Assembly: GCA_037444305.1 (NCBI GenBank) | Contig: JBBIMP010000023.1 | Location: 2,798 to 66,797, forward strand | Reading direction: 5' to 3' | Length of the DNA stretch: 64,000 nt | DNA from: Acidobacteriota bacterium | Lineage (GTDB): Bacteria > Acidobacteriota > UBA6911 | Part shown: positions 1 to 64,000 of the stretch, piece by piece | Layout of the letters: the number at the start of each line of letters is the position of its first letter | How positions within the stretch are numbered: the stretch's first letter is position 1 | The notes under the pieces: model-generated | What the model was told of the DNA's origin: nothing | What the model saw: only the letters and a program-made list of their open reading frames with translations | Databases searched by the model: none | Position numbers and translations under genes: made by a program

Positions 1-545
1 GTATCCACAACCTCTACGTCACGAGCGCCGCGGACAATGCCTGGACGCCTTACATATTCGTTCACGAGTTCGGTCACCACCTGGCAGGACTCGCCGACGA
101 GTACTATTCCTCGGCCGTGGCCTATGAGAGCTCCGCCGAACGCCCCGAACCCTGGGAACCGAACGTCACCGCCGACTCCTCCGGCACCCGCTGGCGGGAC
201 ATGATCGCAGCCGACACGCCCCTGCCCACCCCGTGGCCGAAGGCCGCGTTCGAGTCGCTGCAGAAGGAGATCCAGAAACGACGGCGCGACCTGCGCGCCA
301 ACCGCCGCCCAGAATCGGAGATGGAGGCCCTTTTCCTCGAAGAGCAGAAGCGCAGCACCAGCCTTTTCCAGGCGGCGCCGCACGCCGCCAAGGTGGGCGC
401 ATTCGAGGGGGCCATGTACGAAGCCACCGGCTACTACCGCCCGCAGCAGGACTGCATCATGTTCAGCCGCAATGAGGTGGGTTTCTGTGCCGTCTGCAGG
501 CGCGCCATCGAGCGGGTCATAGACCTGTACACGGCTCCCCGCTGA
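1..545 (+). CDS. Peptidase M64 (IgA-peptidase M64 family) zinc metalloprotease, C-terminal part; 5' end lies outside the window
   Basis: The reading frame is open from position 3. The HEFGHHLAGLADEYY zincin motif is at nt 48-92, and the frame continues into the listed ORF 117..545. Confidence 0.6.
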   Translation, partial: IHNLYVTSAADNAWTPYIFVHEFGHHLAGLADEYYSSAVAYESSAERPEPWEPNVTADSSGTRWRDMIAADTPLPTPWPKAAFESLQKEIQKRRRDLRANRRPESEMEALFLEEQKRSTSLFQAAPHAAKVGAFEGAMYEATGYYRPQQDCIMFSRNEVGFCAVCRRAIERVIDLYTAPR

Positions 546-587
546 GGTGAGGAGGGCGCTTGCGCGGCCGGGAACAATAAAAAACTC

Positions 588-615
588 TTGCTTGTCAGGG
601 TTTCGCTCGTATAAT
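588..615 (+). promoter_or_regulatory. Sigma-70-like promoter: TTGCTT, 16-nt spacer, TATAAT, upstream of the PilZ gene
   Basis: -35 at 588-593, -10 at 610-615, about 45 nt before the ATG at 661. Confidence 0.4.
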
Positions 616-660
616 GCCGCAAATCCTAAAGATTCGGCCGCAAAGGCCGAATCAGATTGC

Positions 661-981
661 ATGGAATCACGCAGAGAGCCGAGGTTCAACGTGAACCAGG
701 CCGTAGAGGTGACGGATCTCGAGCGACGCACGCTCTTTGAGGGCCGCCTGGCCAACCTGTCCGGCGGCGGCGCCCGTCTGCTCGTTGCCCACGAACTCCG
801 CAGGGGCTCCCTGGTAAAGGTCGTCTGGGAAAAGAACCTGCTCCTGGGGGAGGTGATCTACTGCTCGCCCGAGGGCGGGGATTTCGCTGTGGGCATCCAG
901 CTCGAAGACACCCTGTTCGACTACGGCGCCCTATTTTCCGCGCACGAACACGAAAAGGACGCAGAACCGACTGAAGGTTAG
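661..981 (+). CDS. PilZ-domain (c-di-GMP binding) protein
   Basis: RREPRFNVNQAVEVTD ... LANLSGGGARLLVAHELRRGSLVKVV fits the PilZ RxxxR / DxSxGG signature. I take the internal ATG at 661 within ORF 547..981, downstream of the promoter. Confidence 0.6.
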   Translation: MESRREPRFNVNQAVEVTDLERRTLFEGRLANLSGGGARLLVAHELRRGSLVKVVWEKNLLLGEVIYCSPEGGDFAVGIQLEDTLFDYGALFSAHEHEKDAEPTEG

Positions 982-1022
982 GCTCTCGGCAAACTGATTC
1001 GCGTCTCCCTGCAAGCACCCTG

Positions 1023-2555
1023 TCAGTATTGGGACTCCCGCGGCGAGGCCCGCAACGCCCTTTCGAAAGCCCACGAGCGGATGTGATCCACCTGCTCCCT
1101 CATGGTCCGCGACAGTGGTATCACGCCCAGGGCCGCCCTGTGCAGGTCTTCGAACTTGAGCGGCCGGTTCTCCAACCGGACCGCAGTGATCGCGGAAACG
1201 ACGCACTGCTCGATCTCCGCCCCGGTCCAGGCCTGCGTGATGCGCCGCAGCCGGTCGAGCTGCAGGCTTTCCGGATCGAGGCCGCGCTTCTGCAGATGAA
1301 TGCGGAAGATCTCCACCCGTTCCTCTTCCCCGGGCAGGTCGATGAAGAAGACCTCGTCGAAACGGCCTTTGCGGATCATCTCCGCGGGCAGCAGGTCGAT
1401 GCGGTTCGCCGTCGCGGCCACGAACAGCCCCCGTGTCTTCTCCTGCATCCACGTCAGGAAGAACGCGAAAATCCTTCCCATGCTGGTCGCAGCCTCGGCG
1501 GCCTGGCCTGTCAGCCCCATCTCGATCTCGTCGAACCAGACCACGGCCGGGGCGAGAACCTCCACAGCCCGGCAGGCTTCAGCGAAAGCCGCATCCGGGT
1601 TGCCGTGCCGCCCGGAAAACACCTCGATCATGTCGATCCGGTAAAGCGGCAGACCGAAACAGGACGCCACCGCCTTCACCGACAGGCTCTTGCCGCACCC
1701 CGAGACACCCATGACGAGCAGCCCCTTGGGCACGATCTCGGCTGCGAGACTGTCGCGCTCCATGAAGAGCTTCCGCCTCTCGATCAGCCACTTCTTCAGG
1801 GATTCGAGCCCCCCGACGTGGTCGATCGTCGTGCCGTCGGCCACGAACTGGACGAGCCCCGACTTGTTGACGACCAGCTTTTTCTCTTCCTGGAGCATAG
1901 GCACGGAATCGGGTCCGAGCCCCTTGCCGGCCGCAATGACCCGCTGCAGGGCGTGCCGCGCCTCGTCAAGAGTCATCCCCTGGAGAGCCCGCGCGATCTG
2001 AAAGACCGAATCCTCGCTCCGGTCAATCCCCGGATTCTGGCCGGCCAGGCCGCCGAGCTCCGCTGCCAAAAAGGCGCTGAGTTCTCTCAGGTCCGGCCGC
2101 TCAAGTTCGACGAAAGCCATCGGGTGAGCCAGCTCCCCGGGAATCACGCGCCGGGGCGCGCTGATGACGACGAAGCTGCCGCTGTCGGCGCACACCCGGT
2201 AGAGATCCCTCAGCCTGCGCCGCACATCCGCCGAGTCGCCGATGAACTCGTGAAAGTCCCGCAGCTGGAATATCCCCGGCTCGCCGTGATCCCTGATGAA
2301 ATCGAGGACCGCCGCGGGGCTGCGCGTTTCTTCGCTCTCCTTCGCCCTGCCGTCGGGACCCGTCAAGCCGCCGGTTGAAGTCCAGGTCCACACTACCGGC
2401 CCTTCGCCCACGATCCCCTCCGCGGCCTGCTGCAGCAGCCGCTTCACGCGTTCCTCTTCGGGGGAACAGATGTAGATCAGCGGCCGTTTCCCCTCCAGCA
2501 GTGCACGCAGGGTGCCGACCGCCCGGCCGCCGGATGTCTCGCCTGTGTTTGCCAT
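1023..2555 (-). CDS. AAA+ family ATPase with an FtsH/CDC48-type AAA domain and no protease domain
   Basis: Walker A GVSGCGKS, Walker B VVWFDEIE, and a second region of homology (IRKGRFDEVFFIDLP) within a 510-aa ORF. Confidence 0.8.
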   Translation of the reverse strand: MANTGETSGGRAVGTLRALLEGKRPLIYICSPEEERVKRLLQQAAEGIVGEGPVVWTWTSTGGLTGPDGRAKESEETRSPAAVLDFIRDHGEPGIFQLRDFHEFIGDSADVRRRLRDLYRVCADSGSFVVISAPRRVIPGELAHPMAFVELERPDLRELSAFLAAELGGLAGQNPGIDRSEDSVFQIARALQGMTLDEARHALQRVIAAGKGLGPDSVPMLQEEKKLVVNKSGLVQFVADGTTIDHVGGLESLKKWLIERRKLFMERDSLAAEIVPKGLLVMGVSGCGKSLSVKAVASCFGLPLYRIDMIEVFSGRHGNPDAAFAEACRAVEVLAPAVVWFDEIEMGLTGQAAEAATSMGRIFAFFLTWMQEKTRGLFVAATANRIDLLPAEMIRKGRFDEVFFIDLPGEEERVEIFRIHLQKRGLDPESLQLDRLRRITQAWTGAEIEQCVVSAITAVRLENRPLKFEDLHRAALGVIPLSRTMREQVDHIRSWAFERALRASPRESQY

Positions 2556-2728
2556 CGTTTGTTCGCTCCTGTCCAGGGATGAAATCTAACACAAATTCCG
2601 CCGCGCACCGGTATTTGCAGGGCCGTAACCCGAATCACGGCTGGAGATGGGCTTTCACTGTTCAGCAGCGGGATCCCGGCGATGAAAACCCGTTTTGCCT
2701 CCGGGGAACACTCTGGAGCGTACTCGGT

Positions 2729-3592
2729 TTATCGGGCACGGCTGCGGCGAGAGCAGTGGTAGAGGACGATGGCGGCCGCCGCCGCGACGTTGAGGGAATC
2801 GACCTCCCGCTGCATCGGGATTGCAATCCGAGCGTCGCATACGGAAAGCATTTCGGCGCTCAGCCCGCGCGCCTCGTTGCCGAACAGAAGCACTTCCCTG
2901 CCAGCCGGTTTCCACCCGTCGAGTTCCTGCGCGCGCTCATCGGCCACCGTTCCCACCAGTTGCCAGCCGTTCCCTGCTCTCAGCTTTTCGAGATCCCCGG
3001 CGAGGTCGGCGCATTCCCGGATCGGCAGGTGGAGCGCATTGCCCATGGAAACCCGCAAAATTCTGCGCGAAAAGGGATCGGGGCAGCCCGACCCGATCAG
3101 CAACCCGCCCACGCCGAAGGCCGCGCTCAAGCGGATGATGGCCCCGATGTTTTCCGGATCATCCACCCTCTCGCAGGCTGCGAGAAGCCCTCTCGATCTG
3201 CCCGCGCGCGCCATTTCCTCGAGAGACGGCTGCTCCTTCCGGCGCCCGCAGGCCATGATTCCCGCGTGGAATGCGAAACCGGTGAGGGTTGAGACGGATT
3301 GGTGCGGAATCACGTACCAGTCGAGCCCGGGTCGCAGCAGCGATGCGAACCGCGGCTCCTTGCGGTCGCTCACCATCACCGACACAACCTCAAAGTCGCT
3401 CTCCAGGAGCCGGTGCACGACCTTGTCACCCTCCGCGATGAAGAGACCGGCCTTGCGATCCAGCTTCGCCTGCTTGAGATCGCGGTAGGCATCCAGTCTC
3501 GGATCTTCGATCGAATCCAGCTCGATCCTCGCCACGCACCCTCCCCCGACTGCGAATCCGCAAAACCTATCCCGCATGCCGAATATGCGCAA
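2729..3592 (-). CDS. TrmH/SpoU-family RNA 2'-O-methyltransferase
   Basis: SpoU motifs DPENIGAIIRLSAAFGV, GNEARGLS and SLNVAAAAAIVLY. The true start is uncertain (a GTG near 3535 is possible). Confidence 0.7.
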   Translation of the reverse strand: MRIFGMRDRFCGFAVGGGCVARIELDSIEDPRLDAYRDLKQAKLDRKAGLFIAEGDKVVHRLLESDFEVVSVMVSDRKEPRFASLLRPGLDWYVIPHQSVSTLTGFAFHAGIMACGRRKEQPSLEEMARAGRSRGLLAACERVDDPENIGAIIRLSAAFGVGGLLIGSGCPDPFSRRILRVSMGNALHLPIRECADLAGDLEKLRAGNGWQLVGTVADERAQELDGWKPAGREVLLFGNEARGLSAEMLSVCDARIAIPMQREVDSLNVAAAAAIVLYHCSRRSRAR

Positions 3593-3921
3593 GCGGCAAC
3601 GGCGCCACTCTACCGTGTCTGCGAGTTATGACTTCCGGCCGGGCGCCCGCGGAGCCCGGAGCGCCAGCGACGGGTTGTCTGGCTTGAGTGGGCAACCCGA
3701 CCGCTCGCTGCCGCTCGCGGCTCCGTTTCCCCCGTGTCTTCAATACGGCTTTCCTTGGTTGCTGCCGCGGTGCGCTGCCCCCGAATTCATTGCGCTGTTC
3801 AGGGCGATCTTAACCCGGTATAGTGAAAAAGACAGGTCGAAATCCCGGGTGAACGCGAGGCGGACTCGCCGCCATCATGGACGCGCGCGCGATCGACCGC
3901 CGGGTCGCGCTCAATTGGCGT

Positions 3922-3950
3922 TTGACAATCAGCTATGTAAGTGATAAATA
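3922..3950 (+). promoter_or_regulatory. Sigma-70-like promoter: TTGACA, 17-nt spacer, TAAATA (with an upstream TG)
   Basis: -35 at 3922-3927, -10 at 3945-3950, followed by the RBS AAAGGAG and the ATG at 3989. Confidence 0.45.
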
Positions 3951-3988
3951 ACGTATTCACATAGGTTTACTAGACAAAAGGAGACAAT

Positions 3989-4291
3989 ATGGCAGAGGGA
4001 GCTGGAACTGGTGAGAAAGCGTTGTACTTCGTTCTTGGTGCATTTGTCGGTGCCGCCACCGCGCTCCTCCTGGCGCCCCGAAGCGGCGAGGAGACCCGGC
4101 AGTTGATCGTCTCCAAGGCCCGGGAGGGTGCCGACTACGTCTCGAACCGAAGCCGTGAGTTCACGGAGCGAACCTCCGGGATCATCGACCGGGGCAAAGA
4201 GCTGATACAGAGTCAGAGAGATCAGCTGACCGCTGCCCTGGAGGCCGGCAAGCAGGCGTACAAAGAAGAGAAGGACAAAGCAAAGGCATAG
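3989..4291 (+). CDS. YtxH-like protein (DUF948-associated)
   Basis: GAFVGAATALLLAPRSGEETRQ matches the YtxH signature. A strong RBS (AAAGGAGACAATATG) precedes the start. Confidence 0.55.
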   Translation: MAEGAGTGEKALYFVLGAFVGAATALLLAPRSGEETRQLIVSKAREGADYVSNRSREFTERTSGIIDRGKELIQSQRDQLTAALEAGKQAYKEEKDKAKA

Positions 4292-4297
4292 ACCCCC

Positions 4298-4810
4298 GTG
4301 GATACATTATTGACGGTCTTCATTGGAGTCGTAGCCGTAGCGGTTCTTCTTCAGGCTCTGGCCTATGTGGGCATATACCGCAGCCTGCGGAGGATTGCCG
4401 ACCGGAGCGAGAGCGTGAGCCGCGAACTCATGGCTCACGTCAACCTCCTTTCCGACAAGACGGACAGCGTGGTCGCCGTCCTGAAGGGAACTATAGAAGA
4501 GACGCAGGCGATCCGCAGCAACGTGACTGAGATCTGCAGGGTGGTCAGGGACAGGATCGTCCACATAGACGCATTTCTTCAGGAGGCCACCGACTCCGGG
4601 CGGCTTCAGATCGCCAGGATTCAGGACACGGTGGACACGGCCACCCGGAGGGTGGAGGACACGGTTGAAATCCTCCACAGCACGGTTCTCAAACCCGTGA
4701 GCGAAATTAGCGCCCTCGTCAACGGATTCAAGGTTGGGCTGGATGTATTCCTCCGGAGAAAGAAGGGTCCGGCCCGAAGGCCTTTCCAGGACGAGGAAAT
4801 GTTCATCTAG
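4298..4810 (+). CDS. Membrane-anchored coiled-coil protein, DUF948-like
   Basis: An N-terminal TM helix is followed by a long helical region. It starts 6 nt after the ytxH-like stop, probably from a GTG. Confidence 0.45.
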   Translation: MDTLLTVFIGVVAVAVLLQALAYVGIYRSLRRIADRSESVSRELMAHVNLLSDKTDSVVAVLKGTIEETQAIRSNVTEICRVVRDRIVHIDAFLQEATDSGRLQIARIQDTVDTATRRVEDTVEILHSTVLKPVSEISALVNGFKVGLDVFLRRKKGPARRPFQDEEMFI

Positions 4811-5007
4811 GTGCTCCGCCCGCCGCGCACTCCGTCCCCGCCGAGCCCCGGGACCGCGCTTTCAGGCGGTTTCACGAATCTTCCGGGGCTTGCAGGGTAT
4901 AGTCCCATCCTAACCACCTTCGCCGCATTTCCTCCTGCGCATCATCCTCCCCTCCAGCGAAGCCCCGGCTTGTTACCTCGAGCCGCCGCTGGCAGCAGAC
5001 CTGCACG

Positions 5008-6006
5008 ATGATCACCCTCGTTTTCCTGGCTGTCCTCCTGATCCCGGTTGGCGCCGTTGCGGGCATACTGTTCCTGGTTTTCCCCCGCAGGCGCCGGGCG
5101 GTTCTTCGCAGGTCGGCGCTCGCTTATGCATTCCTGGTTCCGGCGCTGCTCTTCGGAGTCGGCCCATGGCTGGCCGCCCGCGCCCTCACTCATGCGGGCA
5201 CGCGCCCGATGGACAGGGTACTGACAGACAGTCCCTCGGCCTACGGCGTGCCCCAGGAAGACATCGAATTCCGCGCCCTGGATGCGGTGCGCCTGAGCGG
5301 GTGGTTCGTCGAACCGTCGGGAAAAAAGCCGGTCCTGGTCTGCACCCACGGGCTGTTCCGCAACCGCGTCGAAGTGCTTGCCCGCATTATGCCGCTCTGC
5401 CGCCAGGGCTATGGCGCCCTCCTCTACGATTCGAGGTCCCACGGTGCCAGCGAGAGAGCGATGGTGTCGCTCGGCTATCACGAAAAAAACGACGTGCTGG
5501 GCGCGGTTCGATATGTTGAGCAGCGGTACCCGGATCCGCTCCTGAGGCCCGGGGTCGTGCTTTTCGGCGTGTCGATGGGAGCGGTGGCTGCGCTCCAGGC
5601 GGCTGCTCAGTCGCACAGTTACGCGGGACTGATCCTCGACAGCCCTTTCTCCAGTCTGGAGCGGACCGTTGCGGACCACTCCTGGCTCTTTCTCAAACTG
5701 CCACGGTTCCCGTTCGTGAATCTCTTCCTGTTCTGGTTCGGGAAGATGGCGACAATCGGCGGAGGCTTCCTCGATTCGGAGGCGGCGATGGCCCGGGTGC
5801 AGCCGGTGCCGCTTCTTCTGATTGCCAGCGAGGGGGACGCGCGGATACCGGCGAGCGTTGCGCAGTCGCTGTACGATGCATCAATCTCGCCGCGGAAGGA
5901 ACTGAAGGTCTTCGGGAAGGACGTCCCGCACGGCGCCGCCTCGCGCCTGCACCCGGAGGAGTACACACGTCTTCTGGAAGACTTCCTCGCTGATTTGGGC
6001 CCATGA
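5008..6006 (+). CDS. Alpha/beta hydrolase with an N-terminal TM segment
   Basis: GVSMG nucleophile elbow (GxSxG), an HG oxyanion region (CTHGLF), and a C-terminal Asp/His region. Confidence 0.75.
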   Translation: MITLVFLAVLLIPVGAVAGILFLVFPRRRRAVLRRSALAYAFLVPALLFGVGPWLAARALTHAGTRPMDRVLTDSPSAYGVPQEDIEFRALDAVRLSGWFVEPSGKKPVLVCTHGLFRNRVEVLARIMPLCRQGYGALLYDSRSHGASERAMVSLGYHEKNDVLGAVRYVEQRYPDPLLRPGVVLFGVSMGAVAALQAAAQSHSYAGLILDSPFSSLERTVADHSWLFLKLPRFPFVNLFLFWFGKMATIGGGFLDSEAAMARVQPVPLLLIASEGDARIPASVAQSLYDASISPRKELKVFGKDVPHGAASRLHPEEYTRLLEDFLADLGP

Positions 6007-6228
6007 CAAATTAAGGATTTACATTGCGCTGTGCCGGCCTTTGACAGGGTTATGCTCGTTGGCGTCAACCCTATAAGCATTTTCCACTGGTGAGCACAAG
6101 GGATATGCGGAGAGGCGGCAAGGGAGACCGGGCGAGCCCTTTGGGTCGGCCGTTCAGCAGCGCACAAGGCTCGCCCAATAATAGCCTGGCCTTGCGGTGA
6201 GAGCCTTTGGAAACGGTAAGGATCGGTA

Positions 6229-7230
6229 TTATGTCCCCTTGTTTATGCTCCACCGCAGGAGGAGGCTGCCGGCGGTAAAGCCGGCGCCGAACGTGGCCAT
6301 GAGGACAAGGTCCCCCGGGGCCAGCTGACGGTTGTCATGCGCCTCCGACAGACCGATGGGAATTGTGGCCGCGGTGGTGTTGGCGTAGCGGTCGATGTTG
6401 CGGACGACCCTGCTCTCCGCCAGGCCCAGGCGCTCCGAGGCTGCATCCACGATCCGCAGGTTGGCCTGGTGCGGGACGTAGAGCGCCAGGTCTCCGGCAG
6501 AAACGCCGTTGCGCTCGAGGATTTCCGCGGATATGTCCGCCATGCCCTGCACGGCGGCCTTGAACACCGCGCGCCCGTCCTGGTGCACGAAGTGCATGCC
6601 CTTATCCACGGTTTCCCTCGTGGCCGGATTCCGGCTCCCCCCGGCCGGCATGTACAGATACTTCCCGCCGGATCCGTCGCAGCGGAGGATGAAGTCGAGT
6701 ATGCCCTCCTCGCCGGGACCGGTCGGCTCCAGCAGGACGGCGCCGGCCCCGTCGCCGAAGAGAACGTACGTGTTCCGGTCCGTCGGGTTCAGGATCGAGG
6801 TCATGACGTCGGCGCCCACCACGAGAACCCTCCTGTGGGCGCCCGAGTGGATGAACTGCGCTCCCGTGGCCAGCGCGTAGACGAATCCCGCGCAGGCGCC
6901 GGACAGGTCGAAGCCCCACGCTTTCCCGGCGCCGATCCGGTCCTGGAGTATGCAGGCGGTGGACGGGAAAAACATGTCGGGGGTGACCGTGGCCACTATG
7001 ATGCAGTCGATGTCCGAGGCGTCGATCCCCCGCCGGGCGAGAAGCCTCTCGGCGGCGACCGCTGCCAGGTCGGACGTGGCGGCGCCATTCTCCACGACGT
7101 AGCGCTGGCTTATCCCCGTGCGCGTCCGGATCCACTCATCCGAGGTGTCAAGAGTCTTCTCCAGGTCGAAATTCGTGACGGTCCTTTCGGGCACGTAATG
7201 GGCGACCGCCGTGATCTTGGCTTTGTACAA
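6229..7230 (-). CDS. fabH: 3-oxoacyl-ACP synthase III (KAS III)
   Basis: AWGFDLSGACAGFVYAL active-site Cys region, plus HQANLRI and GDLVLMATFGAGFTAGS. I place the start at a TTG with GGAGG 7 nt upstream (within ORF 6229..7338). Confidence 0.85.
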   Translation of the reverse strand: MYKAKITAVAHYVPERTVTNFDLEKTLDTSDEWIRTRTGISQRYVVENGAATSDLAAVAAERLLARRGIDASDIDCIIVATVTPDMFFPSTACILQDRIGAGKAWGFDLSGACAGFVYALATGAQFIHSGAHRRVLVVGADVMTSILNPTDRNTYVLFGDGAGAVLLEPTGPGEEGILDFILRCDGSGGKYLYMPAGGSRNPATRETVDKGMHFVHQDGRAVFKAAVQGMADISAEILERNGVSAGDLALYVPHQANLRIVDAASERLGLAESRVVRNIDRYANTTAATIPIGLSEAHDNRQLAPGDLVLMATFGAGFTAGSLLLRWSINKGT

Positions 7231-7369
7231 ACATCTACCTCCGTCATTAGATTTCCTGAAACCCGGCTCAAGGAAAACTTGAAGGTTCCCACCGGCAGGC
7301 GCCCGCGTCAAGGGGCAGAGTGATCCCGGGCGGTCCATCCGGGAGGGGATTGAGAGAGGTTTTCTGCGG

Positions 7370-8890
7370 TCACCCGGCCGTGATCTTCGCGTCGATGCGA
7401 TCGAGCAGTTCGCGGCTCCTGGCGGAAAGTTCGGTCGTCTCGGCCCGGCAGGCAGCGGCGAACCCGCCGTCTGCGAGTCCCGGCAGGTTTATCAGAACAT
7501 TGTACTCGGCCCCTTTCACCGCCGCAAAGGCCATCTGTGCTCCCACGCCGGCATCGCTGCGGGCGTTGGGATTGCCGATCTCCACCAGGATTCCGAGCTG
7601 CTCGAGAGCCGATGCGGCGGTCCTCGCCGTTCGCAATGGCGTCTCCGTGGCCCGTCGCGTAGCCCGCGCCAGCGCCTCTTCGCGCGTTCGCCGTTCCGCG
7701 TCGTTCCCCTTCGGGAGCTTCACAGCGGCCATGACCTCTTCGTATGCCGCCGCGTCTTCCCTGACGAGCTGCCGGAGGGTTTCGCCGAGGGTCGCAAGCC
7801 GCTCGCGGATCTCGACCACGCGCGCCTCCACGGCTTCGAACTTCTTCCTGCCCGCCGTCAGGCCCGCAACCATGCAGCCCAGCGCCGCGGCGAGCGAACC
7901 TGCCAGCGCGGCGACGCTACCGCCGCCGGGCACTGCCTCGGGGGCGGCCACACCGGCAAGGAATTCCTCCACTCCCGGTTCTTTTGGGAGTGCAACCCTC
8001 AGCCTGTTCTCGAGGATCTGGTTTTCACTGAAGTTTTCTACCCTGAGATAGTAGTGGCTGCAGTCGTCGAGCGCCCTCTGCGGCACAAGGCCGATGATTT
8101 CGCTCGAGGTCACCGAAACCCCGTATCGCCGCGCCTCGCGCTCCACCAGGTCGAAGACCCGGTAGACGGGAGTGGCTTCGTAGTTGGTGAGATTCATCGA
8201 CACCTGGGCCTGGTTCCGTTCCCTGATCTCCATCCCCAGGGCCTTCAGATAGCGAAGGCCTCCCCCGGCGCCCCTGACCGCCCGTGCGATGGCCTGGGCT
8301 ATCCGTACGTCGCGGGTGTTCAGGTAGATGTTATAGGCAATGAGCGGTTTTCGGGCGCCGACAGCGACGGCGCCCGCCGACGGGTGAACCTCGCAGGGAC
8401 CGAAATCGGGCTTGCGCTCCGGCAGTGTGCGTATCTCTTCCCGGATGGCTTCAAACTCACCCCGGCGAACGTAAGCCAGGTCCCGGCGCGCCGGCACCCT
8501 GGCCGACTGCTCGTACAGGTAGACGGGAATCCCGAAGCGGTCGGCGATCTCCTCGCCGGCCCTCACGGACAGCTCGATGCACTCCTGCATGGTGACCCCG
8601 GCGACGGGAACGAAGGGGACCACGTCGGTGGCGCCCATGCGCGGGTGCTCCCCGCGGTGGGTGCGCAGGTCGATCAGTTCCGCCGCCCGGCCCGTAGCCT
8701 CGATCATCCCGCGGGCCACCGCCTCGGGCTCGCCGGCCACTGTGATGACGCACCGGTTGTGGTCCGCATCCATCTCGGTGTCCAGGACGGCCACTCCCCG
8801 TACGGAGGTGAACACCGCCGCCAGCGCTTCCACGACTTCCCTGCGCCGGCCTTCGCTGAAATTGGGAACGCATTCGATAATCTTGTTCAC
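7370..8890 (-). CDS. ftcD: Bifunctional glutamate formimidoyltransferase / formiminotetrahydrofolate cyclodeaminase
   Basis: The N-terminus MNKIIECVPNFSEGRR is a FtcD hallmark, and the C-terminal half is cyclodeaminase-like. Its start overlaps the hutI stop by 4 nt. Confidence 0.85.
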   Translation of the reverse strand: MNKIIECVPNFSEGRRREVVEALAAVFTSVRGVAVLDTEMDADHNRCVITVAGEPEAVARGMIEATGRAAELIDLRTHRGEHPRMGATDVVPFVPVAGVTMQECIELSVRAGEEIADRFGIPVYLYEQSARVPARRDLAYVRRGEFEAIREEIRTLPERKPDFGPCEVHPSAGAVAVGARKPLIAYNIYLNTRDVRIAQAIARAVRGAGGGLRYLKALGMEIRERNQAQVSMNLTNYEATPVYRVFDLVEREARRYGVSVTSSEIIGLVPQRALDDCSHYYLRVENFSENQILENRLRVALPKEPGVEEFLAGVAAPEAVPGGGSVAALAGSLAAALGCMVAGLTAGRKKFEAVEARVVEIRERLATLGETLRQLVREDAAAYEEVMAAVKLPKGNDAERRTREEALARATRRATETPLRTARTAASALEQLGILVEIGNPNARSDAGVGAQMAFAAVKGAEYNVLINLPGLADGGFAAACRAETTELSARSRELLDRIDAKITAG

Positions 8891-10152
8891 GTCTGCTCCA
8901 GTCGGTTGAAGACGATGCTGCCTTTCTTGACGGTCATGACACAGTGGTTGGTGCCGTAAAAGTAGGGGATCTCCCTGTAGTCCGCCACGTTCATCAGGGC
9001 GATGTCGGCCTGCTTCCCCTCCTCCAGGCTCCCCAGCCGGTCCGCGAGCCCGAGCGACCAGGCGCCGTTGATCGTCGCCGCGGTGATGGTCTCCGCGGGC
9101 GACATTTTCATATAGCTGCAGGCAATCGAGAGGATGAGCTGCATGTTGAGGTTATACGAGGAGCCGGGGTTGAAGTCGGTGGCGAGGGCGACGGCAACGC
9201 CGGCATCGATCATCCGGCGGGCCGGCGGGTAGCGCGTCAATCCGAGGTTGAAGGCCGTGCCCGGCAGGAGCAGCGCGACCGTGCCCGAGCGGCGGAGCGC
9301 CTCGATGCCGCTGTCTTCGATCCACTCCAGGTGGTCGGCGCTGGCCGCGCCCAGCTCGGCGGCCATCGCAGCGCTGCCCGTGTAGCCGAGTTCCTCGGCA
9401 TGGATCCGGATGCCCAGCCCGGCATCCTTTGCCGCCTGCAGGATGGCACGCCCCTCCTCGAGCGTGAAATAGCCCGAATCGCAGAAGACGTCACAGTACT
9501 GCGCCAGGCCTTCGGCGGCGACGGCGGGGATCATCTCCTCGATGACGAGCCGGACGTACCCGGCCCGGTTGTCCCGGTACTCGTCCGGAACGGCGTGCGC
9601 GCCCAGCAGCGTGGGCACCACCTCGAGCCGGCTGCGGTGTCGGAGCTGCGCCAGCGCACGCAGCAGTTTCAATTCCTCCTCCAGGCTGAGGCCGTACCCG
9701 CTCTTGGCTTCGATGGTCGTGGTGCCGTGCTCCAGGAAGCTCCGGAAACGGACCTCCGCCCGATCGGCAAGCTGTTCCTGTCCGGCGGCCCTCACCTGCC
9801 GGACGCTCGCCCGTATGCCGCCTCCGGCCTCGGCGATCTCCTGGTAGGTTCTGCCCATCGAGCGCATCTCGTATTCCGCCGCGCGCGTGCCGGCAAATAC
9901 GGGATGGGTGTGCGCATCGACGAACCCGGGGAGGGCCACGAGCTCCAAACCCAGCCCGTCGACCGTCTCGATTGCCGCGGCGGCGCCGTTGTTGGGGATT
10001 TCCTTCGTCGGCCCTACCCACTCGATCCGTTCGCCGCGCACCAGGATGGCGCCGTTCTCGATCACGCCCAGTTCCCGCATATCCGCACCCCGCCGCGGTA
10101 TTGTTCCGTTCCGCAGGGTCAGGACCTGGGCGATGTTCTTGATCAGCAGCAT
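8887..10152 (-). CDS. hutI: Imidazolonepropionase
   Basis: An amidohydrolase with FVDAHTHP, DFNPGSS and a KQADIAL C-terminal region. I take the ATG at 10152 inside ORF 8887..10335. Confidence 0.88.
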   Translation of the reverse strand: MLLIKNIAQVLTLRNGTIPRRGADMRELGVIENGAILVRGERIEWVGPTKEIPNNGAAAAIETVDGLGLELVALPGFVDAHTHPVFAGTRAAEYEMRSMGRTYQEIAEAGGGIRASVRQVRAAGQEQLADRAEVRFRSFLEHGTTTIEAKSGYGLSLEEELKLLRALAQLRHRSRLEVVPTLLGAHAVPDEYRDNRAGYVRLVIEEMIPAVAAEGLAQYCDVFCDSGYFTLEEGRAILQAAKDAGLGIRIHAEELGYTGSAAMAAELGAASADHLEWIEDSGIEALRRSGTVALLLPGTAFNLGLTRYPPARRMIDAGVAVALATDFNPGSSYNLNMQLILSIACSYMKMSPAETITAATINGAWSLGLADRLGSLEEGKQADIALMNVADYREIPYFYGTNHCVMTVKKGSIVFNRLEQT

Positions 10153-10162
10153 GGGCCGCCCC

Positions 10163-11311
10163 TCATTCCCGCCTCCGGATCGCCAGCACCGTGATGTCGT
10201 CGTGCAGCTCGGCCTGTCCCGTGAAGCCGGCCACTTCACGGTAGATGCTCTGCACGAAGGTTTCCGCCTTTTCCCCAGCGTGGCGCAGGATCGATTCCCG
10301 CAGCCGCCCAGTCTCGTACATGAGGCCTGCGGCATTCATCGCTTCCGTGACGCCGTCGCTGGTGAGAAGCAGAAGGTCCCCGGGTTCGAGATGAAAATCG
10401 ACCTCCTCGAAATCCGCTTCCTCCAGCAGCCCTAGCGGCATGCCCGGCACGGCTACCTCCAGGAGTTTCCCGTTCCTCACTATGATCGGAAACGGCATGC
10501 CGCCGTTGGCGATCGTGCCTCTGCCCGTCGCCCGGTCCAGCTGCAGCAGCGCCACTGCTATGTGGTTGCTCGCCTCGTAGCGCGCGATCATCCCGGCGTT
10601 GAGGGCGCGCAGCGTTTCCCGGGGAGACCTCATCTGCTCGAAGATCGAGCGCAGGTAGCCGCTGAATACGGCGCCGTACAGCGCGGCCGGAATCGATTTG
10701 CCCGACACGTCGCCGATCACCGCGCGCAGAATCCCGGCCGGCCAGTTCCAGTCGAAATCGTAGAGATCCCCGCCCACCTCGCGCGCGGGGTGGTATTTTA
10801 CGGCCGTCTCGTACCCTTCGGGCTGCAGGCAGGCGGGCGGCAGGATGTAGCGTTGAATCTCCCGCGCAATCTCCAGTTCCCGGGCCATCCGCTCGCGGCG
10901 AATCAGCTCTTTCCGGAAGCGTGCGTTTTCCACCGACAGGCGGTGGGCCTCGAGGCCCCTCTCGACCGTCATGAGGAGATCCGGCGGGTCCCAGGGCTTC
11001 ACCAAGTAGCGGAAAACCCTGCAGCTGTTGATCGCCTCCATGAGGACGTCCGCATCCATGTAGCCCGTGAGAATGATCCTGACGGCGTCCGGCAAGGCCT
11101 CCAGCGTGCGGCGCAGGAATTCGATGCCGCTCATGTCGGGCATCCGCTGGTCCGCAATGATGACGGCGACGTCGCCGGCGTCCCGCAGCAGCTCCAGCGC
11201 TTCGCGCCCGCTGCCGGCGGCAAGAACGGGATAGCGGTTTACGAACGTCCGCTTGAGCTTCTGCAGATTTGCCGCCTCGTCATCCACCACCAGTATCTTT
11301 TCCAGCGGCAT
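10163..11311 (-). CDS. Response-regulator receiver fused to a PP2C-type Ser/Thr phosphatase (RsbU/SpoIIE-like)
   Basis: MPLEKILVVDDE ... DQRMPDMSG is a REC domain, and the C-terminal part is PP2C-like (GDVSGKS ... TSDGVTE ... DDITVLA). I take the internal ATG at 11311. Confidence 0.8.
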   Translation of the reverse strand: MPLEKILVVDDEAANLQKLKRTFVNRYPVLAAGSGREALELLRDAGDVAVIIADQRMPDMSGIEFLRRTLEALPDAVRIILTGYMDADVLMEAINSCRVFRYLVKPWDPPDLLMTVERGLEAHRLSVENARFRKELIRRERMARELEIAREIQRYILPPACLQPEGYETAVKYHPAREVGGDLYDFDWNWPAGILRAVIGDVSGKSIPAALYGAVFSGYLRSIFEQMRSPRETLRALNAGMIARYEASNHIAVALLQLDRATGRGTIANGGMPFPIIVRNGKLLEVAVPGMPLGLLEEADFEEVDFHLEPGDLLLLTSDGVTEAMNAAGLMYETGRLRESILRHAGEKAETFVQSIYREVAGFTGQAELHDDITVLAIRRRE

Positions 11312-11331
11312 GGGGCTTCTCCGGCAGCGAC

Positions 11332-12291
11332 TCAGCTTCCGCTGCGCAGCTCCTGTGCGATTTCGCGGGCGATGAGGCGCGCTTTTTCCAGTTCCTCCGG
11401 GGCAAGCGATATCGCGCCCACGACAGGGTGTCCTCCGCCCCCGTGGCGTTCGCACAAGGCCGCGAGGTTGTGCATGCGCGGCCGCGGCGCCCAGGGATTG
11501 GAGCCTACCGAGATCTTGGCGCGATAAGAGGAAAGGCTCACGCCCACGCAGTAGACCGCCCGGGGAAACAGGTAGTAGGGTATGAACTTGTTGTACCCCT
11601 CCATGTCGTTTCCGCTCACGTCGAAAAAGATGGTGCCGTCGGCGCACTGCGACCGTTCGCGAATGATGTCGATGGACCGGAGGTGGCGTTCGTGCAGCGG
11701 CCGGAAAGCCGCCTGCACCCAGCCGAGCTCGGCGACCTCCCGGAGAGGCCGCCTCTGAAACTCCTCGATGAGCCGGTGAGTTCCCGCCGGCTTGCGCATC
11801 CCCTCGATCACCATCATGAGCCTCATGGCCGGCTCCTTCAGCTCCACGGCCGCCTCCGCGCTCTCGAAGAGCGCGCCGTCGATGATGTCGGCCCAGCGAA
11901 TGAGCTCGTCCATCCTCCCGGGATCGAAATCAAACCTGCCGCGCACCGTGTCCGCGATGAACTTGGTGCAGGAGCCGTAGCCGGCGTCGTGGAATTTTCT
12001 TCCGCTCCTGTCCGCGCGGAAGTGCGCCTCGTCTTCGGCGCTGAGGAAGGCGCTCTGGTGATGGTCGAACCACCAGTGAAGCCGCGGATCGCTGGAGTAC
12101 TTGAAGTCGACAATCGCATTCACGTCGCCTTCGAAGCGTACGTCGAGGAACAGCTCTCCCGCGCGGTGCGCCAGCCCTTCGTAGATCACCTCCGCATTGG
12201 GCTCGAAGCGGTTTTTGAAGAAATCGGTGAAGACGGCCGCAGAAGCCAGCCCGTCGAAGCAATTGTCGTGAAAAAAGACCCTCAGTTTCAT
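11332..12291 (-). CDS. DHH/DHHA1-family phosphoesterase (NrnA/RecJ-core-like)
   Basis: FHDNCFDGLAS (DHH motif I) and GGGGHPVVGA (DHHA1 GGGH). I take the internal ATG at 12291. Confidence 0.55.
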   Translation of the reverse strand: MKLRVFFHDNCFDGLASAAVFTDFFKNRFEPNAEVIYEGLAHRAGELFLDVRFEGDVNAIVDFKYSSDPRLHWWFDHHQSAFLSAEDEAHFRADRSGRKFHDAGYGSCTKFIADTVRGRFDFDPGRMDELIRWADIIDGALFESAEAAVELKEPAMRLMMVIEGMRKPAGTHRLIEEFQRRPLREVAELGWVQAAFRPLHERHLRSIDIIRERSQCADGTIFFDVSGNDMEGYNKFIPYYLFPRAVYCVGVSLSSYRAKISVGSNPWAPRPRMHNLAALCERHGGGGHPVVGAISLAPEELEKARLIAREIAQELRSGS

Positions 12292-12440
12292 CTGATCTTT
12301 CAAAGCACCGTTTGCGTGAATACCTTCCCGAATCCGAATCTCGCTTCTTGCAGTCAGCGTCTGGGGGAGCGGATAAGAATTGGGAATGCTAACACAGGGG
12401 TTTTGGCCGCGCAAGAATGGGGAAGGCAGCGTTCCCTCTG

Positions 12441-13619
12441 CTAGCGGGACAGGATCAGCTTGGCAATCGTCTGCAGCTGCATGTTCGACGTCCCTTCGTA
12501 AATCTTGCCGATCATCGCATCGCGGTAGTATTTCTCCACCGGGTATTCCCTCGTGTAGCCGTACCCGCCGAAGATCTCGATCGCGAGGCCGGTGACGCGC
12601 GCCGCTGCCTGGGAGGAATAGTACTTGGCCATCGCTGCCTCCCGGACGAAGTTCTTCCCGGCCATCTTCATCCTCGCGGCGTTGTAGACCATCAGCCTGG
12701 CCGCCTCCACCTCGGTCGCTGCCTTTGCCAGGTCGAACTGCACCCCCTGGAAGCTCGCGATGGGCTTGCCGAACTGCACGCGTTCATTGGCATAACGCAG
12801 CGCGTGATCCAGGGCGCCCTGGGCCACGCCCACCATCTGCGCGCCAATCCCGATGCGGCCCTCGTTCAGCGTTTCGATCGAAACCTTGTAGCCCTTCCCC
12901 ACCTCCCCCAGCACCCTTTCTGCGGGCAGGAAGCAGTCCTCCAGGATCAGCTCGCAGGTGGAGCTGGCCCGGATCCCCAGCTTGTCCTCCTTCTTTCCCA
13001 CGCTGAATCCCGCGTCCTCCCGCTCGACGATAAACGCGGTGATTCCCCTGTAACCCTTCTCCGGGTCGGCATTGGCAAACACGATGAAGATTCGCGCTTC
13101 GCCCGCGTTCGTGATCCACAGCTTCTGTCCGTTCAGGACGAAGCCTCCGTCCTTTTTCTCGGCCCTGGCGGCGAGCGCAAAGGCGTCGCTGCCCGACCCG
13201 GCCTCGGACAGGGCGTAGGCGCCCACGGTGTCGCTGCACAGGCGCGGCAGATACTCCCGCTTCTGCTCCTCCGTGCCCCAGCAGAGAATGGCGTTGTTCA
13301 CCAGCGTGTTCTGCACATCCACGATGACCGCCGCCGAGGCATCGACCCGGGAGAGCTCCTCCACCGCCTGACACGCCATGAAAAAGCTGCCGCCGGCGCC
13401 GCCGTATTGCTCGGGGATGGCCACGCCCATCAGTCCGAGTTCGAACATCTGACGCAGCAGCCCTGCATCCATCCTGGCCTCCAGGTCCATCCTGGAAACG
13501 TGAGGGCCGATCTGCTCCTCCGCGAATCCCGCAACCGTCGATTTGAACAGCTCCTCCTCCTCGGACAGGAGCGTCAGGGGGAAGCGGGCGCCTGTGAGAT
13601 TTCCGGTTTCCTCGTGCAT
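12441..13619 (-). CDS. Acyl-CoA dehydrogenase
   Basis: Full-length ACAD pattern: YALSEAGSGSDA ... KLWITN ... QIFGGYGY ... YEGTSNMQ. I take the internal ATG at 13619. Confidence 0.9.
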   Translation of the reverse strand: MHEETGNLTGARFPLTLLSEEEELFKSTVAGFAEEQIGPHVSRMDLEARMDAGLLRQMFELGLMGVAIPEQYGGAGGSFFMACQAVEELSRVDASAAVIVDVQNTLVNNAILCWGTEEQKREYLPRLCSDTVGAYALSEAGSGSDAFALAARAEKKDGGFVLNGQKLWITNAGEARIFIVFANADPEKGYRGITAFIVEREDAGFSVGKKEDKLGIRASSTCELILEDCFLPAERVLGEVGKGYKVSIETLNEGRIGIGAQMVGVAQGALDHALRYANERVQFGKPIASFQGVQFDLAKAATEVEAARLMVYNAARMKMAGKNFVREAAMAKYYSSQAAARVTGLAIEIFGGYGYTREYPVEKYYRDAMIGKIYEGTSNMQLQTIAKLILSR

Positions 13620-13795
13620 GAATGTGAACCTCCGATCGTTTGATGTAAGAAGACCCGAACGTTTATAACACCAGCCTGCCGGGAACATCCAGCCCCAGAA
13701 GCGGCAAGACGGCTGCTGCCAGCCCCTCCTGTCCCGGCCCCGGATCCTCCTCCATCCTTTGCCGAATCAGGTAATTGTAAGAATGCGGGTCTCGT

Positions 13796-13824
13796 TTGAC
13801 ACTCCGCCCCGCAGTCCATATAAT
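13796..13824 (+). promoter_or_regulatory. Consensus sigma-70 promoter: TTGACA, 17-nt spacer, TATAAT
   Basis: A perfect -35 (13796-13801) and -10 (13819-13824), about 44 nt upstream of the GWxTD gene ATG. Confidence 0.5.
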
Positions 13825-13867
13825 TTTTTGTTCTGGGGGCGGGAAGCCCTCACACGGGGTGAAAACA

Positions 13868-15487
13868 ATGCGCAACAAGAGCTTTTTTCGTTTCTTCATC
13901 ATGACTTTCGGCCTGACAGCCGTGTTCCTGGCGCCCGCTGCCGGCCTGGCCCAGAGAGGCAGGAACCAGCGCGAAATTGGACGATCGGAGTATTTCAAGA
14001 AGTGGCTGCAGGAGGATGTGGTCTACATCATCTCCGAAGAGGAGAAGAAGGTTTTCAAGGATCTCACCACCGACGAGGAGAGAGAGAAGTTCATCGAGCA
14101 GTTCTGGTTGCGCAGGGACACCGACCCTCGAACCCCCGACAACGAGTTCAAGGAAGAGCACTACCGGCGGATCGCCTATGCCAACGAGCGCTTCGCCTCC
14201 GGCATCCCGGGATGGAAAACCGACCGGGGACGCATTTATATCGCGTTCGGGGAGCCGGCACAGATCGAATCTCACCCCTCGGGCGGGAGCTACAACCGTG
14301 AGTTTCACGAGGGGGGCGGGTTCACCTCCGTGTACCCGTTCGAGCGCTGGCGGTACCGCTGGATCGAAGGCGTGGGCGATGACATCGAGATCGAGTTCGT
14401 CGACCGCTCCATGAGCGGCGAGTACAGGATCGCCCTCAGCCCCGAGGAAAAGGATGCGCTGCTGCACGTTCCTGGCGCGGGTCTCACGCTGCGGGAGGAG
14501 ATGGGCCTCTCCACAAAAGCCGACAGGCCGTACTTCAACCCGTCCGCGGGCGACGACCCCTCGATCGGCGGCTACATGCGCGCCAAGGACATGCCCTTCG
14601 AGCGCATGGAGCGGTATTTCAACCTGCAGCGTCCGCCGCAGATCAAGTTCGATGATCTGAAGGGCTTCGTCACCACACGCGTGACCTACAACCAGCTCCC
14701 CTACAACCTGCGCACCGACTTCATCCGGCTCTCCCCTGACAAGGTCCTGGTGCCCATCACCGTGGAACTGGAGAACAAGAACCTGGAGTTCAAGCGGCAG
14801 CTCGATTTCAACCGCGCCGTGGTGAACGTCTACGGGCTGGTGACCAGCCTGACGGGAAGGATCATGGCGGAATTCGAGCACGAGATAACGGCCGAGTACA
14901 CGGACCAGTTCTTCGAGCAGGGGAAGCAGAACCGCGCCATCTACCAGAAGGTCGTGGCCCTGCCCCCGGGACAGCGCTTCAAGCTGGACCTGGCGCTGAA
15001 GGATGTCAACAGCAACCGGACCGGCCTCCTGAGCCTGGGGATCAACGTTCCCAAGTACGGCCAGGAGAACCTCCAAGCCAGCTCCATCATCCTGGCCAAT
15101 TCGGTGACCGCCGTCCCGACCAACGCCGACCAGCTCGAACAGTTTGTCATCGGCGACCTCAAGGTCCAGCCGAACGTCAAATCCGAGTACGTCAACGGCC
15201 AGTTCCTGATCCCGTACGTGCAGTTTTACAATGCCGCCGTGGACCAGACGACTCTGGAGCCCTCCCTGAGCCTCACCTACTCCATAAAAGCTGGAGGCAA
15301 GGTTCTGGACGAGTACGAGGACAGCGCCGGGCATTCGGTGCAGTTCTTCTCCGGGCAGAGGGTGGTGGCCATTGGCCGGATTCCGCTGAAGGACCTGCCG
15401 GCCGGGGAATACCAGCTCGAGGTGAAGGTCCTGGACCGCATCACGGGCCAGACGCTGGTCTCGGAAGCGGACTTCAAGGTCAGATAG
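13868..15487 (+). CDS. Secreted GWxTD-domain protein
   Basis: A signal peptide (MRNKSFFRFFIMTFGLTAVFLAPAAGLAQ) and the motif GIPGWKTDRGRIYIAFGEP, which is typical of the Acidobacteria GWxTD domain. Confidence 0.7.
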   Translation: MRNKSFFRFFIMTFGLTAVFLAPAAGLAQRGRNQREIGRSEYFKKWLQEDVVYIISEEEKKVFKDLTTDEEREKFIEQFWLRRDTDPRTPDNEFKEEHYRRIAYANERFASGIPGWKTDRGRIYIAFGEPAQIESHPSGGSYNREFHEGGGFTSVYPFERWRYRWIEGVGDDIEIEFVDRSMSGEYRIALSPEEKDALLHVPGAGLTLREEMGLSTKADRPYFNPSAGDDPSIGGYMRAKDMPFERMERYFNLQRPPQIKFDDLKGFVTTRVTYNQLPYNLRTDFIRLSPDKVLVPITVELENKNLEFKRQLDFNRAVVNVYGLVTSLTGRIMAEFEHEITAEYTDQFFEQGKQNRAIYQKVVALPPGQRFKLDLALKDVNSNRTGLLSLGINVPKYGQENLQASSIILANSVTAVPTNADQLEQFVIGDLKVQPNVKSEYVNGQFLIPYVQFYNAAVDQTTLEPSLSLTYSIKAGGKVLDEYEDSAGHSVQFFSGQRVVAIGRIPLKDLPAGEYQLEVKVLDRITGQTLVSEADFKVR

Positions 15488-15586
15488 CCGGCGGCTCTGC
15501 CGCCGCCGTCAGGGGAATCGCACGACCGGACCCCGGTTGAAACAATCAGCAACAGCAGAACCGCGGACAGGCCGAACCGTCCAACC

Positions 15587-16573
15587 ATGGATATTTCCGT
15601 CGTCATACCCACGTGGCGGGGAAAGCACCTCCTGGAGTCCTACCTGCCGTCGGTGATTTCCGCCTGCGCCGCCTACTCCGAGGATTCCGGATTTGAGACG
15701 GAAATCGTAGTGGTCGAAGACTGCGGCGGCGACGGCACCCCGGAATGGCTCCGGGCCCAGGCACACCCGTTAGTCCGACTGCAAGAGCACGAGCGCAATC
15801 TCGGTTTCTGTGCCGCCTGCCAGACCGGCTTCGACTCGGCGCGCCATCCCCTGGTGCTGCTGCTCAACAACGACGTCCGCCTCCGGCAGGACTGCATCGC
15901 GCCGATGATGGAGCATTTCTCCGACCCGCAAACCTTCGCCGTGACCGGAAAGATCTTCAGCCAGGGTGAGGACGTTTTCTGCAACGGCGGCAAGCTGGCG
16001 CGGTTCCGCCGGGGCATGTGGAGCACCTGGGAGAATTACGACCTGCTCCCCGGCGTAAAGCCCGACCTTTCGCTGCTCTCGTTCACCGCCATCGGAGCCT
16101 TCTCGCTGTTCCACCGGAGGCGGTTCCTGGAGATCGGCGGCTTCGACCCGCTGACGGCCATGGTGGAGGACGTGGAAATCTCCTACCGCGGGTGGAAACG
16201 CGGATGGCTGATAAAATACGATCCGCGCGCCGTGGCCTATCACGACGCCAGCCAGACCATGGACCAGAGGTACAGGCGCCGCGCGCTGGACAAGATCTCC
16301 CGCCGCAGCCGGATGCTCATGCACTGGATGCTCCTTCACGACCGCGGAATGTTCGGCCGGCACCTGCTTGCAGTCGCCGGCCGCTTCCTCGCGTGCTGGC
16401 TGTACCTCGACTGGCGCTTCTACTGGGCAATCTTTACCGGGCTGGGCAACCTGCCGGTCATCCTGCGCAAGCGGAGGGAGACGCGCCGCACCATGGAGCG
16501 CACCGACCGCGAATTGCTGGACCTGCTCTCCCGCTTCTACCAAACGGCTCCCATCGCGCCGCGCAAGGCCTGA
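15587..16573 (+). CDS. Family 2 glycosyltransferase
   Basis: VVIPTWR ... EIVVVEDCGGDGT ... LLLNNDVRL is a GT2 (GT-A) fold with a DxD. Confidence 0.8.
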   Translation: MDISVVIPTWRGKHLLESYLPSVISACAAYSEDSGFETEIVVVEDCGGDGTPEWLRAQAHPLVRLQEHERNLGFCAACQTGFDSARHPLVLLLNNDVRLRQDCIAPMMEHFSDPQTFAVTGKIFSQGEDVFCNGGKLARFRRGMWSTWENYDLLPGVKPDLSLLSFTAIGAFSLFHRRRFLEIGGFDPLTAMVEDVEISYRGWKRGWLIKYDPRAVAYHDASQTMDQRYRRRALDKISRRSRMLMHWMLLHDRGMFGRHLLAVAGRFLACWLYLDWRFYWAIFTGLGNLPVILRKRRETRRTMERTDRELLDLLSRFYQTAPIAPRKA

Positions 16574-16575
16574 CC

Positions 16576-17334
16576 ATGGATCCCATATCAGCCACGCTCA
16601 TCACGCTCGACGAGGAAGACAACATCGAAGAGGCGCTGAAATCGGTCTCCTGGGCCGACGAAATCGTCGTCGTCGACGGCGGGAGCCGCGATGCCACCCT
16701 GGATATCTGCCGCCGGTATACGGACAGGATCTATCGCCGCGACTGGACGGGTTTCGTGGATCAGAAAAACCACGCTGTCGAGCGGGCCCGGCACGACTGG
16801 ATCTTCTCGCTGGATGCCGATGAACGCGTTGGTCCGGAGCTCAAGGCTGAGATCGAAGCCCTGCGGGGCCCGGGTCCCAGGTTTGCCGGATACCGCATCC
16901 CCAGGGTGGCGCACTTCATGGGGCGCTGGATCCGCCACGGCGACTGGCACCCGGATCGCCAGCTCCGCCTGTTCGACCGCAGGCGCGGGCGGTGGTGCGG
17001 CGGCCGGGTGCACGAATCCGTGCAGGTCGACGGGGAATGCGGCATCCTGCGCGGCGAAATACTGCACTACACTTATCGCAGCCTCTCGGATTACCTGGAC
17101 AGGCTCGAAACTTACTCCACGCTGGCGGCGCGGGATTACCAGGAAAGAGGAAAGGTGGCGACAGCCTGGAAGGTGGCGGCGAATCCTCCGGTTACCTTCC
17201 TCAAAGCCTACGTCCTCAAGCGCGGCTTCCTGGACGGGCTGCCGGGATTCATGGTGGCGTTCATGGGCTCCGTCTCGGTTTTCTTCAAGTATGCCAAGCT
17301 GCTCGAGTTGCAGCGGTCGCGCCGGGAGCGGTGA
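16576..17334 (+). CDS. Family 2 glycosyltransferase (WaaE/KdtX-like)
   Basis: ISATLITLDEEDNIEEAL ... EIVVVDGGSRDAT ... FSLDADER. It starts 2 nt after the preceding stop (an internal ATG of ORF 16018..17334). Confidence 0.8.
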   Translation: MDPISATLITLDEEDNIEEALKSVSWADEIVVVDGGSRDATLDICRRYTDRIYRRDWTGFVDQKNHAVERARHDWIFSLDADERVGPELKAEIEALRGPGPRFAGYRIPRVAHFMGRWIRHGDWHPDRQLRLFDRRRGRWCGGRVHESVQVDGECGILRGEILHYTYRSLSDYLDRLETYSTLAARDYQERGKVATAWKVAANPPVTFLKAYVLKRGFLDGLPGFMVAFMGSVSVFFKYAKLLELQRSRRER

Positions 17335-17349
17335 GGGCAGGAAAAAGCA

Positions 17350-17461
17350 TTACACGGAGTTCACGGAGAAGCACGGAGGTCCACGGAGAAAACCGCCGAA
17401 TGCGGGGCAGCAAAAGCCCGCTCTCTGTGGTTCTCAGTGCTTCTCCGTGAACTCCGTGTAA
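17350..17461. repeat. Composite repeat element: four phased 10-bp CACGGAG direct repeats flanked by a 25-bp perfect inverted repeat
   Basis: The decamers tACACGGAGt, tCACGGAGaa, gCACGGAGgt and cCACGGAGaa sit at 17351, 17361, 17371 and 17381. The left arm at 17350-17374 is the exact reverse complement of the right arm at 17437-17461. Confidence 0.6.
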
Positions 17462-17554
17462 CCGCCTTTCGTTCCATTACCGCAAGCCTCCTGCCCCGGC
17501 TGTGCTATATTATCCGCTTTAATCCGGACCCCCATTGAACGAAAGGCCGTAATC

Positions 17555-18307
17555 ATGAAAGGAATCGTACTCGCGGGCGGGCTCGGCTCGCGGCTCAACC
17601 CGCTGACCAGGGTCACCAACAAGCACCTTCTCCCCATCTACCACAAGCCCATGATCTACTACCCGATCGAGACGCTGGTGGCGGCGGGGATCCGCGACAT
17701 CCTGATCGTCACCGGGGGCAAGAACGCCGGGCACTTCCTGGAGCTGCTGGGCAACGGCAAGCACTTCGGCCTGCACCACCTTAACTACACCTACCAGGAG
17801 GGGGAAGGCGGCATCGCCGCCGCGCTGTCGCTGGCCGAGTTCTTCGCCGACGAGGAACCGGTCTGCGTGATCCTCGGGGACAACATCATCGAGGGGTCCA
17901 TCGCGAAGTTCGTCCGGAACTTCGAACAGCAGGAAGGCGGCGCCCGCGTGCTGCTGAAGGAAGTCGAGGACCCGCAGCGCTTCGGCGTACCCGAGCTGCG
18001 GGGCGACGAAATCGTCCGCATCGAGGAGAAACCGGCGATCCCGGCATCGAATTACGCCATCACGGGGATCTACCTGTATGATCCCGAAGTGTTCCAGATC
18101 ATTAAGACGCTGAAGCCGTCCGGGCGCGGGGAGCTGGAAATCACGGACGTGAACAACGCCTACATCCGGAAGGGCCGGCTCCGGTACGACATCCTCGAGG
18201 GCTGGTGGACCGATGCCGGAACCTTTGAGTCCCTGCTGCGCGCCTCCACTCTCGTGTCCGATTTGATGCGCAGCCGCGGGGAGCAGGGCGAGTCCGGGAG
18301 CGATTAA
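17555..18307 (+). CDS. rmlA: Sugar-phosphate nucleotidyltransferase, probably glucose-1-phosphate thymidylyltransferase (short form)
   Basis: GGLGSRLNPLT ... HLLPIY ... ILGDNI ... EEKP. Its position immediately 5' of rmlB and rmlD supports the call. Confidence 0.65.
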   Translation: MKGIVLAGGLGSRLNPLTRVTNKHLLPIYHKPMIYYPIETLVAAGIRDILIVTGGKNAGHFLELLGNGKHFGLHHLNYTYQEGEGGIAAALSLAEFFADEEPVCVILGDNIIEGSIAKFVRNFEQQEGGARVLLKEVEDPQRFGVPELRGDEIVRIEEKPAIPASNYAITGIYLYDPEVFQIIKTLKPSGRGELEITDVNNAYIRKGRLRYDILEGWWTDAGTFESLLRASTLVSDLMRSRGEQGESGSD

Positions 18308-18339
18308 AGGCGGAAGCCGTTCGAAGAAAGGGGGCTGAA

Positions 18340-19371
18340 TTGCGCCTGCTGATCACGGGCGGCGCCGGTTTCATCGGCGCCAACTTCACAAGGTTTGTCC
18401 TAAAGCGCCGTCCCGGCTACCGGGCGGTCGTCCTGGACAAGCTCACCTATGCCGGCAACATGGAGAACCTGGCCGGGCTGGAAAAACACGCGGAATTCCG
18501 GTTCGTCCAGGGAGACATCTGCGATGCCGCGCTGGTGGATTCGGTTCTGCAGAGCGGGATCGACGCCGTGGTGCACTTCGCCGCCGAGTCGCACGTGGAT
18601 CGCAGCATCCTCGACCCTTCGGAATTCGCCCGTACGAACGTGATGGGGACGCTCTGCCTGCTGGAAGCGTCGCGGAAAAACAGGGTGGGTCGGTTCATCC
18701 AGGTCTCGACCGACGAGGTCTACGGCAGCCTGGGCGAAACGGGAGCCTTCACGGAATCCTCCCCGCTCGCCCCCAACAGCCCCTATGCCGCCAGCAAGGC
18801 GGGCGCCGACATGATGGTGCGAAGCTATCACCACACCTATGGCTTCCCCGCGCTCACCACCCGCTGCTCCAACAACTACGGGCCCTTCCAGTTTCCCGAG
18901 AAGCTGCTTCCGCTGTTCATCACGAACGCCCTTTCGGGCATGAAGCTGCCGCTGTACGGCGACGGGCTCTACATCCGGGACTGGATCCACGTGCGGGATC
19001 ACTGCTCCGCGCTGGACCGGGTGCTCCACGACGGACGCGACGGCGAAGTATACAACATCGGGGCGCGCCAGGAGATTTCCAACCTCGAGATTGCAAAGCT
19101 TCTGCTCAGCCTGCTGGGCGCGAGCGAGGACCTGATCACCTTCGTGAAGGACCGCCCGGGGCACGACCGGCGCTACGCCATCGATTCGTCCAAGATAGAG
19201 GGGGAACTTGGCTGGCGGCCCGAGATCCCCTTCCAGGAGGGCATCATAGAGACCGTCGACTGGTACCGCAACAACTCCGCCTGGGTGTCCAGGGTCCGAA
19301 GTGGGGAGTACCTCACCTACTACGACCGGATGTACAAGGACCGGCAGCGCACCCTGTCCGAACTCTCATGA
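18340..19371 (+). CDS. rmlB: dTDP-glucose 4,6-dehydratase
   Basis: ITGGAGFIGANF ... VHFAAESHVDRS ... YAASKAG fits an SDR-type RmlB. It begins with TTG after the RBS AAGGGGG. Confidence 0.9.
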   Translation: MRLLITGGAGFIGANFTRFVLKRRPGYRAVVLDKLTYAGNMENLAGLEKHAEFRFVQGDICDAALVDSVLQSGIDAVVHFAAESHVDRSILDPSEFARTNVMGTLCLLEASRKNRVGRFIQVSTDEVYGSLGETGAFTESSPLAPNSPYAASKAGADMMVRSYHHTYGFPALTTRCSNNYGPFQFPEKLLPLFITNALSGMKLPLYGDGLYIRDWIHVRDHCSALDRVLHDGRDGEVYNIGARQEISNLEIAKLLLSLLGASEDLITFVKDRPGHDRRYAIDSSKIEGELGWRPEIPFQEGIIETVDWYRNNSAWVSRVRSGEYLTYYDRMYKDRQRTLSELS

Positions 19372-20204
19372 ACATACTGGTCGTCGGCGCGCGGGGCATG
19401 CTGGGCACCGATCTGGTGCTCGAACTGCAGGCGCGGCACCAGGTCCGCGGCGTGGACCTGCCCGAGTTCGACATGACCGACAGGGAGAAATGCCTCACTC
19501 TGGTCGGGGACCTCAAGCCGGAGGTCGTCATCAACTCGGCCGCCCTGACCGACGTCGACTACTGCGAACTGCACGAGAACGAGGCTTTCCGTGTCAATGC
19601 CGATGGCGCCGGGAATCTTGCCGAGGCCTGCCGTATCGCCGGGGCCTTGCTGGTGCACTACAGCACCGATTACGTCTTTGACGGCCGGCTGGGCCGCCCC
19701 TACCTGGAGGATGACAAGCCGAATCCCCTCAGCAGGTACGGCCGGTCGAAACTGCGCGCCGAAGAGCTCGTGCTGCTCCGCTGTCCCGCCCACCTCATCC
19801 TGCGCACCTCCTGGCTGTTCGGGCAAAACGGCAAAAACTTCATCCGGACGATCATCGGCGCGGCCCGCGAGGGGAAAGCGCTGCGCGTGGTAGACGACCA
19901 GAGGGGGAGCCCCACATACACCCGGGACCTCGCGGCTCACACCGCGATCCTGCTCGAGAGACGGGGCCTGGGCCTCTACCACGTAACCAACGGCGGTTCG
20001 TGCACCTGGCATGAACTGGCTTCGTATGCGGTCGGCCGGGCCGGGCTTGGCGTGCCGGTTGCCCCGGTGACCTCGGCCGAGTTTCCGCGGCCCGCACCCC
20101 GCCCGCGAAACTCTGTCCTGGCCAACGCCCGGCTGCAGCGGGAAGGCTTTCCTGCGATGCGCCACTGGGCGGAAGCCGCCGCCGAGTACGTTGCCTCTGT
20201 CTGA
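19368..20204 (+). CDS. rmlD: dTDP-4-dehydrorhamnose reductase
   Basis: MNILVVGARGMLG ... YSTDYVFDG ... YGRSKL fits RmlD. It overlaps rmlB by 4 nt (ATGA). Confidence 0.85.
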   Translation: MNILVVGARGMLGTDLVLELQARHQVRGVDLPEFDMTDREKCLTLVGDLKPEVVINSAALTDVDYCELHENEAFRVNADGAGNLAEACRIAGALLVHYSTDYVFDGRLGRPYLEDDKPNPLSRYGRSKLRAEELVLLRCPAHLILRTSWLFGQNGKNFIRTIIGAAREGKALRVVDDQRGSPTYTRDLAAHTAILLERRGLGLYHVTNGGSCTWHELASYAVGRAGLGVPVAPVTSAEFPRPAPRPRNSVLANARLQREGFPAMRHWAEAAAEYVASV

Positions 20205-20346
20205 TTCCCCCGGATTGTGCTATTTTCTAGCTTCCGGTCGGGGTTTTGGTTCCCGGCATCAATCCGCTGCAGCTGGAGGCACGGCAAGTGCCGGTTAGGG
20301 CCCGGCCTGAGCGGATACTGTCCCCCTTTGGATCTAGCCCAAGAGT

Positions 20347-20814
20347 ATGAGCAAGCAGGGATCGGGCGAGAAACTCATCGCCTCCAACAAGAAGGCTTTT
20401 CACGACTACTTCATTCTCGAGAAAATCGAGGCCGGGATCTGCCTGCTCGGAACCGAGGTGAAGTCGCTCAGGGAGGGGCGGATCAATCTGAAAGACAGCT
20501 ACGCGGCCATCCGGGACGGGGAGCCCTGGCTGATCAACTGTCACATCAGCCCCTACTCGCACGGCAACCGCGAAAACCACGAGCCCGCACGCACGCGCAA
20601 GCTTCTGCTGCACAGCGGGGAGATCCGAAAGCTGATCGGCAAAACGCAGGAAAAGGGCCTGACCCTGATCCCGTTGCGCGTATACCTCGTGCGTGGAAAG
20701 GTAAAGATCGAGCTGGGCCTTGCCCGCGGCAAGAAGCTCTACGACAAGAGGGAGTCGGAGCGCCGAAAGGAATCCGACAGGGAAGCAAGAATCGCCATGA
20801 AGGCACGGCGCTAA
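20347..20814 (+). CDS. smpB: SsrA-binding protein
   Basis: [12 protein letters not shown] ... [10 protein letters not shown] ... LLLHSGEI ... [19 protein letters not shown]. Confidence 0.9.
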
Positions 20815-20832
20815 GCCGTCCGGGAGAGACAA

Positions 20833-22314
20833 ATGCGCATTGAATACCGGTCCCTGCACTATTTTGACGCCGATTGCGATCTCCTCGCGTACGTCATCTT
20901 CGAGGATGCAAAGCCGAAAGATGCGTCCCTGCAACGACTGAACCGCAAGGCCGGCAATCTGCCCGCCTCGCTGCTCGCCACGGGCGAATTCAAAGCCGAG
21001 CTGCACAAGACTTTTCTGCTCCACAGGCCGGCAGGGATGAAGGCCCGCAACCTGCTCCTGCTGGGGGGCGGTCCGCGGCAGGAGTTCGGCCTCGCCAGGC
21101 TCAGAGAGCTGGCGGGAAACGCCGCGCGCAACGCCCGCAGGGCAGGGTGCCGGCGGGTTGCCTTCCTTCTTCCCCAGGGCCTCCCGCCCGCCGACTGCGC
21201 GCGCGTGGCTGCCGAAGGGGCGTTGTATGGAAACTACGAGCCGGACGCCTACAAGACCAACGACAAAAAGACGCGGGAAGTCGAAGAATACGTTCTTCTG
21301 CTGGAAAAGGGCGGCAAGGCCGAGGAGCTCGCGGCTGCCATCGGGAAGGGCTGCATCGTCGGGAGCGCCACCAACCTCGCCCGCAATCTGGCCAATGACC
21401 CGGCCAATATCCTGACCCCGACGCGCCTGGCGGAGATCGCGGTCGTGGAAGGCAGGCAGGCGGGGCTCAAGGTGGAGGTCCTGGAGCGCGAGGAGATGGA
21501 GAAGCTGGGAATGAACACGCTGCTCGCCGTCAGCCGCGGCAGCGACGAACCGCCCAAGCTGATCGTGCTCGAGATCCCCGGAGAGAAAAAGAGCCAAAAG
21601 ACGCCGCTCGTCGCGCTGCTCGGCAAGGGCGTGACCTTCGACAGCGGCGGAATATCCCTGAAGCCCGGCGAGAAGATGGAGGAAATGAAGGCCGACATGG
21701 CCGGCGGCGCGGCCGTCCTGGGCGCCATGATCGCGCTCGCGCGCCTGGGGACGAAAAAGCCCGTCATCGGCCTGATCCCCGCGGTTGAAAACCTGCCGAG
21801 CGGAAAGGCGACAAAGCCGGGTGACGTGGTGAAGTCCCTCCTCGGCAAGACCGTCGAGATCATCAACACGGATGCGGAAGGCCGGCTGATCCTCGCGGAC
21901 GCGATCGCCTACGCGCGCCGCCGCGGGGCCACGCAGCTCGTCGACGTCGCCACCCTTACGGGAGCAGTAATCATCGCCCTCGGGAAGGTGAACGCCGGGA
22001 TGATGGGCACGGACCAGAAGACCCTCGACAGGCTGCGCACTAACTGCAGCATCACGGGCGAGAAGATGTGGCAACTCCCGCTCGACAAGGAATACCGCAA
22101 GGAACTGGAGAGCGAAGTCGCAGACATCAAAAACGTCGGCCCCCGCTGGGGCGGCGCGATCACAGCCGCGAAGTTCCTGGAGGAATTTGCCGAGGACACG
22201 CCGTGGGTCCACCTGGATATCGCCGGCATGGACCTGGACCACGACGAGCGGCCTTATGCCGCAAAGGGAGCCACGGGCTTTGGTGTGCGAACCCTCGTTC
22301 AGCTCCTGGTTTAA
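20833..22314 (+). CDS. pepA: Leucyl aminopeptidase (M17)
   Basis: NTDAEGRLILADA and GKGVTFDSGGISLKP are M17 signatures. Confidence 0.9.
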   Translation: MRIEYRSLHYFDADCDLLAYVIFEDAKPKDASLQRLNRKAGNLPASLLATGEFKAELHKTFLLHRPAGMKARNLLLLGGGPRQEFGLARLRELAGNAARNARRAGCRRVAFLLPQGLPPADCARVAAEGALYGNYEPDAYKTNDKKTREVEEYVLLLEKGGKAEELAAAIGKGCIVGSATNLARNLANDPANILTPTRLAEIAVVEGRQAGLKVEVLEREEMEKLGMNTLLAVSRGSDEPPKLIVLEIPGEKKSQKTPLVALLGKGVTFDSGGISLKPGEKMEEMKADMAGGAAVLGAMIALARLGTKKPVIGLIPAVENLPSGKATKPGDVVKSLLGKTVEIINTDAEGRLILADAIAYARRRGATQLVDVATLTGAVIIALGKVNAGMMGTDQKTLDRLRTNCSITGEKMWQLPLDKEYRKELESEVADIKNVGPRWGGAITAAKFLEEFAEDTPWVHLDIAGMDLDHDERPYAAKGATGFGVRTLVQLLV

Positions 22315-22337
22315 CCACGCTTCCTGTCTTTGTGACT

Positions 22338-22491
22338 CCGGGAAGGAAAGCCGTATTGAAGGGATACGGCAAACGGAAGCCGCGAACGAAAGTGAGCGGT
22401 CAAGCGGCCCAATCGAGTTATGCGATCCGTCGCTGCCGCTCCGCTCCTGTGGAACTACTTTGCGCCTGCAAAAGATAGTGCGGACAGGCAG
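22338..22491 (+). repeat. Intergenic repeat, copy A (ccgtattgaaggga... family)
   Basis: About 85% identical over its alignable blocks to 43672-43865, and in the same orientation. It contains two hairpins with conserved stems. Confidence 0.5.
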
Positions 22492-22506
22492 TACAAAAGC
22501 CCTGTG

Positions 22507-23103
22507 CTACTCGATGACAACCGGTCCGCTTGCCTGCGCCGGCCGACGATGGAAGCCGACAGTCTCTTCGTAGGCCGCCGCTATCGCGGCCGCTGAAACC
22601 GGGATCGTGATCAGGAGGCCGACGCCCAGGAGCAGCAGCCCGACGAAATTGAGCAGCAGGAGGAGGACCGCGAAGAGCATGTATCCCAGGAGATCCTTGA
22701 GCACCAGCTTTCTGCTCGCCTCCATCGCGTCCCAGAAGGGCAGGTTCCGGTCCTCGAGGAAAATGTAGGAGAAGAGATAGAGGGCGGTGACGATCAGCGC
22801 GGGAAACACGCAAAGGACCAGGCCCGCCAGAGTGAAGGCCGCCACCAGGATATGGACCAGGAAGGCATCCACGAACTTGCCGAATCCGGCAAAAAGGTCC
22901 ATCAGGTCGGTGCGACCCTCAAGCATCCGGCGCCTCACGGCCAGGAACATCCCTGAGGCGAGCGGCCCCGCCACCACGAACGCCCCGACGCTCACGAGCG
23001 CAACGGCCACCAGCGCGATGAGCACGAAGTTGCCGATGTCCGCTTTCACAATCCGCCAGCCCATCCCGATCCACCGTCCCGGCGTCACGGCTGCGTTGAC
23101 CAT
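22507..23103 (-). CDS. Integral membrane protein of unknown function (4-5 TM)
   Basis: Hydrophobic helices throughout. I recognise no catalytic motif. Confidence 0.45.
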   Translation of the reverse strand: MVNAAVTPGRWIGMGWRIVKADIGNFVLIALVAVALVSVGAFVVAGPLASGMFLAVRRRMLEGRTDLMDLFAGFGKFVDAFLVHILVAAFTLAGLVLCVFPALIVTALYLFSYIFLEDRNLPFWDAMEASRKLVLKDLLGYMLFAVLLLLLNFVGLLLLGVGLLITIPVSAAAIAAAYEETVGFHRRPAQASGPVVIE

Positions 23104-23148
23104 CTGATCCTCCTTTGACTCACAATCGTGAATACGAACCGGCGGGAA

Positions 23149-24189
23149 CTAAAGTTCAGAAGCCTTTGCCAGTCGCAGCGCCCAGCGCACGGCCGCGACC
23201 AGGCCGTCCGCGCGCGCCGTGCCCCTGCCGGCGATATCGTAAGCCGTCCCGTGGTCGACCGACGTACGCACGAAAGGCAGCCCGAGCGTCGCATTGACCG
23301 CCGCGCCGAAGCCGAGCAGCTTGACCGGCGCGAGCCCCTGATCGTGATACATGGCCAGGACGACGTCGAACTCCCCCTGCTCTGCACGGTGAAAAACGGT
23401 GTCGCCCGGCAACGGCCCGGTGATCTCCACGCCGGGATGGCCGGAGGAGGTCCTGCGGATGGCCGGCTCTATCTTCCGCTCTTCCTCCAGGCCCATGATG
23501 CCGCCCTCTCCCGCGTGAGGATTCAGCCCCGCGACCGCGATGCGGCGGCAGGGCAGCCCCAGCCGTGGAAACGCCTCGACAATGATCTGCAGTTTCTCGC
23601 AGATCAGGTCTTCCGTAATCCTGTCCGCCACTTCCCGCAGGGGAACATGCGTGGTCGCCAGGACCACCTTCAACCTGTCGGTGAGAAAGGCCATGGCCAC
23701 GCGCTTCGCCCCGGCCAAGTGGGCCAGGAACTCGGTGTGTCCCGGAAAAGGATGGCCGGCCATCTGCAGGAAGCGCTTGTTCAACGGGCCCGTGACCACG
23801 GCCTGCAGCCATCCCCGGGCGCAGGCCGCGACACACTCGATGATGTTGCGCGCCGCGGCTTCTCCCGAGGCCCGCGACCCTTCCCCCGTCCGGATCTGCT
23901 CCCGGGTTGCCGGCACGCGCACGATGCCTCTCTCGGGCAATTCGCGGGCGGCCATGCCCAGGTCCCCGGGCGAGAGTACCTCGAGCAGCCAGGGCAGCTC
24001 GAGGAGGCGGGCCCTGTCCCGCAGAACTTCTTCGTCGCCGAAAAGGAGGAGCTTGCAGACGCCGCGCAGCGCCGGATCGGAGGCGGCTTTCAGCGACACC
24101 TCGGGGCCGATGCCGGCAGGGTCTCCGGTCGTGATACCGATAACGGGCAGGCTATGTGCGGGGAGTGTTGGCAAGTGCGCTCTCGCCAT
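23149..24189 (-). CDS. pdxA: 4-hydroxythreonine-4-phosphate dehydrogenase
   Basis: IGITTGDPAGIGPE ... GHTEFLA ... AGLNPHAGE ... DVVLAMYHDQGL. Confidence 0.85.
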   Translation of the reverse strand: MARAHLPTLPAHSLPVIGITTGDPAGIGPEVSLKAASDPALRGVCKLLLFGDEEVLRDRARLLELPWLLEVLSPGDLGMAARELPERGIVRVPATREQIRTGEGSRASGEAAARNIIECVAACARGWLQAVVTGPLNKRFLQMAGHPFPGHTEFLAHLAGAKRVAMAFLTDRLKVVLATTHVPLREVADRITEDLICEKLQIIVEAFPRLGLPCRRIAVAGLNPHAGEGGIMGLEEERKIEPAIRRTSSGHPGVEITGPLPGDTVFHRAEQGEFDVVLAMYHDQGLAPVKLLGFGAAVNATLGLPFVRTSVDHGTAYDIAGRGTARADGLVAAVRWALRLAKASEL

Positions 24190-24257
24190 TCGACGGATTT
24201 TTTGCTCCGCCGGTGCGTCCGCGGAAATGCCGGCCGATCACCGGCCGGCGCCGGTGC

Positions 24258-24584
24258 TTACTCGAGATCTACCTCATCCGGCTCCTGGTCCTCGTTCTGC
24301 TTGTACATGTACTTGATGCTGTGCTTCAGGATGAGAAGATTGGGTCCGTCCTGACGATGTACCTTGATGCAGTTCCTGTCGTACCACTCGATGGCCCCCC
24401 GGATCTCCTCGCCGTCGATCAGCTTGACGACCATGGGAGTCTTCGCAGCCATCTGCTTGATGTAGTAATAGTTTTCCGCGTTGGTAACCTCAGGGGGAAC
24501 GCGCTTCCTCGGCGTGGCACCGTAGCGCGGCATCTGATCCTTGATTTCCGAAAGGCTGGGGCGGATCAGTTTTCGATTTACCAT
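24258..24584 (-). CDS. Sm-fold RNA chaperone, Hfq-like, with a ~35-aa N-terminal extension
   Basis: [20 protein letters not shown] aligns to the Hfq Sm1 motif ([20 protein letters not shown]), and [10 protein letters not shown] aligns to Sm2 (YKHAIS). An RBS GGAAGGA precedes the ATG. Confidence 0.5.
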
Positions 24585-24733
24585 GTGGGGTTCCTTCCAG
24601 GTTCGCTAATATAAGACCAACTTACCGAAACAACCGCGCGCACTCCATCGAGCATCTCTCGTACTGGGAAAGGGTGTGTCAAGAGCTATGCCGGAAGCCG
24701 ATTTACTGCGCATACTATATTAGGCGTCCTTTT

Positions 24734-24762
24734 TTGACAAGGCATTTTTAATGGGATAAATT
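24734..24762 (+). promoter_or_regulatory. Sigma-70-like promoter: TTGACA, 17-nt spacer, TAAATT, in an AT-rich divergent intergenic region
   Basis: -35 at 24734-24739, -10 at 24757-24762, about 70 nt before the ATG at 24831. Confidence 0.4.
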
Positions 24763-24830
24763 TTACCAAAGATTGATTTTTCGGCGGATCCGGGGCCTGC
24801 CGCAGAGACGGACCCGGAGGGGAGATTGGG

Positions 24831-25289
24831 ATGCCGCGGTTGGCGAGAATCACGAGTCTGGCGGTTTATTTCTCGTTTGTTTTCCTTCTTCCGGGACTGG
24901 CGCAATCGCGTCCCCAGAAGCCCGTCCTGATCAGGGACACGGGCAAGGCGGAGGGAAAGGAGGACGAGGAAGCCGCAAAGGCGAAAGTTTACAATCCGAT
25001 GCTGGCCGAGAAAAACGTCAAGGTCGGCAATTTCTATTTCAAGAAGAAAAACTACACCGCCGCCATCCAGCGCTATCTCGAAGCACTCGAATTCCAGCCC
25101 AACCGCATCGAGGCCTACGAGGCGCTCGGCAAAGCCTACGAGAAGAACAACGAGCCCGAGAAGGCGCTGGCTGTCTACAGGGACTTCATCGAGAAATACC
25201 CGGCCTCGCCCAAGGCGCCCGCTTTCAAATCCCAGGCCGCGAAACTGGAAAAGAAGCTTTCCCAGGCGAAGAAGCCCGGCGCTTCCTGA
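24831..25289 (+). CDS. Secreted tetratricopeptide-repeat (TPR) protein
   Basis: A signal peptide is followed by TPR units (KVGNFYFKKKNYTAAIQRYLEALEFQPN ... AYEALGKAYEK). Confidence 0.6.
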   Translation: MPRLARITSLAVYFSFVFLLPGLAQSRPQKPVLIRDTGKAEGKEDEEAAKAKVYNPMLAEKNVKVGNFYFKKKNYTAAIQRYLEALEFQPNRIEAYEALGKAYEKNNEPEKALAVYRDFIEKYPASPKAPAFKSQAAKLEKKLSQAKKPGAS

Positions 25290-25350
25290 CAATCGGCCCG
25301 CCTCCCCGGATTCTCCCCGCAAAGCTGCTTGCCGCTTTCCGCAAGTCCGG

Positions 25351-26343
25351 TCACGCGCACCGGCCGGTTTCGGAAAGGAAGAGCGCCTCCAGTGCCATCT
25401 GGCGGTTCAGGTTCAGGTGCAGTCCGCCCCGCAGGATCCTGACCGCCTTGATCAGCGACAGCAGCCGCTCCCTGGGAGTCTCCGCCGACAGCCGGAGCAA
25501 AGCCTCCGCGATATCGGGCTGGCGCATCCGTTCGCGCGCGGTCCCGGCATAATAAACGTCCTGCAGCAGCGCTTCCACCAGGTCCAGCCACGCCCCAAAC
25601 GAGTCCTTGTCCTTGGCGACAGCCTCCGCCAGCGGATTGAAATCCACCAGGCCCCGGCGCCGCAGGATCATCGAGACAAACTGGAATGCTTTTTCGCGGA
25701 GCTGCCTGTAGCGTTCGAGATCGAAATTCAAGGCAGCCGCGAGGCTGCCGCCACTGAAAGCAGCCGCAAGGCGCGCTGTCTCTTTGGCCCTCCCTTCGCG
25801 CAGGAGGTGCGCCTCGATCGCCTGCGGCGGGATCCCGCCGAAGCGCAGCAACTGGGATCGGGAGCAAATCGTCCCGAGAAGCATGTAGGGCCGGGTGGTG
25901 ACCAGGATGAGGATGGTCCGGCTCGGGGGCTCCTCGAGGGTCTTCAGCAAGCTGTTGGCGCCTTCCAGCCTCATCCGGTCCGCCTCATCGAAAACCACTA
26001 CCCGCCGTCTCGCTTCGAACGGTTGGAAGGCGATCTCGCCGATCACGGCCCGGACCTGGTCTATTTTTATGTAGGCCCCGTCCGGCTCGACGATGCGCAC
26101 GTCAGGGTGGCTCCCCGCGCCGATTTTCCTGCACGAAGCACAGGCCCCGCAGATTTCTCCCCTGCTGTCCCCAAGACAGTTGAGGCTCTGCGCGAGCAGA
26201 AGCGCGAGGGTCTTCTTCCCCACGCCGTCGGGACCCGCGAAGATCATCGCGTGCGGCAGGCGGTCCTGTTCCAGGGCGCGGCGCAACACTTCTATGCAGT
26301 GCCTGTTGCCGAGAAACGCATCAAAGTTCACGGGGATGGTCAT
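25351..26343 (-). CDS. holB: DNA polymerase III subunit delta'
   Basis: HAMIFAGPDGVGKKTLA ... a C-x-C-x2-C zinc module ... VVVFDEADRM ... SRTILIL. Its ATG overlaps the tmk stop by 1 nt. Confidence 0.8.
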   Translation of the reverse strand: MTIPVNFDAFLGNRHCIEVLRRALEQDRLPHAMIFAGPDGVGKKTLALLLAQSLNCLGDSRGEICGACASCRKIGAGSHPDVRIVEPDGAYIKIDQVRAVIGEIAFQPFEARRRVVVFDEADRMRLEGANSLLKTLEEPPSRTILILVTTRPYMLLGTICSRSQLLRFGGIPPQAIEAHLLREGRAKETARLAAAFSGGSLAAALNFDLERYRQLREKAFQFVSMILRRRGLVDFNPLAEAVAKDKDSFGAWLDLVEALLQDVYYAGTARERMRQPDIAEALLRLSAETPRERLLSLIKAVRILRGGLHLNLNRQMALEALFLSETGRCA

Positions 26344-26984
26344 TACGCCCTGCCGAGGAAGAACCACTCATCGAGCAGCGGCCGGATTCGCGAAAATACC
26401 TCCTCGGGGCTTCCCGCCGCGTCGATCACGTGGATCCGTTGAGGGAATTTCCTTGCCAGACGGAGGTAGGCGCGCCTGACCTCCAGATGAAACGAGAGTT
26501 CCTCCGCCTCGAAGCGCCCTTCGAGGGCGGCAGTTCCTCCCAGGGCGTTGCGCGCCCGCGCCCGCGCCACTCCTTCCGCCGCCTCCAGGTCCAGGAGGAT
26601 GGTCTTGTCGGGTTCCGGAATCCGCAGGATGGCGGCCAGCCGGTCGATGGTTTCCAGCGGCACCCCCCGCGCCGCCCCCTGGTAGGCCCTCGTGGCGTCA
26701 TGGTACCTGTCGGAGAGCACCGTGACGCCGCTCTCCAGCGCGGGCTGGACCACCTGCCGGAGGTGTTCGCACCTGTCGGCCAGGTAGAGCAGAAGCTCGC
26801 TCATGGCATCGCGGGCCGGACCCTCCGATCCCAGCAGAACCCGCCGCACCGCCCGCCCGAACTCGGTTCCACCGGGTTCGCGCGTCAGAAGGCATTCGAT
26901 GCCGCGATCCGCCAGGTGTCTTTCGGCCATTCCGATCTGCAGGCTCTTTCCCGAGCCTTCTATCCCTTCGAAAGTGATGAACAT
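26343..26984 (-). CDS. tmk: Thymidylate kinase
   Basis: FITFEGIEGSGKS ... LLTREPGG ... DRY. Confidence 0.9.
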   Translation of the reverse strand: MFITFEGIEGSGKSLQIGMAERHLADRGIECLLTREPGGTEFGRAVRRVLLGSEGPARDAMSELLLYLADRCEHLRQVVQPALESGVTVLSDRYHDATRAYQGAARGVPLETIDRLAAILRIPEPDKTILLDLEAAEGVARARARNALGGTAALEGRFEAEELSFHLEVRRAYLRLARKFPQRIHVIDAAGSPEEVFSRIRPLLDEWFFLGRA

Positions 26985-27197
26985 TCCGGGTCCCTTGCCT
27001 GGGAGCGCAAAGAAATCTAGAATTCGAAAATTGAACCGGGAATCACGAGGTTAGCACAGAGAGACGGCCCGGTTGCCAACAAAAGCGTTTCATCGAGGCC
27101 GCGGAGAAAATATGAACCGTCCTGCCAGTTCCCCGCGCCTCTCTGTGGTTCCGAGGCGGTTCCTGCTGTCCCCAAACAGCCCAGGCGGCGAGGTCCT

Positions 27198-27890
27198 GTG
27201 ACAGACCCGGCAACCAACTTGCACACCGTTCGAGCCCAGATCGAGGCTGCCGTCTCCGCGTGCGGCCGGAAGCCCGGTTCGGCAACCCTGCTCGCCATCA
27301 CCAAGACCTTTCCCGTGGACGTGATATCGGCGGCCATCGCCGCCGGCCAGCGCCGCTTCGGCGAAAACAGGGTCCAGGAGGCCGAGGACAAGATCCGCCA
27401 TTTCAAGGACACGCCCGGACTGGAATGGCACCTGGTCGGCCACCTCCAGTCCAACAAGGCGCGCCGGGCCGCCGAGCTCTTCGACGTAATCCACTCCGTC
27501 GACAGTCTGAAGCTGGCGCGCAGGCTCAGCGATGCCTGCGTTTCCCTGGAAAAGACCGTCTCCGTTTTCATCCAGGCAGACCTCGCGCACGAAGCGACCA
27601 AGTTCGGCCTGGACGCAGGCCGGGTGCCGGAACTCGTCGACGACCTCCTCGGCCTTCCCGGCCTCCGCCTGGACGGACTGATGACCATCCCGCCTTTTTT
27701 CGAAGATCCGGAAGAGACGCGCCCGTTTTTCGCCAGGCTCCGGGAGCTGAGAGAAACCCTGGAAGCGCGCCGCCCGGGCTGCCTCGGGGCCGGCCACCTC
27801 TCCATGGGAATGACCCACGACTTCGAGGTCGCGATTCAGGAGGGCGCCACGATTCTCCGCATCGGGACGGCCCTCTTCGGGGAGCGCTGA
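27198..27890 (+). CDS. yggS: YggS-family PLP-binding (PLP homeostasis) protein
   Basis: LLAITKTFP ... HLVGHLQSNK ... LSMGMTHDF. Probably a GTG start. Confidence 0.85.
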   Translation: MTDPATNLHTVRAQIEAAVSACGRKPGSATLLAITKTFPVDVISAAIAAGQRRFGENRVQEAEDKIRHFKDTPGLEWHLVGHLQSNKARRAAELFDVIHSVDSLKLARRLSDACVSLEKTVSVFIQADLAHEATKFGLDAGRVPELVDDLLGLPGLRLDGLMTIPPFFEDPEETRPFFARLRELRETLEARRPGCLGAGHLSMGMTHDFEVAIQEGATILRIGTALFGER

Positions 27891-27891
27891 A

Positions 27892-28206
27892 GTGGGCAGC
27901 CGCCGGTTCATCGTGGAGTCGGACAGAGGGCTGGAGATGGTGATTCACGTGCAGCCGCGGGCGCATCGGACGGAATGTGCCGGTCTGCACGGGAGCGCAC
28001 TGAAGCTCCGCATCGCTGCGCCGCCCGTGGCTGATGCGGCAAACCGGGCGCTCCTGGAGTTCATCGCCGAGCGGCTGGGCATCGCCCGCGCCCGCGTCCG
28101 CATACTCGTCGGAGAGAAATCGCGCACGAAGAAGATTGCCCTTAAGGGGATGGGGCTGGCGGAGTTTGTGTCGAAAGTTCCGGGTGCAGACCACTTCAAC
28201 GGATGA
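27892..28206 (+). CDS. DUF167/YggU-family protein
   Basis: A ~100-aa protein immediately after yggS (the conserved yggS-yggU pairing), with a GTG start and a KLRIAAPPVADAANRAL core. Confidence 0.6.
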   Translation: MGSRRFIVESDRGLEMVIHVQPRAHRTECAGLHGSALKLRIAAPPVADAANRALLEFIAERLGIARARVRILVGEKSRTKKIALKGMGLAEFVSKVPGADHFNG

Positions 28207-28229
28207 TCGGAGGTCGGAGTCATTCAACC

Positions 28230-28907
28230 ATGCAGACGGAAAAATATCTCAAAGGCAGCCACCTGGGGGCCGGGCTCAACCCAACGGAGCTCGCCGCGCT
28301 CACGGCGATCGCCCGCACGAAGACCGTGACCAAGGGATCGATCCTCTTCATGGAAGGGGAAAAGGCCGAGGGTCTTTTCGTCCTGTTGAAGGGGATGCTC
28401 CGGATCTACAAGTCGGCTGCGTCGGGCAGGGAATATACGATCCACAGGATTCAGCCCGGGCAGATGTTCGCCGAGGCGGCCGTGTTTCACGTCGGCCGTT
28501 TTCCGGCCAACTGCGCCGCCCTGGAGGATTCCCTCGTCGCCTTTTTCCCCAAGGAGCGGTTCGCCGCGCTCATCGAGAAATCCCCGCAGATCTCGCTGAA
28601 AATCATCGCATCTCTCTCCAGGTTTCTGCGCGACTACAACCAGCAGGTGGAGAACCTCTCGCTGAAGGAAGTTCCCGCCCGCATCGCCTCCTACCTGCTG
28701 CGCGAATCCGAACGGCTCGATTCGCCGAGCATCGACCTGGAGATATCCAAGGCGGAACTGGCCAGGGGGCTGGGCACCATCAGCGAGACTTTTTCCCGCT
28801 CGCTGAAAAAACTCAAGGAGCTGCGGGTGATCAAGGTGGACCGCAACCGGATCACCATCCTGGATGAAGACCGCCTGGCCGACATCGCAGACGGTGAAAA
28901 AAGCTGA
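28230..28907 (+). CDS. Crp/Fnr-family transcriptional regulator
   Basis: A cNMP-binding beta-roll (ILFMEGEKAEGLFVLLKGMLRI) and a C-terminal HTH (ISKAELARGLGTISETFSRSLKKL). Start is either the ATG at 28230 or the one at 28203. Confidence 0.8.
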   Translation: MQTEKYLKGSHLGAGLNPTELAALTAIARTKTVTKGSILFMEGEKAEGLFVLLKGMLRIYKSAASGREYTIHRIQPGQMFAEAAVFHVGRFPANCAALEDSLVAFFPKERFAALIEKSPQISLKIIASLSRFLRDYNQQVENLSLKEVPARIASYLLRESERLDSPSIDLEISKAELARGLGTISETFSRSLKKLKELRVIKVDRNRITILDEDRLADIADGEKS

Positions 28908-28990
28908 CCCTTGACGCAAGTCAAGGAATCCGCATTTGCCGTCCGGTATCGTTGGAGCCGAAAGCTGGACTCAACGAAAAGGAGCGAGGT

Positions 28991-29743
28991 ATGCCGGTAC
29001 GGAACATCATTCACATCGACGAGGAAAAGTGCGACGGCTGCGGATTGTGCGTCCCCTCCTGCGCGGAAGGCGCCATCCAGATCGTCAACGGCAAGGCAAA
29101 ACTCGTGAACGAGGTGTATTGCGACGGCCTGGGCGCCTGCCTCGGCGAGTGCCCGCAGGATGCCATCCGCATGGAGCAGAGGCGGGCGCCGGAGTTCGAT
29201 CCGCACGCGGTCGAGGCGCATCTCGCCGCGCTGTCGGCCAAACAGGCGCCGGCTCCTCCGAAACCGCTGTTTTCATCGCCTCATCCCGCCGGCTGCCCCG
29301 GTTCGATGTCGCAGGTGTTGCAGCCCACGGCAAACCCTTGCGCGGCCCCGGCGGCGACGGCGCAGCCGCCCTCGAGGCTCGGCAACTGGCCGCTGCAGTT
29401 GCACCTGGTGCCGGTGCAGGCCCCGTTCTATGAGAATGCGGATCTGCTCATCGCGGCCGACTGCGCCCCGTTCGCCTACGCGGGTTTCCACGACGAGTTC
29501 ATCAAGGGAAAGACGGTGATGATCGGCTGCCCGAAGCTGGATGACGCCGGCGCCTACGTGGAAAAGCTGACGCAGATTTTCGCCGGCAACAGCATAAGAT
29601 CGGTCGAGATTGCCTTCATGGAAGTGCCCTGCTGTTTCGGGCTGGTCCGGCTGGTGCAGGAGGCAGTCGCCGGTTCGGGGAAGAGCATCCCGGTGAATCT
29701 GGCCAAGCTCGGCATCCGCGGCGGCATCGCGCAGCGCGGGTAG
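28991..29743 (+). CDS. 4Fe-4S dicluster-domain protein with a Cys-containing C-terminal domain of unknown function
   Basis: CDGCGLCVPSC and CDGLGACLGECP cluster motifs. The RBS AAAGGAG precedes the ATG at 28991, inside ORF 28952..29743. Confidence 0.65.
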   Translation: MPVRNIIHIDEEKCDGCGLCVPSCAEGAIQIVNGKAKLVNEVYCDGLGACLGECPQDAIRMEQRRAPEFDPHAVEAHLAALSAKQAPAPPKPLFSSPHPAGCPGSMSQVLQPTANPCAAPAATAQPPSRLGNWPLQLHLVPVQAPFYENADLLIAADCAPFAYAGFHDEFIKGKTVMIGCPKLDDAGAYVEKLTQIFAGNSIRSVEIAFMEVPCCFGLVRLVQEAVAGSGKSIPVNLAKLGIRGGIAQRG

Positions 29744-29854
29744 TCGCTTTTCCTTGCGTCCATTCCGTTCATGCGCACCCGGAATTCTCTGCGGGTGTAT
29801 TGAATGGGCCCAAAGTTTGTCTCGGCACATGCCACGATAACCGCGCGGATGAGA

Positions 29855-31894
29855 TCACTGCCTGCGGGCGAACGAATCCTGCGGCAGGCGGAGGCTCTCG
29901 AGCGTCAGCGTCGCGATATCCACCACCCGGATCCGCTCATCCAGATCGCGCAGTTTGACCGAATCCTCCAGCATCTGCTTGCAGTAGGCACACGAGGTGA
30001 CAATCGTGTCCGCCCCCTGTGCCTGCGCCTGGTCCACCCTGAGGTTGTTGATCCTCTCCCCGGCCTTCAGGTCCATCCAGAAATGTCCGCCGCCGCCGCC
30101 GCAGCACAGGCTCCGGGACCGGGCGTTCTTCATCTCCGCCACGTTCACGCCGGGAATGGCCCGGAGCACCTCCCTCGGGCTGTCGTAGATCTTCTGAAAG
30201 CGCCCCAGGTAGCACGGATCGTGATACACCGCCTTCTGCGCCGGCAGACCGACCGGCCGCAGGTGATCGCTCCAGAGCATCTCGTGCAGGTACTCCGTGT
30301 GGTGCACCACGCGGTAGTTTCCGCCGAATTGCGGGTATTCATGCGCCAGGACGTTGAAACAGTGCGGGCAGGCGGTCAGGAGCACCTGGAAACGGCGGCG
30401 GTTGAGCAGTTCGATCTGGCTCCTGGCCACTTCCTGAAACAGCGACTCGTCCCCCAGCAGCCGCGCAGGATCCCCGCAGCATCGCTCGTCCGCCCCGAGT
30501 ACGCCGAAGCGGATCCCGGTGGCCTGCAGCAGGCGGCAGAGGTCCTGGGCAATCTGCTGCTTCGTGGGATCGAACGTGGTGCAGCAGCCGATCCACAGCA
30601 GCACATCGATCGACTCCCCCTCGCCGATGACCGGGATCCCCATTTTTTCGATCCACGCCATGCGCTCCCCTTGCGGCCCGAAGGGATTGCCGAGCTGGCC
30701 GAGCATCTTCAGCATGCGGGCGGCATCGACCGGAACCGAGCCTCCCATCATGGTCTGGTGCCGGCGCAGGTCGACGACCGTGTCGAGGTGCTCGACCCGC
30801 GCCGGACAGACCTCCTGGCAGGCGCCGCAGGTGCGACAGTACCAGATCAGGTCGCCGTCGATGGCGCCGCCCACGACCTGACGGGGCGCGCCGGCGCCAT
30901 TCCCGTTCCCCCTTCCGGCTTCGCTGCGCACGAAGGCCTTCAGCTCGGAGATCAGCGCGCGCGGCGAGAGCGGCTGCCTCGCCTGCCGCGAAGGGCAGAC
31001 GTCGTCGCAGCGGCCGCACTCGACGCACCCGTCGAAGCCCAGCCTTTCCCGCCAGGTGAAGTCGGCTGCGGTGGCGATGCCGATCTGCAGCGCCGCTTCG
31101 TCGATGTCCTCCGCCGCCATAAGCGCGGCTACATCCGGCCGCGCGAGGCTGCCCCAGGCCTCGGTCTTCTGCAGTGCCACGTTGGCCGGGATCAGCACCA
31201 TGTGCAGCAGCTTGGTGTAGGGGATCAAGGCGATGAAGCCGAGCGCCATGACGCAGTGGGTCCACCAGACAAAGGCGTGAAGCGCGCGCCCGGCGTCTGC
31301 CCCCAAACCTGAAAACAAAAGCGAAAAGGCAGAGCCCACCGGGGACCACGCTGCCCACGGATCGCCAGCCACCCTGATGCGGAGCCCTTCGACCAGGAAT
31401 CCGCTCAGGAGAATCCCCGCGAGCAGCGCCAGCACCAGGTGATCCGCCGCGCGCGTGGGTAGCGTCGCCGGCCGGGCGATCGTGCGGCGGTAGAGGGCGA
31501 TGCCGATCCCCACCAGCGCCAGCAATCCCGCGATATCGGCCGCGAGCGAAAACACCAGGTAAAGGGTGCCCCGGAAGAGCGACGTGCCCAGGTCCATGTC
31601 CAACATCACCAGCAGCGTCGTCAGGAACATCACCGCAAAGGCATAGAAGATGAGACCGTGAAACAGCGCCGGCAGGCGCTCGCGCCCGACTCCCCGCTGC
31701 AGCAGAATCTCCTTGAGCATTGCCATGAGGCGCGCGCCGGGAGCCGACGTGCGATCTACGGGACGGCCGATCTGCCACTGCCTGTATCTCCGCCGGATCC
31801 CGAGGCCGAACACCACCGCGGTCGCGCCCAGCAGCGCGTACATGATCCAGATGAAGCTGACGTTCCAGCCGAGTTCTCGATGGGCTTCCACCAT
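29855..31894 (-). CDS. Fused NarI-like dihaem cytochrome b membrane domain plus HdrD-like Fe-S/CCG-domain oxidoreductase (DsrMK/HdrED-type)
   Basis: An N-terminal ~300 aa with five or more TM helices and conserved His residues. Then CVECGRCDDVCP and CRTCGACQEVCP (two 4Fe-4S sites). Then two CCG modules (WIGCCTTFDP ... CPHCFN and CCGGGGGHFW ... CAYCKQ). I take the ATG at ~31894 inside ORF 29855..31975. Confidence 0.7.
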   Translation of the reverse strand: MVEAHRELGWNVSFIWIMYALLGATAVVFGLGIRRRYRQWQIGRPVDRTSAPGARLMAMLKEILLQRGVGRERLPALFHGLIFYAFAVMFLTTLLVMLDMDLGTSLFRGTLYLVFSLAADIAGLLALVGIGIALYRRTIARPATLPTRAADHLVLALLAGILLSGFLVEGLRIRVAGDPWAAWSPVGSAFSLLFSGLGADAGRALHAFVWWTHCVMALGFIALIPYTKLLHMVLIPANVALQKTEAWGSLARPDVAALMAAEDIDEAALQIGIATAADFTWRERLGFDGCVECGRCDDVCPSRQARQPLSPRALISELKAFVRSEAGRGNGNGAGAPRQVVGGAIDGDLIWYCRTCGACQEVCPARVEHLDTVVDLRRHQTMMGGSVPVDAARMLKMLGQLGNPFGPQGERMAWIEKMGIPVIGEGESIDVLLWIGCCTTFDPTKQQIAQDLCRLLQATGIRFGVLGADERCCGDPARLLGDESLFQEVARSQIELLNRRRFQVLLTACPHCFNVLAHEYPQFGGNYRVVHHTEYLHEMLWSDHLRPVGLPAQKAVYHDPCYLGRFQKIYDSPREVLRAIPGVNVAEMKNARSRSLCCGGGGGHFWMDLKAGERINNLRVDQAQAQGADTIVTSCAYCKQMLEDSVKLRDLDERIRVVDIATLTLESLRLPQDSFARRQ

Positions 31895-31898
31895 GGGA

Positions 31899-32393
31899 TT
31901 ACACTCCTGTCGAATGCCGTGCGGGCAGAGCGGCGGCCGGCAGCACGACCTGGGGCAACGGCTCGGCAAACACACTCACCGGCGCATCGGCCGGCACAGT
32001 CACCTCCCGGCCGTGCCCGACGCCGGAAGGCGTGCGCCGGTAGTGGCTGCGCACCTTCTGCGAGACAACATCCCAGAGTTCCGTCGCCGCCACCAGCTTT
32101 GCTCCGCGCAGGTCCAGAAGCGCCAACAGCGGCCGCAGCGCTGCCATGGACCTCGACAGGCAGCCGCATCGGTCGACCAGGAACGAGCTCCAGGGCCCCT
32201 CGAACCGCAGGGCCGCTCGCAGCCCCGTGCGGTCCATCAACGAACACTCCCGCGCCTCGTCCTCAAACCAGGCGATGATCTCGATTCCCTGCTGCCGGGC
32301 GTATTCCTCGATCCGGCGCCGCTGGTCGGCGCAGCACACCTCGCCGGATCCGGTGCAAGACGATATCGGGCTCACATATGCAATGGCCTTCAT
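31899..32393 (-). CDS. Small Cys-rich protein with a resolvase-N-terminal-like (flavodoxin-like) fold; paralog A1
   Basis: MKAIAYV ... VCCADQ ... LVDRCGCLSRS ... AATELWD. About 35-40% identical to the upstream paralog. Internal ATG at 32393 inside ORF 31899..32408. Confidence 0.5.
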   Translation of the reverse strand: MKAIAYVSPISSCTGSGEVCCADQRRRIEEYARQQGIEIIAWFEDEARECSLMDRTGLRAALRFEGPWSSFLVDRCGCLSRSMAALRPLLALLDLRGAKLVAATELWDVVSQKVRSHYRRTPSGVGHGREVTVPADAPVSVFAEPLPQVVLPAAALPARHSTGV

Positions 32394-32447
32394 GCCTCCT
32401 CCCTCCACGATGGTCAGGGGCGCGTTCCATCCGCGCCCCCGGCGGTT

Positions 32448-32927
32448 TCACAGGCCGGTCGGCTGCCGTACCAGAGCGGCGAAGTTGAGGCGGGCGGGCC
32501 GCTTCATTCCGATCCGATCCCGCACGGGCACGATCTGCGTGATCACGCAGGTCGGCGGCCGCAGCGCACCTTTGTGGAAGTGCCGCACCTGCTGCGAGAG
32601 GCAGTCCCACAGCTCGGTGGCCGACTGCAGCGCGACATTCTTTTCCTGCAACGCCTCCAGCAGCGGCCTCACCTCCGACAGGGACCTGCTGAAGCACCAG
32701 ATACGCTCCACCAGGATGAGGTCGTAGGAATCCGGGTGCGCCAGCATCGCCTTGACACCTGGACGCTCCACCACCGGCCCGTGGCAACCGTCATCTTCAA
32801 ACCGCGCCACGATCTCTATGCCGTGTGTCTTGGCGTACAGCTCAATCTGCTCGCGCTGCTCCTCGCAACAGATTTCGATATCGGTGTTGGGGATTCGAAT
32901 GCAGTTCACATAGGTGATGGCTTTCAT
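32448..32927 (-). CDS. Small Cys-rich protein with a resolvase-N-terminal-like (flavodoxin-like) fold; paralog A2
   Basis: MKAITYV ... ICCEEQ ... LVERIWCFSRS ... SATELWD. RBS AAGGAG 7 nt before the ATG at 32927 (inside ORF 32448..32972). Confidence 0.5.
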   Translation of the reverse strand: MKAITYVNCIRIPNTDIEICCEEQREQIELYAKTHGIEIVARFEDDGCHGPVVERPGVKAMLAHPDSYDLILVERIWCFSRSLSEVRPLLEALQEKNVALQSATELWDCLSQQVRHFHKGALRPPTCVITQIVPVRDRIGMKRPARLNFAALVRQPTGL

Positions 32928-32967
32928 CTTCTGTCTCCTTTTAGGGCTCGGTCCCCTCGCCTGCAAT

Positions 32968-32983
32968 AGCACGCTCCGTGCCA
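32968..32983 (-). promoter_or_regulatory. Candidate sigma-54 (-24/-12) promoter: TGGCACGGAGCGTGCT
   Basis: On the minus strand, the GG and GC elements have exactly the consensus spacing. It lies ~40 nt upstream of the A2 ATG and immediately downstream of a GAFTGA-type bEBP gene. Confidence 0.45.
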
Positions 32984-33312
32984 GGCCCCGGGCCGCAAGC
33001 TATCACTATGTTTTCAAATGGTTTATGACCGATCGATCCGCGGACAGGCCGTTGCGTCCCATGGCGTGAGTGTAAGAAAACCTTGCGGCGAGCCGGACAA
33101 AAGGGCCGAACCGAGGACGCAAATCACTATTAATGAATGGTATGCAGGCAGCAGCGGCCCGCTGTAAGGATTTCTTGCATCGTATTCGGCGCTGCGGGAA
33201 TGGCGCGCCAGAAACAAAAGAAATGCAATGATTTGCAGTCCCGGATAGTCCCGCGCAAATAAAACTATCGCCTCTGCGGGATCCGGCAGCAGGATCCCCG
33301 GCGCCTGCACTA

Positions 33313-34677
33313 TCAGTCGAGGCCGTGTTTTTTCAGCTTGCTGTGCAGGCCGACGCGGGAGCAGCCGAGTATTCTCGCGGCGGCGGTGCGGTTGCCGGAG
33401 GTGTGGTCCAGAACCCGGATAATGTGCTCGCGCTCCAGTTCCGAGAGCGTCTTGAACCCATGGGCGCCGGCGGGAAGACGGGAACCGTTCAGCCCGGCAG
33501 TGACCGCCGGGGGGAGCGACCTCCGGGTGAGCGCACGCTTTTTTTCGAGCACAACGGCGGAGGCGATGATGTTCTCCAGTTCCCGGACGTTTCCCGGATA
33601 GTCGTAACGCTCCAGGATCTCGAGCACGTCGTCTTCTATGTATTCGATCCGCCTGTCGTTCCTCCGGCAGTGCCGGTCGAGGAAGAAATAGGCCAGCAGG
33701 TCCACATCCCCCTTCCGCTCCCTGAGCGGCGGGAGGTGGATGGAACTGATGTTGAGCCGGTAATAAAGGTCGAGGCGAAATCCGCCCGCCTCGATCATCG
33801 CCGGCAGGTCCCGGTTGGTAGTGGCGATGACCCTCACGTCCACGCCCCGCCGCTGCGTCGATCCCACGTGAAAGAACTCCCCCTCCTGCAGAACCCGCAG
33901 GAGCTTTGCTTGGTTGACCGCCTCCAGGTCGCCGATCTCGTCCAAGAAGAGCGTGCCGCCATCCGCTTCCTCGAAGAAGCCGGTTTTCTGCCGGTGGGCG
34001 CCCGTGAACGCGCCCCTCTCGTGGCCGAAGAACTCGGAGGCGAACAGGTCGGCCGCGTGCTCCGCCATATTGACCGCAATGAAGGGCCCGGCAGCGCGAG
34101 GACTGGCGCGGTGGATGGCGTGCGCCACCAGCTCCTTTCCGGTTCCGCTCTCCCCCTGGATGAGAACGTTGTTGCCGCTCCGCGCGATCTGCTCCAGCCT
34201 TCCGAGGATGCGAAGCAGGGCCGGATCGCGCGTGACGATTCCGTGGAAGCCGGCCTCGTGTCTCAGCTTTTCCTGGGCAATCTCCCCCCGCAGCCGGGAG
34301 ACCTGGCCGCGGAGACGGCTGTGCTCCAATGCGCGTTCCATGGAGGTCAGGAGCCGGTTTTTGTCCACGGGCTTGCAGATGTAGTCGTAGGCTCCCAGCT
34401 TCATGGCATCGACCGCGAGCGAAACGTCCTCCACCCCGGTAATCACGATCACCCCCAGGTCATGTTTCTCGCGGACGTACCGGAGAATGTCCCGGCCCGT
34501 GACCGTGGGCATATCCATGTCCAGGAGGATCAGGTCGAAATCACCGCCGTCAATCACACTGAAGGCGCGGCTGCTGTCCTGGAGCGTCTCCACTTCGAAG
34601 CGGCCGTCCTGGGCGAAGAACACGAGGAAGTGGTTCAGGACGGCCTCGTTGTCGTCGATGATGAGGATGCGGTTCAC
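33313..34677 (-). CDS. Sigma-54-dependent response regulator (NtrC/AtoC family): REC, AAA+ and Fis-type HTH domains
   Basis: ILIIDDNE ... LLDMDMP (REC), GESGTGKE, GAFTGA, a C-terminal HTH (AAARILGCSRVGLHSKLKK). GTG start at 34677, overlapping the kinase stop (GTGA). Confidence 0.85.
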   Translation of the reverse strand: MNRILIIDDNEAVLNHFLVFFAQDGRFEVETLQDSSRAFSVIDGGDFDLILLDMDMPTVTGRDILRYVREKHDLGVIVITGVEDVSLAVDAMKLGAYDYICKPVDKNRLLTSMERALEHSRLRGQVSRLRGEIAQEKLRHEAGFHGIVTRDPALLRILGRLEQIARSGNNVLIQGESGTGKELVAHAIHRASPRAAGPFIAVNMAEHAADLFASEFFGHERGAFTGAHRQKTGFFEEADGGTLFLDEIGDLEAVNQAKLLRVLQEGEFFHVGSTQRRGVDVRVIATTNRDLPAMIEAGGFRLDLYYRLNISSIHLPPLRERKGDVDLLAYFFLDRHCRRNDRRIEYIEDDVLEILERYDYPGNVRELENIIASAVVLEKKRALTRRSLPPAVTAGLNGSRLPAGAHGFKTLSELEREHIIRVLDHTSGNRTAAARILGCSRVGLHSKLKKHGLD

Positions 34678-36140
34678 GTAGCCCTCCCGCCGATGGGGAA
34701 TATGTAACGAAAGGTCGCGCCCTTGCCCTGCGAGCTGTCCACCTCGATCCGGCCGCCGTGCTGTTGCACGATGCCGTAGGTGATCGACAGGCCCAGCCCT
34801 GTCCCGCCCGCGCGTTGCCGGGTCGTGAAAAACGGATCGAAAAGCCGGGCCTGAGCCGCTTCGTCGATTCCCGGGCCGTTGTCCTTGATGGCCACCCACA
34901 CCTTGGGCGGAAAGGTGACAGCGCGCGTCGTGATCTCGATGGCCGGGTCGGGGGAGCCGGCGAGCGCGTCCGCGGCATTGATCAGCGTGTTCACGATGAC
35001 CTGGCCGATGCGGTTGGCGCTCCCCTTGAAGGTCGGCAGCCGTGGATCCAGGTCTTCGACGACGCGGAAGTGCTTGATGCGGTTGTGCACTAGGCGCCTC
35101 GACGATTCGATCACAGCGTTGAGGTCGACATCGTCCTCCAGCAACCCTTCGTCCCGCCGGGCGAAGATCCTGAGATCGCGGACGATGTCGCGGATGCGCG
35201 TCACGCCGTCGACCATATCGTCCAGCAGCGCCGGGGCGTGCTTGCGGAAGAAAGGATACTTCAGCCGCGCGACCGTCAGCTCCGGGTTGCGCCCGGCCTC
35301 TTCGTCCAGCAGCGGAAGGATGTCGTCGAAGCTCTCGCGCACTATCTGCATGTTGCCGCCGATGAACTGCACCGGGTTGTTGATCTCGTGCGCTATGCCG
35401 GAGACGAGCTGCCCGAGCGAGGCCAGCTTCTCCGACTGGATGAGCTGGCTCTGCTGGTTGAGCAGCTCGTCGTTGGCGCGGCGCAGCTCGTGGGACTTGG
35501 CATCGAGCAGGTCCCAGGCTTCCACCAGCTCCTGCTCGCGCCTGCGCAGGCTGGTGACGATCGAGGTTGTGATCCAGATGGTGACGAACAAGGTGACGAA
35601 AAAGACCAGGGCCACTGTCCCGATGAAGCGGACGTCCTGGTGCCGGGGAACCGGGTGGAGCGCACGCAGGTTCACGTGCGGGAGCACCTCGTGGTACTCC
35701 AGCAGGACAACCCCCATGAACATGCCGAACGCCACCAGGCCGAAGGCGTAGACCTCGGCCCGCGACAGCAGGATGCTGCTGATGATGGCGTGGAAGAGGT
35801 AGAAGAACAGAAGAGGATTTTCGATCCCCCCGGCGAAGTGGATGAGCAGGCTCAGGGCCAGCGTGTCCAGGTAGGTCTGCAGGATGGCCTCGGTTCGATT
35901 GGTGCCGGAACTCCTCCCTCCGCGGGCCTTCTGCCGCCGGTGCCCGAAGAAGAAAACCGTGTTGTAAAGGCCGATCACCGCGGCCACTGTGAGTGTGCCC
36001 GCGCGGGAGAAACTCACCCCCAGGAGATCGTGAGCGAAGAAGATCGAGGCTGCCAAGCCGGCCAGGAAGACCCAGCGGATGTTGACGAACCACCAGAGGC
36101 GGAATTTGAGTTCTTCTTCTCTGAGCGATCGACTCGACAT
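34674..36140 (-). CDS. Sensor histidine kinase with a multi-TM N-terminal sensor domain
   Basis: HisKA (SGIAHEINNP) and HATPase_c (DNGPGID ... GTGLGLSI). The start is at 36140 or at 36176. Confidence 0.8.
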   Translation of the reverse strand: MSSRSLREEELKFRLWWFVNIRWVFLAGLAASIFFAHDLLGVSFSRAGTLTVAAVIGLYNTVFFFGHRRQKARGGRSSGTNRTEAILQTYLDTLALSLLIHFAGGIENPLLFFYLFHAIISSILLSRAEVYAFGLVAFGMFMGVVLLEYHEVLPHVNLRALHPVPRHQDVRFIGTVALVFFVTLFVTIWITTSIVTSLRRREQELVEAWDLLDAKSHELRRANDELLNQQSQLIQSEKLASLGQLVSGIAHEINNPVQFIGGNMQIVRESFDDILPLLDEEAGRNPELTVARLKYPFFRKHAPALLDDMVDGVTRIRDIVRDLRIFARRDEGLLEDDVDLNAVIESSRRLVHNRIKHFRVVEDLDPRLPTFKGSANRIGQVIVNTLINAADALAGSPDPAIEITTRAVTFPPKVWVAIKDNGPGIDEAAQARLFDPFFTTRQRAGGTGLGLSITYGIVQQHGGRIEVDSSQGKGATFRYIFPIGGRAT

Positions 36141-36362
36141 GCAAGCTCCGGACCGGCAGTCCTGCGCTGAGGGCAATGCGCCGCGAAAGCCTGGGAGCCG
36201 AGTCGCGGAGGGAGCGGAAACCCTCCTCTCGGTGCAACCAAGAGAATAGCACAGCTCGATGAAAAGGGCATTTCGAAAGGCGGGGAGATCAGTCCTTCGA
36301 CGGGCTGGAATTGGGCGGTTTCTGCGTCCCGGGAAGGGGTCGCGGAGGCTTTTTCCCTGCCG

Positions 36363-37043
36363 CTAGGCAAGCATCCGCTCCCGGGCCAACCGGCGGCCGG
36401 TTGCGGTATGGAGCTTCTTTTCAATAAGGCTTTCCCGTGCAGGCCGGTCGAGCAAAGATCTGCGCTGCAGCAACTTGAACAGGTTCACCGCATCCCGGAC
36501 GATCCTTCCATCCGCCTCGGCCGAACCGTTCGACTCGCCGCCGCCCGACAGGATATGGCAGACCCGGTCGATCACTTCCCCCTCGGTTCCCAGCTCCAGC
36601 AAAACGGCGCACGCCTCTTCCTCGGATCCCGGTTCCGCAAGGTTCGCCAGCATCGCCGCGGCAATCACCACCTTGGGCTCGCCGCCCTCCTCCGAGTTGA
36701 TCTCTTCGGCCAGCTCGGCAATCTCCAGGCACTGCTGCAGCCGGTCATTCTCGGGTTTTAACGACCTGCGCACGACCGCCAATAGCCGGTCGCGATACAG
36801 CGCGCTCAGATTCTCTCCTTCGAACATCTCGGGCATGCAGGTTTCGGCGTACTTGCAGTACTCCAGGCAGCCCAGGTTGCGCTTGGGATTCAAAAAGCGG
36901 TGGCCGCACCTGCAGGTGCGCTTGGCGTCATCCTTCCAGAATTCGACCGGCTTGCCGCAACTGGGGCACTTGACGTCGTAGATGTCGTCCGGCTTCCAGA
37001 ACATGGTGTTCTGTCCCGGACAGCGGAGATCGTTCTGGCTCAC
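36363..37043 (-). CDS. Cys-rich (zinc-ribbon-like, 8 Cys) N-terminal domain protein with a degenerate HD-like C-terminal region
   Basis: CPSCGKP ... CRCGH ... GCLEYCKYAETC. It is co-oriented with, and ~190 nt upstream of, the kinase gene. Confidence 0.4.
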   Translation of the reverse strand: MSQNDLRCPGQNTMFWKPDDIYDVKCPSCGKPVEFWKDDAKRTCRCGHRFLNPKRNLGCLEYCKYAETCMPEMFEGENLSALYRDRLLAVVRRSLKPENDRLQQCLEIAELAEEINSEEGGEPKVVIAAAMLANLAEPGSEEEACAVLLELGTEGEVIDRVCHILSGGGESNGSAEADGRIVRDAVNLFKLLQRRSLLDRPARESLIEKKLHTATGRRLARERMLA

Positions 37044-37202
37044 GGCATCACCTGATTGAAATTTCTGAACCCATTGTACTCCTGGAGCCGGGCTGAGGGA
37101 TTTGACTTAGGTCAATCCCCAGGAGGCATACGCAATTGACCTCGAAATCTCGATCTTCTATGGTAGGAGGCTGTAATCTCCTTCCTGAGGAGAGAAAAAA
37201 TC

Positions 37203-39059
37203 ATGCCTCTGATTTGGCCGCTGATTCTTGTCATCCTCCAGCTTCCGCTGACCAGAGCAATCCTGGAGGCCGAAGACGCACGAAGCCGCAATATCGAGGT
37301 TTATGCCGAAGCGCTGCAAAGCGATCAAACCGAAGCCCGGAGACTCGCCATCCGGGCGCTCGGGCGCTTGGAACGTCCCGAGCTGGCGCATCACATCATC
37401 CCCTTCCTGGATGCTGCTGAACCGTCGCTTCGCGCGGAGGCGGTCAACTCGCTGGGCCAGATGCGCGCAGATGTGGAATTGCTCTCCACGTTCAAGACAG
37501 AAACGGCGCCGGCGGTAAGGGCGGTCTACTACCGCACGATGGCAAGGCTGCCCAAGGCGGACGAAGTCCTGCTCATCAAGGGATTGGAAGAGGCGGATCC
37601 GGTTGTACGGGAGGGCGCCGCCAAGGGTGTCGAAACGCTTTATCGCCTGAACGCCCGGAAGGGATTGAAGCCCCCGCTCCATTCGCTTCAGGCAATGCGC
37701 AAAGCGTTCCGGGAAAATTCCGATCCTTTGCTGCGCAGGCTCCTGCTGCTGGCGCTCAACTCTGTGGGCGACGCCGATCCCTCAGTCATCGAGGCGGCCT
37801 TCGGTGATTCCGATCCACAGGTCCGCCGACTGGCGGTCATCGCGACAAAGCGATGGCGTGACGATCCATCCCCCATGGTCCGCTACGAAGCGCTGCGCCT
37901 GGCGCCCTCATGCGATCGAGCCGCTGCCGCTTTGGCAGATCCCAGCCCCCACGTCGCGCTGCTGGCCGTAGACCTGCTCGGCAACGGCTGCCCGGCGGAT
38001 ATTCTCGAAAACATCGTCGACCGGTCCAACGATTGGCGCCGCCAGGCAAGGGCGCTGGTCTCGCTCAGCAGGGTCGGTCCGGATTCTGCTGCAGAGCGGC
38101 TGGAAAGGTTCGCGCGGCATGACCGGTGGCAGGTTCGCGCCTATGCGGCTGCGGCGGCAAAGGTGTTGAAAAACGAACAGATACTCAAGAGCCTCCTCGA
38201 AGACAAACACGCGGGAGTGGCGACCGCTGCGCTTGAAAAACCCGAGGATGCCGTGCGGATGCTGCGCAATCCTGACTACGGCCTCATCATGCGCGCAGCC
38301 GATTGTCTCAAGGGCTGGGCGGAAGGCCGGTCCGCCGTGCCGGAACTGATGGCGGCTCTGGAGCGGATCACAGCCGAAAGGAGCGATACTTCGCGCGATC
38401 CTCGCCGCGCGATTCTCGAGCGCCTGGCGGAATTCGGCGGCCGGGAGATCATCGATGGAATCAAGCCATTGCTGAACGATTTCGACCCGGTCGTTGCGCA
38501 GCTGGCAGCGAAGATCATTTCTGAAAAAGGGGGCGAGCCGGTCTCTGCGCAGCCAACGCATCTGTCCACAAGACCGGTGCCGCCTCAGAGCCTGATCGAC
38601 AGCCTCCGCGGGGCTGCGGTTAGAATTCGCATGGCTGAAGCCGGACCTTTCACCATGGAGCTGCTCATGGATGTGGCGCCGGTGCTGGCCTCGTCCTTCG
38701 TTCAGCTGGCCGAGAGCGGCTATTATACGAACCTGACCTTTCACCGGATCGTCCCCAATTTCGTCATCCAGGGGGGCAGCCCCGGCGCCAACGAGTATGT
38801 CGGCACCGCCGGTTACTTCCGCGACGAACTGGGGCTGGTTTCGCACACACGCGGCACGGTCGGCCTTTCCACGCGCGGTAGAGACACGGGGGACGGGCAG
38901 ATATTCATCAATCTGGTGGACAATTTCAGGCTGGACCACAACTACACGGTCTTCGCCCGCGTCGTGGAAGGGATGGAAAACGTGGATCGCATCCAGGAAG
39001 GGGACACGATCGAAGCCATCGATGTCATCCGCCGCAACAATGCGCCGGGAAAACACTGA
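37203..39059 (+). CDS. Secreted HEAT-repeat (PBS-lyase-like) protein fused to a C-terminal cyclophilin-type peptidyl-prolyl isomerase
   Basis: A signal peptide and repeated DPxVR/A HEAT-like units. The C-terminus has FHRIVPNFVIQGGSP ... the cyclophilin fold. Confidence 0.75.
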   Translation: MPLIWPLILVILQLPLTRAILEAEDARSRNIEVYAEALQSDQTEARRLAIRALGRLERPELAHHIIPFLDAAEPSLRAEAVNSLGQMRADVELLSTFKTETAPAVRAVYYRTMARLPKADEVLLIKGLEEADPVVREGAAKGVETLYRLNARKGLKPPLHSLQAMRKAFRENSDPLLRRLLLLALNSVGDADPSVIEAAFGDSDPQVRRLAVIATKRWRDDPSPMVRYEALRLAPSCDRAAAALADPSPHVALLAVDLLGNGCPADILENIVDRSNDWRRQARALVSLSRVGPDSAAERLERFARHDRWQVRAYAAAAAKVLKNEQILKSLLEDKHAGVATAALEKPEDAVRMLRNPDYGLIMRAADCLKGWAEGRSAVPELMAALERITAERSDTSRDPRRAILERLAEFGGREIIDGIKPLLNDFDPVVAQLAAKIISEKGGEPVSAQPTHLSTRPVPPQSLIDSLRGAAVRIRMAEAGPFTMELLMDVAPVLASSFVQLAESGYYTNLTFHRIVPNFVIQGGSPGANEYVGTAGYFRDELGLVSHTRGTVGLSTRGRDTGDGQIFINLVDNFRLDHNYTVFARVVEGMENVDRIQEGDTIEAIDVIRRNNAPGKH

Positions 39060-39355
39060 TCCAAGCGATCCGAAAAGCAACATCTTCCGCCGGCAAACGC
39101 ACCCATTCCGGCCCTTTTCTTGTTCCGGCCCGCTCCCCGCAGTTTGGATGGCGTTGCTCGGTACTGATACACAGCACCATGCCAATAAACCATGCCGTGC
39201 GCTATCGTCCGTGACAGCGGCTCATTATCGACTCCGGTTGGCAAACAGTGGCGAACTTGCGGGTCGGCTGACGATCTTTGCGTTACAGTTCTTCCCGAAA
39301 GCCAGGTTGCTTCGATCTCCCCTTTCTGGTACATTATGGAAACTAAAATTCCATA

Positions 39356-40507
39356 ATGAGTCCAATAATAGAAATTACTCCCCGGTTTTTTGAGATCCCT
39401 GATCAGAGCTTCTTCCTCTTCGGCCCCAGGGGCACCGGCAAATCGACCTGGCTCCGGCACGAGTTGCCCGATGCCCTTTTTGTTGACCTTCTCCAGCCTG
39501 AAACGTACCGCGAGATGGCTGCGCGTCCTGAAAGGCTGCGAGAATTGGTTCTCGGATCACCGGAGAAACGCACGGTTGTGGTGGACGAAGTTCAACGCAT
39601 CCCGGAACTTCTGCATGTAGTGCACGAAATCCTCGAGTCCGCCCAACGAAGGCGCTTCGTGCTTACGGGATCGAGTGCGCGCAAGCTGCGCCGGGGCGGA
39701 GTGGACCTGCTTGCCGGACGCGCGCTGATGCGAAGTCTCCACCCGTTCATGGCGGCCGAACTGGCCGACTTCCGGCTGGAAGCGGCGCTGCATCGCGGCC
39801 TGGTGCCGCTAATACTCGCGGCGCCCCAAGCTGAAGATGCGCTCCAAGCCTATGCCTCCCTCTATCTCCAACAGGAGGTGCAGAGCGAAGGGTTGACCCG
39901 AAACGTCGGCAATTTTGCTCGTTTTCTGGAGGCGCTAAGCTTCTCGCACGCGAACATTTTGAACATCGCCAACGTCGCCCGCGAATGCCAGATCGAGAGG
40001 AAAACCGTCGCCGGCTACGTGGAGATTCTGGAAGACCTGCTGCTTTCCTTCCGCCTCCCGGTCTTCACCCGCCGTGCACAGCGCGCAACCGTTTCGCACC
40101 CCAAGTTCTACTTCTTTGACGCCGGAGTGTATCGTTCCCTGCGGCCTTGCGGGCCGCTCGACAGAGTCGAAGAAATCGAGGGCGCAGCTCTCGAAGGGCT
40201 CGTGGCCCAGCATCTTCAGGCATGGCGGGCCTATTCCCGAAAAGGGTCGGAGTTGTTTTTCTGGCGCACCCGCTCCGGGGTGGAAGTGGACTTCGTGGTG
40301 TACGGACCCAATGATTTCCGCGCGATCGAGGTCAAAAATTCTGCCCGGGTTCGTCCCGAGGACCTCCGTGCTCTGCGCGCCTTTTCTTCCGACTATCCGG
40401 CCTGTGAGGCGTTGCTTCTCTACCGCGGCGCCGACAGGCTTCGCGTGGATGGGATCTGGTGCCTCCCGGTGGAGGAGTTCCTGCTTCAATTGCGGCCGTC
40501 ACGATGA
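39356..40507 (+). CDS. AAA-superfamily ATPase with a DUF4143-like C-terminus (COG1373-type)
   Basis: FGPRGTGKST Walker A, VVVDEVQRIPEL Walker B, and a C-terminal DUF4143-like region. Confidence 0.75.
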   Translation: MSPIIEITPRFFEIPDQSFFLFGPRGTGKSTWLRHELPDALFVDLLQPETYREMAARPERLRELVLGSPEKRTVVVDEVQRIPELLHVVHEILESAQRRRFVLTGSSARKLRRGGVDLLAGRALMRSLHPFMAAELADFRLEAALHRGLVPLILAAPQAEDALQAYASLYLQQEVQSEGLTRNVGNFARFLEALSFSHANILNIANVARECQIERKTVAGYVEILEDLLLSFRLPVFTRRAQRATVSHPKFYFFDAGVYRSLRPCGPLDRVEEIEGAALEGLVAQHLQAWRAYSRKGSELFFWRTRSGVEVDFVVYGPNDFRAIEVKNSARVRPEDLRALRAFSSDYPACEALLLYRGADRLRVDGIWCLPVEEFLLQLRPSR

Positions 40508-40513
40508 GTCCTG

Positions 40514-40579
40514 CCACGATCGAACGGCGCGATCGTGGAAAGTGGCACTCGTTGCCGCAGGACCGGGATATCCCGGTCC
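40514..40579. other. Two consecutive GC-rich palindromes/hairpins just after the ATPase stop
   Basis: CCACGATCG-aacggcg-CGATCGTGG at 40514-40538. The perfect 20-bp palindrome GGACCGGGATATCCCGGTCC at 40560-40579. Neither is followed by a U-tract. Confidence 0.35.
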
Positions 40580-40744
40580 CAAAGCGTCAATAGGTGCAGA
40601 GCACGCTCGCTCACACCGGTAAACCAAAATCGAGTCAGAGCGTGGCCCTCTGAGATATACTCCTGCTACAAGAGAGACCGGCCGTCCCGAGATCTTCAGC
40701 TAAGTACAAGTCACGATCTGCACTTGTCCAGCCCCCGCGCCACT

Positions 40745-40865
40745 TTATATTTCACCTTTTTATCACCTTTCGCTTGATTTTCTGAAACCAAAGAGTAAAA
40801 TGGTGAACATAAGGTGAATTTCCGCCGATGTCGGGATAATAGGCACTGTGAAATACCTGTGATAT
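40745..40865 (+). promoter_or_regulatory. AT-rich leader of nrdJ carrying three pairs of pentamer repeats with exact 11-bp phasing
   Basis: TCACC at 40752 and 40763. GGTGA at 40802 and 40813. TGTGA at 40847 and 40858. The region is much lower in GC than its flanks. Confidence 0.4.
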
Positions 40866-40988
40866 CTCTTTGGAAAATTCAGTATAAGTCACTTAAATAA
40901 ACACAGATAGAGACATATCCAGGTTCGCTTCAAGCCTGTGAATTTTTCCGTGGCCCGACTTCGGGGAATGGCCAAATGAGGAGACGCC

Positions 40989-42764
40989 ATGACGAAAGCC
41001 GGCAAGGTAGGAGAACGCGGAGATCTCAGGCCGTTTTTTCGCGCTTCCAATGGTTCCAAGGTGCTGGAAACCAGGTATCTGAAAAAGGATCCCCATGGGA
41101 AGGTGATCGAATCCGCGGAAGAAATGTTCAGGCGCGTGGCGGAGGATATCGCCCAAGTGGATCTGCAATATGAGGGCGGAGACATGTGGAAGACCTCAGC
41201 CGACGAATTCTATGCCGTGATGAGCCGTCTGGAATTCCTGCCCAATTCACCCACGCTGATGAACGCCGGCCGGGATCTGCAGCAGCTTTCGGCCTGTTTC
41301 GTCCTGCCGGTGGACGATTCTCTGGATTCCATATTCGAAGCCGTGAAAAACACTGCCCTCATTCACAAGAGCGGCGGGGGCACGGGCTTTTCCTTCTCGC
41401 GGGTACGCCCGCGCGGGGACAGGGTCCGATCAACCCAGGGCGTCGCCAGCGGTCCTGTTTCATTCATGCAGGTCTTCGACGCGGCCACCGATGCCGTGAA
41501 GCAGGGGGGCACCCGCAGGGGCGCCAACATGGGAGTTCTGCGGGTCGATCACCCCGACATCCTGGAGTTCATCGACGCCAAGTCCCACGGAGAAGGCCTG
41601 GCCAATTTCAACATCTCCGTCGCCGTTACCGACGCGTTCATGGAAGACGCCATGACCGGCACGGATTACACGCTTCTGCACCCGCGCACCGGAGCGCCGG
41701 CCGGCCACCTGAATGCCAAGGAGGTATTCCGGCGCCTCTGCCTCAGGGCCTGGGAATGCGGCGAGCCCGGCATGCTTTTCCTGGATGCGATCAACCGGTC
41801 CAATCCCACGCCGGCTCTCGGAAACCTCGAGTGCACAAACCCTTGCGGCGAGCAACCTCTCCTTCCATACGAGTCGTGCAACCTCGGATCCATCAACCTC
41901 TCCAGGATAACCGCGTCCGGCAGGGGAAGAACAGTTGTGGACTATCCGCGTCTCGCGCGCACGGTGAGGACCGCCGTCAGGTTCCTGGACAATGTGATCG
42001 ATGCCAATCACTATCCACTTCCCCAGATCGCGGCGATCACGAAGGCCAACCGGAAAATCGGGCTCGGCGTAATGGGCTGGGCCGACATGCTGATCCAGCT
42101 CGGCATACCATATGACTCCGATATTGCCCTCGCGCTTGCGGGGAAGGTCATGGGCTTTATCCGGCGGGTGGGGCATCAGGCGTCGTGCGAAATCGCAATC
42201 CGGCGCGGGCCTTTTCCCAACTTTGTCCGCTGCCCGGACAGACAAGCTCGCGGCGGGACGCCGCGCCGCAATGCAACGATCACCACGATTGCGCCCGCAG
42301 GCACAATTTCGATCATCGCCGGATGCTCCAGCGGAATCGAACCTCTGTTTGGACTGAGCTATTCCCGCAACCATGTTCTCGGCGGCGTGGAGCTGCCGGA
42401 AATCCATCCTCTGCTTCTGCGGGAGCTGGCTGCGAGGGGACTCGATGCGCCAGAGATACTGGACCACATGACTCGAACAGGTTCGCTTGCGGGCCTTGAT
42501 TTCCTCCCTGAGGACCTCCGCCGGCGATACGTCACCGCGCTGGAAATCGCGCCGGATAGACACGTGCGGATGCAGGCTGCATTTCAGAAACACTCAGACA
42601 ACGCTGTCTCCAAAACCGTCAACCTGCCGCATGAGTCGAAGCCCGAGGATGTGGAGACCGTCTTTCGCCTGGCCGGCGAGCTGGGATGCAAAGGGATCAC
42701 GGTTTATCGCGACCGCTGCCGCGACACTCAGGTCCTGAACCTGGGATGCGCCACCTGTGCCTGA
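40989..42764 (+). CDS. nrdJ: Class II (adenosylcobalamin-dependent) ribonucleotide reductase
   Basis: NSPTLMNAG, CFVLPV, the thiyl-radical loop NPCGEQPL, ESCNLGSINLS, and the C-terminal CATCA. RBS GAGGAG precedes the start. Confidence 0.85.
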   Translation: MTKAGKVGERGDLRPFFRASNGSKVLETRYLKKDPHGKVIESAEEMFRRVAEDIAQVDLQYEGGDMWKTSADEFYAVMSRLEFLPNSPTLMNAGRDLQQLSACFVLPVDDSLDSIFEAVKNTALIHKSGGGTGFSFSRVRPRGDRVRSTQGVASGPVSFMQVFDAATDAVKQGGTRRGANMGVLRVDHPDILEFIDAKSHGEGLANFNISVAVTDAFMEDAMTGTDYTLLHPRTGAPAGHLNAKEVFRRLCLRAWECGEPGMLFLDAINRSNPTPALGNLECTNPCGEQPLLPYESCNLGSINLSRITASGRGRTVVDYPRLARTVRTAVRFLDNVIDANHYPLPQIAAITKANRKIGLGVMGWADMLIQLGIPYDSDIALALAGKVMGFIRRVGHQASCEIAIRRGPFPNFVRCPDRQARGGTPRRNATITTIAPAGTISIIAGCSSGIEPLFGLSYSRNHVLGGVELPEIHPLLLRELAARGLDAPEILDHMTRTGSLAGLDFLPEDLRRRYVTALEIAPDRHVRMQAAFQKHSDNAVSKTVNLPHESKPEDVETVFRLAGELGCKGITVYRDRCRDTQVLNLGCATCA

Positions 42765-43634
42765 TCAGCGGATGGTTTTCGGTTGCCTGTCGCGGCGAAA
42801 TCCCTGAAATTCGTAGGTGATGCCCATCGCGAGTCCGGTATCGGGATCGTAGCGTTTCAGCCCGGCGATGCCGGCGAGGTCCCATCGGAGCCCGCCCGAC
42901 CGGATGCGCACTCCCAGCCGGATCCTCGACTGGTTTTCGTTGCCGACGCGTTCCGCACCCTGCCGCCCGTTGATTTCCCCCACAAGGTCTACCCTGGAAT
43001 GCAGCGGAACGGCCAGGCCAAAGCCATAGGTCAGCAGATCTGCCTGCGTGTTGGCCTGCACGGGCGATCCGAGGATGGCAATTCCGACGTTTCCGAGAAG
43101 TTGCGCCGGGCCAAGATGCTTCGAGGCCAGGATGCTGCCATAGAACGCCATCTCGTCGGTGCCCAGACCGCTCTCGTTGCCTGCGTTCGGGAGCTGCACC
43201 GCGAATTTGAAGGCCAGGGCGGGCTTTCTGCCCGTCTCCCGGGCCAGTCTGAGCTTCGCGGCGAGCAGAAGATCGCCAAAGTCGCTGGTGGCGTTGCCGT
43301 CGAAATCGGGCTTGATGACCGGGATTGTCCTGCGCGTCACCGAAAGAAAATCCCTGACGGTCCCCGATATCTGGAACTCCGCGTACTCCCCGACCCCTAT
43401 GTGGATCCCGCCGACTCCCAGGCGCGTGAGGTCGCCTTCCAGGCCGGACAGCGAGTATCGCTGGTTCTGGAAAAACTCCACGCCCATCTGCAGCCGGATC
43501 CGGCCGACGGGCAGCAGTTCGGCCGCGTCGGTTGCGAGGGGGCGTTCCTGTGAGTGGAGGGGCACAGCCAGGAACAGCAGGAAAACTGCGGCCGGCAAAG
43601 ATTTGTACACCGGTGAGCACCTCGGAACCATCAA
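42765..43634 (-). CDS. Secreted putative outer-membrane beta-barrel protein of unknown function
   Basis: A signal peptide, alternating amphipathic beta-strand patterning, and an aromatic near the C-terminus. Confidence 0.4.
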   Translation of the reverse strand: MMVPRCSPVYKSLPAAVFLLFLAVPLHSQERPLATDAAELLPVGRIRLQMGVEFFQNQRYSLSGLEGDLTRLGVGGIHIGVGEYAEFQISGTVRDFLSVTRRTIPVIKPDFDGNATSDFGDLLLAAKLRLARETGRKPALAFKFAVQLPNAGNESGLGTDEMAFYGSILASKHLGPAQLLGNVGIAILGSPVQANTQADLLTYGFGLAVPLHSRVDLVGEINGRQGAERVGNENQSRIRLGVRIRSGGLRWDLAGIAGLKRYDPDTGLAMGITYEFQGFRRDRQPKTIR

Positions 43635-43671
43635 GCGTTACACGAAGTAACAGAGCGCAGCATGGCCGCAA

Positions 43672-43895
43672 CCGGGCAAGGCCGTATTGAAGGGACGCGG
43701 CAAGCGGAGCCGCGAACGCCAGTGAGCGGTTTGGCAACCAAACCCGTCGCTATTGCTCCGGGCTCCGTTGAATCCCGGCCGGCAATCAGAAACGGCGGAA
43801 GGAGCAACCCTCAACCGTTCCCGCGAAATTTCTCCGCGTACAAAAAAGATGCCTCTGACTGGCAGTTCAGATTAACACGGAGATTCACGGAGAGC
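43672..43895 (+). repeat. Intergenic repeat, copy B (composite): the ccgtattgaaggga module, a caaaaagat...ggcag module, and two CACGGAG decamers
   Basis: It aligns block-wise to 22338-22491, and its 3' end aligns to the 17340-17371 element. Confidence 0.5.
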
Positions 43896-43896
43896 T

Positions 43897-44673
43897 TCAT
43901 TTGTTTCCAGTGCGGCCCGCCGTATCGTTGTCCGCTCTCTTGTCTAGCGCTGCCAATTCGTGTTGCACAATCGCCACCGCCGCCAGCGATGCGGTCTCTG
44001 CGCGGAGAGTGTGCCTGCCCAGGCTGAAGCTCTCAAATCCGGCGTCTGTCGCCGCGTCCTCCTCCGCCGGATCCCAGCCCCCTTCCGGGCCCACGCACAG
44101 GACGACTCTATCCGGCGCACACGGTCCCAGCGACAAGCGCTTCACGGCTTTGGGCGAAAGTAGAAGGCGAATGCCGGCTTTCCTTCCCTCCCCGTCGACG
44201 AAGTCCACGAAGGTGTGCGGCGCGGTCACGGCGGGCGCCTCGTTGCGTCCGCACTGCTTGCAGGCCTCCTGGACGATGCGCCGCCACCTCTGCATCCGGG
44301 ATTCGAGCCGCTTGCCCGGGATGCGGGCGCTTCCGCGCCGGGTAATGAGCGGCACGAACTCATTTATGCCGAGTTCCGTCCCCTTCTGCAGAATCCACTC
44401 GAAGCGGTCCGGCTTTATCAGCGCAGCAGCCAGCACCACGGCAGCCGGCGTGGCATCACCCGACGATACCCGTTGCAGATTTGTCAGGCGCACCGTCTCT
44501 CCCTGTATCTCCACCGTGCCGGCATGGCTTTCGCCGGTTCCGTCGAATATCTCCACCTCCTCACCGGCTCGGATCCGCAAAACGTGGCGCAGGTGGTGGG
44601 ATTGATCCGCGGGCAGTACGGCGTGGTCGCCCCGGAAGAGAACGGCGGGTACAAAAAATCGTCTGCGCGCCAT
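43897..44673 (-). CDS. rsmE: 16S rRNA (uracil1498-N3)-methyltransferase
   Basis: RRFFV ... a PUA-like N-terminus, and SPOUT motifs (LCVGPEGGW, LGRHTLRAETA). Confidence 0.85.
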   Translation of the reverse strand: MARRRFFVPAVLFRGDHAVLPADQSHHLRHVLRIRAGEEVEIFDGTGESHAGTVEIQGETVRLTNLQRVSSGDATPAAVVLAAALIKPDRFEWILQKGTELGINEFVPLITRRGSARIPGKRLESRMQRWRRIVQEACKQCGRNEAPAVTAPHTFVDFVDGEGRKAGIRLLLSPKAVKRLSLGPCAPDRVVLCVGPEGGWDPAEEDAATDAGFESFSLGRHTLRAETASLAAVAIVQHELAALDKRADNDTAGRTGNK

Positions 44674-44681
44674 GGCCCGGA

Positions 44682-45791
44682 TCAGCCGAAGATGTCCTTG
44701 ACCTTATCGAAGATGGTCCGTTCCTGCGAGAGGTTGTCGTCCTTGCTCAGCTGGGCAAGCTTCTCAAAAAGCTGCCGCTGCTCCCGGGTAAGCTTGGTGG
44801 GAATCGCGACGTTCACCGTGACGAACTGGTCGCCGCGGCCGCGTTCGCCGAGGCTGACGATGCCCTTGTTGCGCAGCCGGAAGACCGATCCGCTCTGGGT
44901 GCCCTCCGGTATCCGGATCTTCTCTTCGCCTTCGAGGGTGGGCACGCTGATCTCGCCGCCCAGAACAGCCTGGGCGATCCCGATAGGAATCTGGCAGTAC
45001 AGGTTGTTCCCCTGCCTCTGAAAGAACGGGTGCTCCTCCACGAAAATGATGACGTAGAGGTCGCCCGTGGGCCCGCCGCCACGTCCCCCCTCCCCTTCGC
45101 CCTGTATCCGCAGCCTGGCGCCGTTGTCCACCCCGGCCGGGATCTTGACCTCGAGCGTTTTCTCCTTGCGTACCAGTCCGCGGCCGGAGCAGGTTTGGCA
45201 GGGATCTTTGATGATCCGCCCGGCACCGCCGCACTGCCCGCAGGTCCGGCTGATGGAGAAGAATCCCTGCTGGTACCGGACCTGGCCGGCTCCGTGGCAC
45301 GAAGGGCAGTTGACCGGGCTCTTGCCCTTGGCCGCCCCGATCCCGCCGCAATCTTCGCACCGGTCCTGCCGCGGGATCTTGATCTTGGTCTTGAGTCCGA
45401 ATGCCGCCTCGCGGAAAGAGATCTTCAGATCGTACCGGAGATCGGCCCCCCGTTCCGGTCCGCCCCGCCTCCGGGCGCCGAAGATGTCGCCGAAACCGAA
45501 CAGGTCGCCCAGTATGTCGCCGAAATCGCCGAACGTGGCCGGGTCGAATCCGCTGAAGCCCCCCTGCACGCCGCTGTGCCCGAACCTGTCGTAGCGGGCC
45601 CTCCTGTCGGCATCGCTGAGCACGCTGTAGGCTTCGGCGGCCTCCTTGAAACTTTCTTCGGCCGTCTTGTCGTTGGGGTTTTTGTCCGGGTGGTACTTCA
45701 CCGCCATCTTGCGGTAAGCGCTCTTTATTTCCTGCTCGGAAGCGTCGCGTGACAGCCCGAGCACTTCATAATAATCTCTCTTACGGTTCAA
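44682..45791 (-). CDS. dnaJ: Molecular chaperone DnaJ
   Basis: A J-domain with HPD (YHPDKN), a G/F-rich region, and four CxxCxGxG zinc repeats. TTG start. Confidence 0.9.
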   Translation of the reverse strand: MNRKRDYYEVLGLSRDASEQEIKSAYRKMAVKYHPDKNPNDKTAEESFKEAAEAYSVLSDADRRARYDRFGHSGVQGGFSGFDPATFGDFGDILGDLFGFGDIFGARRRGGPERGADLRYDLKISFREAAFGLKTKIKIPRQDRCEDCGGIGAAKGKSPVNCPSCHGAGQVRYQQGFFSISRTCGQCGGAGRIIKDPCQTCSGRGLVRKEKTLEVKIPAGVDNGARLRIQGEGEGGRGGGPTGDLYVIIFVEEHPFFQRQGNNLYCQIPIGIAQAVLGGEISVPTLEGEEKIRIPEGTQSGSVFRLRNKGIVSLGERGRGDQFVTVNVAIPTKLTREQRQLFEKLAQLSKDDNLSQERTIFDKVKDIFG

Positions 45792-45880
45792 GCGAATACT
45801 CCGAATGCCAGTTAGCTGTTGGCGGCGATGGCCAGGCCCGCTTGAGCGCGGAATCGCCGGTTCCGTCCATGGCTGCCGGC

Positions 45881-47803
45881 CTACTCCGGTTTGGGCGTCT
45901 GGGTGCCTTTGAATGCCGCCCTGAAGAGCCGCTGCATGTCGGCCTCCAGGTTTTCCTCGTTCTCAGCGGATCCCGCGGCATTTCCCGCCTCCCCTTCCGG
46001 GGCGGCGAACATCGTGGCCGCGATTTTCGCGGCCCCGCTCTCCAGCCGGCGCATCAGGTCCCGGAGAAACTCGATGTTGTCCTCCTCGGGCGCCAGCGAG
46101 CGGCCGGCCTGGATGACTTCGCGGATGGCATCCTGGTCTGCCTGCTCGAGCATCCAGCCGAACTCTGCATAGCTCTTGGCCACGTAGGTGGCGTGACTCT
46201 TGATCCGGTTCCGGAGCTCCGTCGTCTCCCGCACCCTGCGGTCGGTCTCCAGGGACTGCTTCGCCTCCAGGATCATCCGGTCGATCTCCTCCCTGCTCAA
46301 CCCCGTGGACGGTGTGATCTTGATGGCTTGTTCCTTGCCCGACACTTTGTCCTTTGCCGAGACGTTCACGATGCCGTTGGCGTCGATGTCGAATGTCACC
46401 TCGATCTGCGGCACGCCCCTCGGCGCGGGAGCTATGCCCACGAGGTCGAACCGGGCCAGGGAGCGGTTGTACCTTGCGAGTTCCCGCTCGCCCTGCAGAA
46501 CATGCACCTCGACCGTGCTTTGGTTGTCTGCCACGGTCGTGAAGACGGTGGTCTTCTTGAGAGGGATGGTCGAGTTGTGCTCGATAATCCGGGCAAACAG
46601 CCCCCCCTGCGTCTCCACGCCGAGGGTCAGAGGCAGGACGTCCAGCAGCACGATCTCCTTGAGCTCACCGTCCAGCACCCCGCCCTGCAGGGCAGCGCCC
46701 ACCGCCACGACCTCGTCGGGATTGACTTCGGAGGAGGGATTTTTCCCGAAAATGCCCTCCACGTGACGCTGCACGGCCGGTGTCCTCGTCTGGCCGCCCA
46801 CGAGGATGATCTTATCGACATCCGCCGCCTTCAACCCGGCATCCTTGAGCGCCTTTTCGCAGTATGCCGTGGTTCGAGCGATCAGGTCCCCGACGAGCTC
46901 CTCGAACTTAGCGCGGGACAGGACCTTGTCAAAGTGCTTCGGGCCCTTTTCATCGCTGGCGATAAACGGCAGGTTGATGTGGGACTCGAGCGAGGCCGAG
47001 AGTTCGCACTTGGCTTTTTCGGCCGTTTCCTTCAAGCGTTGCCGTGCCAGCACATCGCTGGCGAGATGGATCCCGGATTCGGCGCGGAATTCCTCGATCA
47101 TCCAGTCCATGATTCTCTGGTCGAAGTCCTCGCCGCCCAGGAAGCTGTCGCCGCAGGTGGAGAGAACCTCGAAAACACCGTTGTTCAGTTCCAGGATCGA
47201 GATGTCGAACGTGCCTCCGCCCAGGTCGAAGATCGCGACCTTCTCGCGCTCCTTTTTGCCCAGACCGTAGGCCAGCGCGGCTGCCGTCGGCTCGTTGATT
47301 ATCCTGCGGACCTCTAGACCTGCGATGCGGCCCGCATCCTTGGTGGCCTGGCGCTGCGAGTCGTCGAAGTATGCCGGAACGGTGATGATGGCTTCGGTGA
47401 TGGGGCCGTGGGTGAACTCCTCCGCCATCGCCTTCAGGTATTGCAGCAGCATGGCGGACACTTCCGGCGGGCTGTATTCCCTCCCCCGGAGGGTCACCCG
47501 GACATCTCCGTTTTCCGCTCCCGTCAGGCCGTAGCTGACGTAGGCTTTGAGGCGTTGCACCTCCTCTGAGTCGTAGCGCCTTCCCATCAGGCGTTTCACG
47601 GCATACACCGTGTTGGCCGCGTTGGTGACCCCCTGCCGCTTGGCGATCTGCCCGAGGAGCTTCTCCCCTCTTTCGGTGAAGGCGACAATGGAGGGCGTGG
47701 TCCGCCCTCCCAGGTTGTTCGGCACGATCTCCACCGAGGTGCCTTCCAGGATCGCGACGCACGAGTTCGTTGTTCCGAGATCAATTCCGATGATCCTGCC
47801 CAT
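45881..47803 (-). CDS. dnaK: Molecular chaperone DnaK (Hsp70)
   Basis: IGIDLGTTNSCVA, DLGGGTFD, and the full Hsp70 architecture. Confidence 0.95.
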   Translation of the reverse strand: MGRIIGIDLGTTNSCVAILEGTSVEIVPNNLGGRTTPSIVAFTERGEKLLGQIAKRQGVTNAANTVYAVKRLMGRRYDSEEVQRLKAYVSYGLTGAENGDVRVTLRGREYSPPEVSAMLLQYLKAMAEEFTHGPITEAIITVPAYFDDSQRQATKDAGRIAGLEVRRIINEPTAAALAYGLGKKEREKVAIFDLGGGTFDISILELNNGVFEVLSTCGDSFLGGEDFDQRIMDWMIEEFRAESGIHLASDVLARQRLKETAEKAKCELSASLESHINLPFIASDEKGPKHFDKVLSRAKFEELVGDLIARTTAYCEKALKDAGLKAADVDKIILVGGQTRTPAVQRHVEGIFGKNPSSEVNPDEVVAVGAALQGGVLDGELKEIVLLDVLPLTLGVETQGGLFARIIEHNSTIPLKKTTVFTTVADNQSTVEVHVLQGERELARYNRSLARFDLVGIAPAPRGVPQIEVTFDIDANGIVNVSAKDKVSGKEQAIKITPSTGLSREEIDRMILEAKQSLETDRRVRETTELRNRIKSHATYVAKSYAEFGWMLEQADQDAIREVIQAGRSLAPEEDNIEFLRDLMRRLESGAAKIAATMFAAPEGEAGNAAGSAENEENLEADMQRLFRAAFKGTQTPKPE

Positions 47804-47809
47804 AGCTTC

Positions 47810-48421
47810 CTAGTTTTCCGTGTCTTCACCCTGGGGATGGGTGGCGACGATTACCTGGACCGGTCGAAGAAGTCGATCTTTGTAAAGATACCCTCGACGC
47901 AGTTCTCTGATGACGGTGTTTTCCTCGTATTCCGAGTTTTCCTCGCGGATGAGGGCTTCGTGGAGGTGCGGGTCGAATGCCTGGCCGGCGGCCTCGATGC
48001 GCACCACTCCCGCCTGGGCCAGAATGTTGCTCAGCTTCTTGCTCAGCAGCTCGACGCCTTCCCGAAAGGAGTCGAGCCCCGGCGAATCGCCCTGGGCATC
48101 GCCAAAGCTCTCCATGGCGCGCTCGAAGGCATCCACCAGCGGCAGGAATTCACGCAATACCCCGATTTTCGCCTGGACGGCGGATTCGCCCCGCTCCCGC
48201 TCCATGCGCTTGCGGTAATTCTCCATTTCGGCGGCTTTGCGGAGGAATCGGTCTTGCCACTCTTTGGCCTCAGTTTTCACTGCCGCCAGATCCGCCTCCA
48301 GCCGGACGGCCGCGTCCGCCGGGGCGGTTTCCCCGCCGATTTCCGTTTCCGGAGCGGACGCCGACGCTTCCTCCTGGCCCGCAAGATCTTCCGCAGAATT
48401 CTCGTAGGTTTTCTCTGTCAT
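47810..48421 (-). CDS. grpE: Nucleotide exchange factor GrpE
   Basis: A GrpE coiled-coil (RKAAEMENYRKR) followed by the beta domain. Confidence 0.9.
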   Translation of the reverse strand: MTEKTYENSAEDLAGQEEASASAPETEIGGETAPADAAVRLEADLAAVKTEAKEWQDRFLRKAAEMENYRKRMERERGESAVQAKIGVLREFLPLVDAFERAMESFGDAQGDSPGLDSFREGVELLSKKLSNILAQAGVVRIEAAGQAFDPHLHEALIREENSEYEENTVIRELRRGYLYKDRLLRPVQVIVATHPQGEDTEN

Positions 48422-49488
48422 TCCTTCTTTCCCTGGTTTGCCAGGATTCGACTGAAAAGGCCCGCGACGTATTCGACGAGGGAAATTGCCCGGGCATACT
48501 CCATCCGTGTAGGTCCCAGGATTCCCAGAGAGCCGTGCGTAGCCTCATCGACCGAAAACCGCGAGGTGATCAGGGTGCAGTCCTCGATCCCCGGAAGCGC
48601 GTTTTCGGTTCCGATGGTGATTCGTACCTCCTGGGTGTCCTCCTGGATGCACTCTGATATCAACATTGCCAGCTTGCTCTTCTGCTCTATGGTTTCGAAG
48701 AGCGCCCTCATCCTCGTAATATCGGAGAATTCGGGATTCCGGATTAGATTTGACGCTCCCTCCACGTATACCTCGGCCGCGGCGTCATCCGCGGCATCGG
48801 CGAACGTCTGCGTGCTGAGAATGATGACACGCTGCAGAAAGCGGTCGTAAAGGGCCTTTTCCTCCTGGATCATGCGGCAGATCAGCGCCCTGATCTCCAT
48901 GAGAGTACGGTCCTTGAAGTGCTCCGTGATGTACCGGCCGGCCTGCTGGAGGTCGGTTGCGGAAAAATCCGCCGCCGGCCGGATGATCCGGTTCTGCACG
49001 ATCCCGGAGCGGGATACCAGGATGACCAGTATCCTGTTGTCGGTCAACCCGACGAACTGGATGTGCTGCAGCGCCACCCGGCTGAGCGGAGGCGAAACCA
49101 CAATGCCGAGGTTTTTCGACGCCGCGGATAGAACCTGGCTCGCCCGGGCCATCAGGTGTTCGGCACTGTCCTCGCTCGAGAGACTGAGCTCGATCCGATT
49201 CCGCTCGCCCGGCGGGATCTCGTGCCGATGCAGCATCGAGTCCACATAGAGGCGATACCCCTGGTCGGTCGGCACCCGGCCGGCCGAGGGATGGGGCTGC
49301 CTGAGGAATCCCATCTCCTCCAGATCCGCCATGATATTCCTCACCGTGGCCGGGCTCAGATGTTCCCGGCTGCGGCGGGCAATCCTCCTCGATCCGACAG
49401 GCTTGCCGGTCGCCACATAGGCGGAGATCGCGGACTGGAGTATTTCCCGGGCTCGATCGCTCAGTTTGAATCCCATATAGCTTTCCAT
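48418..49488 (-). CDS. hrcA: Heat-inducible transcription repressor HrcA
   Basis: An N-terminal winged HTH (LSDRAREILQSAISAYVATGKPVGSRRIA) and the HrcA C-terminal domain. It overlaps grpE by 4 nt. Confidence 0.85.
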   Translation of the reverse strand: MESYMGFKLSDRAREILQSAISAYVATGKPVGSRRIARRSREHLSPATVRNIMADLEEMGFLRQPHPSAGRVPTDQGYRLYVDSMLHRHEIPPGERNRIELSLSSEDSAEHLMARASQVLSAASKNLGIVVSPPLSRVALQHIQFVGLTDNRILVILVSRSGIVQNRIIRPAADFSATDLQQAGRYITEHFKDRTLMEIRALICRMIQEEKALYDRFLQRVIILSTQTFADAADDAAAEVYVEGASNLIRNPEFSDITRMRALFETIEQKSKLAMLISECIQEDTQEVRITIGTENALPGIEDCTLITSRFSVDEATHGSLGILGPTRMEYARAISLVEYVAGLFSRILANQGKKE

Positions 49489-49508
49489 GCATCCGCCAGT
49501 GGAGAAAA

Positions 49509-49537
49509 ATATTATTAGAAAACTGGCCGCAAGTCAA
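49509..49537 (-). promoter_or_regulatory. Sigma-70-like promoter: TTGACT, 17-nt spacer, TAATAT, for the hrcA operon
   Basis: On the minus strand, -35 is at 49532-49537 and -10 at 49509-49514, ~20 nt upstream of the hrcA ATG. I find no CIRCE inverted repeat. Confidence 0.45.
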
Positions 49538-49579
49538 AGCCGATCAACCTTTTATGGAGATTCCAAAACCCGCGCAGTC

Positions 49580-50569
49580 TCAGAATTGGAACTCGGTCCC
49601 GATTCCCCGCTTTACCGCCTCGTCGAACACCACTCGGGCGGCCGACATGTCCTGGATGGCCAGGCCGACCGACTTGAAGACCGTGATCTCCTCCGGTGAT
49701 GTCCGTCCGGCCACCCGCCCCAGGATGACGTCCCCAAGGCTTCCTGCTACGCGATCCCACGACCATTCCCCGTCGTTTGCGGGGATGATGAGGTCGCCCG
49801 CTTCCACCTTGCAGGCATCCACGTGGTCGCAGACGATACGGCTCCTCTGGACTGTCCTGGTGTCGATTTCCCTCATCGCCGGGGCGTGCGCGCCGATCCC
49901 GTTGATGTGGGCGCCCGGCTTGAGCCAGTCCGCGTCCATGATCGGCTGGGCGGCGCTGGTAGCCAGGATGACGATGTCGGCCTCCCGCGTCGCCGCCGCC
50001 GGGTCTTCGGCCAGTTCGACCGGCAATCCGATCTTCGATCCCACGGTTTCTGCAAAGCGTTTCCTGTCTTCGAGTGCGTCGAGAGAATAGACCATGAGCC
50101 CGGCCAGCGGCCGCGCCTCGTGCACGGCCAGGACCTGGGTGACTGCCTGGACGCCGGTGCCGAACACGACCGCCGTCCGCGCATCCTCCCGGGCCATGAA
50201 CCGGGTGGCCACGCCGCTGACCGCTCCCGTGCGCATGGCGGTCAGGAATCCTCCATCCATCAGCGCCGCCGGGAACCCGGTTTCCTCGTCGAGCAGGATG
50301 ATGGTCCCCAGGACCGCCGGCAAGCCCCGCTCCTTCACGTTGTTTTTGTAAACCGTGACGATCTTCGCGCCGAGCGCGCCCAGTCCGCTGATATAGGCGG
50401 GCATGAAAAGCGCCAGGCCCGATTTGTCCGGAACGGGAATCGGCGTGCGCTGCGGCATCACCGCCTTCCCGGAAGCCAGGTCGGCAAAAGCCTTCTCGGT
50501 CGCCTCCATGCACATCTTCATCGTGAAGAAGCTTTCGATGTCCTTTCGCGAAAGGAGCCTCGTTTTCAT
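49580..50569 (-). CDS. Ornithine cyclodeaminase / mu-crystallin family protein
   Basis: A Rossmann motif (VVFGTGVQA) and OCD family-wide similarity. Confidence 0.8.
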   Translation of the reverse strand: MKTRLLSRKDIESFFTMKMCMEATEKAFADLASGKAVMPQRTPIPVPDKSGLALFMPAYISGLGALGAKIVTVYKNNVKERGLPAVLGTIILLDEETGFPAALMDGGFLTAMRTGAVSGVATRFMAREDARTAVVFGTGVQAVTQVLAVHEARPLAGLMVYSLDALEDRKRFAETVGSKIGLPVELAEDPAAATREADIVILATSAAQPIMDADWLKPGAHINGIGAHAPAMREIDTRTVQRSRIVCDHVDACKVEAGDLIIPANDGEWSWDRVAGSLGDVILGRVAGRTSPEEITVFKSVGLAIQDMSAARVVFDEAVKRGIGTEFQF

Positions 50570-50604
50570 GACAACCTCCGGTATGACAACGGATAATGGG
50601 GGAG

Positions 50605-51807
50605 CTACTTGCCGACCATGGTCCCGGCCCGCTTCAGCATGAAGACCTCCAGCCGGTCGAATGCCTCGTTGAGCACGTCTTCCTGGGGCAGGAAGACCAC
50701 ACGCATGTGCCGCGTCCCTGGCCGTTGGCCGAAGCCGTCCCCGTGCACGACCACCACGCCGGTCTCCCGGATCAGGCCGGTGACGAACTCCCGGTCCGGC
50801 TCTTCGATGTGCAGCCGCGGAAAGGCGTAGAACGCGGCCGTCGGTCGGACGCAGGAAATGCCGGGAATGGAGTTCAACCTTTCGCTGGTGATGTCCCGGC
50901 GGCGGCGGAGCTTTTCCTTGACCTCGGCGAGGTGGGCCTGCGGTCCCTCGAGCGCAGGCTTCACGGCATACTGCAGCGGAGTGACGGCGCAGAGCCGCGC
51001 CCGCAGGAACTTGTTGATCGCGTCGACGTACCCGGAGAGAAGCGCCTTTCTGCCCGTGACGACCGCCCAGCCGATCCTGAAGCCAGGCACCAGGTAGGAC
51101 TTGGAGAGGCCGTTCATGGTGATGATCGGGGCCTCGTCGGACAGCGAGGCGATGGAGAGGCTCTCGTCCCCGTCCAGGACGAGCTTGTCATAAATCTCGT
51201 CCGCAAAGATCAGCAGGTTGTGCTCCAGACTCAGCTTGACGATTTCCTCCAACACCTCGCGCGAGTAGCGGGAGCCCGTAGGGTTGTTTGGGTTGATCAG
51301 CACGAGCGCGCGTGTGTTGGGGGTGATCTTCTGACGGATGTCGCCGACGTCCGGCTCCCAGTTGTTGTCCTCGTCCAGGAAGTAAGGCACGTTTTTCGCC
51401 TGCAGCTTCGAGAGCACTGCCGAGTAAAGGGGGTAACCGGGCGAAGGCGTCAGGACCTCCTTCCCCGGGTCCACCAGCGCGGTAAGGCAGAGCTCGATGC
51501 ATTCCGACACCCCCAGCGTTATGAACAGGTCGTGCCAATCGAAAATGCCCTTGCGCCTTGTCTCCGCGGCGATCGCGGCGCGGGCCTCCTCGATGCCCGA
51601 GGAAGGCGCGTATCCCGTGTGATTGTCCAGCATGGCCTTGTGGCAGGCCTCTATGATGTGTGCGGGCGTCTTGTAGTCGTACACCATTGGATCGCCGATG
51701 TTGAGGTAGAGCAGCTTCTTCCCGGCCGCCTTCGCCTCGTCGGCCACCTTGAGAATGTCGCGGATGGCATACTCGACCTTTTGGGTCCGTTCTGCAGGAT
51801 TGATCAT
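50605..51807 (-). CDS. PLP-dependent aminotransferase, class I (alanine-aminotransferase-like)
   Basis: NPNNPTG ... SKSY (Schiff-base Lys) ... GYAPSSG. Confidence 0.85.
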   Translation of the reverse strand: MINPAERTQKVEYAIRDILKVADEAKAAGKKLLYLNIGDPMVYDYKTPAHIIEACHKAMLDNHTGYAPSSGIEEARAAIAAETRRKGIFDWHDLFITLGVSECIELCLTALVDPGKEVLTPSPGYPLYSAVLSKLQAKNVPYFLDEDNNWEPDVGDIRQKITPNTRALVLINPNNPTGSRYSREVLEEIVKLSLEHNLLIFADEIYDKLVLDGDESLSIASLSDEAPIITMNGLSKSYLVPGFRIGWAVVTGRKALLSGYVDAINKFLRARLCAVTPLQYAVKPALEGPQAHLAEVKEKLRRRRDITSERLNSIPGISCVRPTAAFYAFPRLHIEEPDREFVTGLIRETGVVVVHGDGFGQRPGTRHMRVVFLPQEDVLNEAFDRLEVFMLKRAGTMVGK

Positions 51808-52014
51808 ATGAATCCCCTTTCGCTCGACGGCTTCATTCGCGGCTACGCCGCGGCCTTTGATTACAGGCCTAGAATGTAAGCTTTTACGGCGCCGAATTCA
51901 AACAGGGAAGCAAGGGAAGCGGAGGGAGGGTCGCGGGGAAAAAGGCCGGTCCCCAAGGTCTTCCGTGCGGCAGTTGCTGCCGCACGGAAGACCCTGAGGC
52001 GGACTGGCTACGCG

Positions 52015-53634
<1,620 letters not shown>

Positions 53635-53764
53635 CTCCGAAACTATTCTTGCAATTGTCTTTCATTGTACGTGATGATCCGGGGGTTGTTCCAAAGATAA
53701 TTGGGAACGCCATGAGGGCCCGCATTCTGCAGTATCTCGGGAAGACCGGGAGGCCGGTGCCGAT

Positions 53765-53820
53765 AAAGGGGGACAGGCTACCGTGTCCCTCTGGAGGGAC
53801 ACGGTAGCCTGTCCCCCTTT
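53765..53820. terminator. Perfect 26-bp-stem hairpin with a 4-nt loop, flanked by A-rich 5' and T-rich 3' sequence (a bidirectional intrinsic-terminator-like structure)
   Basis: AAAGGGGGACAGGCTACCGTGTCCCT-ctgg-AGGGACACGGTAGCCTGTCCCCCTTT, then TTTGATT. Confidence 0.6.
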
Positions 53821-53966
53821 TTGATTCTGCTTTACAACCCTCTGCCATTTGATTAACTTGGAGTCATAAACACAGGGGTTTCACCTGGAACCCTCTCGTG
53901 TCATTACCGCTGATGCCCAGGCCATCCCGGTCAGGGCCTCACCTTGCGACCTGAGGAGGAAGCAGC

Positions 53967-54611
53967 ATGACCCTGTCCCGCATTCGCAAAACGCAACTCC
54001 TGGTCGCTTCACTGCTGGCTCTTCTGCTCCCCGCCATCCTTCCTTCGCAGGAAACCGCCCAGGAACAGAAGTTCTTCGAAGTGGAGATCAAGGCGGACGA
54101 GATCTATTCCTACAAGCAACTGAAGTTCACCGGCGACTACACTTCCTTCGAATCCCCCGCCGGTTACCTGGCGCTGGGCCGCACCGAGAAAGGGGTCACG
54201 ATCCTCATCGTACTCGGCGGGGGCACAGTCACCATCACGTCCCCGGATGAGATGCAGGAGAATTTCGCCAAGGTCTTCCCGGCTCATCCGTTCAAAACGG
54301 CCTTCCAAACCCTGTACATGCGCCTCCACCCCCAGGATTTCGAAAACGCCTTCGCGGAGTTTCCCCTGACAAAGGCTCCCAACGAGGAAGCCCTGGCAAA
54401 AGCCAAACTCCTGTTCGAGGAGAGGTTCAGAACGTCCTATCACGCCGGGCACAGGGCGATGTTCCCGCCCGTCAAGACCCGCGTTATGGATTTTCAGACC
54501 GCGGCCATGGGGCTGATCACCACCGAAGAGGGCTACTGGTTGACGCTCCGAAGGCTGTCGCCCTGGGCCAGCGCCTACCCGAAGGGATTCGTCAACCCCA
54601 AGCAGAGATAG
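53967..54611 (+). CDS. Secreted hypothetical protein
   Basis: A signal peptide (LLVASLLALLLPAILPSQE). I recognise no motif. Confidence 0.45.
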   Translation: MTLSRIRKTQLLVASLLALLLPAILPSQETAQEQKFFEVEIKADEIYSYKQLKFTGDYTSFESPAGYLALGRTEKGVTILIVLGGGTVTITSPDEMQENFAKVFPAHPFKTAFQTLYMRLHPQDFENAFAEFPLTKAPNEEALAKAKLLFEERFRTSYHAGHRAMFPPVKTRVMDFQTAAMGLITTEEGYWLTLRRLSPWASAYPKGFVNPKQR

Positions 54612-54650
54612 CTGCCCGTCGCGCCTCCGCGACCGCGCCGCAAACCGGAA

Positions 54651-55370
54651 TCAGAAACCGCGCAGGACCTCGATGCCTCTTTCCGGGACCCCGATCCGCC
54701 TCAGGATCCCTTTATCGTCCACCCAGAGGTCTATCCTGACGGCTCCCGAGTAGAGCTGGAGGTGCTGAGCCTTGTAGCTCCGTGAGCCCTCCTGGATACT
54801 CGCCTTGCCCAGCGATTTCATCTCCAGCCGGCCCGAACTCCTCTCTTGTGGCACGACCACCTCGAAGTAGGCCGGCTTTCCCTTCCCGCCCGCAAGGTAG
54901 AGCCGCACGAGGAAGATGTAATGGTGGAAGAGGTTGGTATCCAGGACCGTGCAACGCTCACCCAGTAGCAGACCGGTCCGGGTGGATTCCTGCTCACCGC
55001 TGTACTCCAGGATTACCTGGTTCGGCGCAAATGCTGCCGAGATCCTCCCGGCCTTTCCGTCGACATCGGTCTGGAGGCTATAACTGCGCGGGTGATAGGA
55101 GCCATCCATTTCCAGCTTGCTTTCGATCCGGACCTTCTGCCCCCGGGCCCCGGGATTATCAAACTCCAGAATCGAGGTGCTGCTTGCCGCGTCCTTGGCG
55201 GAGAGAATGGCGAACTTTTCCAGCCCGATCTGCCGTCCGGCGAAAAAAATCCGGAATTCGCCCTCCTCCGTCGCGCTTCTCCTCTCGCGCGTTGCCGCGG
55301 ATGAAAGCAGAACCAAGGCTGCCAGCAGCAACGTTGCGCCCGCCGCGATTGACCGATATTTCCTCTTCAT
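54651..55370 (-). CDS. Secreted hypothetical protein
   Basis: An internal ATG ([26 protein letters not shown] signal peptide) inside ORF 54651..55598. The 5' extension upstream of it is GC-rich, non-protein-like sequence. Confidence 0.45.
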
Positions 55371-55534
55371 GGCCGCTCCGTGCTGAATCCCGAAAGCATA
55401 GTACAGATGCCCCGGCGGAACCAGCAATGCCGCGCCCGGAGGGGGCAAACCATCCTTGCGCCTGCGCGCCAAGTAAGCGAGAATGGCAACCGGCTGCACC
55501 GGACTCAAAAACCGCACTTCTACGGGAGATTCGC

Positions 55535-56512
55535 ATGGAAAACAAGCTGGGACGGGAGTTTGTGGCGGTGGTGGAGCAGGCTGCCATTGCATGCGCATTG
55601 ACGATGGGCCAGGGGGACCGGCGCCATTCAGACAGGGTGGCCACCGAATCGATGCGCGGGTCCATGCAGTCGATCCCGATGAGGGGAACCATCGTGATCG
55701 GCGAGGGGGAACGAGACGAAGCCCCGATGCTCTACATCGGCGAGGAGCTGGGGTGCGGCACCGAAGAAAACGGCGACCCGGTCGTGGACATCGCCGTGGA
55801 TCCCCTGGAGGGAACGAATCTCTGCGCCACCGGGGCCAACAACGCTATCACGGTACTCGCCGCCTCGGAGAAAGGCGGTCTCCTTCACGCGCCGGACTGC
55901 TACATGCAGAAAATCATCGTCGGCCCTTCGTCCCGCGGCGCCATCGACATCGATGCCCCGGTCAAGGACAACCTGAAGGCGATTGCCAAGCGTCTGCAGC
56001 GGCGCGTGGAAGACCTTGTCGTGATCGTCCTCGACCGGCCGCGCCACGAGCAGCTGATTCGCGAAATCCGGGAAGCGGGGGCCCGGATCCGGCTGATCGG
56101 GGACGGGGACCTCTCCGCGGGCATTTCCGCCGCTGTGGCCGGCACCGGAGTCCACGCGGTGATGGGCATCGGGGGCGCGCCCGAGGGCGTCCTGACCGCC
56201 GCCGCCCTGCGCTGCCTCAACGGGGAAATCCAGGGCCGTCTGATCATCGCGCGTCCCGACCAGGAGAAGCGCATGAAGGACATGGGAGTGAGCGATCTCA
56301 AGAAGATCTATTCCACCGAAGATCTGGCCCCCGGCCAGAAGATGATCTTTGCGGCATGCGGGGTGACGGACGGAACGCTGCTCAAGGGCGTGCGCTTTTT
56401 CGGCGGCGGCTGCCGCACTCACACGCTGCTCATGACGCGCTCCACCCGGAAGATCCGCTTCATCGATGCGGTTCACCTCGAGGACGGGCCCGACATCCGG
56501 GTGCGCTTCTGA
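55535..56512 (+). CDS. glpX: Fructose-1,6-bisphosphatase class II
   Basis: [43 protein letters not shown]. The start is an internal ATG of ORF 54782..56512, preceded by 250 codons of non-coding-looking frame. Confidence 0.85.
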
Positions 56513-56571
56513 GCCTGTGGGGGTCGCAACTCGAAGCAAGGCTCGTCACGAAGGCGACAGCGCGCCGGGAT

Positions 56572-58089
56572 TCAGGGCGGGGCTGCCACCGGGAATGAGG
56601 GGGCGCTTCTCCGCCCGTCAGCCGCGCGCTGCAACAGATACGGCTTCACGCCTCGTTCACGAAAAGCCTGCTGCCAGCTCGCAAAGCTCCCCCCGTTCTT
56701 CCAGGCGTCGAGTGCCGCAAGCCCGGCGTCCTCTCCAGACTGCGAGAGCATGTATTCCACCCACGACCAGCGCGCCGAAGTCGGGCGGATCCCCACCCTG
56801 CCCCTCACCCCCGCGCGCAGCCTTCTGAGCCTCGCTTCCAATACCGCCACGGCCTCGAAGGGAGCGCCGTCCATCGGGGTGTGGCGCTTGGCCACGAACG
56901 GTGAAATCCCGAGGGTTACGGGAACGAGCCTCGCCAGCTCGAGCGAAAACCGCACAAGCTCGTCTATGTCGGCATCGCCTTCCCCGGGCAGCCCGATCAT
57001 CTCGTAGAGCTTCAGCTTTTCGAGGCCGTGCTCCCGCGCCAGTCGCGCGGCCCCAACCAGGTGCTCTTCGCTCGTCTTCCGGTCAATCCGGTCGCGCAGC
57101 CGCTGCGACGCACCGTCGGATGCGGTTGTGAGCGTCCTGTAGCCTCCGCGCGCCAGGAGCCCGACGAACTCCCCGTCGAGACGGTCCGCCCGCAGGCTGG
57201 AGATCCCCACCTCGCGCCCGCTCTCGACGATACGCCGCACAATTTCCTTTATGCGCGGGTGGTCGGTTACAGCTGCACCGACCAGGCCGACGCGGCGGGC
57301 GTTGTCCGGGATGAGCTCAATAATCCTTGCCGGCGGCACCAGCCTCATACCGCCGTTCGTGGTCCGCCGCATGGTGCAATAGGTGCAGCCGCGGGAACAG
57401 CCCCTTTCCGGCTCCACCAGGAACATGGAGCGCAGGACCGCGTGGCGCGTGAGGATCTGCGAGCGGGCGGGAAGCCGGTCGTCGGGCGCCTTTGCGATCG
57501 CGGGATAGGCGCGGCTCCTCCCGGGAGCATAAAAGCCGGGGGCCGAGGCCAACTGCTCCAGGAGTTCATGCCGTTTTTCCGCGGCCGCGGCATCGAGAAA
57601 GCGGCGGATCAGCTCTTCGCCTTCCCCGAGGATCATCAGGTCCGCAAAGGGCGCCAGGGGCGAGGGATTCGAATAGGTCAACGGCCCGCCCACGACGATG
57701 AGGGGGTGATGCTCTTCCCTGTCCGCCCGCAGCGCCGGGATCCCGCTCAGGTCCAGCATGGAGAAGAACCCGGGGATCTCCAGTTCCCAGGCGATGGAGA
57801 AGGCCGCCACAGGAAACTCCCAGAGCGGCGTCTCCGTTTCGTAGGAGAAAACGGGCGATCCCGCGCGCCGGTACTCCTCCACGCGCTCCGGCAGAAATGC
57901 CCTCTCTGCGCTCCACTCCGGATGCCGGTGGATTTCCCTGTAAATGGCCTGGAATCCGAGCGAACTCATCCCGACGTGGTAAGGCGCCGGGTAACAGAGC
58001 GCGACTCTCAGGGGTGCGGCCTTGTAAAGCGTCCCCTCCTCCTCGTCGATCCGGCCGCGGACAGCGGCCCGCAGGTCCCAGGAACTCAC
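56572..58089 (-). CDS. B12-binding-domain radical SAM protein (TIGR03960-like, function unknown)
   Basis: LRVALCYPAPYHVGMSSLGFQAIY (B12-binding-like N-terminus) and CSRGCTYC (CxxxCxxC). A probable GTG start 1 nt after the queE-like stop. Confidence 0.7.
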   Translation of the reverse strand: MSSWDLRAAVRGRIDEEEGTLYKAAPLRVALCYPAPYHVGMSSLGFQAIYREIHRHPEWSAERAFLPERVEEYRRAGSPVFSYETETPLWEFPVAAFSIAWELEIPGFFSMLDLSGIPALRADREEHHPLIVVGGPLTYSNPSPLAPFADLMILGEGEELIRRFLDAAAAEKRHELLEQLASAPGFYAPGRSRAYPAIAKAPDDRLPARSQILTRHAVLRSMFLVEPERGCSRGCTYCTMRRTTNGGMRLVPPARIIELIPDNARRVGLVGAAVTDHPRIKEIVRRIVESGREVGISSLRADRLDGEFVGLLARGGYRTLTTASDGASQRLRDRIDRKTSEEHLVGAARLAREHGLEKLKLYEMIGLPGEGDADIDELVRFSLELARLVPVTLGISPFVAKRHTPMDGAPFEAVAVLEARLRRLRAGVRGRVGIRPTSARWSWVEYMLSQSGEDAGLAALDAWKNGGSFASWQQAFRERGVKPYLLQRAADGRRSAPSFPVAAPP

Positions 58090-58090
58090 G

Positions 58091-58735
58091 TTACGCCCCC
58101 CGGCGGCGGTCGGGCCACAGGATCCTGTGCAACTGCACCTGGAGTCTGGCTCGAATGCCGGATTCCAGCAGCCAGGCGGCCAGTTCGGGGGCGGGAAGAG
58201 CATCGTGAACCGGCGAGAACAGCACCGCTCCCACGCGGGACGGCAGGCCGTAGCGCTTGACCTGGCCGCACGCCCAGTCGAAATCCTCGCGGTTGCCGAT
58301 CACGAACTTCACCTCGTCGCCCGGGGTCAGGCACTCGACATTCCCGTAGAGATTGTGCTGCTGCATGCCGCTTGAGGGGCACTTCAGGTCCATGATCTTG
58401 TGCACGCGGGGATCCACGGCGTTCAATGACACCTGCCCGCCCGTCTCCAGGCAGACCGTGTACCCGCGCCCGAGCAGTTCCCCGAACAGTTCGTGGACCT
58501 CCGGCTGCAGCATCGGCTCACCCCCCGTGACCAGCACCAGTCTTGCCGGGAAGTCCGCGATCGCGTCGATGATCTGCGGGACGGACATCTCCGAGCCTTC
58601 GTAAAAAGCATACCCGGTGTCGCAATAGCTGCACCTCAGGTTGCATCCCGTCAGCCGGATGAACGCGCATGGAAACCCTGCAAAGCTCGACTCACCCTGG
58701 ATGCTGTAGAAAATCTCGTTCACCTTCATTGGCAT
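58091..58735 (-). CDS. queE: 7-carboxy-7-deazaguanine synthase-like radical SAM enzyme
   Basis: VNEIFYSIQGES ... GFPCAFIRLTGCNLRCSYCDT is the QueE signature. I take the ATG at 58735. Confidence 0.8.
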   Translation of the reverse strand: MPMKVNEIFYSIQGESSFAGFPCAFIRLTGCNLRCSYCDTGYAFYEGSEMSVPQIIDAIADFPARLVLVTGGEPMLQPEVHELFGELLGRGYTVCLETGGQVSLNAVDPRVHKIMDLKCPSSGMQQHNLYGNVECLTPGDEVKFVIGNREDFDWACGQVKRYGLPSRVGAVLFSPVHDALPAPELAAWLLESGIRARLQVQLHRILWPDRRRGA

Positions 58736-58873
58736 TTCCGCTCCGCCGCCCGCCACCGGACGAATCCCGGGCTCCGGGACGCTCCTTGGTGAATAGATAC
58801 CGCGTTCCGCCCGTTAAGACAAACGCTGGGCGTATCCCTCGAAGGATCGGTGTCGATGAGGCTGTAGGAGGAT

Positions 58874-59680
58874 TCAATCCGCGTCCGGTAGGAGTTTCAC
58901 CAGCACAACAGTGACGTTGTCGGGCCCGCCCGCTTCGTTCGCAGCGCTGATGAGGCGCTCTCCCGCCCGCTCGATGATGAGTTCGGGATCGCCCAGAATC
59001 ACGCCGATGCTGCTATCGGGCACAACATCGGTCAGCCCATCGGAGCACAGCAGGAAGACGTCCCCCGCGCGCGCTTCGCCCTGCTCGAGATCCGCTTCCA
59101 CGCCGGCATTGGGCCCGATGGAGCGGGTGATCAGATTCTTGCGGGGATGGCTGGAAAGGTCTTCCTTCCGGAGGATTCCCTTCTCCAGGAGGTCCCACAC
59201 GAGGGAGTGATCGCGCGTCAGCTGGGTGAGTTCGCCGTCGCGATAACAGTAGGCTCTCGAGTCGCCGACGTGCGCGATGTGGTACCGGTTGTGGCGGAAC
59301 CACAAGGCGGTCATCGTGCAACCCATCCCCTGGAGTTCGGCATTCGCGAACTGCGCCTGGTGCACTTTCAGGTTCGCCTCGGTGAACGCGGCCCGCAATA
59401 CTTCCTGGACACCGCTCTCCGGGCCGGCCGCCCGGGCAAGCCGCTCCTCGACCGTTTCCGCGGCCATCTCGCTGGCTACTTCCCCGGCCGCGTGCCCGCC
59501 CATTCCGTCGGCTACCAGAAACAGCCCGAGATCGGGATTGGCCTTGCAGGCATCCTCGTTGGATGTCCTCACTCTTCCACTGTCGGTGACAGCCGCGTGG
59601 ACGAAGCGCAAATCGGCACCTATTCCCCATCCCGGCCCAGACACGGGCACACCAAACCCTGATCTTATAACACGTTCCAA
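58874..59680 (-). CDS. PP2C-family Ser/Thr protein phosphatase (Stp-like)
   Basis: TDSGRVRTSNEDA ... ADGMGGHAAGEVAS ... CSDGLTD ... GGPDNVTVVLV. Confidence 0.8.
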   Translation of the reverse strand: MERVIRSGFGVPVSGPGWGIGADLRFVHAAVTDSGRVRTSNEDACKANPDLGLFLVADGMGGHAAGEVASEMAAETVEERLARAAGPESGVQEVLRAAFTEANLKVHQAQFANAELQGMGCTMTALWFRHNRYHIAHVGDSRAYCYRDGELTQLTRDHSLVWDLLEKGILRKEDLSSHPRKNLITRSIGPNAGVEADLEQGEARAGDVFLLCSDGLTDVVPDSSIGVILGDPELIIERAGERLISAANEAGGPDNVTVVLVKLLPDAD

Positions 59681-59829
59681 ACAAGCGCTTCAAGCAGGCG
59701 GCCATTCCGTGCAGATCGCTTCGCGGCGTAATTCAATGCGCCGCCGCCGGTGCTCCCTTTGTGTTATGATTTGCGCGTGTTTGAATGGGATGAAGATAAA
59801 CCAACGGTTCCCCCGCAAAACCAGACCTA

Positions 59830-61610
59830 TGAAATCCGGGTTCCTCGCAAAAAAGCTGTGTTTCATTCTGGCCTTGACCTGCCTGGGGCCTGCCCTCGGG
59901 CTGGCGGGCGTTTCCCGTGCTATCCAGGAGCGCTACCGCCAGGCCTATGAGAACAAGGCCTTTTTCCTCAAGATCCCCATAGTCGCGGACAAGCACTACA
60001 TTTTCATCGGAAGCGGCGGAGCCCGTCCAAGCCAGGCGTTTGTCGCCGGCGCTACACGGTTCAAGGTTGGGGACCAGGTGCGCCTGGTCGGCATGGACTT
60101 CGGCGGGGATGAGATAAAAATCAAGATCAGCGCCATTTCCGGGCCCGGCAACGCGGAACTGATTTTCAAGTTCGACACGAACCTGCTGGATAATTTCCCG
60201 AACAGCGCCGCCTTCGACGCCAGCCTGGAGGACACTTTCACCGAGGGTCTCAGGTATGCCGATCTGGAGGAGTCGAAGCGCGCGTACGCCGAGGAGCAGT
60301 TCGAGCGCGCGGTGCGTGAAATCGCCGCCACTTCCGGAACCACCCGTGAGGCGGTTCTGAAGCACATTGCGCCGAGGCTTCCTGCCTACCAGGATGCCGC
60401 GCGGGATCTGGACAACCAAAGAAAGCGCAGCCAGGAGCTCTCCAGCCAGGTTTCCCAGGCCCAGTCCGAAAACCGGAGGCTCGACGGCGAGCTGCGGGCG
60501 CAGCAGAGCGAGGTGGCCCGCCTGCGCACCGCCAACACTTCGCTGCAGGAGCGGATCGACGGCATGAATTCGCAGCTTGCCCGCGTGCGCGACGACCTGC
60601 GCAACTCCCAGGGAGAAACCCAGGGATACCAGCGCGAGCTCTCGAACCTGCAGCGCTCCTTGAAGCTGCGCGTGGATACAAATCGCGATCTGGGCGAGCA
60701 GATCGCCGAACTCGGGCAGGCCATGCAGAAGCTCCAGCGCGGCAACGTCGAACTGGAAAGCCAGAACAGCGCGCTGAAATCCGGCCTGGAAAAACAGCAG
60801 GCCGTCAATGCCAAGCTCTCCGGGGAGATCGATGACCTCAAGGCCTCGGCCCGGAAGATGAAGGAGACGATCGACACGCTCACATCGAAAGAGGATTCCC
60901 TGGCCCGCCAGTACATCAGGCTCAAACAGACCAAGGAAAACCTGGAAAACATCGTGCTCGCGGTCGATGCTCTCGACATCCGCCAGGTGGAGGACCGATC
61001 CGAGAGGGGCGAGCGCAGAGGGAAAGCGGAGGTCTTTCTCGCCGAGATCCTGATCGGCTCCTTCAACTGGCGTCTGCCGGAGAGACTCGCAGCCAACGAA
61101 GCGCGGAATGCCGAAGCCTCCTTTGCCGCGGAGTCCATCGACTACGTCAAGGTGACGGCTCCCGCAAGGGCCATTCTGCAGTCCCTGGGCGAGCGCCTCA
61201 AAGTGCAATTGAAAATGGTGTCGCGTTCCGCCGACCTGCAGATCGAGCCCGAACAGGCATCTGCCATCCAGGAGATCGGCGAACGCGACACCGCCGTCTG
61301 GCGCTGGCAAGTAGTCAACCGCGGTGCGGGCGCCGACGCCCGTCTCGCGCTTGACGCCGGCTTCTTGAACAAGAACTCCGATCTGATCCCCCTGTTCCGG
61401 CAGGAGACCGCAGTTCAGTCCTCCAACATCGTCCGCCAGGTCCGCGGCTTCCTGCAGCCGATCCCGCTGGCCGTCGGCGTGCTTCTCGGGTTCCTGCTCT
61501 TCGGCGTCGTCGGCATCTTTCGCCGGGGAAAGCAGGCGCGACGGCCCGACCGCCGCGCCCGGCCCGATCACACGGATACGCCCAGCCCCTCGCTCCGAAA
61601 GGGATTGTAG
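59830..61610 (+). CDS. Large coiled-coil protein with an N-terminal signal peptide and a C-terminal TM anchor
   Basis: Signal peptide MKSGFLAKKLCFILALTCLGPALGLAG, ~250 aa of heptad-rich sequence, and a terminal TM helix (IPLAVGVLLGFLLFGVVGIF). An alternative ATG exists at 59791. Confidence 0.5.
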
Positions 61611-61723
61611 GCAGAGCCGGTTCCGCCGGGGGCGCCCCCGGCGAGACAAAACAATAAGCCCGCCGCCGGGACACCAGGATTTGCGGAGGCAGTGCGTCTC
61701 GAGCGACCGCCCAGGGGTGGGAG

Positions 61724-63514
61724 TTACTGCACCTTCATGTGGCGCACGACGAGCCTCCGCACGCGCTCCCCGTCACCGCGATTGAGCAGCCGGAAGTTGT
61801 ACTTCTTGTTGTTCGCCATCCGGATCGCTATTTCCTCCCCGGTCACGGAAAAATTCCGCAGGCCGGCGTAGCTTTCGTAGAAGCTGTGGTCCGTTTCCGT
61901 CGTCCGGAATTCTATTCCCTTGTCGGTGAAATACAGGTTTCCCCGGCAGCTGGAAAACGCGTGCCGGTGTTCCGCCGCAAAGGGCGTCTTTTCGAGGATG
62001 CTCAACTGCATCCTGTCCTGGAGGTCCTGGATCATCGACTGCAGGCGGTCGGGCGTGTAACGCTCCACCCCACCCATATCCTGTGCCTTCTTGAGGTGCT
62101 CGATGGCCTTGGAGAGGTTGCCCCGGTGGCTGTCGTAAAGGATGCCGAGGTTGAGGTGCGCCAGAGCGTTCCCCGAGTGAATCGAAAGGGAGCGCTCGAA
62201 GTTCAGAATCGCGGAGTCGAACTGCTTCTGTTCGAGATAGCCCGCCCCGACATAGAAATAGGCTTCAGCGTTGTTCGGTTCCAGTTTCAGGAACTCGGTC
62301 CAATCCGCGATGGATTTGGCGAAAGCACCCGACCGGTAGGCGCTCACGGCCGACTGGCGGAGCTCATCGATCCGCTGGCGGATCTGCTGCTCCTCCGTGC
62401 TTCGGTCGGCCCGCTGCTGCTCCGCCCTGGCCGCCTCCGCCAGCCGGGATTCGATGAGCTCCAGGCGCGACTTGCTGTAGCTGTCGTCGGGAAAATACTG
62501 GAGAGCGAGCCGGAAATCGGTGCGCGCGCCGGCCAGGTCTCCCCCGTTGATCTTCTTGTCTCCGCGGTTCTGGATCATCTCCCGGAGCTGCAGCATGGCG
62601 GTACGGGCATAGGCATTCCTCCTGTCCAGCCGCTGGATGCTGCGTATGGCGTCGAGCGCGTTGTCCTTCTCCGGCGGGAGAAGCACGCCCGCTTGCATCG
62701 CCGCTTCAGCTTTCGCGGCCCATTCGCCGACCTGCGTTTCCCGGTCCTTGTCGCTCTCGTCTATCTTGGCGGCGATGTCGGAGAGGCGTTCGCCGATCGT
62801 CAGGTCGTTGGGGTAGAGCAGCGCGAGGTTGTTGTACTGCTTCTCCGCTTCGAGCCAGTTTTCGGAGGCATAGGCCGCGTCCGCCTTCTGCTGCAACGTC
62901 TCCGCGAGCTTTCTCCGGGCGTCGGAAGCATAGGCGTTCGCCGGATCGATCGTTAGAATCCTGTCGGCGAGGAAGAGAACATTGAAATCCTCCGGCGGGG
63001 GCAGAAGTATGTTCTCCGCCAGGGCGGTGGCAAGCTTCTTCTTCCACATCTCCACCTCGGCGAGCTGCTCGTTGGTGAGGATGGGGATGAGGGGCTCCAG
63101 GCGGAAGTGCAGGTTTTCCGTCGCGTAGGCCATCACCTGCAGGTTCTGCACAAGGTCCCGGTAACCCTCCTTCACGATCCGGAGCTGGTGTCCGCCGGCC
63201 CTCAGGCTTTCGAGCGTCAGCGGTGTCGCGCCCTGCTGCTTGCCGTCGAGGTAGACAATGGCGTCGACCGGCGTCGTCTTGATCACCAGCCCGCCGTACT
63301 TGGGCTTCAGATAGAGGTAGAAAAATGCCGCGGCGAAGGTGAGGCAGCCGATCAGGATCAGCGAGCCGATGCTCAGCATGAGTGTCCGGACGCTGATCTG
63401 CGCGCCCTTGACGGCGGGCCGCGGTGCGGCCTCCCCTTCGATCGGCGACCCATCGGCCGGACAGAAGCGGAAGCGGTCCGGGTACTCTGTTCCGCAACTC
63501 GGGCACCTGTTCAT
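61724..63514 (-). CDS. Zinc-ribbon, PEGA and TPR-domain membrane protein
   Basis: MNRCPSCGTEYPDRFRFCPADGSP (zinc ribbon), a TM helix, a PEGA-like segment (GATPLTLESLRAGGHQLRIVKEGY), and multiple TPRs. Confidence 0.6.
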   Translation of the reverse strand: MNRCPSCGTEYPDRFRFCPADGSPIEGEAAPRPAVKGAQISVRTLMLSIGSLILIGCLTFAAAFFYLYLKPKYGGLVIKTTPVDAIVYLDGKQQGATPLTLESLRAGGHQLRIVKEGYRDLVQNLQVMAYATENLHFRLEPLIPILTNEQLAEVEMWKKKLATALAENILLPPPEDFNVLFLADRILTIDPANAYASDARRKLAETLQQKADAAYASENWLEAEKQYNNLALLYPNDLTIGERLSDIAAKIDESDKDRETQVGEWAAKAEAAMQAGVLLPPEKDNALDAIRSIQRLDRRNAYARTAMLQLREMIQNRGDKKINGGDLAGARTDFRLALQYFPDDSYSKSRLELIESRLAEAARAEQQRADRSTEEQQIRQRIDELRQSAVSAYRSGAFAKSIADWTEFLKLEPNNAEAYFYVGAGYLEQKQFDSAILNFERSLSIHSGNALAHLNLGILYDSHRGNLSKAIEHLKKAQDMGGVERYTPDRLQSMIQDLQDRMQLSILEKTPFAAEHRHAFSSCRGNLYFTDKGIEFRTTETDHSFYESYAGLRNFSVTGEEIAIRMANNKKYNFRLLNRGDGERVRRLVVRHMKVQ

Positions 63515-63721
63515 GAGCGCTAAAATAACACACCCCCGGCCGGCAGGTGAAGCGCCGGGACCAACAGCCGTTCGCACGGCACTGACCTGCAAAATCCGCA
63601 GCCCCTCCCCCGGGGCCCCCGAATGCTGTTGAATTGGCCCGGGAACCGCCCTATGCTTCGGCGTTCAGGGACCCTTGGGCAAAAGCGGCCGACGCCCGGC
63701 CATCTGGGACTACCGTAGCCT

Positions 63722-64000
63722 ATGAAGCCTAAAATAATCATGGGAATCGCCGGGGGGACCGGCTCGGGAAAAACCACCATCGCCGACGAGCTGATCCGCT
63801 CCCTCGGCCCCGAGAACGCCGTCATCATCCACCAGGATTCCTATTATCGCGACCTGGGAGACGTCCCCCAGGATGAGAAGGGGCAGGTGAACTTCGACCA
63901 TCCCGCTGCCTTCGACTGGGATCTGCTCAAAGCACAGATCCATCTGCTGCGCGACGGCATCGCGATCGAAAAGCCGATCTACGATTTCCGCACGCATTCG
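63722..64000 (+). CDS. udk: Uridine kinase, N-terminal part; 3' end lies outside the window
   Basis: MKPKIIMGIAGGTGSGKTTIA (P-loop) ... HQDSYYRD ... FDHPAAFDWDLL. The frame runs off the end of the window. Confidence 0.8.
   Translation, partial: MKPKIIMGIAGGTGSGKTTIADELIRSLGPENAVIIHQDSYYRDLGDVPQDEKGQVNFDHPAAFDWDLLKAQIHLLRDGIAIEKPIYDFRTHS

What the first reader, a model, noticed from the sequence alone, without database searches (positions are those of the whole stretch)
29855..31894. Single-polypeptide fusion of a NarI/DsrM-like cytochrome b and an HdrD/DsrK-like CCG-domain Fe-S protein
In DsrMK, HdrED and HmeCD these are normally two subunits. Here ~300 aa of polytopic membrane domain with His-rich helices (HGLIFYAF..., HAFVWWTHCV..., LLHMVLIP) is fused in-frame to a domain carrying two ferredoxin-like CxxCxxCxxxCP motifs and two CCG modules.

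Fused forms are rare, and their physiological partner and electron acceptor are unknown. Here the gene is flanked by the Cys-rich duo rather than by dsrC, dsrAB, qmo or apr genes.
Basis: partly seen in the sequence, partly recalled or inferred. Interest (0 to 1): 0.55.

Follow-up and report, generated by a model that had tools for sequence, protein, structure and literature searches.

The report
EtfD/EMO-type membrane quinone reductase gene
The gene encodes a real one-piece membrane cytochrome b plus iron-sulfur protein, but it belongs to a common, structurally solved family (EtfD/EMO) that passes electrons from fatty-acid oxidation to menaquinone; its only unusual feature is a conserved pairing with small inactive resolvase-like genes and a sigma-54 sensor system.

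Summary
One uninterrupted minus-strand ORF (29855..31894, 679 aa) encodes three domains. They are a five-helix NarI-like cytochrome b domain, a two-cubane ferredoxin domain and two CCG (non-cubane cluster) modules.

I found more than 399 full-length homologs at 48-57% identity, and at least 550 relatives among species-representative genomes.

The family is already characterised as EtfD/EMO, the ETF:(methyl)menaquinone oxidoreductase.
- The best solved relative is M. smegmatis EtfD (9OJN): sequence E=2.9e-94, and the AlphaFold model matches it over its full length with TM 0.83.
- Every cofactor ligand of EtfD maps onto an identical residue, including His511, which in EMOs blocks the heterodisulfide substrate site.
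- DsrK, QmoC, NarI and TfrB models all score far below their cut-offs.

Most likely function: electrons pass from a flavoprotein donor (ETF) through four Fe-S clusters and haem b to menaquinone.

One caveat applies. This gene sits in a paralogous clade that rarely neighbours etfAB. That clade is instead often co-transcribed with one or two catalytically dead resolvase-domain proteins, from a sigma-54 promoter next to a histidine kinase/activator pair. That module is undescribed, so the donor for this paralog is inferred, not shown.

The parts
29855..31894 (-). EtfD/EMO-family gene (679 aa): a single polypeptide of cytochrome b domain, 2x[4Fe-4S] domain and non-cubane-cluster (2xCCG) domain.
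   Evidence: ORF. Pfam domains. 9OJN match at E=2.9e-94. AlphaFold model against 9OJN gives TM 0.83. Identical gene call.
31160..31894 (-). Membrane domain, residues 1-245, with five transmembrane helices at about 10-34, 73-104, 109-139, 145-175 and 199-237. His79 and His231 are the proximal haem b ligands. His213 is the distal haem ligand. Phe86, Phe220, Arg137 and Arg295 match the quinone and propionate contacts of M. smegmatis EtfD.
   Evidence: Ligand identities are taken from PMC13083937 and bioRxiv 10.64898/2026.08.18.745454.
30695..31057 (-). HdrC-like ferredoxin domain, residues about 280-400. It carries two cubane [4Fe-4S] sites: C290/C293/C296/C363 and C300/C353/C356/C359.
29891..30622 (-). 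HdrB-like non-cubane-cluster domain, residues about 425-668, made of two CCG modules. The distal site is C437/C472/C473/C509/C512. The proximal site is C561/C597/C598/C635/C638 plus His511, within the motif C509-P-H-C512.
31899..32393 (-). resB, a 164-aa degenerate serine-recombinase catalytic-domain protein. Its stop codon lies 4 nt before the EtfD/EMO start codon.
32448..32927 (-). resA, a 159-aa paralog of resB. It is preceded by an AAGGAG ribosome-binding site.
32969..32983 (-). Sigma-54 type -24/-12 promoter match, TGGCACGGAGCGTGC, about 42 nt upstream of the resA ATG.
   Evidence: One search found it with 1 mismatch. One search found the same element upstream of the resolvase-like gene in 7 of 12 related loci, against a background of 0.02 per kb.
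33313..34677 (-). Sigma-54-dependent response regulator: receiver, AAA+ sigma-54 activator and Fis-type HTH domains.
34674..36140 (-). Membrane histidine kinase with a polytopic N-terminal domain, HisKA and HATPase_c domains.

Best explanation
The gene encodes a member of the EtfD/EMO family of membrane-bound electron-transfer-flavoprotein:(methyl)menaquinone oxidoreductases.

**Proposed mechanism**
1. A reduced flavoprotein donor docks on the cytoplasmic CCG domain. In characterised members this donor is EtfAB, which is charged by acyl-CoA dehydrogenases.
2. Electrons enter at the two non-cubane Fe-S clusters.
3. They pass through the two cubane [4Fe-4S] clusters to the proximal haem b (His79/His231). 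They may continue to a distal haem at His213.
4. They reduce menaquinone in the membrane.

His511 fills the position where heterodisulfide reductases bind their thiol substrate. The CCG clusters therefore act as a wire, not as a disulfide-reducing active site.

**Local organisation**
The gene is the last of a three-gene operon, resA-resB-etfD. The operon is apparently driven by a sigma-54 promoter under the adjacent histidine kinase and sigma-54 activator, so the enzyme would be inducible.

**Shown versus inferred**
- Shown: the fusion, the fold, all ligands and the conserved operon.
- Inferred: ETF as the donor for this particular paralog, menaquinone as the acceptor, and the number of haems.
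For: **Sequence and structure**
- The top solved relative is M. smegmatis EtfD, 9OJN_A (E=2.9e-94).
- The AlphaFold model (pLDDT 82.4) aligns to 9OJN over its full length (TM 0.83, E=5.8e-35). All other hits cover only a single domain: LutA, HdrB or NarI.

**Cofactor ligands**
- All 22 cofactor ligands of EtfD map to identical residues. So do Arg137, Arg295, Phe86 and Phe220.
- These residues are invariant in 23 homologs. They are kept across 75 family members spanning 35-100% identity.

**Context in relatives**
- Relatives at 35-40% identity sit in operons with etfB and etfA, acyl-CoA dehydrogenase, thiolase and acyl-CoA ligase.
- An acyl-CoA dehydrogenase gene lies in the window at 12441-13688.
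- One resolvase-like/two-component-system locus, L086, is flanked by acyl-CoA dehydrogenase, thiolase and AMP-ligase genes.

**Published function and structure**
PMC8593149, PMC13083937 and bioRxiv 10.64898/2026.08.18.745454.
Against: - No etfAB lies in the 64-kb window.
- In the clade with 41% or more identity to this protein, only 3 of 37 loci have ETF genes within 10 kb. In the more distant group the figure is 10 of 47. Acyl-CoA dehydrogenase is found in 2 of 37 against 15 of 47.
- One Myxococcota contig (L004) carries both a classical-type paralog and a paralog of this type, 5 kb apart.
- Acidobacteriota also have ETF-operon-linked members (L084, L044). This clade may therefore be a functionally diverged paralog.
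- The role of the co-transcribed resolvase-like proteins is unknown.
- The rest of the genome could not be searched.
Confidence: 0.62

Rival explanations
1. This is a diverged EMO-like paralog that keeps the same electron wire but serves a donor other than ETF. Candidate donors include a small FMN flavoprotein or an unknown partner recruited by the resolvase-like proteins. It would be switched on by the sigma-54 two-component system in response to a specific substrate.
For: - The resolvase-like gene or genes lie directly upstream on the same strand in 13 of 84 loci. All 13 fall within this clade. They are never found elsewhere in 1.37 Mb of locus sequence.
- A sigma-54 activator lies within 5 kb in 10 of 15 resolvase-like loci, against 0 of 55 other loci.
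- A sigma-54 promoter is conserved upstream of the resolvase-like gene.
- Paralogs coexist on one contig.
- ETF linkage is low in this clade.
- FMN_red genes recur next to family members in 14 loci from two distant clades.
Against: - All cofactor ligands and the EMO-specific His511 are unchanged.
- M. tuberculosis etfD is not co-located with etfBA, which form their own operon (rv3029c-rv3028c; PMC8593149), so lack of linkage proves little.
- Some clade members have ETF genes 2-4 kb away (L021, L022).
- The resolvase-like proteins have no conserved Cys or His and show no sign of a redox cofactor.
- In L086 the resolvase-like gene follows the two-component system without an EMO-like gene, which suggests a regulatory role rather than a catalytic one.
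Confidence: 0.27
2. This is a fused DsrMK/HmeCD/HdrDE-type enzyme that reduces a protein or cofactor disulfide or trisulfide with menaquinol.
For: The domain types are those of HdrE/DsrM plus HdrD/DsrK. The full ten-cysteine CCG set is present, as in HdrB.
Against: - DsrK scores 34.6 bits against a cut-off of 400.
- HmcF scores 45.7 against 750, TmcB 57.2 against 735 and QmoC 28.3 against 300.
- His511 occupies the substrate site. HdrB has C-N-G-C where this protein has C-P-H-C (alignment; bioRxiv 10.64898/2026.08.18.745454).
- No dsr, apr, qmo or hdr genes occur in the window.
Confidence: 0.03
3. This is the membrane anchor and Fe-S subunit of a flavoprotein dehydrogenase of the GlpC, GlcF, LdhH or TfrB type, acting on glycerol-3-phosphate, glycolate, lactate or fumarate.
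For: There are partial NCBIfam matches to TfrB (155.9 bits), LdhH (110 bits) and GlpC (79 bits).
Against: - All three matches are far below their cut-offs of 385, 800 and 278 bits.
- They cover only the soluble half of the protein.
- No catalytic flavoprotein subunit gene is adjacent here or in related loci.
Confidence: 0.04

Closest known systems
Mycobacterium smegmatis / M. tuberculosis EtfD (Rv0338c; PDB 9OJN)
   Same: - Single polypeptide with five transmembrane helices, two cubane clusters and two CCG modules.
- All haem and Fe-S ligands, the C-P-H-C motif, and the quinone-pocket Phe and haem-propionate Arg residues are identical.
- Full-length structural match, TM 0.83.
   Different: - This protein lacks the roughly 260-residue disordered C-terminal tail of the mycobacterial protein (679 aa against 1042 aa).
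- It has Cys473 where M. smegmatis has Thr539. The distal site therefore has five Cys, as in HdrB. It would be expected to hold a non-cubane [4Fe-4S] cluster rather than the linear [3Fe-4S] cluster.
- Foldseek reports 28% identity over the full-length structural alignment to 9OJN.
Syntrophus aciditrophicus EMO (ETF:methylmenaquinone oxidoreductase)
   Same: - Similar size (679 aa against 706 aa) and the same three-domain architecture.
- The three conserved histidines have the same 18-residue spacing in TM5.
- A histidine blocks the substrate site.
   Different: - The S. aciditrophicus enzyme has Gly after that histidine and carries a [4Fe:5S] cluster. This protein has Cys512.
- Whether this protein carries the distal twin haem, and runs a proton-motive-force-coupled redox loop, cannot be told from sequence.
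- The syntrophic-type genes sit beside etfAB, as in the Syntrophaceae locus L073. This gene does not.
HdrDE / DsrMK / HmeCD (two-subunit membrane heterodisulfide-type reductases)
   Same: The modules are homologous: a NarI-like cytochrome b plus a protein with a ferredoxin domain and two CCG domains.
   Different: - Those complexes are made of two subunits.
- Their CCG clusters form an open catalytic site for thiol/disulfide chemistry. Here His511 closes that site.
- The family models score far below their cut-offs.
Small serine recombinases (gamma-delta/Tn3 resolvase, Sin, Gin), as the nearest relatives of the upstream resA and resB genes
   Same: The catalytic-domain fold, including helix E, is shared. 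Pfam Resolvase matches at E=1e-12 and 1e-6.
   Different: - There is no DNA-binding domain.
- The Arg8/Ser10 catalytic motif is not kept.
- The genes are fixed beside a sigma-54 two-component system and an EMO-like gene, not in a mobile element.

Membership tests
EtfD/EMO (ETF:(methyl)menaquinone oxidoreductase) | One polypeptide made of an N-terminal five-helix NarI-like domain, an HdrC-like two-cubane domain and an HdrB-like two-CCG domain. | tested here: met
   The full-length match to 9OJN has TM 0.83.
EtfD/EMO (ETF:(methyl)menaquinone oxidoreductase) | Three conserved haem histidines: S. aciditrophicus H87/H233/H251, M. smegmatis H78/H223/H241. | tested here: met
   They correspond to His79, His213 and His231. 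These are aligned to M. smegmatis H78/H223/H241 and invariant in 23 homologs.
EtfD/EMO (ETF:(methyl)menaquinone oxidoreductase) | Eight cysteines for two cubane [4Fe-4S] clusters. | tested here: met
   C290/293/296/363 and C300/353/356/359 align to the M. smegmatis ligands.
EtfD/EMO (ETF:(methyl)menaquinone oxidoreductase) | Non-cubane cluster ligands, plus a histidine (S. aciditrophicus H534, M. smegmatis H583) ligating the proximal cluster and closing the HDR substrate site. | tested here: met
   His511 lies in C509-P-H-C512. C561/597/598/635/638 and C437/472/473 are present.
EtfD/EMO (ETF:(methyl)menaquinone oxidoreductase) | A cognate EtfAB is encoded in the genome, often adjacent. | tested here: inconclusive
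   No etfAB lies in the 64-kb window. ETF is adjacent in many 35-40% relatives but in only 3 of 37 loci of this clade.
EtfD/EMO (ETF:(methyl)menaquinone oxidoreductase) | ETF-dependent reduction of menaquinone or methylmenaquinone. | not testable with these tools
   This is a biochemical assay.
DsrMK / HdrDE / HmeCD | The soluble subunit scores as DsrK, or as the related HmcF/TmcB, above the curated cut-off. | tested here: not met
   DsrK scores 34.6 against 400, HmcF 45.7 against 750 and TmcB 57.2 against 735.
DsrMK / HdrDE / HmeCD | An open thiol/disulfide-binding site at the proximal non-cubane cluster, with no His ligand. | tested here: not met
   His511 is present and invariant. HdrB has C-N-G-C at this motif (alignment).
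DsrMK / HdrDE / HmeCD | Genomic association with dsrC, dsrAB, dsrJOP, qmo, apr or methanogenesis genes. | tested here: not met
   None is present in the window or in the related loci surveyed.
NarI (respiratory nitrate reductase gamma subunit) | The protein scores above the NarI equivalog cut-off. | tested here: not met
   TIGR00351 scores 23.5 bits against a cut-off of 105.55.
NarI (respiratory nitrate reductase gamma subunit) | Four haem-ligand histidines, two in TM2 and two in TM5. | tested here: not met
   Only one TM2 histidine, His79, is present.
Serine recombinase (for the upstream resA and resB genes) | The catalytic Y-x-R-x-S nucleophile motif. | tested here: not met
   The fold is met. 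The Arg and Ser of the motif are not conserved.
Serine recombinase (for the upstream resA and resB genes) | A DNA-binding domain. | tested here: not met
   The 140-184-aa proteins contain no HTH domain.

The most novel reading that the evidence does not exclude
The clade containing this gene could be a distinct, inducible variant of the EMO respiratory module. In this variant one or two catalytically dead serine-recombinase domains have been domesticated as fixed partners of the enzyme, acting as a subunit, assembly factor, donor adaptor or regulator. The unit would be controlled by a dedicated sigma-54 two-component system and would serve a donor or substrate other than the housekeeping ETF pool. 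It would also carry a third, still unsolved chemistry at the distal non-cubane cluster: an all-cysteine site combined with the EMO histidine.
Probability: 0.27. Interest if true: 0.55.

Novelty: new member of a known kind. Interest (0 to 1): 0.27.

Why it matters
As originally framed, as a rare orphan DsrMK-like fusion, the finding does not matter much. The fusion is the normal form of EtfD/EMO, the widespread enzyme that links acyl-CoA oxidation to the menaquinone pool, and it now has cryo-EM structures.

Two smaller points have value.
- Most family members, including this one, have a full-cysteine distal CCG site. Both solved enzymes are exceptions at this site, one with a linear [3Fe-4S] cluster and one with a [4Fe:5S] cluster. 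The commonest cluster form of the family is therefore still structurally unseen.
- A rare family of dead resolvase-domain proteins is strictly tied to a sigma-54 two-component system and usually to this EMO paralog. The family comprises about 35-55 sequence clusters among 1.8 billion representatives. This would be an unusual domestication of a recombinase domain into a respiratory or regulatory operon, and it is testable.

Tried and rejected
- **ETF genes in the window.** I searched with EtfA, EtfB, thiolase and FMN_red seeds taken from related loci. Only one acyl-CoA dehydrogenase was found, at 12441-13688.
- **Precomputed annotation for the left part of the window.** I tried to fetch it through the acyl-CoA dehydrogenase ORF. 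The exact product was not on record, probably because of a different start codon. I used Pfam scans of 30 ORFs instead and found housekeeping genes only.
- **Word-indexed search with resA alone.** This found only 4 relatives. A profile was needed.
- **First sigma-54 promoter script.** It had an indexing error and returned nothing. The corrected version is.
- **Greedy ORF calling.** It mis-called the fusion gene in L004, L031 and L060 and found no usable ORF in five loci (L016, L019, L026, L037, L055). Those eight loci (three mis-called rows, five absent) were ignored.
- **Organism name.** Cluster look-up gave no names. The phylum is only suggested by the nearest homologs, from Acidobacteriota and Myxococcota MAGs, and by a GWxTD-domain gene.
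- **Literature on the resolvase-like association.** A search for a resolvase-like, sigma-54 and heterodisulfide-reductase association found nothing relevant.
- **Rejected readings.** DsrMK, HdrDE, QmoC, NarI, GlpC, LdhH and TfrB were rejected on score cut-offs and context.
Full report
**1. Observation**

The minus strand carries one uninterrupted ORF ending at 29855.
- An AGGAG ribosome-binding site lies 9 nt upstream of it.
- The TAA stop of the preceding gene ends 4 nt before it.
- Homologs begin at the equivalent position.
- Exactly this 679-aa product is called in NCBI assembly GCA_964538715.1 (contig CAZIEJ010000011.1) and in a Logan assembly of SRR11582151.

There is no frameshift.

Pfam finds Nitrate_red_gam (residues 112-238), a 4Fe-4S dicluster domain (288-366) and two CCG domains. 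Hydropathy analysis and the AlphaFold model both give five transmembrane helices. A strongly basic loop follows TM1. This places the N-terminus outside the cell and the Fe-S domains in the cytoplasm.

**2. What it is**

The best solved relative by sequence is M. smegmatis EtfD, 9OJN_A ('iron-sulfur-binding reductase'), at E=2.9e-94. HdrB, HdrC, NarI and FrdB match only single domains, at E values of 1e-5 or weaker.

An AlphaFold2 model built on 23 homologs (pLDDT 82.4, pTM 0.77) matches 9OJN over its whole length (TM 0.83, E=5.8e-35). The next hits cover one domain each: LutA, HdrB and NarI.

I used the residue-level HMMER alignment to map every cofactor ligand reported for EtfD (PMC13083937). 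Each falls on an identical residue:

| Cofactor in M. smegmatis EtfD | Ligands in M. smegmatis | Residues in this protein |
|---|---|---|
| Proximal haem b | His78 / His241 | His79 / His231 |
| Conserved distal His | His223 | His213 |
| Cubane cluster D4 | Cys301 / 304 / 307 / 422 | C290 / C293 / C296 / C363 |
| Cubane cluster D3 | Cys311 / 412 / 415 / 418 | C300 / C353 / C356 / C359 |
| Distal CCG cluster (D1) | Cys503 / 538 / 581 / 584 | C437 / C472 / C509 / C512 |
| Proximal non-cubane cluster (D2) | Cys637 / 672 / 673 / 709 / 712, His583 | C561 / C597 / C598 / C635 / C638, His511 |

The haem-propionate arginines (Arg137, Arg295) and the quinone-pocket phenylalanines (Phe86, Phe220) are also kept. 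All of these residues are invariant in 23 homologs. The pattern holds across 75 family members from 35% to 100% identity.

The S. aciditrophicus EMO structure paper states that the three histidines are conserved across EMO-type membrane domains. It also states that the histidine in the first CxxC motif occupies the CoM-binding site of heterodisulfide reductase, so the CCG clusters act in electron transfer rather than catalysis (bioRxiv 10.64898/2026.08.18.745454). HdrB has C-N-G-C where this protein has C-P-H-C (alignment).

| Model | Score (bits) | Cut-off (bits) |
|---|---|---|
| DsrK | 34.6 | 400 |
| HmcF | 45.7 | 750 |
| TmcB | 57.2 | 735 |
| QmoC | 28.3 | 300 |
| NarI | 23.5 | 105.55 |
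| TfrB | 155.9 | 385 |

**3. Rarity**

The fusion is not rare.
- 399 proteins reached E of 1e-10 or better among the scored candidates. The best 120 listed are full-length (96-100% of the query covered) at 48-57% identity. Many are annotated 'Fe-S oxidoreductase/nitrate reductase gamma subunit'.
These came from Acidobacteriota, Myxococcota, Desulfobacterota, Bdellovibrionota, Chloroflexota, Bacillota and Mycobacterium.

The family's function is established genetically in M. tuberculosis. There, etfD and etfBA are both required for acyl-CoA dehydrogenase function, and EtfD pulls down EtfB (PMC8593149). It is established biochemically and structurally in S. aciditrophicus and M. smegmatis.

**4. 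Context and the caveat**

The 64-kb window holds housekeeping genes. These include dnaK-dnaJ-grpE-hrcA, ribonucleotide reductase, hfq, smpB, pdxA, tmk and holB. It also holds one acyl-CoA dehydrogenase at 12441-13688. It contains no etfAB and no dsr, apr, qmo or sox genes.

I compared 84 related loci.
- Relatives at 35-40% identity commonly sit beside etfB and etfA, acyl-CoA dehydrogenase, thiolase or acyl-CoA ligase. ETF lies within 10 kb in 10 of 47 such loci, and acyl-CoA dehydrogenase in 15 of 47.
- In the clade with 41% or more identity to this protein, the figures are 3 of 37 and 2 of 37.
- A Myxococcota contig (L004) carries a classical-type paralog and a paralog of this type 5 kb apart.
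- Acidobacteriota also have ETF-operon members (L084, L044).

The window gene therefore belongs to a paralogous lineage. ETF as its donor is an inference from family membership, not something shown here.

**5. The conserved operon**

Two small genes lie directly upstream on the same strand: resA (32448..32927) and resB (31899..32393). They match Pfam Resolvase.

Their homologs lie immediately upstream of the EMO-like gene, on the same strand with a gap of 8-123 nt, in 13 loci. They occur nowhere else in 1.37 Mb of fetched sequence.

Starting instead from the resolvase-like family, all three long contigs examined have a divergent histidine kinase and sigma-54 activator next to the gene. Two of the three have the EMO-like gene after it. 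The third has acyl-CoA dehydrogenase, thiolase and AMP-ligase genes beside the two-component system.

A sigma-54 activator lies within 5 kb upstream in 10 of 15 resolvase-like loci and in 0 of 55 other family loci.

A TGGCAC-N5-TTGC element with 1 mismatch or fewer lies just upstream of the resolvase-like gene in 7 of 12 loci. The background rate is 0.02 per kb per strand. In the window it is at 32969-32983 on the minus strand, about 42 nt before the resA ATG.

Properties of the resolvase-like proteins:
- The resA model (pLDDT 86.8) matches only serine-recombinase catalytic domains, including Bxb1, TP901-1, Sin and gamma-delta resolvase.
- The proteins lack a DNA-binding domain.
- They do not keep the Arg and Ser of the catalytic motif.
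- They have no conserved Cys or His.
- The family is small: 35 clusters at E of 1e-30 or better among 1.84 billion representatives. Some members are two- or three-domain tandem fusions. This mirrors the two adjacent genes in the window.

Their role is unknown. Possibilities are a subunit, an adaptor or a regulator.

**6. Fine structure of the distal cluster**

Neither solved enzyme has the canonical ligand set at the distal CCG site.
- M. smegmatis has Thr in place of the second Cys of the first CCG motif and carries a linear [3Fe-4S] cluster.
- S. aciditrophicus has Gly in place of the last Cys of the CxHC motif and carries a [4Fe:5S] cluster.

The window protein, like most of the family, has all five cysteines (C437, C472, C473, C509, C512). 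The Thr/Ser variant is confined to a Bdellovibrionota-type clade. The Gly variant occurs in four loci. By analogy with HdrB, a non-cubane [4Fe-4S] cluster is expected at this site. This is inferred, not shown.

**7. Verdict**

It is wrong about rarity, about the partner being unknown, and about the Dsr/Hdr framing.

The gene is a new member of the known EtfD/EMO family. Its most likely function is as a flavoprotein (ETF):menaquinone oxidoreductase. Family membership is near certain. ETF as the donor for this paralog has a probability of roughly 0.6.

The only part with real novelty lies outside the stated finding. It is the conserved module of a sigma-54 two-component system, pseudo-resolvase gene or genes, and an EMO paralog.

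Noticed in passing
window 31899-32393 (-) and 32448-32927 (-); also L003, L004, L006-L008, L025, L029, L030, L068, L077, L081, L086-L088: There is a small family of 140-184-aa proteins with a serine-recombinase catalytic fold. They have no catalytic Arg/Ser motif and no DNA-binding domain. They are always placed next to a sigma-54 two-component system and usually directly upstream of an EMO-like gene. Some members are two- or three-domain tandem fusions. Several members share a C-terminal tail motif, approximately RPxxLxFxxLxR.
   Followed up: partly
window 32969-32983 (-): A sigma-54 -24/-12 promoter match, TGGCACGGAGCGTGC, lies upstream of resA. The equivalent element is found in 7 of 12 related loci.
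   Followed up: yes
L004 743-2827 and 8001-10136: Two EMO-family paralogs lie 5 kb apart on one Myxococcota contig. One is nearest to the ETF-linked/mycobacterial type and the other to the resolvase-linked type.
   Followed up: partly
L006, L007, L009, L011-L014, L020 (Acidobacteriota); L046, L059, L063, L064, L071, L079 (Chloroflexota): A gene of about 190 aa for an NADPH-dependent FMN reductase-like (FMN_red) protein recurs within 0.1-3 kb of EMO-like genes in two distant clades. This hints at a possible alternative flavoprotein donor.
   Followed up: no
window 36363-37004 (-): A 213-aa ORF with a Cys-rich, zinc-ribbon-like N-terminus has no Pfam family. It lies just upstream of the histidine kinase on the same strand. 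It may be part of the same gene cluster.
   Followed up: no
window 28203-28907 (+) and 28952-29743 (+): A Crp/Fnr-family regulator is followed by a ferredoxin-domain protein with an AF_0155-type C-terminal domain. This pair is convergent with the EtfD-like gene. A similar Fer4/AF_0155 gene also lies about 8 kb from the homolog in L005.
   Followed up: no
residue 206 of the protein (window about 31277-31279): His206 lies two helical turns outside the distal haem ligand His213 on TM5. It is invariant in the close clade and present in nearly all family members, but is replaced by Tyr or Val in a few. It is not among the ligands described in either solved structure.
   Followed up: no
window 12441-13688 (-): This acyl-CoA dehydrogenase gene is the only beta-oxidation-type gene in the window. 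It lies about 16 kb from the EtfD-like gene.
   Followed up: partly

Follow-up and report, generated by a model that had tools for sequence, protein, structure and literature searches.

To our knowledge, serine recombinases such as the gamma-delta/Tn3 resolvases, Gin/Hin, TP901-1, and Bxb1 are known solely as DNA-cutting enzymes. PspA, whose gene comes first in a sigma-54 operon, acts as a feedback regulator on PspF, and RssB joins a receiver to a pseudoenzyme domain in an adaptor protein. DsrC is a small conserved-Cys protein tied genetically to the NarI-like, Fe-S, and CCG domains of DsrMK, an HdrED-like membrane complex of which it is a substrate; its two Cys residues lie on a C-terminal arm. 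The ETF:(methyl)menaquinone oxidoreductase (EMO) of syntrophs, the DUF224 protein Swol_0698, is clustered with etfBA and carries a diheme membrane domain, FeS clusters, and a Cys-rich DUF224/CCG region in 81 kDa (PMC8805022, PMC3582634). The locus compared here with these systems was found in a 64-kb stretch of DNA (the window), and in it a fold for DNA recombination has apparently been reused in respiration or signaling.

Two tandem genes, A2 and A1 (Table 1), had been described in the initial annotation as paralogs resembling the resolvase catalytic domain. Both open reading frames were recovered, with a GGAGG Shine-Dalgarno sequence upstream of the A1 ATG. BLASTP bore out the paralogy (42% identity over 128 aa; E value, 7e−33), and both proteins exceeded the gathering score of 23.3 for the Pfam resolvase domain PF00239, with 48.8 bits for A2 and 29.5 bits for A1. 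A DNA-binding domain is missing, as had been noted; no HTH or other Pfam domain was detected in A1 or A2. Fold prediction returned a resolvase-type catalytic fold for both, as expected from the annotation. The fold matches of the AF2 model of A1 (pLDDT, 86.7) were serine recombinases, and neither a flavodoxin fold nor FMN-binding loops were found in the two proteins. Helix E is predicted to span residues 109 to 122 (∼14 residues) and to be followed by a low-confidence tail, with the A1 and A2 chains stopping ∼40 residues beyond it.

TABLE 1. Features of the locus and their positions in the window
Feature	Position	Strand	Description
MK	29855..31894	minus	679 aa; NarI-like membrane domain, two [4Fe-4S] motifs, and two CCG domains
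A1 (RES)	31899..32393	minus	164 aa, MKAIAYV...; second, more degenerate paralog
A2 (RES)	32448..32927	minus	159 aa, MKAITYV...; principal dead serine-recombinase-domain protein
Sigma-54 type −24/−12 promoter, TGGCACGGAGCGTGCT	32968..32983	minus	5′ end 56 nt upstream of the A2 ATG
Candidate upstream activator sites	33119..33236		Inverted pair of GCAAATCA, 33119-33126 and 33229-33236
NtrC-type sigma-54 activator response regulator	33313..34677	minus	454 aa; receiver, AAA+ (GAFTGA), and HTH_8 (Pfam)
Histidine kinase	34674..36140	minus	488 aa; multipass membrane N-terminal region, HisKA, and HATPase_c (Pfam)

When A1 and A2 were aligned to gamma-delta resolvase plus three genuine recombinases, the register was gapless, with Y6 on Y6. 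In this register the position of the Ser10 nucleophile is occupied by Ile10 in both proteins, so the initial proposal of Cys in place of the nucleophile is not upheld. The C20-C21 doublet aligned to gamma-delta S15-L16, at the helix A N-cap, and the conserved Gln of A1 and A2 corresponds to Q19, not Q14; the genuine recombinases in the same alignment kept YxRVS. Within the wider family, here termed RES, Ser was found at the nucleophile position in 0 of 51 aligned members and in 0 of 191 members overall (Ile in 102, Val in 67). R8 is replaced by Asn in A2 and Ser in A1 (Arg in 6 of 51 aligned members), D67 by Trp in A2 and Gly in A1 (Asp in 0 of 51), and R68 by Cys in both (Arg in 0 of 51). R71, retained as R81, is the sole survivor of R8, D67, R68, and R71 in A1 and A2; the DRLGRS landmark pointed out earlier thus stands for this Arg and falls for D67 and R68. 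Compared with serine recombinases, RES proteins keep the equivalents of Y6, Q19, D36, R45, D59, and R71 and differ by Ile or Val for Ser10, the loss of R8, D67, and R68, a truncated helix E, the absence of a DNA-binding domain, and a new WD(C)xSQxxR motif. Judged by their sequences, both proteins are serine-recombinase catalytic domains that stand alone and are catalytically dead, and the original view of resolvase-type domains with neither nucleophile nor DNA-binding domain was supported.

Homology to recombinases and the basic C-terminal tail of RES proteins (median charge, +4), which bears a loose resemblance to the minor-groove arm of resolvases, could be read as signs that A1 and A2 still act on DNA, either as a cryptic invertase or resolvase with another nucleophile or as accessory DNA-binding subunits controlling the promoter. 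This is very improbable given the lost catalytic residues, the lack of an HTH, zinc-ribbon, or recombinase domain, and a helix E of only ∼14 residues. The surroundings also speak against it: the neighbors of A1 and A2 in the window are housekeeping genes, GC content is uniform, no mobile-element genes were found among the neighbors, and no meaningful inverted repeats bracketing an invertible segment were found between positions 31500 and 33400. An invertible promoter was ruled out, as there were no suitable inverted repeats. The context of RES genes is chromosomal and respiratory or regulatory, in contrast to the mobile-element context of serine recombinases. A PADLOC scan gave no matches, and a defense-system explanation was therefore rejected; neither the Rfam nor the tRNA scan returned anything in the window.

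A word-index homolog search using A2 alone as the query returned four matches, and an exhaustive profile search gave the family. Approximately 70 RES representatives (50% clustering; E value, <1e−10) were followed by an abrupt fall to genuine recombinases, and 106 additional members were identified, every one from metagenomes or metagenome-assembled genomes (MAGs). No relative of A1 or A2 exceeded 49% identity. The family is unnamed and undescribed and is annotated as "recombinase," with public labels reading "recombinase family protein" or "DNA invertase Pin-like," and literature searches for resolvase-like proteins linked with sigma-54, Hdr, DsrMK, response-regulator outputs, or pseudoenzymes found nothing relevant. 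The RES hallmark comprises W77, R81, and W107-D-C109-x-S-Q-x-x-R115, of which D108 and S111 are invariant and W107, Q112, and R115 near-invariant across several phyla. A2 keeps W77, R81, and W107-D108-C109-x-S111-Q112-x-x-R115 and ends in the tail motif KRPARLNF; in A1, W77 is replaced by Gly and C109 by Val, and the tail motif is gone. RES genes occur in one to three copies or as in-frame 2x and 3x fusions, and the duplications have several separate origins; these repeated independent duplications and fusions suggest an oligomeric working unit. The public labels would fit a reading of A1 and A2 as decaying mobile-element remnants, that is, functionless pseudogenes, but this is hardly credible. 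The open reading frames are intact and have Shine-Dalgarno sequences, the models are folded with high confidence, and conservation of the hallmark across phyla, together with the fixed synteny described below, effectively refutes it.

Related loci were searched for using a 14-sequence RES alignment as the query. Across 38 nonredundant loci, spanning Myxococcota, Krumholzibacteriota, Acidobacteriota, Nitrospirales, Bdellovibrio-like organisms, and Thermodesulfobacteriota, only four gene families recurred: RES (38 loci), the oxidoreductase gene MK (33), the histidine kinase gene (HK; 29), and the response regulator gene (RR; 27). Separate gene calls agreed on this RES-MK-HK-RR module. MK comes after RES in 33 of the 38 loci, and the gap between them ranges from 5 to 292 nt. 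In the window, MK starts 5 nt after the A1 stop codon; the HdrD-like gene reported downstream of A1 is thus in place, and both its co-occurrence with RES and its functional tie to A1 and A2 gained support. RES-MK pairs with no adjacent two-component system were found (L020, L033, L034, and L037), as were RES-led operons with no MK, at L025 (RES with an acyl-CoA dehydrogenase gene) and L031 (a monocistronic 2x RES gene); L025 and L034 lie in the same MAG. At L124, an MK homolog (53% identity) has neither RES nor a two-component system nearby, which shows that RES is not a subunit of all MK proteins.

The membrane domain of MK matched PF02665 (Nitrate_red_gam; 33.3 bits; cutoff, 22.9) and is predicted to form a NarI/HdrE/DsrM-like heme-b anchor. 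Fer4_8, Fer4_9, and Fer4_10 scored above their cutoffs, and CCG gave 112 bits over two stretches, corresponding to two intact domains. This architecture is that of HdrED, DsrMK, and EMO. NCBIfam matches to TfrB, LdhH, GlpC, TmcB, HmcF, and DsrK were partial and subthreshold, and none identified MK at the equivalog level (TfrB, 156 bits versus 385; DsrK, 35 versus 400). As with DsrC and DsrMK, a small conserved-Cys protein is tied genetically to a NarI-like, Fe-S, and CCG module, a likeness that is a functional analogy. However, MK is one fused polypeptide with a weak DsrK match (E value, 8e−9, far below the NCBIfam cutoff), and no other dsr genes recur in the module. The DsrC fold is unrelated to that of RES, in which a single conserved Cys sits at a helix N-terminus, and the intramolecular disulfide or trisulfide of DsrC would be impossible. 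Compared by architecture, MK is like EMO in overall makeup and size (∼680 to 720 aa), and genes for acyl-CoA dehydrogenase or other acyl-CoA enzymes adjoin some modules (L025, L122, and L123). In the EMO cluster, however, etfBA precedes the oxidoreductase gene, whereas RES precedes MK, and no ETF genes recur in the RES-MK module.

The −24/−12 pattern TGGCAC-N5-KTGCW (GG-N10-GC type) had a single match when both strands of the window were searched (0.10 expected), upstream of A2. In 20 of 38 loci an equivalent sigma-54 site precedes the first RES gene, whereas the control strand had none in the 38; L122, L123, and L126 also carry the site. Two of the three window occurrences of GCAAATCA form an inverted pair between the response regulator gene and A2; as the count of this octamer in the whole window was not above chance, the pair is weak evidence for activator sites. 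The activator gene adjoins RES in 27 of the 38 loci, RES usually being divergent from the kinase-activator pair, and the sensors of the kinases in relatives are 6TM and PilS-like or consist of sCache_3 plus HAMP. The kinase and the NtrC-type activator most likely turn on the RES-MK operon.

Some RES relatives are fused to a receiver domain. These receiver-RES genes sit within the kinase-activator operon, and the fused receiver shares 48% identity with the receiver of the neighboring activator. A metagenome scan with receiver-RES was informative for L042 to L044 only, with 77 of 80 loci representing generic response regulators; L044 carries receiver-RES, kinase, and activator genes and has no MK within 8 kb. 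Like PspA, RES is encoded by the first gene of a sigma-54 operon divergent from its activator, and like RssB, the fusions join a dead enzyme domain to a receiver; these are analogies, with no sequence or fold relationship to RES. In another reading, RES may be a signaling accessory and not the partner of an enzyme, binding the kinase or the sigma-54 activator as a connector or feedback regulator and possibly toggling between MK and the activator. Besides the operon arrangement and the presence of receiver-RES, with its duplicated cognate receiver, inside the kinase-activator operon, this somewhat unlikely alternative draws on RES leading different operons of one apparent regulon (L025 and L034, from one MAG), on the MK homolog at L124 that occurs with neither RES nor a two-component system, and on C-terminal residues that are Ala in 34 of 50 RES proteins (Ala-Ala in 15 of 50). 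Such ends recall the C-terminal degrons of short-lived regulators. Against it, the RES-MK pairs listed above have no adjacent two-component system, the activator has its own receiver for control, and the reading would leave unexplained why RES is so tightly coupled to MK and why C109 is strictly retained where MK occurs.

The core Cys residues are 9, 20, 21, 48, 78, and 109 in A2 and 13, 20, 21, 50, 76, and 78 in A1. Five Cys positions had been given as conserved between the paralogs; the alignment revealed three common columns (20, 21, and 78), with C48/C50 and C9/C13 offset and C109 present in A2 only. Nor are the shared positions kept in orthologs, the outcome named beforehand as counting against a metal or redox cofactor: among 191 nonidentical RES members, Cys was found at position 20 in 3, at 21 in 9, and at 78 in 32. 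The suggested likeness to MvhD/FlpD was likewise not borne out, as PF02662 did not match A1 or A2 even at an E value of ≤1. Of the 191 members, only 3 carry the CC doublet and 20 contain no more than one Cys, and the two-domain fusion of L031 has none. These counts refute an Fe-S or MvhD-like role for the family as a whole, and on this sequence evidence RES proteins as a family are not metalloproteins. Of the earlier argument that conserved Cys residues point to selection rather than decay, selection survives, on family conservation and synteny, and the metal, Fe-S, or MvhD inference does not.

A narrower version, confined to the lineage of the window, would make the former active site of A1 and A2 a Cys-lined metal/Fe-S or redox-disulfide center passing electrons to MK. 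In each of A1 and A2, 6 of 6 core Cys residues fall in crevice-lining segments that make up 36% of the core, against a family background of 27% excluding C109 (by Fisher tests that ignore phylogeny). Several replace the family-conserved D9, S20/R21, and Y48, some coincide with or adjoin the catalytic positions of recombinases (R68, and V9 beside S10), and all three members having the CC doublet also have C78. The rarity of Cys in the family, including a Cys-free member, and the lack of any Fe-S or MvhD profile match weigh against this reading, and no orthologs above 49% identity exist by which to judge Cys conservation; we consider it improbable.

C109, within WDCxSQxxR, behaves differently from the other Cys residues: it was kept in at least one RES copy in 36 of 36 MK-containing loci and was present in all single-copy loci. 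A1 lacks it, as do 35 of 191 members and three of five receiver fusions, and second RES copies have Val, Ala, Leu, Met, or Gly in its place. The role of C109 could be structural instead of redox. The C109-X5-R115 spacing equals that of the CX5R loop of PTP, ArsC, and rhodanese; as the segment has a predicted helical structure and comes after beta-4, not beta-1, this likeness was set aside as coincidence.

The reading we prefer, with a probability of roughly 45%, is that RES may be a non-catalytic partner, possibly thiol based, of the membrane, quinone-linked MK in a sigma-54-dependent operon. A1 and A2 would not recombine DNA and would be the leading genes of that operon. RES would act in the cytoplasm through protein-protein contact with MK, as an adaptor or a protein substrate, using the remodeled face of the former active site, to which A2-type copies would add the basic [RK]Pxx[LF]xF tail. 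The C109 thiol would communicate with the CCG (disulfide-chemistry) site of MK, as DsrC serves DsrK. A2 would be the principal copy and A1 a degenerate partner, probably heterodimerizing with A2, and receiver fusion would place RES action under direct phosphorylation control in some lineages. The RES operons of L025 and L031 that have no MK, the receiver-RES of L044, and the gaps in C109 occurrence run counter to a dedicated MK partner.

A combined reading, tentative and rather doubtful, would have the recombinase fold stripped of all its DNA chemistry and converted into a C109 thiol carrier or adaptor dedicated to MK, serving as a response-regulator output in some lineages and having, in the lineage of the window, a Cys-lined site that may bind a metal or Fe-S center. 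So read, RES would form a DsrC-like redox relay of independent origin, and the former active site in the window lineage would have become lined with five to six Cys residues.

In a 2022 review of mobile-element recruitment, the recruitments of serine recombinases listed are all of catalytically active forms, for example, invertases and excision switches (PMC8987985). If the partner reading of RES is true, a conserved use of the serine-recombinase fold involving neither catalysis nor DNA would be the first of its kind. Approximately 200 sequences are labeled "recombinase" or "DNA invertase"; such labels overstate the number of mobile elements in MAGs and need correcting. RES also marks an uncharacterized respiratory or redox module, in which a sigma-54 two-component switch is coupled with an Hdr/EMO-like quinone oxidoreductase; the module occurs widely among uncultured anaerobic lineages of Myxococcota, Krumholzibacteriota, Acidobacteriota, and Desulfobacterota-like bacteria. 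RES offers a handle on the targets of CCG-domain enzymes that have no obvious substrate.

The tandem paralogs A1 and A2 (42% identical; closest ortholog, 49% identity) belong to a family, here termed RES, that has the fold of the serine-recombinase catalytic domain and carries no DNA-binding domain. When the family was aligned with three genuine recombinases and gamma-delta resolvase, its invariant Tyr6 fell on the recombinase Tyr6 with no gap, and therefore the position of the Ser10 nucleophile is occupied by Ile10 in both A1 and A2. The initial annotation had placed a Cys here; the CC doublet in question (residues 20 and 21) instead matches gamma-delta S15-L16, which caps the N terminus of helix A. 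Likewise, Q19 is the conserved Gln, and not Q14 as the motif register had implied. None of 51 aligned members had Ser at position 10, Asp at gamma-delta D67 (Trp in 37) or Arg at R68, and six had Arg at R8; Y6, Q19, D36, R45, D59 and R71 (R81 in RES numbering) were mostly retained. Across 191 non-identical members, position 10 was Ile in 102, Val in 67 and Ser in none. Judged by these residues, RES proteins are dead recombinase domains, and residual activity on DNA is effectively excluded. A separate stand-alone resolvase-like protein of 143 amino acids (P0068; YVRIATERG) has Ala for Ser10 and Ser at the D67 position and otherwise resembles genuine recombinases; it may represent an independent case of catalytic inactivation.

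The cysteines of A1 and A2 had been read as five conserved positions, indicative of a metal or MvhD-like role. Only three columns are shared, and among the 191 members C20 was found in 3, C21 in 9 and C78 in 32. At most one Cys was present in 20 of the 191, one natural two-domain RES fusion has none at all, and no Fe-S protein or flavodoxin was among the fold matches listed. Absence of Cys conservation from orthologs was the outcome that the initial annotation itself had given as refuting its idea. With the Cys unconserved and no such fold match listed, a metal or MvhD-like role as a family-wide trait is excluded. All six core Cys of each paralog lie in loop or helix-start segments lining the former active-site crevice (family background without C109, 27%), so a lineage-specific metal or disulfide site could still exist; we consider a metal centre restricted to A1 and A2 improbable. 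A different Cys, C109, belongs to the motif best conserved across the family, W107-D108-C109-x-S111-Q112-x-x-R115; D108 and S111 do not vary there, and conservation reaches at least 96% at each of R115, W107 and Q112 (191 members). That RES proteins are pseudogenes is likewise effectively excluded, with near certainty.

When 1.8 billion representatives were searched exhaustively with a profile, ~70 clusters matched at E<1e-10, the strongest full-length matches being short stand-alone proteins; past E ~1e-12, matches turned into genuine recombinases keeping YxRVS. A second search added ~100 members, all metagenome or MAG derived. Public labels are "recombinase family protein", "DNA invertase Pin-like" or "hypothetical", and no NCBIfam model names the family. 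Tandem duplication has occurred independently several times, and in-frame double and triple repeats exist (P0006 and P0005). About half of the proteins have a basic tail with [RK]Pxx[LF]xF (KRPARLNF in A2), and a separate subgroup has a lengthened helix E and an Ala-Ala terminus. Overall, 34 of 50 proteins end in Ala and 15 in Ala-Ala (...KEAA, ...KRAA; loci L003-L041), whereas A1 and A2 end in ...TGV and ...TGL. These termini resemble ssrA-like C-terminal degrons, a likeness that suggests regulated proteolysis.

A scan with one genome per species identified 37 RES loci, all in MAGs, from Myxococcales, Bradymonadales, Krumholzibacteriota, Acidobacteria/Vicinamibacteria, Nitrospirales, a Bdellovibrio-like organism and Thermodesulfobacteriota. 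All-versus-all ORF clustering of 38 non-redundant loci gave only four recurrent families: RES (38/38), a fusion of NarI-like, two [4Fe-4S] and two CCG domains termed MK (33/38), a histidine kinase (29/38) and an NtrC-type sigma-54 activator (27/38). Contig ends account for most missing genes, and precomputed gene calls revealed the identical module on further contigs. RES always precedes MK, by 5 to 292 nt. Kinase sensors are PilS-like with six transmembrane segments, or periplasmic sCache_3 with HAMP.

The sequence TGGCAC-N5-KTGCW has a single match in the window, counting both strands (0.10 expected by chance). Comparable -24/-12 sites precede the first RES gene by 42 to 126 nt at 20 of 38 loci (control strand, 0) and are present at three additional loci. 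Further upstream, an inverted pair of GCAAATCA could provide sites for binding of the activator; over the window as a whole, this octamer is not enriched (3 occurrences against 2.07 expected). The window contains no tRNA genes and no Rfam families at gathering threshold. Neither the ferredoxin-like nor the Crp/Fnr-type gene was conserved with the module in the 38 clustered loci, and the 213-amino-acid Cys-rich protein has no Pfam match on record and does not recur at related loci.

Features of the window and of homologous loci (L numbers)
Feature	Coordinates	Strand	Remarks
A2 (RES)	32448-32927	-	159 aa
A1 (RES)	31899-32393	-	164 aa
MK	29855-31894	-	5 nt after A1
Activator	33313-34677	-	
Kinase	34674-36140	-	Pfam: HisKA and HATPase_c only
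Sigma-54 type promoter	32968-32983	-	5' end 56 nt upstream of A2 ATG
Inverted pair of GCAAATCA	33119-33126, 33229-33236		~135-250 nt upstream of promoter
Cys-rich protein (...CPSCGKPVEFWKDDAKRTCRCGH...)	36363-37004	-	213 aa; directly upstream of kinase
Ferredoxin-like protein	28991-29743	+	250 aa; Fer4, AF_0155 family; convergent with MK
Crp/Fnr-type regulator	28230-28907	+	adjoins ferredoxin-like gene
Receiver-RES fusions	L043:7998-8906, L044:7983-8882		
Conserved ~580-aa ORF	L043:8956-10713, L044:8930-10666		after receiver-RES; no Pfam match
Long acyl-CoA dehydrogenases	L025:7450-9264, L123:9894-11789		directly after RES or RES-MK
Arylsulfotransferase	L126:8217-9671		after MK

The main rival to a role with MK, a PspA-like feedback or connector function on the sigma-54 two-component system, is less probable, with several arrangements in its favor. 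Six proteins (P0032, P0051, P0054, P0057, P0061 and P0066) fuse a complete response-regulator receiver domain to RES. Receiver-RES genes directly follow those for the kinase and activator, and their receiver shares 48% identity with the receiver of the neighboring activator (E value, 4e-31); it is therefore a duplicated cognate receiver. RES also heads different operons: at L025 the gene after RES, which faces the kinase-activator pair, encodes a long acyl-CoA dehydrogenase in place of MK (the same MAG holds RES-MK elsewhere, at L034), and at L031 a monocistronic double-RES gene lies under a sigma-54 promoter. Finally, MK exists without RES, as at L124, where a homolog (53% identity) lacks both RES and the two-component system. 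At a distance of 3 to 6 kb, this homolog has neighbors encoding a SulP transporter, a metallo-beta-lactamase/rhodanese fusion and two Sulf_transp proteins; such sulfur-related neighbors, as also at L126, are sporadic. RES-MK pairs at L020, L033, L034 and L037 have no adjacent two-component system. Besides its receiver-RES fusion, L043 has a RES that stands alone and two genes of the MK type.

C109 is kept in at least one RES copy at all 36 loci with MK and in every single-copy locus; its loss is confined to second copies or loci without MK. At L043, the receiver-fused RES is the copy retaining it. Position 109 is Cys in A2 and Val in A1. We infer that RES acts through protein-protein contacts. 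Its most likely role, at a probability of roughly 45%, would be as a cytoplasmic partner of MK, either adaptor or protein substrate. The disulfide chemistry of HdrB/D and DsrK resides in their CCG domains, and for this reason C109 is proposed to communicate with the CCG site of MK; DsrC-DsrMK offers a precedent, in which a complex of this kind is served by a small thiol protein. Of the two paralogs, A2 would be the main copy; A1, from which W77, C109 and the tail motif have disappeared, would be its degenerate partner.

MK shares its architecture with EMO/DUF224, the characterized ETF:methylmenaquinone oxidoreductase. There, etfBA comes ahead of the oxidoreductase gene (PMC8805022, PMC3582634), in the position taken by RES before MK. 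At L123 the order is sigma-54 promoter, RES, MK and acyl-CoA dehydrogenase. The long dehydrogenases at L025 and L123 are unrelated (22% identical), and genes for acetyl-CoA synthetase, acetyl-CoA hydrolase and ADP-forming acyl-CoA synthetase flank the L122 module. Such acyl-CoA enzyme neighbors hint at acyl-CoA-linked electron transfer; given the occasional dehydrogenases and the etfBA-like position, a donor-docking role for RES is conceivable.

Full-text literature searches returned no description of such dead-recombinase proteins, and the serine-recombinase uses given in a 2022 review of mobile-element recruitment are catalytically active only (PMC8987985). RES is thus regarded as a new, non-catalytic form of a known fold within an undescribed four-gene module.

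What the first reader, a model, noticed from the sequence alone, without database searches (positions are those of the whole stretch)
32955..33312. Intergenic control region with a candidate -24/-12 promoter, an IHF-like AT-rich box and palindromic candidate enhancer sites
Read on the minus strand, four elements appear in order:
- TGGCAC-GGAGC-GTGCT (GG and GC with exactly 10 nt between them) lies ~40 nt upstream of the A2 start.
- Further upstream is an AT-rich stretch (33121-33150, aatcactattaatgaatgg) that resembles an IHF site.
- Beyond that is the palindrome TGCAATGATTTGCA (33224-33237).
- A TTGCAT ... ATGCAA inverted pair (33175-33230) is spaced ~40 bp apart.

This arrangement of enhancer, bend and promoter is the canonical architecture for bEBP-activated promoters. 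The regulator encoded immediately upstream is the obvious candidate activator.
Basis: seen in the sequence. Interest (0 to 1): 0.55.

Follow-up and report, generated by a model that had tools for sequence, protein, structure and literature searches.

The report
Sigma-54 promoter with a swapped enhancer
The spacer holds a genuine-looking sigma-54 promoter for a conserved, uncharacterised redox operon, an ordinary kind of control region, except that here its usual enhancer and activator seem to have been replaced by those of an unrelated two-component system.

Summary

- **Promoter:** TGGCACGGAGCGTGCT (32983..32968, minus strand) has one mismatch to the sigma-54 consensus. It lies 56 nt before the A2 ATG. 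In loci that encode A2 homologues, 62 of 80 carry an equivalent -24/-12 element at the same place. None of 218 control regions does.
TGCAA-N4-TTGCA and the TTGCAT/ATGCAA pair are at chance level.
- **Better enhancer candidate:** two related 17-bp dyads, TGYAAG-N5-CTTRCA, at 33163-33179 and 33071-33087. They form a 20/25 inverted repeat that no shuffle out of 300 reached. Their centres are -188 and -96 from the -24 T.
it sits between these two dyads, not between enhancer and promoter. A second weak IHF-like box (33001-33027) lies where relatives carry a consensus IHF site.
- **Activator:** the adjacent regulator is a complete NtrC-type activator, but of a different lineage. It is 34-37% identical to the activators that accompany this operon elsewhere, and 60-64% identical to a family found next to other redox clusters. 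The usual enhancer, TGTAT-N9-ATACA, is absent.

The verdict is an ordinary sigma-54 control region, with probable replacement of the enhancer and activator. The identities of the enhancer and the activator are inferred, not shown.

The parts
32968..32983 (-). Sigma-54 (-24/-12) promoter TGGCACGGAGCGTGCT. GG is at 32982-81 and GC at 32970-69.
   Evidence: It has 1 mismatch to TGGCACGNNNNTTGCW and is the only match at that level in 64 kb. An equivalent element lies upstream of the first A gene in 62 of 80 homologous loci, against 0 of 218 control regions.
32955..32959 (-). Predicted transcription start, about 12 nt downstream of the GC. This gives a 5' UTR of about 30 nt.
   Evidence: Inferred from the usual sigma-54 promoter geometry. 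It was not measured.
32935..32939 (-). Shine-Dalgarno sequence AGGAG, 7 nt before the A2 ATG at 32927.
   Evidence: Read directly from the sequence.
33001..33027 (.). Promoter-proximal AT-rich box with weak IHF-like matches: TATCACTATGTTT, TTTCAAATGGTTT and CATAAACCATTTG. Centres are -24 to -38 from the -24 T.
   Evidence: All three are 2-mismatch matches to WATCAANNNNTTR. In the position histogram of homologous loci, 29 IHF-consensus matches in the sense orientation fall in the -40..-20 bin, mostly centred at -35..-37. This is a weak match, supported mainly by its position.
33071..33087 (.). Proximal candidate enhancer dyad TGTAAGAAAACCTTGCG (6-5-6). Its centre is -96 from the -24 T.
   Evidence: It is one of only two matches at 1 mismatch or fewer to TGYAAG-N5-CTTRCA in 64 kb, where 0.12 are expected. 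It is one arm of a 25-nt, 20/25 inverted repeat that 0 of 300 shuffles reached. Its position equals that of the proximal enhancer site in relatives, -93..-120.
33121..33144 (.). Its centre is about -150 from the -24 T.
   Evidence: It has only 2-mismatch IHF matches and none at 1 mismatch or fewer. Its position coincides with the second IHF-consensus cluster in relatives, -143..-168.
33163..33179 (.). Distal candidate enhancer dyad TGTAAGGATTTCTTGCA. Its centre is -188 from the -24 T.
Evidence: It matches TGYAAG-N5-CTTRCA with 0 mismatches and is the other arm of the significant inverted repeat.
33224..33237 (.).
   Evidence: It is present, but this kind of palindrome is expected by chance. 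It has no counterpart in related loci.
33278..33298 (-). GC-rich hairpin GGGATCC-N7-GGATCCC, just after the activator's stop codon.
   Evidence: It appears in the repeat search (I4) and in the fold. It is no more stable than shuffles (z = 0.10) and does not score as a terminator. Read-through into A2 is therefore not excluded.
33313..34686 (-). NtrC-type response regulator and enhancer-binding protein, with receiver, sigma-54 AAA+ (GAFTGA) and Fis-type HTH_8 domains.
   Evidence: The domains come from Pfam. GAFTGA was found by pattern search, and this is the only such gene in the window. It is 60-64% identical to family P0006-P0124 and 34-37% identical to the activators next to A operons elsewhere.
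34674..36140 (-). Membrane sensor histidine kinase with a multi-TM N-terminus, HisKA and HATPase_c. Its end overlaps the regulator gene.
   Evidence: The domains come from Pfam. It is 52% identical over its full length to the kinase of locus L026. There is a weak N-terminal match to RegB/PrrB-type kinases.
32448..32927 (-). A2, the first gene of the controlled operon. It is 159 aa and has a serine-recombinase catalytic-domain fold without a DNA-binding domain.
   Evidence: Pfam Resolvase, E = 1e-12. AlphaFold pLDDT is above 85 for residues 1-100, and Foldseek matches serine recombinases. The Asp-Arg catalytic pair is replaced.
31899..32393 (-). A1, a paralogue of A2 (42% identity).
29855..31897 (-). 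Membrane Fe-S oxidoreductase: a NarI-like transmembrane domain, a 4Fe-4S dicluster and two CCG (HdrD/DsrK-type) domains.
   Evidence: The domains come from Pfam. In 46 of 52 homologous loci with enough flank, a homologue lies directly downstream of the A gene(s).

Best explanation
**Promoter (well supported)**
The 385-nt spacer between the response-regulator gene and A2 is a sigma-54 control region. RNA polymerase with sigma-54 binds TGGCACGGAGCGTGCT (32983..32968, minus strand). It should start transcription at about 32957. The operon has three genes: two resolvase-fold proteins (A2, A1) and a membrane NarI/HdrD-like Fe-S oxidoreductase. This promoter is an ancestral, conserved feature of the operon family.

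**Enhancer and bend sites (inferred)**
- The enhancer is most likely the pair of related 17-bp dyads TGYAAG-N5-CTTRCA at 33163-33179 and 33071-33087.
- Their centres are -188 and -96 from the -24 T.
- Two AT-rich, weakly IHF-like boxes could bend the DNA: one between the dyads (33121-33144) and one between the proximal dyad and the promoter (33001-33027).

**Activator (inferred)**
The activator is most likely the adjacent NtrC-type regulator, phosphorylated by the adjacent membrane kinase. It would assemble on the dyads, loop to the promoter and use ATP hydrolysis through its GAFTGA loop to open it.

**Replacement of the usual regulator (inferred)**
This regulator is not the lineage that accompanies the operon in other genomes, and the family's usual enhancer (TGTAT-N9-ATACA) is absent. 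The enhancer and activator therefore appear to have been replaced, while the promoter core and overall spacing were kept.

**Status of each step**
- Shown: promoter sequence, position and conservation; the activator's domain content; absence of the family enhancer; significance of the dyad pair.
- Inferred: transcription start, sigma-54 dependence, which protein binds which site, and IHF involvement.
For: **Promoter**
- It has 1 mismatch to the consensus and is the only such match in 64 kb.
- It is on the correct strand, 56 nt before an ATG that has an AGGAG Shine-Dalgarno sequence.
- In homologous loci, 62 of 80 have a match with at most 2 mismatches within 250 nt upstream of the first A gene on the sense strand. 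None of 218 control regions does.
- No sigma-70-like promoter, terminator or Rfam family was found in the spacer.

**Activator**
- It has receiver, Sigma54_activat, AAA_lid_14 and HTH_8 domains.
- GAFTGA is present, and this is the only such gene in the window.
- Other members of its 60-64% family also have a sigma-54 promoter just downstream of the regulator gene, ahead of a transport or redox operon: L026, L099 and L105.
- L105 even shares the unusual GTGCT -12 element.

**Dyads**
- The 25-nt inverted repeat matches at 20 of 25 positions. No shuffle out of 300 reached this; the maximum was 19.
- The motif matches at 1 mismatch or fewer only at these two sites in 64 kb, where 0.12 are expected.
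- The 6-5-6 format is that of NtrC-type sites (established knowledge).
- The proximal centre at -96 falls in the -93..-120 range of the proximal enhancer in 56 related loci.

**Replacement**
- The family enhancer PWM scores at best 1.9 bits in the spacer. Real family sites have a median of 22, and shuffles average 0.9.
- The window activator is 34-37% identical to the operon-associated activators. Those are 42-100% identical to each other.
- It is 60-64% identical to the other family.
- The recognition helices differ: ILGCSRVGLHSKLKK here against VGMQR(P/T)NFHALMRK.
Against: - No close relative of the locus exists in the collections searched. The best A2 homologue is 48% identical. The dyads could therefore not be footprinted phylogenetically.
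- The dyad motif was not found in eight loci of the activator's own family.
- An unbiased search found no 17-mer shared beyond chance among the four promoters that lie downstream of such activators: 36 observed against 35.4 +/- 0.8 in shuffles.
- That family's conserved synteny is with a NuoE/NuoF/formate-dehydrogenase-like cluster, not with this operon.
- Each 6-5-6 palindrome taken alone is at chance level: 3 observed against 2.2 expected.
- The IHF-like boxes have 2 mismatches each.
- Such matches are enriched simply because the spacer is AT-richer than the genome: 9 in 385 nt.
- A pattern search found no rpoN or ihf gene in the window, so their presence in the genome is untested.
Confidence: 0.6

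Rival explanations
1. The sigma-54 promoter is real, but its activator is encoded elsewhere in the genome. The neighbouring two-component system is adjacent by accident and controls other genes, for example a NuoEF/formate-dehydrogenase-like cluster.
For: - In 32 of 37 homologous loci with enough flank, the partner activator belongs to another lineage and is encoded divergently. None is co-directional.
- The window activator's closest relatives are conserved next to NuoE/NuoF/GltD-FdhA genes.
- No motif is shared with other promoters of that family.
Against: - The family-type enhancer is absent from the spacer, so the family-type activator would have nothing to bind.
- No other enhancer-binding protein is encoded in the 64 kb.
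- The arrangement 'kinase, regulator, 200-600-nt spacer with a sigma-54 promoter, operon' recurs in L026, L099 and L105.
Confidence: 0.2
2. The enhancer is the palindrome TGCAATGATTTGCA (33224-33237), together with the TTGCAT/ATGCAA pair. The AT-rich box at 33121-33150 is the IHF bend between that enhancer and the promoter.
For: - The sequences exist at the stated coordinates.
- The palindrome has perfect 5-nt arms.
- The AT-rich box lies where relatives have a second IHF cluster.
Against: - Palindromes of this quality are expected by chance: 7 observed against 4.6 expected in the spacer, and 1 against 1.12 in the window.
- The palindrome's centre is at -247. This is near the relatives' distal enhancer position (-217..-243), but the site occurs once and has no proximal partner.
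- The AT-rich box has no IHF match at 1 mismatch or fewer.
- The only repeat in the spacer that exceeds chance is the 17-bp dyad pair.
Confidence: 0.1
3. The -24/-12 match is fortuitous. A2 is transcribed by read-through from the kinase-regulator operon or from an unrecognised promoter of another type.
For: - A match at 1 mismatch or fewer somewhere in 64 kb is expected about 0.7 times by chance.
- The hairpin after the regulator gene does not score as a terminator, so read-through is possible.
Against: - The element is on the right strand, 56 nt before the ATG.
- It is conserved at that place in 62 of 80 homologous loci against 0 of 218 controls.
- No sigma-70-like promoter is found in the spacer.
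Confidence: 0.05
4. The long inverted repeat (33071-33095 / 33155-33179) is not a pair of protein-binding sites. It is instead a structural element in RNA or DNA, for example a stem in a read-through transcript, or a remnant of a rearrangement.
For: The arms are 25 nt long and 80% complementary, with a 59-nt loop. They pair in the minimum-free-energy fold.
Against: - The fold is no more stable than shuffles: z = -0.27, and 73 of 200 shuffles fold at least as well.
- There is no Rfam match.
- Each arm is itself a 6-5-6 dyad, typical of dimeric HTH binding sites, and lies at enhancer-like distances from the promoter.
Confidence: 0.05

Closest known systems
NtrC-activated glnAp2-type sigma-54 promoters of enteric bacteria (from established knowledge)
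   Same: - The activator is a response regulator with receiver, AAA+ and Fis-type HTH domains, partnered with a histidine kinase.
- The promoter is a -24/-12 element.
- The enhancer consists of two 17-bp dyads of 6-5-6 format (NtrC: TGCACC-N5-GGTGCA), roughly 100-200 bp upstream.
   Different: - The half-site sequence differs (TGYAAG).
- The dyads are 92 bp apart, not about 30 bp.
- The genes controlled are unrelated to nitrogen assimilation.
- No binding or phosphorylation data exist.
OrpR (DVU2106) / IHF / sigma-54 control of the orp operons in Desulfovibrio vulgaris Hildenborough (PMC3897727)
   Same: - The order is the same: a palindromic activator site at about -130, IHF sites at about -40 to -80, then the sigma-54 promoter.
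- The functional IHF site there (CATCACAAGCTCG) is only 67% like the E. coli consensus. Weak matches such as TATCACTATGTTT here can therefore be functional.
   Different: - OrpR is not a two-component response regulator.
- The orp promoters are divergent.
- The IHF requirement was demonstrated there and is untested here.
   Same: - The sigma-54 promoter lies 42-140 nt before the first A gene.
- There is a proximal enhancer site at about -95 to -120.
- There is an IHF-type box at about -35 and another at about -145 to -165.
- The downstream genes are the same.
   Different: - There the enhancer is TGTAT-N9-ATACA (19 bp), and the distal copy is about 125 bp from the proximal one.
- There the activator is encoded divergently and has a VGMQRxNFH recognition helix.
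- Here the dyads are TGYAAG-N5-CTTRCA, 92 bp apart.
- Here the activator is co-directional and of another lineage.
ETF:methylmenaquinone oxidoreductase (EMO) of Syntrophus aciditrophicus (PMC8805022), as comparator for the third gene only
   Same: Both are membrane-bound proteins that combine a haem-b-type transmembrane part with Fe-S and cysteine-rich cytoplasmic domains.
   Different: - No sequence comparison with EMO was made here, and no etf genes are adjacent.
- The partner genes here are resolvase-fold proteins.
- This is a lead from memory and literature, not a membership claim.

Membership tests
Sigma-54 (-24/-12) promoter | GG and GC dinucleotides with exactly 10 nt between them, within a match to TGGCACG-N4-TTGCW. 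| tested here: met
   TGGCACGGAGCGTGCT has 1 mismatch (G for T at the first T of TTGC). It is the only such match in 64 kb.
Sigma-54 (-24/-12) promoter | Placed upstream of a gene, on its strand, at a plausible distance. | tested here: met
   It lies 56 nt from the T of TGGCAC to the A2 ATG, with an AGGAG Shine-Dalgarno sequence. Relatives span 42-140 nt.
Sigma-54 (-24/-12) promoter | Conserved in orthologous control regions. | tested here: met
   62 of 80 loci have a match at 2 mismatches or fewer, against 0 of 218 control regions.
Sigma-54 (-24/-12) promoter | Transcription depends on RpoN and starts about 12 nt after the GC. | not testable with these tools
   This needs RNA mapping and genetics. 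A pattern search found no RpoN box in the window, and the rest of the genome was not available.
Enhancer (UAS) for an NtrC-family activator | Dyad-symmetric sites about 80-250 bp upstream of the promoter that occur more often than chance. | tested here: met
This is met for the 17-bp dyad pair at 33071-87 and 33163-79.
Enhancer (UAS) for an NtrC-family activator | The same motif occurs at targets of orthologous activators. | tested here: inconclusive
   - The motif is absent from eight loci of the 60-64% family.
- There is no shared 17-mer beyond chance.
- A shared word TTTCTTR, in an inverted pair, is seen in L099, but it was found post hoc.
- Most target promoters of that family were outside the DNA fetched.
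Enhancer (UAS) for an NtrC-family activator | Bound by the activator. | not testable with these tools
   This needs EMSA or footprinting.
IHF binding site | Match to WATCAANNNNTTR. | tested here: not met
   No match at 1 mismatch or fewer exists in the spacer. There are 2-mismatch matches at 33001-13, 33012-24, 33015-27, 33128-40 and 33132-44, among nine in the spacer.
IHF binding site | Lies between enhancer and promoter, at a position conserved in related promoters. | tested here: met
   - The box at 33001-27 has centres at -24 to -38. In relatives' position histogram, 29 consensus matches in the sense orientation fall in the -40..-20 bin, mostly at -35..-37.
Relatives show a second cluster at -143..-168.
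NtrC-family two-component enhancer-binding protein | Receiver domain, sigma-54 interaction AAA+ domain with GAFTGA, and a C-terminal Fis-type HTH, next to a histidine kinase. | tested here: met
   The domains come from Pfam. GAFTGA was found. The kinase gene overlaps the regulator gene.
The activator/enhancer pair that normally accompanies the A/HdrD-like operon | TGTAT-N9-ATACA sites upstream of the promoter, and a divergently encoded activator with a VGMQR(P/T)NFHALMRK helix. | tested here: not met
   - The PWM scores at best 1.9 bits, against a family median of 22.
- There is no match at 2 mismatches or fewer in the spacer.
- The activator is 34-37% identical to that group and has a different helix.

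The most novel reading that the evidence does not exclude
This promoter belongs to an undescribed, widely conserved sigma-54-controlled module. The module consists of one or two catalytically dead serine-recombinase-fold proteins plus a membrane NarI/HdrD-like oxidoreductase. Its control region has a stereotyped layout: enhancer, IHF, enhancer, IHF, promoter.

This genome would record a wholesale replacement of the enhancer and its two-component activator by those of a lineage normally attached to NADH/formate-type redox clusters. The promoter core and the spacing of the architectural sites were kept. That would be a natural example of how sigma-54 regulons are rewired.
Probability: 0.5. Interest if true: 0.45.

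Novelty: new member of a known kind. Interest (0 to 1): 0.3.

Why it matters
As a control region it is textbook. Its value is as annotation and as a handle on an unknown system.

- **Annotation:** it marks the start and the mode of regulation of a three-gene operon found in about 90 loci from uncultured Deltaproteobacteria-like organisms. The function of this operon is unknown.
- **Signal:** it links the operon to a membrane sensor kinase.
- **Rewiring:** if the enhancer and activator replacement is real, comparing this locus with its relatives offers a clean natural case. It would show how an enhancer-dependent promoter changes its input signal without changing its core.
- **Test material:** the comparison also supplies defined DNA sites to test for two activator lineages.

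Tried and rejected
**Searches for close relatives and shared motifs**
- Close relatives, for phylogenetic footprinting of the spacer: none exist in the genome or metagenome collections. The best A2 homologue is 48% identical.
  - The only identical copy is the same MAG plus one Logan assembly with an identical spacer.
- The binding motif of the activator's own family: nine look-ups gave loci where the contig ended, the downstream gene abutted, or no motif was shared (analyses 52, 56, 61).
- Apparent similarities were all found post hoc or at chance level, and are not used as evidence:
  - the word TTTCTTR in L099;
  - a 13/17 match in L105;
  - the 10-mer TAGCTTGCGG shared with L105;
  - GATCGGTCATAAACC against L026.

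**Tests of elements within the spacer**
- A gapped direct repeat between the two AT-rich boxes (ATCACTAT...AATGGT) is not significant: 47 of 300 shuffles score as well.
- The family enhancer in the window is absent.
- There is no riboswitch or other RNA family, no sigma-70 promoter and no intrinsic terminator in the spacer.
- RNA structure of the inverted repeat and of the hairpin after the stop codon is not more stable than shuffles.

**Other checks**
- A pattern search found no rpoN or ihf gene in the window.
- The 95-aa ORF at 33023..33310, which spans the spacer, was treated as spurious. It was not tested further.

Full report
**What is at the coordinates**

On the minus strand the gene order is as follows:
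- a membrane histidine kinase (34674-36140);
- an NtrC-type response regulator (33313-34686) with receiver, sigma-54 AAA+ and HTH_8 domains;
- a 385-nt spacer (32928-33312);
- A2 (32448-32927) and its paralogue A1 (31899-32393), both small proteins that match only the resolvase N-terminal domain;
- a 680-aa membrane protein (29855-31897) with a NarI-like transmembrane part, a 4Fe-4S dicluster and two CCG (HdrD/DsrK-type) domains.

The window is contig CAZIEJ010000011.1 of the metagenome-assembled genome GCA_964538715.1.

**The promoter**

- TGGCACGGAGCGTGCT (32983..32968) differs from TGGCACG-N4-TTGCW at one position. It is the only match at that level in the window.
- By sequence alone this is not impressive: 0.68 such matches are expected in 64 kb.
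- Its position is what counts. It is on the sense strand of a short spacer, 56 nt before an ATG preceded by AGGAG.
- The decisive evidence is comparative. Searches with the A-protein family retrieved 23 genome loci and 67 metagenome loci.
  - In 46 of 52 loci with enough downstream flank, the A gene or genes are followed directly by the HdrD-like gene.
  - In 62 of 80 loci with at least 200 nt upstream, a match at 2 mismatches or fewer lies within 250 nt before the first A gene on the sense strand. Most lie 55-105 nt upstream.
  - None of 218 control regions reached that level.
- The spacer contains no sigma-70-like promoter, no terminator-like site and no Rfam match.

I therefore take the sigma-54 promoter as real, with about 0.9 confidence. 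It is an ancestral feature of this operon.

**The layout in relatives**

In 56 non-redundant related loci the control region is stereotyped. Positions are counted from the T of TGGCAC.
- A 19-bp dyad, TGTAT-N9-ATACA, is centred at -93 to -120.
- A second copy lies about 125 bp further upstream.
- A consensus IHF site (WATCAANNNNTTR) in the sense orientation is centred at -35 to -37. In the position histogram, 29 sense-strand matches fall in the -40..-20 bin.
- A second cluster of IHF sites lies at -143 to -168, between the two dyads.
- In 32 of 37 loci with at least 3 kb upstream, a kinase and an enhancer-binding protein are encoded divergently. In none are they co-directional.

**The window differs in enhancer and activator**

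- The family dyad is absent from the window spacer.
  - There is no match at 2 mismatches or fewer.
  - A weight matrix built from 144 family sites scores at best 1.9 bits. Real sites have a median of 22, and shuffles of the spacer average 0.9.
- The neighbouring activator is 34-37% identical to the operon-associated activators. Those are 42-100% identical to one another.
- It is 60-64% identical to a large separate family.
- Its recognition helix (ILGCSRVGLHSKLKK) matches that separate family (ILGISRVGLHSK...). It does not match the operon-associated group (VGMQR(P/T)NFHALMRK).
- The kinase follows the same pattern: 52% identity over its full length to the kinase of L026.

The separate family is usually encoded just after a NuoE/NuoF/GltD-formate-dehydrogenase-like cluster. 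In three other contexts its regulator gene is followed by a spacer with a sigma-54 promoter and a transport or redox operon:
- tctCBA in L026;
- a Fer4_11/NrfD membrane complex in L099;
- an MvhD/Hdr-like cluster in L105.

The window has the same arrangement. L105 shares its unusual GTGCT -12 element.

**Candidate enhancer in the window**

- The one repeat in the spacer that exceeds chance is an inverted repeat of 25 nt (33071-33095 and 33155-33179), matching at 20 of 25 positions. No shuffle out of 300 reached it; the maximum was 19.
- Each arm contains a 6-5-6 dyad: TGTAAGAAAACCTTGCG and TGTAAGGATTTCTTGCA.
- The pattern TGYAAG-N5-CTTRCA occurs at 1 mismatch or fewer only at these two places in 64 kb, where 0.12 are expected.
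- Their centres are -96 and -188. The proximal one coincides with the proximal enhancer position in relatives.
- The 17-bp 6-5-6 format is that of NtrC-type sites (established knowledge).
The ATGCAA half overlaps the distal dyad.
- I could not confirm the dyads comparatively.
  - No close relative of the locus exists.
  - The motif is not found in the fetched loci of the activator's family.
  - No 17-mer is shared beyond chance among the four comparable promoters.
- An RNA-structure reading of the inverted repeat is not supported (z = -0.27).

**Bend sites**

- No IHF match at 1 mismatch or fewer exists in the spacer.
- Matches with 2 mismatches cluster in two AT-rich islands.
  - One is at 33001-33027, with centres at -24 to -38. 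This is the position of the consensus IHF site in relatives.
This is the position of the relatives' second IHF cluster, between the two enhancer sites.
It is not the promoter-proximal bend, and by sequence it is weak.
- In Desulfovibrio vulgaris a functional IHF site at a sigma-54 promoter is only 67% like the consensus (PMC3897727). Weak matches are therefore not disqualifying.

**Most likely mechanism and its limits**

The likely sequence of events is:
1. The kinase senses a membrane or redox signal. There is a weak RegB-like N-terminal match.
2. It phosphorylates the adjacent regulator.
3. The regulator assembles on the two dyads.
4. Aided by DNA bending at the AT-rich boxes, it contacts the sigma-54 holoenzyme at 32983..32968.
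5. Transcription of A2-A1-HdrD-like begins.

The promoter and its conservation, the activator's domain make-up, the absence of the family enhancer and the significance of the dyad pair are shown. Everything about binding, bending, the transcription start and sigma-54 dependence is inferred.

The main rival (0.2) is that the true activator lies elsewhere in the genome.

**Comparison and novelty**

This is a new member of a well-known kind, an enhancer-dependent sigma-54 promoter with an NtrC-family activator. The modestly interesting aspect is the apparent replacement of enhancer and activator at a conserved promoter.

The controlled operon is also uncharacterised.
- The A proteins have the serine-recombinase catalytic fold: pLDDT above 85 over residues 1-100, with Foldseek matches to Bxb1, TP901-1 and Sin.
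- They lack the DNA-binding domain and the catalytic Asp-Arg pair. The usual LDRLGR is replaced by RIWCFSR.
- The catalytic-serine region does not align.
- The third protein resembles, in architecture only, membrane haem-b/Fe-S enzymes such as EMO (PMC8805022). No sequence test of that resemblance was made.

Noticed in passing
window 29855-32927 (minus strand); loci L001-L023, L031-L097: A conserved, apparently undescribed gene module occurs in about 90 loci from uncultured Deltaproteobacteria-like MAGs and metagenomes. It has one or two small proteins with a serine-recombinase catalytic-domain fold, followed by a membrane NarI-like/4Fe-4S/CCG (HdrD-type) oxidoreductase. The small proteins lack a DNA-binding domain, and their catalytic Asp-Arg pair is replaced.
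   Followed up: partly
L001-L097, 350 nt upstream of the first A gene: The control region has a very regular architecture in relatives. It has TGTAT-N9-ATACA dyads at about -95/-120 and about -220/-243. It has consensus IHF sites at -35..-37 and about -145/-165, followed by the sigma-54 promoter. A dyad match was found in 56 of 56 non-redundant loci.
   Followed up: yes
L026-L030, L098, L101, L102: The kinase/activator family closest to the window's pair (60-64% identity) is repeatedly encoded at the end of a cluster. The cluster runs RR-AsnC-like, NuoE-like, NuoF-like, then a large GltD/formate-dehydrogenase-like fusion of 1220-1800 aa. In L099 and L105 the pair instead precedes other redox operons.
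   Followed up: partly
L012 about 895-1345; L016 about 2647: L012 carries a second, separate A-type gene with its own sigma-54 promoter and TGTAT-type dyads. In L016 a near-consensus sigma-54 promoter also faces the divergent kinase gene, which suggests autoregulation in some relatives.
   Followed up: no
window 28203-29743 (plus strand): A CRP/FNR-family regulator and a ferredoxin-like protein (also matching the AF_0155 family) lie convergent to the end of the operon.
   Followed up: no
window 33278-33298: A perfect 7-bp GC-rich hairpin (GGGATCC-N7-GGATCCC) lies directly after the activator's stop codon. No T-run follows it, and it is not more stable than shuffles. Read-through into A2 cannot be excluded.
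   Followed up: partly
window 32995-33005 and L105 about 7560: The 10-mer TAGCTTGCGG lies just upstream of the window's -24 element. It also occurs upstream of the sigma-54 promoter in L105, which sits downstream of a 61% identical activator. The spacing to the promoter differs, and the match is compatible with chance.
   Followed up: no
window 33023-33310 (minus strand): A 95-aa GTG-initiated ORF spans almost the whole spacer. It was not called as a gene in the public record and was treated as spurious.
   Followed up: no
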